NCBI GenBank assembly: GCA_041736305.1
Contig: JBGSTX010000060.1
Span: 1-13,099, forward strand
Reading direction: 5' to 3'
DNA: 13,099 nt
DNA from: Oligoflexus sp.
Lineage (GTDB): Bacteria > Bdellovibrionota_B > Oligoflexia > Oligoflexales > Oligoflexaceae
Below are positions 1 through 13,099 of this stretch, in pieces (positions within the stretch are counted from its first letter, which is position 1; each line of letters begins with the position of its first letter). Made by a program: the position numbers and the translations under genes. The notes below the pieces were generated by a model. It was given only the letters and a program-made list of their open reading frames with translations. It was not told where the DNA came from and searched no databases.

Positions 1-316
1 TCCAGCCTGGAAAATGGTCAATAACGCCAACTGGGGCGTCGGCAATCATGGGTTTCTCGTTCGGAATAACATCGTCGCCAAGCAAGAGTCCAACTTGGAC
101 AAGGATCTCGACATCGGCAGTTTCACGACCTACGACGTCCAGTATAGCTGGACCCACCCGTGGAACGGCTCTGTGGCCGTCGGTGCGCTCAACGTTCTCA
201 ATACGGACTTTCCCTTCGACAATAGCGAAAGGGACGGTGGAGACGATCGTCGCGTGAAAGAACTCTATAACGCTGACGGTCGACTTGTTTACGTAAACGT
301 CAACCAGACCTTCTAA
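1..316 (+). CDS. TonB-dependent outer-membrane receptor, C-terminal fragment (5' partial)
   Basis: The frame is open from the window start (cca gcc tgg aaa atg...). Typical TBDR C-terminus: SFTTYDVQYSW...VGALNVLNTDFP...LYNADGRLVYVNVNQTF, ending in an amphipathic beta strand and terminal Phe. ATG at 14 is probably internal. Confidence 0.88.
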   Translation, partial: PAWKMVNNANWGVGNHGFLVRNNIVAKQESNLDKDLDIGSFTTYDVQYSWTHPWNGSVAVGALNVLNTDFPFDNSERDGGDDRRVKELYNADGRLVYVNVNQTF

Positions 317-455
317 TCGGCCGTAGCCCCCTACATCTCTGCCCAGAGAAAAGGGGGGCTAAAGCCTCCTTCCTAGCGATCGAGCAGAACTTCCAATCGG
401 CCGTAGAGTTCCCTACTTCTCTGCTCAGGGAAAGTAGGGACTCAAGCTTCCGTCC
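305..455. repeat. Two diverged tandem ~80-bp repeats (305-373 and 385-455), each containing a hairpin
   Basis: Exact core AATCGGCCGTAG at 315-326 and 395-406. Manual alignment gives 55/69 identities plus a 2-nt indel. Stems: TAGCCCCC 324-331/GGGGGCTA 354-361 and TCCCTACTT 410-418/AAGTAGGGA 432-440. Confidence 0.9.
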
Positions 456-498
456 CACCAGTCGATAAGGATCGTGCACTTTAAAATGAGACATACTG

Positions 499-1476
499 GT
501 GGATTTTTGCTCGACTAAAATAGGTTTTTTTTGCCTAGGCCTTTGGATCTGCGCTCCCTGGCAGCCAGAGACCTGGTCCTACGCCCCCCGACTGCGGGGC
601 CAGCTTCGTATAGAAAAAATGCTTTCTCTCCAGAGGAGCTTGCCGACCCGCCTCACCTGGGCTTTAGGTGGGCCAGAGCGCACTTTGGAATTTTCCTGGA
701 TCGCAGAGCAGCAAGGAGTCGACCTCAGTTATTTCCCGTCTGGACCGCTTCCGGGCCCCATCGAAATTCCTCTGCCGGGTGATCCTGATCCTTCGAGTAT
801 CGAGGTAGACAGTCTCAATTGTTCATTAAAAGAGGGTCAGGACTGGACCTATAGCGGTCTTGGTCTTCACTTCTCCGCGGCTACCTGTCTCCAAGAAGGC
901 GGTCTACACCTTAGCTATAAGACCAGGCCTCAAGCCCTTCTACGCTTCCCGCTCGCAGCCAACCAAAGCACTCCTCCCTATCACCTAATCGCAGAGAGAC
1001 AAGTTCCGGGCCAGGCCTGGCAGGCAATCGACGTAGCTTGGGAACGGGGGGAGCTCGTTTTTAGAAAAGAAGACTACTACCCAGGTGCCAAGCTTCGCGT
1101 GCATTACCAAGAGGCCTATCTCGAAGCTGGATTGGTAGCGGTTCCGCGGAACGTCGCACAGGATACGATGAGCGTTGCGGCTATGCCCCGCACTTGCAAG
1201 CTTTCCGACCTGCTCATTGCCGGGGACTTCCTACAATCAAATTGCTCGGCGGCTCCCAGGGAATCGATGACCTTAGTCTTCGAGCAAACTCTTCAAGCTA
1301 GTAGCATCGACGGCAGCGAACTATTGCCTTTGAGATTTTCTGAGAAAGCTCGCTGGCGAATCCTAGTGGATGGCAGGGAAGAATTCGGTTTTCAGCGAAA
1401 AGGCAATCGCTTCACGCTCTTCCCATCTGGGTCTAAAGGACAGCAAGCCAGCCTCGAGGCGGAAATTAAACTCTAG
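499..1476 (+). CDS. Hypothetical protein, probably exported, with degenerate beta-rich modules
   Basis: 325-aa ORF filling the space up to the convergent gene. Hydrophobic N-terminus (KIGFFCLGLWICA). No family recognised. Start uncertain (GTG 499 or ATG 619). Confidence 0.65.
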   Translation: MDFCSTKIGFFCLGLWICAPWQPETWSYAPRLRGQLRIEKMLSLQRSLPTRLTWALGGPERTLEFSWIAEQQGVDLSYFPSGPLPGPIEIPLPGDPDPSSIEVDSLNCSLKEGQDWTYSGLGLHFSAATCLQEGGLHLSYKTRPQALLRFPLAANQSTPPYHLIAERQVPGQAWQAIDVAWERGELVFRKEDYYPGAKLRVHYQEAYLEAGLVAVPRNVAQDTMSVAAMPRTCKLSDLLIAGDFLQSNCSAAPRESMTLVFEQTLQASSIDGSELLPLRFSEKARWRILVDGREEFGFQRKGNRFTLFPSGSKGQQASLEAEIKL

Positions 1477-1478
1477 GT

Positions 1479-2384
1479 TCAACTCCCCTTGAGCTGCTCG
1501 AGCACTGCATGAGCTCTAGCCAGACCATGCTCAGGCTTGAGATGCCAAGCGCATTCACAAAAATCACTTTGATCACTCCGTAGGACAAGATCAGAACCGC
1601 GATGTGTACTTGCAGGATTGATTTGATTCATCAAGGTCGAATAATATTCATGCCAGAGATTTTTTTCTTCATTTTTAACAAGGATCCAAGGTGCGATATT
1701 AACTAACTTTGCACCTTTAGCTTCTAGTCTCAATCGAAACTGACTGATCTTCTGAATATATGCTTCGGATACGATTCTATCGTTAAATTCCAGAGGTACG
1801 ACCGGGATATCCAGACAGGCAGTATAATCCCCGTTCTTATCCATAAAAGGAGACCAGGGATCAGAAGGAACTTCCTTGAACAGAGACTGTATCAGTGCGC
1901 GGGCTGGATTGACTTCTCTGGGATAAGGCATCCACCACGCTAACAATCTTTCAAGAGCGCTCAAATTACCCTCAAGATAACTCGCAATGCGCAGGCTTTT
2001 AGCTACTTGTACTGCTTTATGTGGTTCGGACTGCGCCTGATTCCAGAACTCGAGACTTGAGTATATTACGGTATCACCTGCTTTGGCTTTACTCAAAGCA
2101 AGTTCTCGCATCAGCATCGGGTCATTGATTTCCGACGGGATAGCGAGATTAATCACAGGCATATCCAAGTGAGCCTCAAGCTCCGAGGAACGCATATTCC
2201 AAAATGCATTGCTCCCACCAGCAATTATCACGCGGCTAGGGCGATCCTTGAAAACCTCGAGTAGCTTAGCCTTTTTTAGAAAGAGACCTACCGATTCATT
2301 CTGAGCAAACCTGCTGGCCCAAGCAAAGGCAAAGCCGAAAGCTAACCATATAGCTATCAGTATTTTAATTTTTGACAAGCTCAT
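1479..2384 (-). CDS. SGNH-like (AlgJ/DltD-type) membrane-anchored acyltransferase partner
   Basis: N-terminal TM/signal segment; IIAGGSNA (G-x-S block I), INLAI and C-terminal FCECAWHL His block. ATGA overlap with the upstream MBOAT gene. Confidence 0.72.
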   Translation of the reverse strand: MSLSKIKILIAIWLAFGFAFAWASRFAQNESVGLFLKKAKLLEVFKDRPSRVIIAGGSNAFWNMRSSELEAHLDMPVINLAIPSEINDPMLMRELALSKAKAGDTVIYSSLEFWNQAQSEPHKAVQVAKSLRIASYLEGNLSALERLLAWWMPYPREVNPARALIQSLFKEVPSDPWSPFMDKNGDYTACLDIPVVPLEFNDRIVSEAYIQKISQFRLRLEAKGAKLVNIAPWILVKNEEKNLWHEYYSTLMNQINPASTHRGSDLVLRSDQSDFCECAWHLKPEHGLARAHAVLEQLKGS

Positions 2385-3736
2385 CTCCCGTAAACAAAGC
2401 CAAGTTTAGATGAAACCGGAAAGAAGAGTAAAAACATCGCAAAAGCTAGCGCAAAAGCCACATTTCCATTTAAGAATGCATAGGGATGACCTTCGACGGC
2501 TTCATCTTCGCCCCAGACTTCCCACAGTATAAAACCCGTGGCTGCGCAAACGATGACAAGCCCCTCAGGTCCGAGCTTCATCATAAGGTCGTCGAGGATA
2601 GATTGCCTTTGCTTGAGATCGCTCAACCATGCCCGTCCGCTAAACATAGTTTTCATCTTCGCGAACAGTCGGCCTGTCTCAGGATCCATGAATAGAAATC
2701 GTCCGACTAAAAGTGTGAGGTAGAGGTGCACTCGAGCACACCAAGCTGGGAGGGAAAGATTAGATAGAAATCCCACAAAAAAGATGAACGAGCAGGCGTG
2801 GAAAAAACCCCAGATGAGATAATTTATGGTCGTCCCATGCCACATGGCTGAGAGCATGAAGACCAGAAAGGGAAGAAAGGCCCGCCTCCACCAGCGCGCC
2901 GCATAACGAGTACGGAGTCGATTGTAAACTTGCTCATGGAACCAGCGACCAAGACCAATGTGCCAGCGCCGCCAGAACTCCGGTAAGTTGCGAGATCCAA
3001 AAGGCTGCCTGAAATTATAGATAATGGGCAGCCCCAAAATGCGAGCTATCCCGAAAGCCAAGAGAGAATAACCACAGAAATCGAAGTAGACCTGAAACTC
3101 GAAGGCCAAGGTGGAGCTGAGGATGCGGAGGGGCGAAGTGCTCTCGCCGAGGTCGACTAGTCGGGAAAGATGGAGAGCCAAAACAAACTTGAAAGTAGCT
3201 CCAACAAGTATGAGAGGCAGAGCTTCGTCTAAGACGCCCTTGTTGAATCGAAATCTGTAGTCCCGTACCCTTCTGAGGAAACTAGGAGACTCGATAGGAC
3301 CAGAAATGAATTTTGGGAAGTAGCAGAGCGCTAATAAATAGTCCAAGGGATGGGGAAGCTTTTCTTCGCCTTGGAGCACGGCATTCATAATCCCTATGAG
3401 CTGTAAAAAGTAGAATGAGTAACCCATCAACCAAAGCGCAGTCGTCGGCTGTGCAGCATTGCTAGCTGAGAGCACCGCAATATGCCCCCTCTGCTGCAGC
3501 AGGATAAAGAATGAAATCATGAGCAACTGCGGGAGCCAGAGCACCCAAAAGCTTTTTCCCCAAGCCCTCTGGGCCACAAGGAACAGATAACTGTAAGTGG
3601 AGATGCAGCACGCGAGCAGAAAAACGGGAGTAGACCAGCTACCCGAAAGAACGCGCATGAGAATCAATGAACTGAGCACAAGGAGAGTTTTGGCGAAGAC
3701 AGGATGGCGCAAGCTGGAGACTAGGGACTGTAGCAT
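2381..3736 (-). CDS. MBOAT family O-acyltransferase (AlgI/DltB-like)
   Basis: Motifs MGYSFY, YFPKFISGPI, QVYFDFCGYS, NFRQPF, EFWRRWHIGL and LSAMWHG (catalytic His), YLIWG; multiple hydrophobic segments. Confidence 0.95.
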   Translation of the reverse strand: MLQSLVSSLRHPVFAKTLLVLSSLILMRVLSGSWSTPVFLLACCISTYSYLFLVAQRAWGKSFWVLWLPQLLMISFFILLQQRGHIAVLSASNAAQPTTALWLMGYSFYFLQLIGIMNAVLQGEEKLPHPLDYLLALCYFPKFISGPIESPSFLRRVRDYRFRFNKGVLDEALPLILVGATFKFVLALHLSRLVDLGESTSPLRILSSTLAFEFQVYFDFCGYSLLAFGIARILGLPIIYNFRQPFGSRNLPEFWRRWHIGLGRWFHEQVYNRLRTRYAARWWRRAFLPFLVFMLSAMWHGTTINYLIWGFFHACSFIFFVGFLSNLSLPAWCARVHLYLTLLVGRFLFMDPETGRLFAKMKTMFSGRAWLSDLKQRQSILDDLMMKLGPEGLVIVCAATGFILWEVWGEDEAVEGHPYAFLNGNVAFALAFAMFLLFFPVSSKLGFVYGR

Positions 3737-3768
3737 CAGAGTCTCGGCATAAAATAAGAATCGACAAG

Positions 3769-3808
3769 AAAAAATGGCAAGTCCGGCCCGTAGGGGCCGA
3801 ACTATGCC
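3769..3808 (-). terminator. Intrinsic (Rho-independent) terminator
   Basis: Minus strand GGCATAGTTCGGCCC-CTAC-GGGCCGGACTTGCC-A-TTTTTT: 6-bp all-GC core, extended outer stem, then a U6 tract. Confidence 0.85.
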
Positions 3809-3845
3809 GCAAAAATCTCTACACTGAGGAGTCGATTGCAGAACT
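3769..3845 (-). ncRNA. Candidate sigma54-dependent small RNA (~77 nt)
   Basis: Bounded by a sigma54 promoter (3856-3872) and a terminator (3769-3808). No ORF inside (only GTG-TAG). Carries CUCCUC in the loop of a possible 5' stem. The +1 position is inferred from -12 spacing. Confidence 0.6.
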
Positions 3846-3855
3846 TTCTCTGTGT

Positions 3856-3872
3856 TGCATACTCCATGCCAA
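3856..3872 (-). promoter_or_regulatory. Sigma54 (-24/-12) promoter
   Basis: Minus strand TTGGCATGGAGTATGCA against consensus YTGGCACGRNNNTTGCW: exact GG-N10-GC spacing and two mismatches. Starts 7 bp after the activator stop codon. Confidence 0.8.
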
Positions 3873-3879
3873 GGATCTT

Positions 3880-5433
3880 TTAGGGAATTTCTTGGAAGAA
3901 TGAGTGCCCTGCTTGCGAAGGGTCTTTCAAAGTTTGATGAGAGATGTCAGTTTTTGACAGGACCCTATGGGAGACGCTGATCCCATGATCTCGCATTTTG
4001 GCTTTCAGAGTGTTGCGAGAAAGCCCCAACCTCCAACAAGCCTGCTGGAGGTTACCTTCAACATAGCTCAGGACTGTCGGCAGGAGCACTGACTCAAGAT
4101 TGAAAACAAGCTCTTGATAAATATTGCTGTGATCGCTTCGCAGCAGCAGCTCGGTTTGCCTAAGGAAACTCTCTTGCGAAACATCAGACGGAGTGACGTT
4201 CAAGTCATTCACGATATGCGAAGGAAGAAACTCTGGACGCATGACGCTGCCATCGGTATGGGCTAGGGCATAACGCACCGAACTTTGCAGTTCACGCAGA
4301 TTGCCCGGCCAATCATAAGCTCCTATACGCTCGAAGACCCGCGTATCTATGTCAACAGTCTCCTTGGCGAATTCACTCTTAAATTGCTCGGTAAAGAAGG
4401 TGACAAGGTCATGGAGATCTTCTTTGCGCTCACGTAAGGGCGGTAGGCTGATGGTGAAGACGTTGAGACGATAGAAGAGGTCGACTCGAAACAAGCCTTG
4501 CCTCACCATGCCGATGAGATCTTTATTCGTAGCGGCAACTATTCGCACATCGGTCTCAATAGTTTCATTGCCACCAAGCCGCTCAAAACGTTGGTCCTGC
4601 AGGAGTCTGAGCACTTTTGCTTGAGTGGCAGGAGACATATCGGCGACTTCGTCTAAGAAGATAGTGCCCCCATCAGCGTACTCGAATTTTCCTATCCTTC
4701 TCTTCAAAGCTCCTGTAAAAGCGTTTTTTTCATGTCCAAATAGTTCACTTTCCAAAATCGTTTCGGAAAGAGCTGCACAGTTGATAGCAAGAAACTGAGA
4801 GCGATTGCGTCGACTATGCTCATGGACAGCGCGGGCTACAAGTTCTTTGCCTGTTCCGCTTTCCCCCAAAATGAGAATATTGCCATTGGTCGGCGCAAAA
4901 CGACCGATCTTCTTGTAAACATCTTGCATGGCTGCTGACGAACCTATCATGAGTGTACGGGCTTCAACGCTATTGCGTTCAAATTCTAAGGCTCGGGGTC
5001 TTCGTTTTGCATGAGAGGGTTCAGACTCTTGGCTTTCGTCGGACTTCAGACGTTCTAAGCTTCCACCCCGTGTGCGAAGAGCACGATCGATTGTAGCCAG
5101 CAAATGCCGAAGATCTACAGGCTTCAAAAGGTATTCGAAAGCGCCGTGCTTACTGGCTTCTATGGTGCTCGTAGTCGTCGAGTAGGCTGTAAAGACGATT
5201 ACTGGAATATCAATGTGCGAGGCCTTGATTTCCTTCAGCAGGTCAATTCCATTGGCCTCATTGAGGCGAAGGTCCAAAAGCACCACATCAGGGGGATTTT
5301 GATTGAGCTGGACGATGGCTTGTTGGGGGCTAGCAGCTTCCAGTACCCTAAGCAGAGAGCTTTCTAAGCTGCTACGTATCGAATAGCGAAGGGTCTGATC
5401 GTCGTCGACGACTAAAAGTTTATACACCTGCAA
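3880..5433 (-). CDS. Sigma54-dependent two-component response regulator (NtrC/AtoC family: receiver, AAA+, Fis HTH)
   Basis: Receiver LLVVDDD, VLLDL, FTAY, LLKP; Walker A GESGTGKE; ELFGHEKNAFTGA; Walker B IFLDEV; DLFYRL; WPGNLREL; HTH GNLQQACWRLGLSRNTLKAKM. Start placed at TTG 5433, with GGAGG 7 nt upstream and 1 nt after the kinase stop, rather than at 5463. Confidence 0.96.
   Translation of the reverse strand: MQVYKLLVVDDDQTLRYSIRSSLESSLLRVLEAASPQQAIVQLNQNPPDVVLLDLRLNEANGIDLLKEIKASHIDIPVIVFTAYSTTTSTIEASKHGAFEYLLKPVDLRHLLATIDRALRTRGGSLERLKSDESQESEPSHAKRRPRALEFERNSVEARTLMIGSSAAMQDVYKKIGRFAPTNGNILILGESGTGKELVARAVHEHSRRNRSQFLAINCAALSETILESELFGHEKNAFTGALKRRIGKFEYADGGTIFLDEVADMSPATQAKVLRLLQDQRFERLGGNETIETDVRIVAATNKDLIGMVRQGLFRVDLFYRLNVFTISLPPLRERKEDLHDLVTFFTEQFKSEFAKETVDIDTRVFERIGAYDWPGNLRELQSSVRYALAHTDGSVMRPEFLPSHIVNDLNVTPSDVSQESFLRQTELLLRSDHSNIYQELVFNLESVLLPTVLSYVEGNLQQACWRLGLSRNTLKAKMRDHGISVSHRVLSKTDISHQTLKDPSQAGHSFFQEIP
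3925..3959. promoter_or_regulatory. Putative tandem upstream activator sequences for an enhancer-binding protein
   Basis: Perfect palindrome TGTCA-N5-TGACA at 3945-3959 and degenerate copy TTTCA-N5-TGATG at 3925-3939. Centres are 20 bp apart, about -80 to -114 from the predicted +1. Confidence 0.55.
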
Positions 5434-5434
5434 G

Positions 5435-6925
5435 TCAAGGCCTCCCCAGTTCAAAGTGTCCAAATGTCGGCAAGAAAAAGCCGACTATAGCTCCTGAGTT
5501 CACTTGGTTTCTTGCAAAAATCTCGCCACCATGTGCCTCGACTATCTGCTTGCTGATCGAGAGACCAAGACCTGTTCCGGCATCTTTACTGGAAAAAAAA
5601 GGCTCAAAGATTTGAGGCAGCAGGTTTTCAGGTATGCCGCGCCCGGTGTCCTGTACTTCGAGTCTAACTCTTCCTAGAGCGGGCTCGTTTGCCCAGGTAA
5701 CGGTTATAGCCGCCCCTTGTGGGCTTGCATCGAGCGAATTGAGTAAAATATTGAGCAATACTTGCTGCAGCTGTTGGAAATCACCTAACACCTCGAGGTC
5801 ATGGGCTTGGCTTAAACTTCGAATTTTGACTTTTTGAATTTCGGCTCGACCACGAACCAACATAAGACAGTAATCGATAAGGCGGGCAATCGATATCCTG
5901 CGTGGAAAAATCTTCGGCGGTTTCGAAAAATCAAGTAAGGTTTGGACCGTTTTTTCAAGCCGACATATCTCCTGTTCTATCATCAAAAGATCGTCCTCTT
6001 TGATTCCCCCCCGCCCTTTCTCCAAGCCTGACTGTACCAATAGTTTTATGGACATCAGTGGGTTTCTGATTTCATGCGCGGTTCCTGCGGCGAGTTGGCC
6101 GATGGCAGCTAGCTTTTCCGAACGGAGTACCTCTTGCTGGGAGCGCTGAAGGCGCGTCACGACTCTTTCGACTTCGATGGCAATAGCGTCGAGTACGTGC
6201 CTGAGCTCTTGCATATTGAGATTTGGTGCGAGCTCTATGGGTCCTACGACCTCGTTAAGTCGATGAGTTGTCATCGATAATGAAACATTCATGTCGACCA
6301 TCGTGCGACGAGTCCGACGGAAGGCAGCCACACCAGCCGCAAAACCACCGAGTGATCCACAGATCGCAACAAAGAGCAGCATCAAAGAGATTCGGCTCGA
6401 TGAAACCCGGTGCTCCTTCACAGTACTGAGCATCACATTTTCATTGTAGTCGAGGTATTCATGGGCCGGGAGTATGATTTCTCGGGTAAGGATATTATCG
6501 ATTTGGGCGTCTGACTTTCGATTGCTCTCGGCACTCTGCGGCCGTTCCTGATTTTTTTCAAGCGCAGCTAAGAATCGCTGATAGCCCTTCTTGAGCCGTT
6601 TGACTATCGCTTGTTCTTCAGGCGTAGTAGCCAATCGACTTACTTCAGTCATCCATCGATCTGTTAACATCAGCAGGCTAGCTAAATTCCCATCCTCGTG
6701 TGTTTCATCTAACTGGCTTCGATAGACAACGGTGCGAATTTCTCTCAAGCTTATTTCTAACTCCTCTGCCGCGCGTACGCTTGCTGCATTGAGTTCTAGA
6801 GCGCGCGACAAATCATCGTAGAGCTGCCTGACATACCAGGCGCCACCGACACCCAAGAGAAGGAGAAGCCCGCTGATCGCATAGAGTGGCCACGGAATCT
6901 CACGGACCAGCAGACGCCTCAACAT
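5435..6925 (-). CDS. Membrane sensor histidine kinase (NtrB/AtoS-like), probable cognate of the downstream activator
   Basis: Two TM segments around a helical sensor; RSEKLAAIGQLAAGTAHEIRNPL H-box, QVLLNILLNSLDA N-box, DTGRG, FEPFFSSK, GTGLGL. AGGAG RBS upstream of the ATG. Confidence 0.95.
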   Translation of the reverse strand: MLRRLLVREIPWPLYAISGLLLLLGVGGAWYVRQLYDDLSRALELNAASVRAAEELEISLREIRTVVYRSQLDETHEDGNLASLLMLTDRWMTEVSRLATTPEEQAIVKRLKKGYQRFLAALEKNQERPQSAESNRKSDAQIDNILTREIILPAHEYLDYNENVMLSTVKEHRVSSSRISLMLLFVAICGSLGGFAAGVAAFRRTRRTMVDMNVSLSMTTHRLNEVVGPIELAPNLNMQELRHVLDAIAIEVERVVTRLQRSQQEVLRSEKLAAIGQLAAGTAHEIRNPLMSIKLLVQSGLEKGRGGIKEDDLLMIEQEICRLEKTVQTLLDFSKPPKIFPRRISIARLIDYCLMLVRGRAEIQKVKIRSLSQAHDLEVLGDFQQLQQVLLNILLNSLDASPQGAAITVTWANEPALGRVRLEVQDTGRGIPENLLPQIFEPFFSSKDAGTGLGLSISKQIVEAHGGEIFARNQVNSGAIVGFFLPTFGHFELGRP

Positions 6926-6972
6926 GCGCTCTCCTACACCACTCTAGCCGACTATTTAAAGGGCTGAGGATG

Positions 6973-8427
6973 TCATAGTCGATGAGGTGAGTCAACCGTA
7001 GCTGGACTGCTCTTGGGCAGGAATAGCGGAAGCTTAATGGCAAACGTCGACCCCTTGCCCGGTGCGCTGCTAAGCTCAACTTTGCCCCCGTGGGCTTCGA
7101 CGATCTTCTTGGCGACCGATAGCCCGAGACCTACCCCAGGGATGGTTTGCTTGGTAGCTTTGGTCCGGCGGAAGGGTTCGAAAATTTTATGTTGATCTTC
7201 AGCATCAATGCCGATCCCTTGATCCTGGATCGTAACCCTAGCAAAACCCTCTTCTTTACGAATAGCTACCTTGATAGTCCCGCCATGCGGAGAATACTTG
7301 ATCGCATTGCTCATCAGATTGTGCATGACTTGATTGATCCTCAAAGGGTCGCAGTCACAGGTCATAGGTCCTTCAGCGACAAAGGAAATTTGATGTATTT
7401 TTGAGGATGATTCATGCAGGGATACCGCCTCCTTCACAATATCGCGAACGTCATAAGGGGATTTTTTGAGCTCGAGATGTCCAGCTTCGACGCGACTGGA
7501 TTCCAAAAGATCTCCGACCATCCTATCGAGCAGGCTAACCTGGTTTGAGATGATGCTGAGGATACGCTTTCGATCAGAGGTTGGCATTTCATCCATGTTC
7601 AGGATTTCTGCTGAAAGCTTGATCGCGCCCAAAGGGTTTCTTAGATCATGCGCAACGCCGGCTAGGAAGCGCAGCTGATTGGATTTTTGCTCACCCAGGC
7701 GCTGGACCATATCGCGGAAAGCCCCACTCATCAATTGGATTTCCTGAACACCCTCCTTGATTTCGGCTATTTCGAAATCCTTGCCGTTGAAGGCGGTGAG
7801 ACTGGCATGCAAGTTCCTTATCGGCTTGTATATCCAGTTACGGAAAAAATACCACATGGTCGGGAAGGTCAGCATACAAATCACGACATAGAATATTCCG
7901 AGGGCATTGGCTATTCGATTCTCATTTTCGGCGCGCGTTTCCAGCTCGCCAGCTTGTCGCATGTTGATGGAGGTGAGGCCTTTGGCTTCCTCAGCTGCGG
8001 ACTCCAGAGACTGACCAACGAGCATGTAAGCGTCGAGCGGAAGCGTCTCGCTGAGATCGAGTTCTTCGATCGTCACAAAGTAGTTTTTGACCTTGCCACG
8101 TAGGCGCTCGACCAATTCCTTTTCGTTATGACCTGCTTGTATATGGCGATTCGCCTCGTCGAGCCAAAGGCTAATTTCCTCGATCCTCGCCTGCTGCGCT
8201 TGCAGATGAATGGCATCCTTAGTCATGCGGTAGAGGAACCATTCTTTGCTATGGCCAAGTAAGCTGATGCGAATTTCTTCGGCGGCCCGCACGCTCTCAA
8301 TGGTTTGTCCAATGTGGGCACTGGTTTTTTTTAGGCTAGATGCGATGAAAATAAGCGAGAGTGCTGAGGTTAGGAGAGTTATAAAATGTATTGACGACAA
8401 GACATTGAGGACTTGCTTTAGTTTCAT
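6973..8427 (-). CDS. Membrane sensor histidine kinase with HAMP domain
   Basis: Two TM segments; HAMP-like KPIRNL...EIQLMSGAFRDMVQRL; H-box AHDLRNPL; NLMSNAIKYS; DQGIGI; FEPFRR; GVGLGL. Confidence 0.95.
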   Translation of the reverse strand: MKLKQVLNVLSSIHFITLLTSALSLIFIASSLKKTSAHIGQTIESVRAAEEIRISLLGHSKEWFLYRMTKDAIHLQAQQARIEEISLWLDEANRHIQAGHNEKELVERLRGKVKNYFVTIEELDLSETLPLDAYMLVGQSLESAAEEAKGLTSINMRQAGELETRAENENRIANALGIFYVVICMLTFPTMWYFFRNWIYKPIRNLHASLTAFNGKDFEIAEIKEGVQEIQLMSGAFRDMVQRLGEQKSNQLRFLAGVAHDLRNPLGAIKLSAEILNMDEMPTSDRKRILSIISNQVSLLDRMVGDLLESSRVEAGHLELKKSPYDVRDIVKEAVSLHESSSKIHQISFVAEGPMTCDCDPLRINQVMHNLMSNAIKYSPHGGTIKVAIRKEEGFARVTIQDQGIGIDAEDQHKIFEPFRRTKATKQTIPGVGLGLSVAKKIVEAHGGKVELSSAPGKGSTFAIKLPLFLPKSSPATVDSPHRL

Positions 8428-8485
8428 TTCTCTCTCTCGGCAATAGGAAACGGTGTCGAATTCTAGCTCCTCTAATGTGATGGAA

Positions 8486-8514
8486 CAATAAGAAGGGCAG
8501 CAACATGCTGCCCT
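8486..8514 (-). terminator. Probable intrinsic terminator of the DUF4142 gene
   Basis: Perfect 9-bp inverted repeat AGGGCAGCA (8494-8502)/TGCTGCCCT (8506-8514), followed on the minus strand by TCTTATTG, an imperfect U-rich tail. Confidence 0.6.
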
Positions 8515-8559
8515 CTGCTTGCAAGGAAAGCTTAGCTCTCCCGATCTATTTCAAAAAAA

Positions 8560-9126
8560 TTAAAGGCCTTCAGCTAAGCGAAGATGTTCGCGAATGACGG
8601 GCTCATTGAGGTAAGCCAGAGCACGGACACGGAGGTCCGATATTTCAGACTCGGCTCTAATAACAAGATTGAGGGTGTTTTGGTGTCCTTGGACAGCCAT
8701 AGGAGCTAAGGTCGCACGGAAATCGATATCACCGGTACTTTCCAGAACGTCAAAGCTGTTATTCAAGTCCTGCTGGAGGATAGCGACATTGCTTAAAAAC
8801 GCGGGGGTATCGAGACTAACACCCTTTTCTTTAGCCGCAGCCTTTACCAGGTCGTCGGCGAGTGAGTGATCACGCACCATAGCTTGACCATAGCGCAGGA
8901 GCTTTTCATCCTGGCCAGCCCTTTGTATGATGAGACTTCCCATCTTGATTTCTGCCTGATTGGTGACATGCAAGAGTTGTAGGAACTCGACGCTGCTAAG
9001 GTCCTGAGCTTCACGGGTTGTATCAGAAAAAGCAACAGTATCAGAATTTACTGCTGATGCCTGAGTGGCGAAGATAGGTAGAAGCAAACCGAGAGCGCAG
9101 CTTAGATAAGTTTTTGATACGAACAT
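8560..9126 (-). CDS. Secreted DUF4142 domain protein (ferritin-like fold)
   Basis: Signal peptide ending near ASA; motifs NQAEIKMGSL, YGQAMVRDHS, VQGH and PVIREHLRLA; AAGGGA RBS. Confidence 0.85.
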   Translation of the reverse strand: MFVSKTYLSCALGLLLPIFATQASAVNSDTVAFSDTTREAQDLSSVEFLQLLHVTNQAEIKMGSLIIQRAGQDEKLLRYGQAMVRDHSLADDLVKAAAKEKGVSLDTPAFLSNVAILQQDLNNSFDVLESTGDIDFRATLAPMAVQGHQNTLNLVIRAESEISDLRVRALAYLNEPVIREHLRLAEGL

Positions 9127-9218
9127 AGTATTTCCCTTTTTTAAGACATTCCTTTCATGGTTCTAATTGAATTTAGGACCAGAGGGAATCGGTTTGATCC
9201 CTCATGCGTCTCAGCTGC

Positions 9219-9737
9219 TTACTTTACAAGATCGGCACGTTTAAAAGTGGATTTGAGAGGTACAGATGCTGTCGAACCATTGAAACGTTCTTCGAGAGAC
9301 TCCGTCGCCTGGTTGAGAAGCTCAGCGGTATCGTGGAAAGTATCGCCCTTTCGCAGGTAAGTCCGATGAGTGAAATCGCCATTCTGCAAAGCATCGATAT
9401 GCTTTTCAAACGCGACTATTGGACCAACCAGTCTATGCGTGTACCAGATAGAAAGCACCACCATCGAAGCTACGTAGCAAGCGACAATCAGATAAATGAA
9501 GAACTGAATGGACGCGAGGTTCTGCCTCAGCATTGACTCAATAGTCGCCTCAGCTCGCGTGAGATGCATGGTGTAATCGATAAATCTGGCCATGTTCACA
9601 TAAATTACAAAACTTAAGAAGACTCCGAAAGCAAGGGATACAGTAATACAGTAGATACCAAGCTTAGTCTGAACCAGAGGACGAATCAAAAAATTGGAAA
9701 GTTTGCGTTTGATTGGCTTTTCTTCCATAGCTTCCAT
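9219..9737 (-). CDS. Small two-TM membrane protein with HAMP-like domain and no output domain
   Basis: RKLSNFLIRPLVQ N-terminus, two hydrophobic helices, then THRLVGPIVAFEKHIDALQNGDF...LRKGD...AELLN. Confidence 0.75.
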   Translation of the reverse strand: MEAMEEKPIKRKLSNFLIRPLVQTKLGIYCITVSLAFGVFLSFVIYVNMARFIDYTMHLTRAEATIESMLRQNLASIQFFIYLIVACYVASMVVLSIWYTHRLVGPIVAFEKHIDALQNGDFTHRTYLRKGDTFHDTAELLNQATESLEERFNGSTASVPLKSTFKRADLVK

Positions 9738-9739
9738 CC

Positions 9740-10771
9740 TTAAGAACCGCTGAGGGCAAATTGAAAACTAAGTTCGCCGATCAAGCTGGGGCCTACTGGA
9801 AAATCCAATCCCATAAGCTTGTACATCATGCATTCGAGAAACACGCTGTCGTTTATGTCGCTTTGTTTCATTTTGAGGGATTTGATGCTTTTTGTAACTG
9901 ATGAATATACGAAAGTATAGCTGAGCTGACCTTGGGCGTTCGGCTCTCGCTCCAGGTGATCGAGGTAGCAGCTGCGAATGTCGGGATCGTTCGCCTCTAG
10001 AGTCTTAGCCATCGCCGGTGCGAAGCTGTTCTGGCGAAATAGGTTCAGTTTGTAGACCATACTGATAGTACGTGAGCTCCGGAACACCTGACGCAGTTCC
10101 TGCTGATCTTGCCCGGCCTTGGTTTTAGCGTTGCTGCCCTTTAAATTCAGGAGGATGCGTCCATCGGCACCATCGATGACAGCTGCGAAGCTGCCTTGGG
10201 ATTTTTCAGGACGAAACACATTCTTGCCTCGCTTGGCGAGAACTTTTAAGAGGCCTTTTTGCATTTGAACTAAATACCAGACTCCAAAATGGGCTAGGTT
10301 TTGGCCGCTAATTTTGAAGCTGTGGCGATAGGGTCCTTGCCACTGCAAGACGTGTCCTTGGGGATCCGTGAGACTAACACGCATGAGATCATATTCATCT
10401 TCTTTCAATTTCCAGACTTTAGCCGGATGGTCCTTAAGATCTTGGGTATCGGTCTGAAATTGATAAAGAAGTTGGCGTTTGCGCCCCAGCAAAGTGAAGG
10501 TAAAGCTCCCGGGACGAAAGCGGGCTGAGCTATCGGCTATGACGCCTTGCAGATAAAAAGCCCCTTCGTCGGCCTCCAAAAGCTCGCCGTTCCATACTTT
10601 CGGCACCAGAGTCCGGAGTTCGCTAGCCGAAAGCCTGGGATAGTAGAATCCAAGGAAAAGGATCAATAAAAAGCCAAAGCTATAGGCACCGCAAACTGGC
10701 AAAACGAGGCCCTCCGCCCATGAGACGAGATCCTCTGAGTATATCAGATCTTGTCTAGCATGGGACTCCAC
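9740..10771 (-). CDS. Exported protein with AgmX/PglI-type (TonB-C-like) C-terminal domain
   Basis: Hydrophobic segment FGFLLILFLGFYY near the N-terminus; C-terminal DIRSCYLDHLEREPNAQGQLSYTF...FLECMMYKLMGLDFP...LSFQF pattern. True start may lie downstream of 10771. Confidence 0.7.
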   Translation of the reverse strand: MESHARQDLIYSEDLVSWAEGLVLPVCGAYSFGFLLILFLGFYYPRLSASELRTLVPKVWNGELLEADEGAFYLQGVIADSSARFRPGSFTFTLLGRKRQLLYQFQTDTQDLKDHPAKVWKLKEDEYDLMRVSLTDPQGHVLQWQGPYRHSFKISGQNLAHFGVWYLVQMQKGLLKVLAKRGKNVFRPEKSQGSFAAVIDGADGRILLNLKGSNAKTKAGQDQQELRQVFRSSRTISMVYKLNLFRQNSFAPAMAKTLEANDPDIRSCYLDHLEREPNAQGQLSYTFVYSSVTKSIKSLKMKQSDINDSVFLECMMYKLMGLDFPVGPSLIGELSFQFALSGS

Positions 10772-11859
10772 GGCAGAGGACGGAGAGAAGTCTCCTCCAC
10801 CAGCGACACGTCATCGACCAGGATCACAGCGTGCTTGAGATCGAGCCGGATGCCTATTTCGGTACCGACGGCATGAACCTCGTGATGGCTAGAAGTAAAG
10901 CAGTGGATTTCACAGCCACTCTTGAGGCCGAGATGATAAACCCTATACATGCCGCGAAAGGCGACGCGTCGCACTAGGGCTCGCATACTAGCGCTATCGT
11001 CATGGACGATATCGTCAGGCCGCAGAAGGACGACGACCTTGTTGCCATGCAGAGGCTTGATGTCGTCCGTGCAAACCAGTTCTCCTAGCTCTGAGATGAG
11101 ACAGCCTTGATCGTTCACTTCCGCGGGCAGGAAAGCCCCCATCCCCAAAAACTCAGCCACCGTCCGCGTTTTCGGTCGGTGGTAGAGATCGTAAGCCGAA
11201 CCCCACTGAATGATTTGTCCCTGGGACATCACGCCGATTTCATCGGCCATATCGAAAGCTTCGTCTTGATTGTGAGTCACTATAAGAGCCGTTACCCCAA
11301 AATACTGCAGCAGAACCTTGAGCTCGTGCTTCATGCGATCCCGAAGCGCTGGATCGAGATTGGAAAAGGGTTCGTCGAGCAGCAGAAGCTCAGGTTCAGG
11401 TGCTAAAGCTCGGGCGAGGGCTACGCGCTGTTGCTGGCCTCCCGATAATTCGCCAGGATAACGGTCACGGTAGGCTTCAAGTGCAACCGAGTGCAGGAGG
11501 TTCTGTACCTTCAGCTTGCGCTGGGCTTCGGGTAGTTGACGAATACCGAAGCCGATATTCTGAGCGACAGTCATATGGGGGAACAGCGCATAATCTTGGA
11601 AAACCACTCCGACCCGGCGTTGTTCCGGCGGAATAAAATTCTCAGGGCTGCTGACGCAGCGCTGATTGAGAGTAATACTCCCCCGCTTGAGGACTTCGAA
11701 TCCGGCCACACAGCGCAGCAACGTGGTCTTCCCACAGCCGCTAGGTCCGAGCAGACAGGCGATCATACCGTCTTTGAGTTCGAGGCTGACGCCGCGCAGA
11801 GTGCTCTTGTCGCCGTATTGATGCTCGACGTCTTCTATCTTCAATACAACGCGGGGCAT
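10744..11859 (-). CDS. fbpC: Fe3+-type ABC transporter ATP-binding subunit (FbpC/PotA family)
   Basis: Walker A GPSGCGKT, VFQDYALFPH, signature LSGGQQQRVALAR, LLLDEPFSNLD, VTHNQDEA, TOBE-like tail. Start placed at ATG 11859 (MPRVVL), 4 nt after the permease stop, with AAGGA upstream. Confidence 0.9.
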   Translation of the reverse strand: MPRVVLKIEDVEHQYGDKSTLRGVSLELKDGMIACLLGPSGCGKTTLLRCVAGFEVLKRGSITLNQRCVSSPENFIPPEQRRVGVVFQDYALFPHMTVAQNIGFGIRQLPEAQRKLKVQNLLHSVALEAYRDRYPGELSGGQQQRVALARALAPEPELLLLDEPFSNLDPALRDRMKHELKVLLQYFGVTALIVTHNQDEAFDMADEIGVMSQGQIIQWGSAYDLYHRPKTRTVAEFLGMGAFLPAEVNDQGCLISELGELVCTDDIKPLHGNKVVVLLRPDDIVHDDSASMRALVRRVAFRGMYRVYHLGLKSGCEIHCFTSSHHEVHAVGTEIGIRLDLKHAVILVDDVSLVEETSLRPLPWSPMLDKI

Positions 11860-11863
11860 TAGT

Positions 11864-13099
11864 TTAGTTTCCTTTCCGACTGAATAAGAACAAAGGCAAG
11901 ATACCGATTCCAACTAGGAGGAGAGCCGGCACAGATGCCCGCTGCCACTCCCCTTCGCTTATAAAGCTGTAGATGCGAACCGACAGGGTGTCCCATCCGA
12001 AGGGTCGCGTCATGAGGGTCAGCGGCATTTCCTTAATTACATCGACAAAAACCAGGAGAAAACCTGAGGCGAAGCTAGTTCGTAGCAGCGGCCAATGAAC
12101 GAGGCGAAACTGGCTCCAGCCATAGGTTCCGAAGAGAGTCGCCGATTCATCGAGCCGCGACGACACTCGTTCGCTGCCAGCGTCGAGCGAGGATCCTGCG
12201 ACAGCTAAAAAACGCACACTGAGCGCCACTACCATGCTGAAAACTGTACCGGTGAGGATGAGACCACCCTTGTAAGCGAAGAATCTCTCCAGAATATCGA
12301 CGAGCCAATGATCGAGGTGGACCAGAGGCAAGAAAACCCCAATCGCCAAAACAGCCCCGGGGATACCGTAACCGAGGTAGGACAGCTGCTTGCTCCGCTC
12401 CAATTTATTGATGGGAAAATAGCGTTTTGCCAGCACCACTATCCCAGCCGCTAGACTCGTGACCGTCGCCGTGAGAAGGCCGAGCAAAATCGATCGCCAA
12501 ATTGCCGATAGATTGTCGGCATCGAGGAACTGCGAGGAATATTGCTTCGCCCAGATGACGAGCTGAGTCGCCGGCACTGCGAAAGCTGCTAGGAAGATGC
12601 CCCAGGCGAAAAGCGAGGCCAGGATCATGGGTGTTCCTCGCAGCAGGAGCCTCTGCATTTTACGCGTCGGATCTTGGGTCGTATAAGCTCGCCTCTGGCG
12701 AGAACGCTGTTCGAGGAAATAGATAAAAAATGCGATCAGAACCAGAAAAGTCGAAAGCTGCGCCGCAGTTTCAGGCGAAAAGAATCCGTACCAAACTTTA
12801 TAAATAGCGGTCGTGAATGTGTTGACGCCGACTATCGTTACCGTACCGAAGTCGTTCAAGACCTCCAGGGCGACCAGACAAAGCCCACCGGCTATCCAGG
12901 GCCGGGCGAAAGCCAACGCCAGTCGCTTAAAAACATAGCGAGGGCTCGCTCCTAGTGAACGGGCAGCTTCCCATGTGCTTCGTCCCTGAGAACTGAAGGC
13001 ATCGTAGCTCAGTACGTACACATAAGGATAAAGCGAGAGGGCGAGCAGGACGATGCCCCCGGGGAGGGAACGGATTTCGGGGATAAAGGCATCTGTGCC
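11864..13099 (-). CDS. fbpB: Fe3+ ABC transporter permease (FbpB family), 5' partial
   Basis: Frame is open to the window end (GTDAFIPEIRSLPGGIVLLALSLYPYVY...). Two EAA loops (EAARSLG, DESATLFG) and motifs LNDFGTV, GYGIPGAVLAIG, KEMPLTLMTRPFGWDTL. Confidence 0.92.
   Translation of the reverse strand, partial: GTDAFIPEIRSLPGGIVLLALSLYPYVYVLSYDAFSSQGRSTWEAARSLGASPRYVFKRLALAFARPWIAGGLCLVALEVLNDFGTVTIVGVNTFTTAIYKVWYGFFSPETAAQLSTFLVLIAFFIYFLEQRSRQRRAYTTQDPTRKMQRLLLRGTPMILASLFAWGIFLAAFAVPATQLVIWAKQYSSQFLDADNLSAIWRSILLGLLTATVTSLAAGIVVLAKRYFPINKLERSKQLSYLGYGIPGAVLAIGVFLPLVHLDHWLVDILERFFAYKGGLILTGTVFSMVVALSVRFLAVAGSSLDAGSERVSSRLDESATLFGTYGWSQFRLVHWPLLRTSFASGFLLVFVDVIKEMPLTLMTRPFGWDTLSVRIYSFISEGEWQRASVPALLLVGIGILPLFLFSRKGN

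Follow-up and report, generated by a model that had tools for sequence, protein, structure and literature searches.

The window, by which we mean the whole stretch of 13,099 nucleotides analyzed here, carries on its minus strand two kinase genes, the gene of an NtrC-family sigma-54 activator and, beyond a gap, an MBOAT acyltransferase gene with a partner gene. Read along this strand, the activator stop codon (3882-3880) is followed by 8 nt, a -24/-12 motif and a predicted transcription start near 3845. A sequence-only reading had named a promoter, a hairpin and a U6 tract here, and re-reading of the coordinates placed all three on the minus strand as described. The features are collected in Table 1.

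Table 1. Genes and sequence features of the activator locus in the window
Feature	Position	Strand	Remarks
MBOAT partner gene (inferred label, SGNH-like)	1479..2384	-	Label from GGSN motif and position; no Pfam match
MBOAT acyltransferase gene	2381..3736	-	PF03062; 33 nt behind terminator; possible read-through target
Intrinsic terminator	3769..3808	-	14-pair hairpin (3808-3776), then A and U6 (3774-3769)
Predicted 77-nt RNA	3769..3845	-	Start inferred from -12 element, end from U tract
Weak 5' stem-loop (+4 to +28)	3818..3842	-	Centroid structure; pair probabilities 0.53-0.67
Sigma-54 (-24/-12) promoter	3856..3871	-	Motif with correct GG-N10-GC spacing
NtrC-family sigma-54 activator gene	3880..5463	-	Receiver PF00072, AAA+ PF00158, Fis-type HTH PF02954
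Proximal palindromic box	3926..3938	.	Centre at -87; inside activator coding sequence
Distal palindromic box, candidate activator-binding site	3946..3958	.	Centre at -107; within codons 502-506 of the activator (527-aa reading)
Cognate sensor kinase candidate	5435..6925	-	HisKA and HATPase_c
Second kinase	6973..8427	-	Linkage loose; no constant member of the module

The activator probably starts at the TTG at 5433, which gives the 517 aa of the database form and agrees with the start of its orthologues, to which it is about 57% identical. Among 80 fetched loci, the closest was that of an Oligoflexus sp. (L007, 57%). The activator tail (3880-3915) runs about 12 residues beyond that of the relatives, the stop codon coming later and only just before the promoter. 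Four genomes of the same genus also carry the activator (G002, G006, G007, and G011; the window's own genome is G000), and in all four, thus in 5/5 genomes with the window, it is adjoined by an orthologue of the kinase at 5435-6925 (about 52% identity). Within the genus, 4 of the 13 other genomes have an orthologue of this kinase; the search of 117 further genomes in the class found none. The second kinase adjoins the activator only in the window and at a broken locus on contig C165 of G007; in G002, G006, and G007 (C221), the closest matches to it are at other places, and none was found in G011 at an E value of 1e-60. Thus, of the kinase-kinase-activator module to which the RNA had been ascribed, the linkage of the first kinase held up but that of the second did not. 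A metagenome scan with the kinase returned distant kinases only, at most 39% identical in the best segment. The closest locus outside the genus among those fetched was from a member of the Gemmataceae (L008:2448-5385), where kinase and activator have full-length relatives (35% and 45%, respectively) in unchanged order; a shared origin of the module is possible, and no promoter motif was found behind this planctomycete pair.

Upstream of the second kinase, a terminator-like hairpin (8493-8515, minus strand) separates it from a DUF4142 gene, and the kinase operon therefore probably has its own start. A weak match of this hairpin to the Rfam family DapZ (E 4.4) was discarded as chance. The neighbors at 499-1476 (plus strand), 9219-10771, and 10744-13099 (both minus strand) are unrelated to the unit; their products are a 325-aa protein without a Pfam family, a HAMP-containing 172-aa protein and a 343-aa protein without a family, and the ATPase and permease of an ABC transporter.

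The window contains no second -24/-12 motif (0.04 matches expected; one was reached by 9 of 200 shuffles), and the genome contains rpoN together with 15 sigma-54 activator domains. A sigma-54 motif lies 8 to 55 nt 3' of the activator stop in 5/5 activator-bearing genomes, the distance being 40 to 55 nt in the four relatives. Upstream of it are two palindromic boxes 20 bp apart, with the consensus GTCAAAATTTGAC, from which a 13-bp operator is predicted. We compared seven related loci from five genomes of the one genus, namely the window, G002, G006, G011, and three copies in G007, and all seven have twin boxes and a sigma-54 promoter at nearly constant spacing. The boxes are centred at -107/-87 or -106/-86 in six of them and at -118/-98, one helical turn (11 bp) further, in G011, and the spacing is unchanged in the window even though its activator stop has moved by about 30 nt. 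In the window's assembly the pair is the sole twin site, scoring 32.0 bits against 15.2 bits for the next pair; this assembly is 92.7% complete, so further box sites may be missing. The boxes were recognized from what the extra G007 copies retain, and a search of 22 genomes of the family with the resulting pattern gave matches in 5, all of them activator bearing, with no match in reversed controls. One of these matches, in G011, sits inside a coding sequence and was rejected as chance, the real boxes of that genome deviating from the pattern; with it removed, the pattern was present in 4/5 activator genomes and 0/17 others. Viral contigs gave no match to the box-promoter pattern. Within the activator gene, a TCA in the distal box is the only codon identical in 5/5 orthologues among 135 four- or sixfold degenerate codons whose residue is conserved, and the location of the predicted operator inside the coding sequence explains the apparent conservation of the protein tail.

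An enhancer upstream of the promoter is the established layout of NtrC-type systems, and the palindromic candidate sites fall within the enhancer range, roughly 80 to 150 bp upstream of the sigma-54 promoter. Twin boxes and promoter would together form such a bacterial enhancer arrangement, to which, we infer, the adjacent activator binds. Because boxes and promoter are kept at 7/7 loci and the twin site is the only one in the assembly, the promoter is very probably real, and we hold with high confidence that the locus contains a genuine sigma-54 transcription unit linked to the activator. This unit should yield an RNA of about 77 nt. Since no other twin site occurs in the assembly, the promoter at 3871-3856 would also be the only output of the activator system detectable there. 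Of the original proposal, a small RNA made from a sigma-54 promoter beside its activator, the promoter and the strong terminator were thus borne out, while a functional role of the RNA as output was not.

Twin boxes also occur at other places in the relatives. At one site in G006 (L181:1501-2162), the boxes are spaced by 19 bp, and a sigma-54 promoter at -105 precedes the gene of a membrane protein with an apparently FliL-like C terminus. A second site upstream of the kinase, which the window does not have, is present in G002 (L190) and G011 (L090:6386-6418); in G002 it comes with a sigma-54 promoter, from which a divergent gene for a 432-aa membrane protein is driven. At the broken G007 locus, the broken kinase and a divergent relative of the window's second kinase flank a second site. 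Finally, in G002 (L196:6732-6764) and G006 (L197:7181-7213) the MBOAT pair and a CobW-like P-loop gene have twin boxes between them; a conserved sigma-70-like promoter toward the CobW-like gene was seen there by eye, and the activator may act at sigma-70 promoters as well.

Folding of the 77-nt piece yields -30.5 kcal/mol (z score of -4.58), a value that none of 200 shuffles equaled. The 5.0-Mb assembly has 64 matches to the sigma-54 motif, and no other is followed by as strong a terminator (-25.9 kcal/mol, with 7 of 8 T, versus -14.4 kcal/mol for the next); the base of the stem is paired here with a probability of 0.97 to 1.0. No competing antiterminator fold was found, the best fold that frees the terminator base being 4.7 kcal/mol worse. 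The same terminator likely also ends the kinase-activator mRNA. Just 3' of it, a few bases at 3746-3751 (minus strand) show complementarity both to the 5' loop (+9 to +15) and to the hairpin's 5' arm. The weak 5' stem-loop presents a 13-nt loop with an anti-Shine-Dalgarno-like CUCCUC (3831-3826), and the single GGA of the RNA is buried in the terminator stem. The transcript had been described as free of open reading frames, and it does lack an ATG and has a GTG that is followed by a stop; however, a frame of about 57 codons, not seen in the relatives, starts with a UUG at +34 and runs through the terminator, and the MBOAT reading frame is open through the whole gap, with no start codon there. 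The MBOAT orthologues have their starts close to the position of the ATG at 3736. The sequence had not been recognized as any known family, and Rfam gave no match at this place up to an E value of 5 and only chance matches for six of the loci. A direct DNA search with the 121-nt element hit 1 of 41 genomes, which was its own, and neither blastn nor nhmmer found a second copy in that genome.

For the RNA itself the case is less firm than for the promoter. A strong hairpin ends about 70 to 80 nt after the start in 6/7 loci, with differing genes downstream. A clear U tract, on the other hand, is present in only three of the seven (the window, G002, and a stand-alone G007 copy); it is partial in G011 and missing from the other two G007 copies, which read like 5' leaders. 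G006 has none, keeping promoter and boxes without hairpin or RNA and passing from the promoter into a gene after about 30 nt. The four RNAs of G002 and G007 clearly form one family. The window's RNA aligns colinearly with them and has the hairpin base in common, but shuffle tests against single copies gave 13/1000 for one pair and 603 and 948 for two others, and the pooled likeness score was equaled by 68 of 2,000 random pieces and equaled or exceeded by 5 of 63 other pieces downstream of sigma-54 motifs. The likeness in sequence is thus marginal. A profile and covariance model built from three relatives only (R1) missed the window's RNA and so lent no support to its membership of the G002/G007 family. 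A second model (R2), which included the window and the promoter, matched 7 of 131 genomes; its hits were the five input loci in three genomes and four weak ones (E 0.004 to 0.09), which have neither boxes nor activator and were rejected, and it did not recover the G011 hairpin. Covariation, one of the proposed tests, was not significant at the related loci, with 50 of 500 shuffles reaching the score in an alignment that misplaces the window's 3' arm by one base. The four related copies have C/U-rich loops in the second hairpin, whereas the CUCCUC of the window sits in the loop of the first, and the A-rich single-stranded stretch that precedes the hairpin in the related copies is not kept in the window's RNA.

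The G007 copies differ in their state. The stand-alone copy on contig C39 (L180:1370-1590) consists of boxes, promoter, and RNA with a U7 tract and has neither activator nor downstream gene; it still contains a remnant of the activator tail (the last codons) with AGGAG and ATG in front, which reads as a 19-codon open reading frame, and the copy may be a relic. On C165 (L173:2050-2330), a frameshifted kinase and activator are followed by a decayed tandem copy of promoter and RNA and then by an intact one. Downstream of the promoter, a protein gene of 110 to 165 aa with a C-terminal membrane segment follows in 4/4 relatives. This protein matched no Pfam family; structural neighbors at a TM score of about 0.5 give a lead, and no more, to a probable winged-helix fold. 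Its gene was not found in the window's genome. In a tree of eight activators, the window, G002, G006, and G007 form a supported group to the exclusion of G011 (99/99, with the root on a long outgroup), and because of this placement the tree suggests, without proving, that the combination of hairpin and downstream gene came first, from which G006 lost the hairpin and the window's genome lost the gene.

Several known systems have a related design. Qrr1 of Vibrio is a sigma-54 small RNA encoded beside the activator gene luxO, on which it feeds back; it is Hfq dependent, and qrr1 lies upstream of and divergent from luxO and not behind it. The parallel with qrr1 that had been drawn therefore applies to a sigma-54 small RNA beside its activator but is otherwise weaker, given this arrangement. 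CrcZ is several times longer and has repeated A-rich motifs. Rfam holds a Pxr model, and the RNA in the window gave no Rfam match and has two stem-loops, so the sequence and three-stem-loop structure of the Pxr family were not found in it. Nor does it show the marks of CrcZ/CrcY, as there was no Rfam match and hfq was found neither in G000 nor in five relatives, one of them a single-contig genome. The parallels with Pxr and crcZ that had also been drawn fit in the order of kinase, sigma-54 regulator, sigma-54 promoter, and RNA (PMC5568312, PMC10217877, PMC6292655). Pxr of Myxococcus xanthus (pxrK-pxrR/nla19-pxr) shares with the window a kinase, a sigma-54 regulator, a sigma-54 promoter, and a structured RNA, all in the same direction, and the synthesis of Pxr depends on the adjacent system and its paralogues each have their own sigma-54 promoter (PMC5568312, PMC10217877). 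The Pxr coding region is given there as 108 nt with three stem-loops, 262 nt behind the regulator (PMC5568312), whereas the window has 77 nt, two stem-loops, a promoter 8 nt behind the stop, and boxes inside the activator codons, and its RNA is poorly conserved even within one genus. In Pseudomonas and Azotobacter (cbrA-cbrB-crcZ), CrcZ is an RpoN-dependent RNA directly behind the activator gene, as predicted for the window; it is also made as a cotranscript with the activator, and processed CrcZ* can persist without RpoN (PMC6292655). CrcZ antagonizes Hfq-Crc, while hfq was not found in the window's genome. NfeR1 of Sinorhizobium meliloti pairs with the start region of its own two-component mRNA and is a model for the feedback predicted below; it is repressed by NtrC and activated by LsrB (PMC10746234), whereas the feedback in the window is a prediction and is not conserved. 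In its control, the unit in the window would work like pxr and cbrAB-crcZ, but it belongs to neither family.

From these features, we propose the following mechanism. The kinase at 5435-6925 would phosphorylate the NtrC-type activator, as its domains and the fixed linkage suggest. The activator would bind the two boxes in its own last codons and open the sigma-54 promoter 87 to 107 bp away. Transcription is predicted to start near 3845 and mostly to stop at the strong terminator, giving the RNA of about 77 nt, while a minority of transcripts would read through into the MBOAT-SGNH genes. Without Hfq, the exposed C/U-rich loop could then pair with the ribosome-binding sites of target mRNAs and lower their translation; if the RNA acts at all, this is its most likely mode, because CUCCUC is accessible, the relatives have C/U-rich loops, GGA is not repeated, and Hfq was not found. 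One candidate target is the start region of the activator itself, which would result in negative feedback. A hairpin-bearing 5' leader, that of the winged-helix membrane-protein gene lost here, is the probable ancestor of the unit. For the RNA being a regulatory small RNA of any kind, we see about an even chance, and the more specific reading, an Hfq-independent anti-Shine-Dalgarno small RNA arranged like pxr and crcZ, is likewise evenly poised between right and wrong.

A scan for targets, with genes called by a crude open reading frame rule, gave a best energy of -33.5 when accessibility was left out, which is within the range of eight shuffled seeds (-30.9 to -37.3), and so no overall signal. 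With accessibility counted, pairing with the activator start ranked 40th among 3,963 crude gene starts and 33rd among the 1,499 with GGAG. This pairing was not kept in G002, G007, or G011, for which 12 hand-picked starts were tried, and feedback on the activator start should be taken as a lead from sequence. In its boldest form, our proposal is that a small RNA was born from a 5' leader within one genus: a portable unit of boxes, promoter, and hairpin serves elsewhere as the read-through leader of the winged-helix gene, lost its hairpin in one genome, and gained a terminator while losing the gene in the window and in one G007 copy, after which the Hfq-independent anti-Shine-Dalgarno loop came to feed back on the activator. 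As a whole, this history is rather unlikely.

Other explanations account for parts of the same evidence. The promoter might serve the genes downstream of it, the 77 nt being a 5' leader whose hairpin attenuates or stabilizes the MBOAT-SGNH mRNA (the winged-helix mRNA in the relatives) and the short RNA a by-product. The protein gene behind the promoter in 4/4 relatives, reached in G006 after about 30 nt and with no hairpin, speaks for this, as do the two G007 copies without a U tract and two further twin-box sites whose sigma-54 promoters, at -105, drive mRNAs directly. The usual targets of the activator thus appear to be protein genes, which makes read-through into the MBOAT gene a serious rival to a small RNA. 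Moreover, MBOAT matches at an E value of 1e-30 occur in 4 of the 22 genomes, all activator bearing (4/5 versus 0/17), and the two closest orthologues of the MBOAT-SGNH pair (G002 and G006) have twin boxes about 200 to 250 bp before the aligned start. Since they share these boxes, the MBOAT gene is no bystander but is connected to the activator system. However, in G002 and G006 the pair lies elsewhere, and the boxes, between it and the divergent CobW-like gene, come without a sigma-54 motif and may serve that neighbor. The MBOAT gene could also be served separately by a sigma-70-like site (3780-3751, minus strand) that begins in the 3' arm of the terminator, though the window has no more of such sites than chance would give (8 found versus 10.2 expected). 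The strength of the window's terminator, with no antiterminator found to compete with it, and the G007 copy that is terminated with no gene downstream also weigh against a leader. We consider a leader quite possible but its probability well short of even.

The hairpin might instead be merely the terminator of the kinase-activator operon, with promoter and boxes as relics of the lost winged-helix gene and a short RNA that has no function. With only 8 nt between activator stop and promoter, no other terminator fits, the relatives' downstream gene was not found in the window's genome, and the RNA sequence has drifted past recognition by the relatives-only model. Yet boxes and promoter have stayed near the consensus and at exact spacing despite an activator identity of about 57% and a moved stop codon, and kinase and activator are intact with no other twin site in the assembly on which to act, so that a functionless remnant is improbable. 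A protein sponge, like CrcZ for Hfq-Crc or CsrB for CsrA, would agree with the gene arrangement, which is that of cbrB-crcZ, with the presence of csrA in the genome, and with the A-rich single-stranded stretch of the related copies. That stretch, however, has gone from the window's RNA, hfq was not found in G000 or the five relatives, and the one GGA is inside the terminator stem, while RNAs of the CsrB/RsmY type need several in loops; a sponge is therefore very unlikely indeed. Pairing with ribosome-binding sites, at the even chance given above, remains our preferred reading of the RNA.

A sigma-54 RNA encoded behind its activator is a design that pxr and crcZ already represent; the twin palindromic boxes inside the last codons of the activator come as an addition to the sequence-only reading. 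In a literature that takes in few of the subscription journals, no paper listed for small RNAs or sigma-54 in Oligoflexus, Oligoflexia, and Bdellovibrio concerned this element, and no sigma-54 small RNA was found described there for the Oligoflexus-like lineage. With this locus, the lineage gains a defined signaling circuit, consisting of a kinase-activator pair with its predicted operator of 13 bp, a small regulon, and an RNA as candidate output. Additionally, as the unit exists in differing states within one genus, the origin of small RNAs from leaders becomes testable by comparison.
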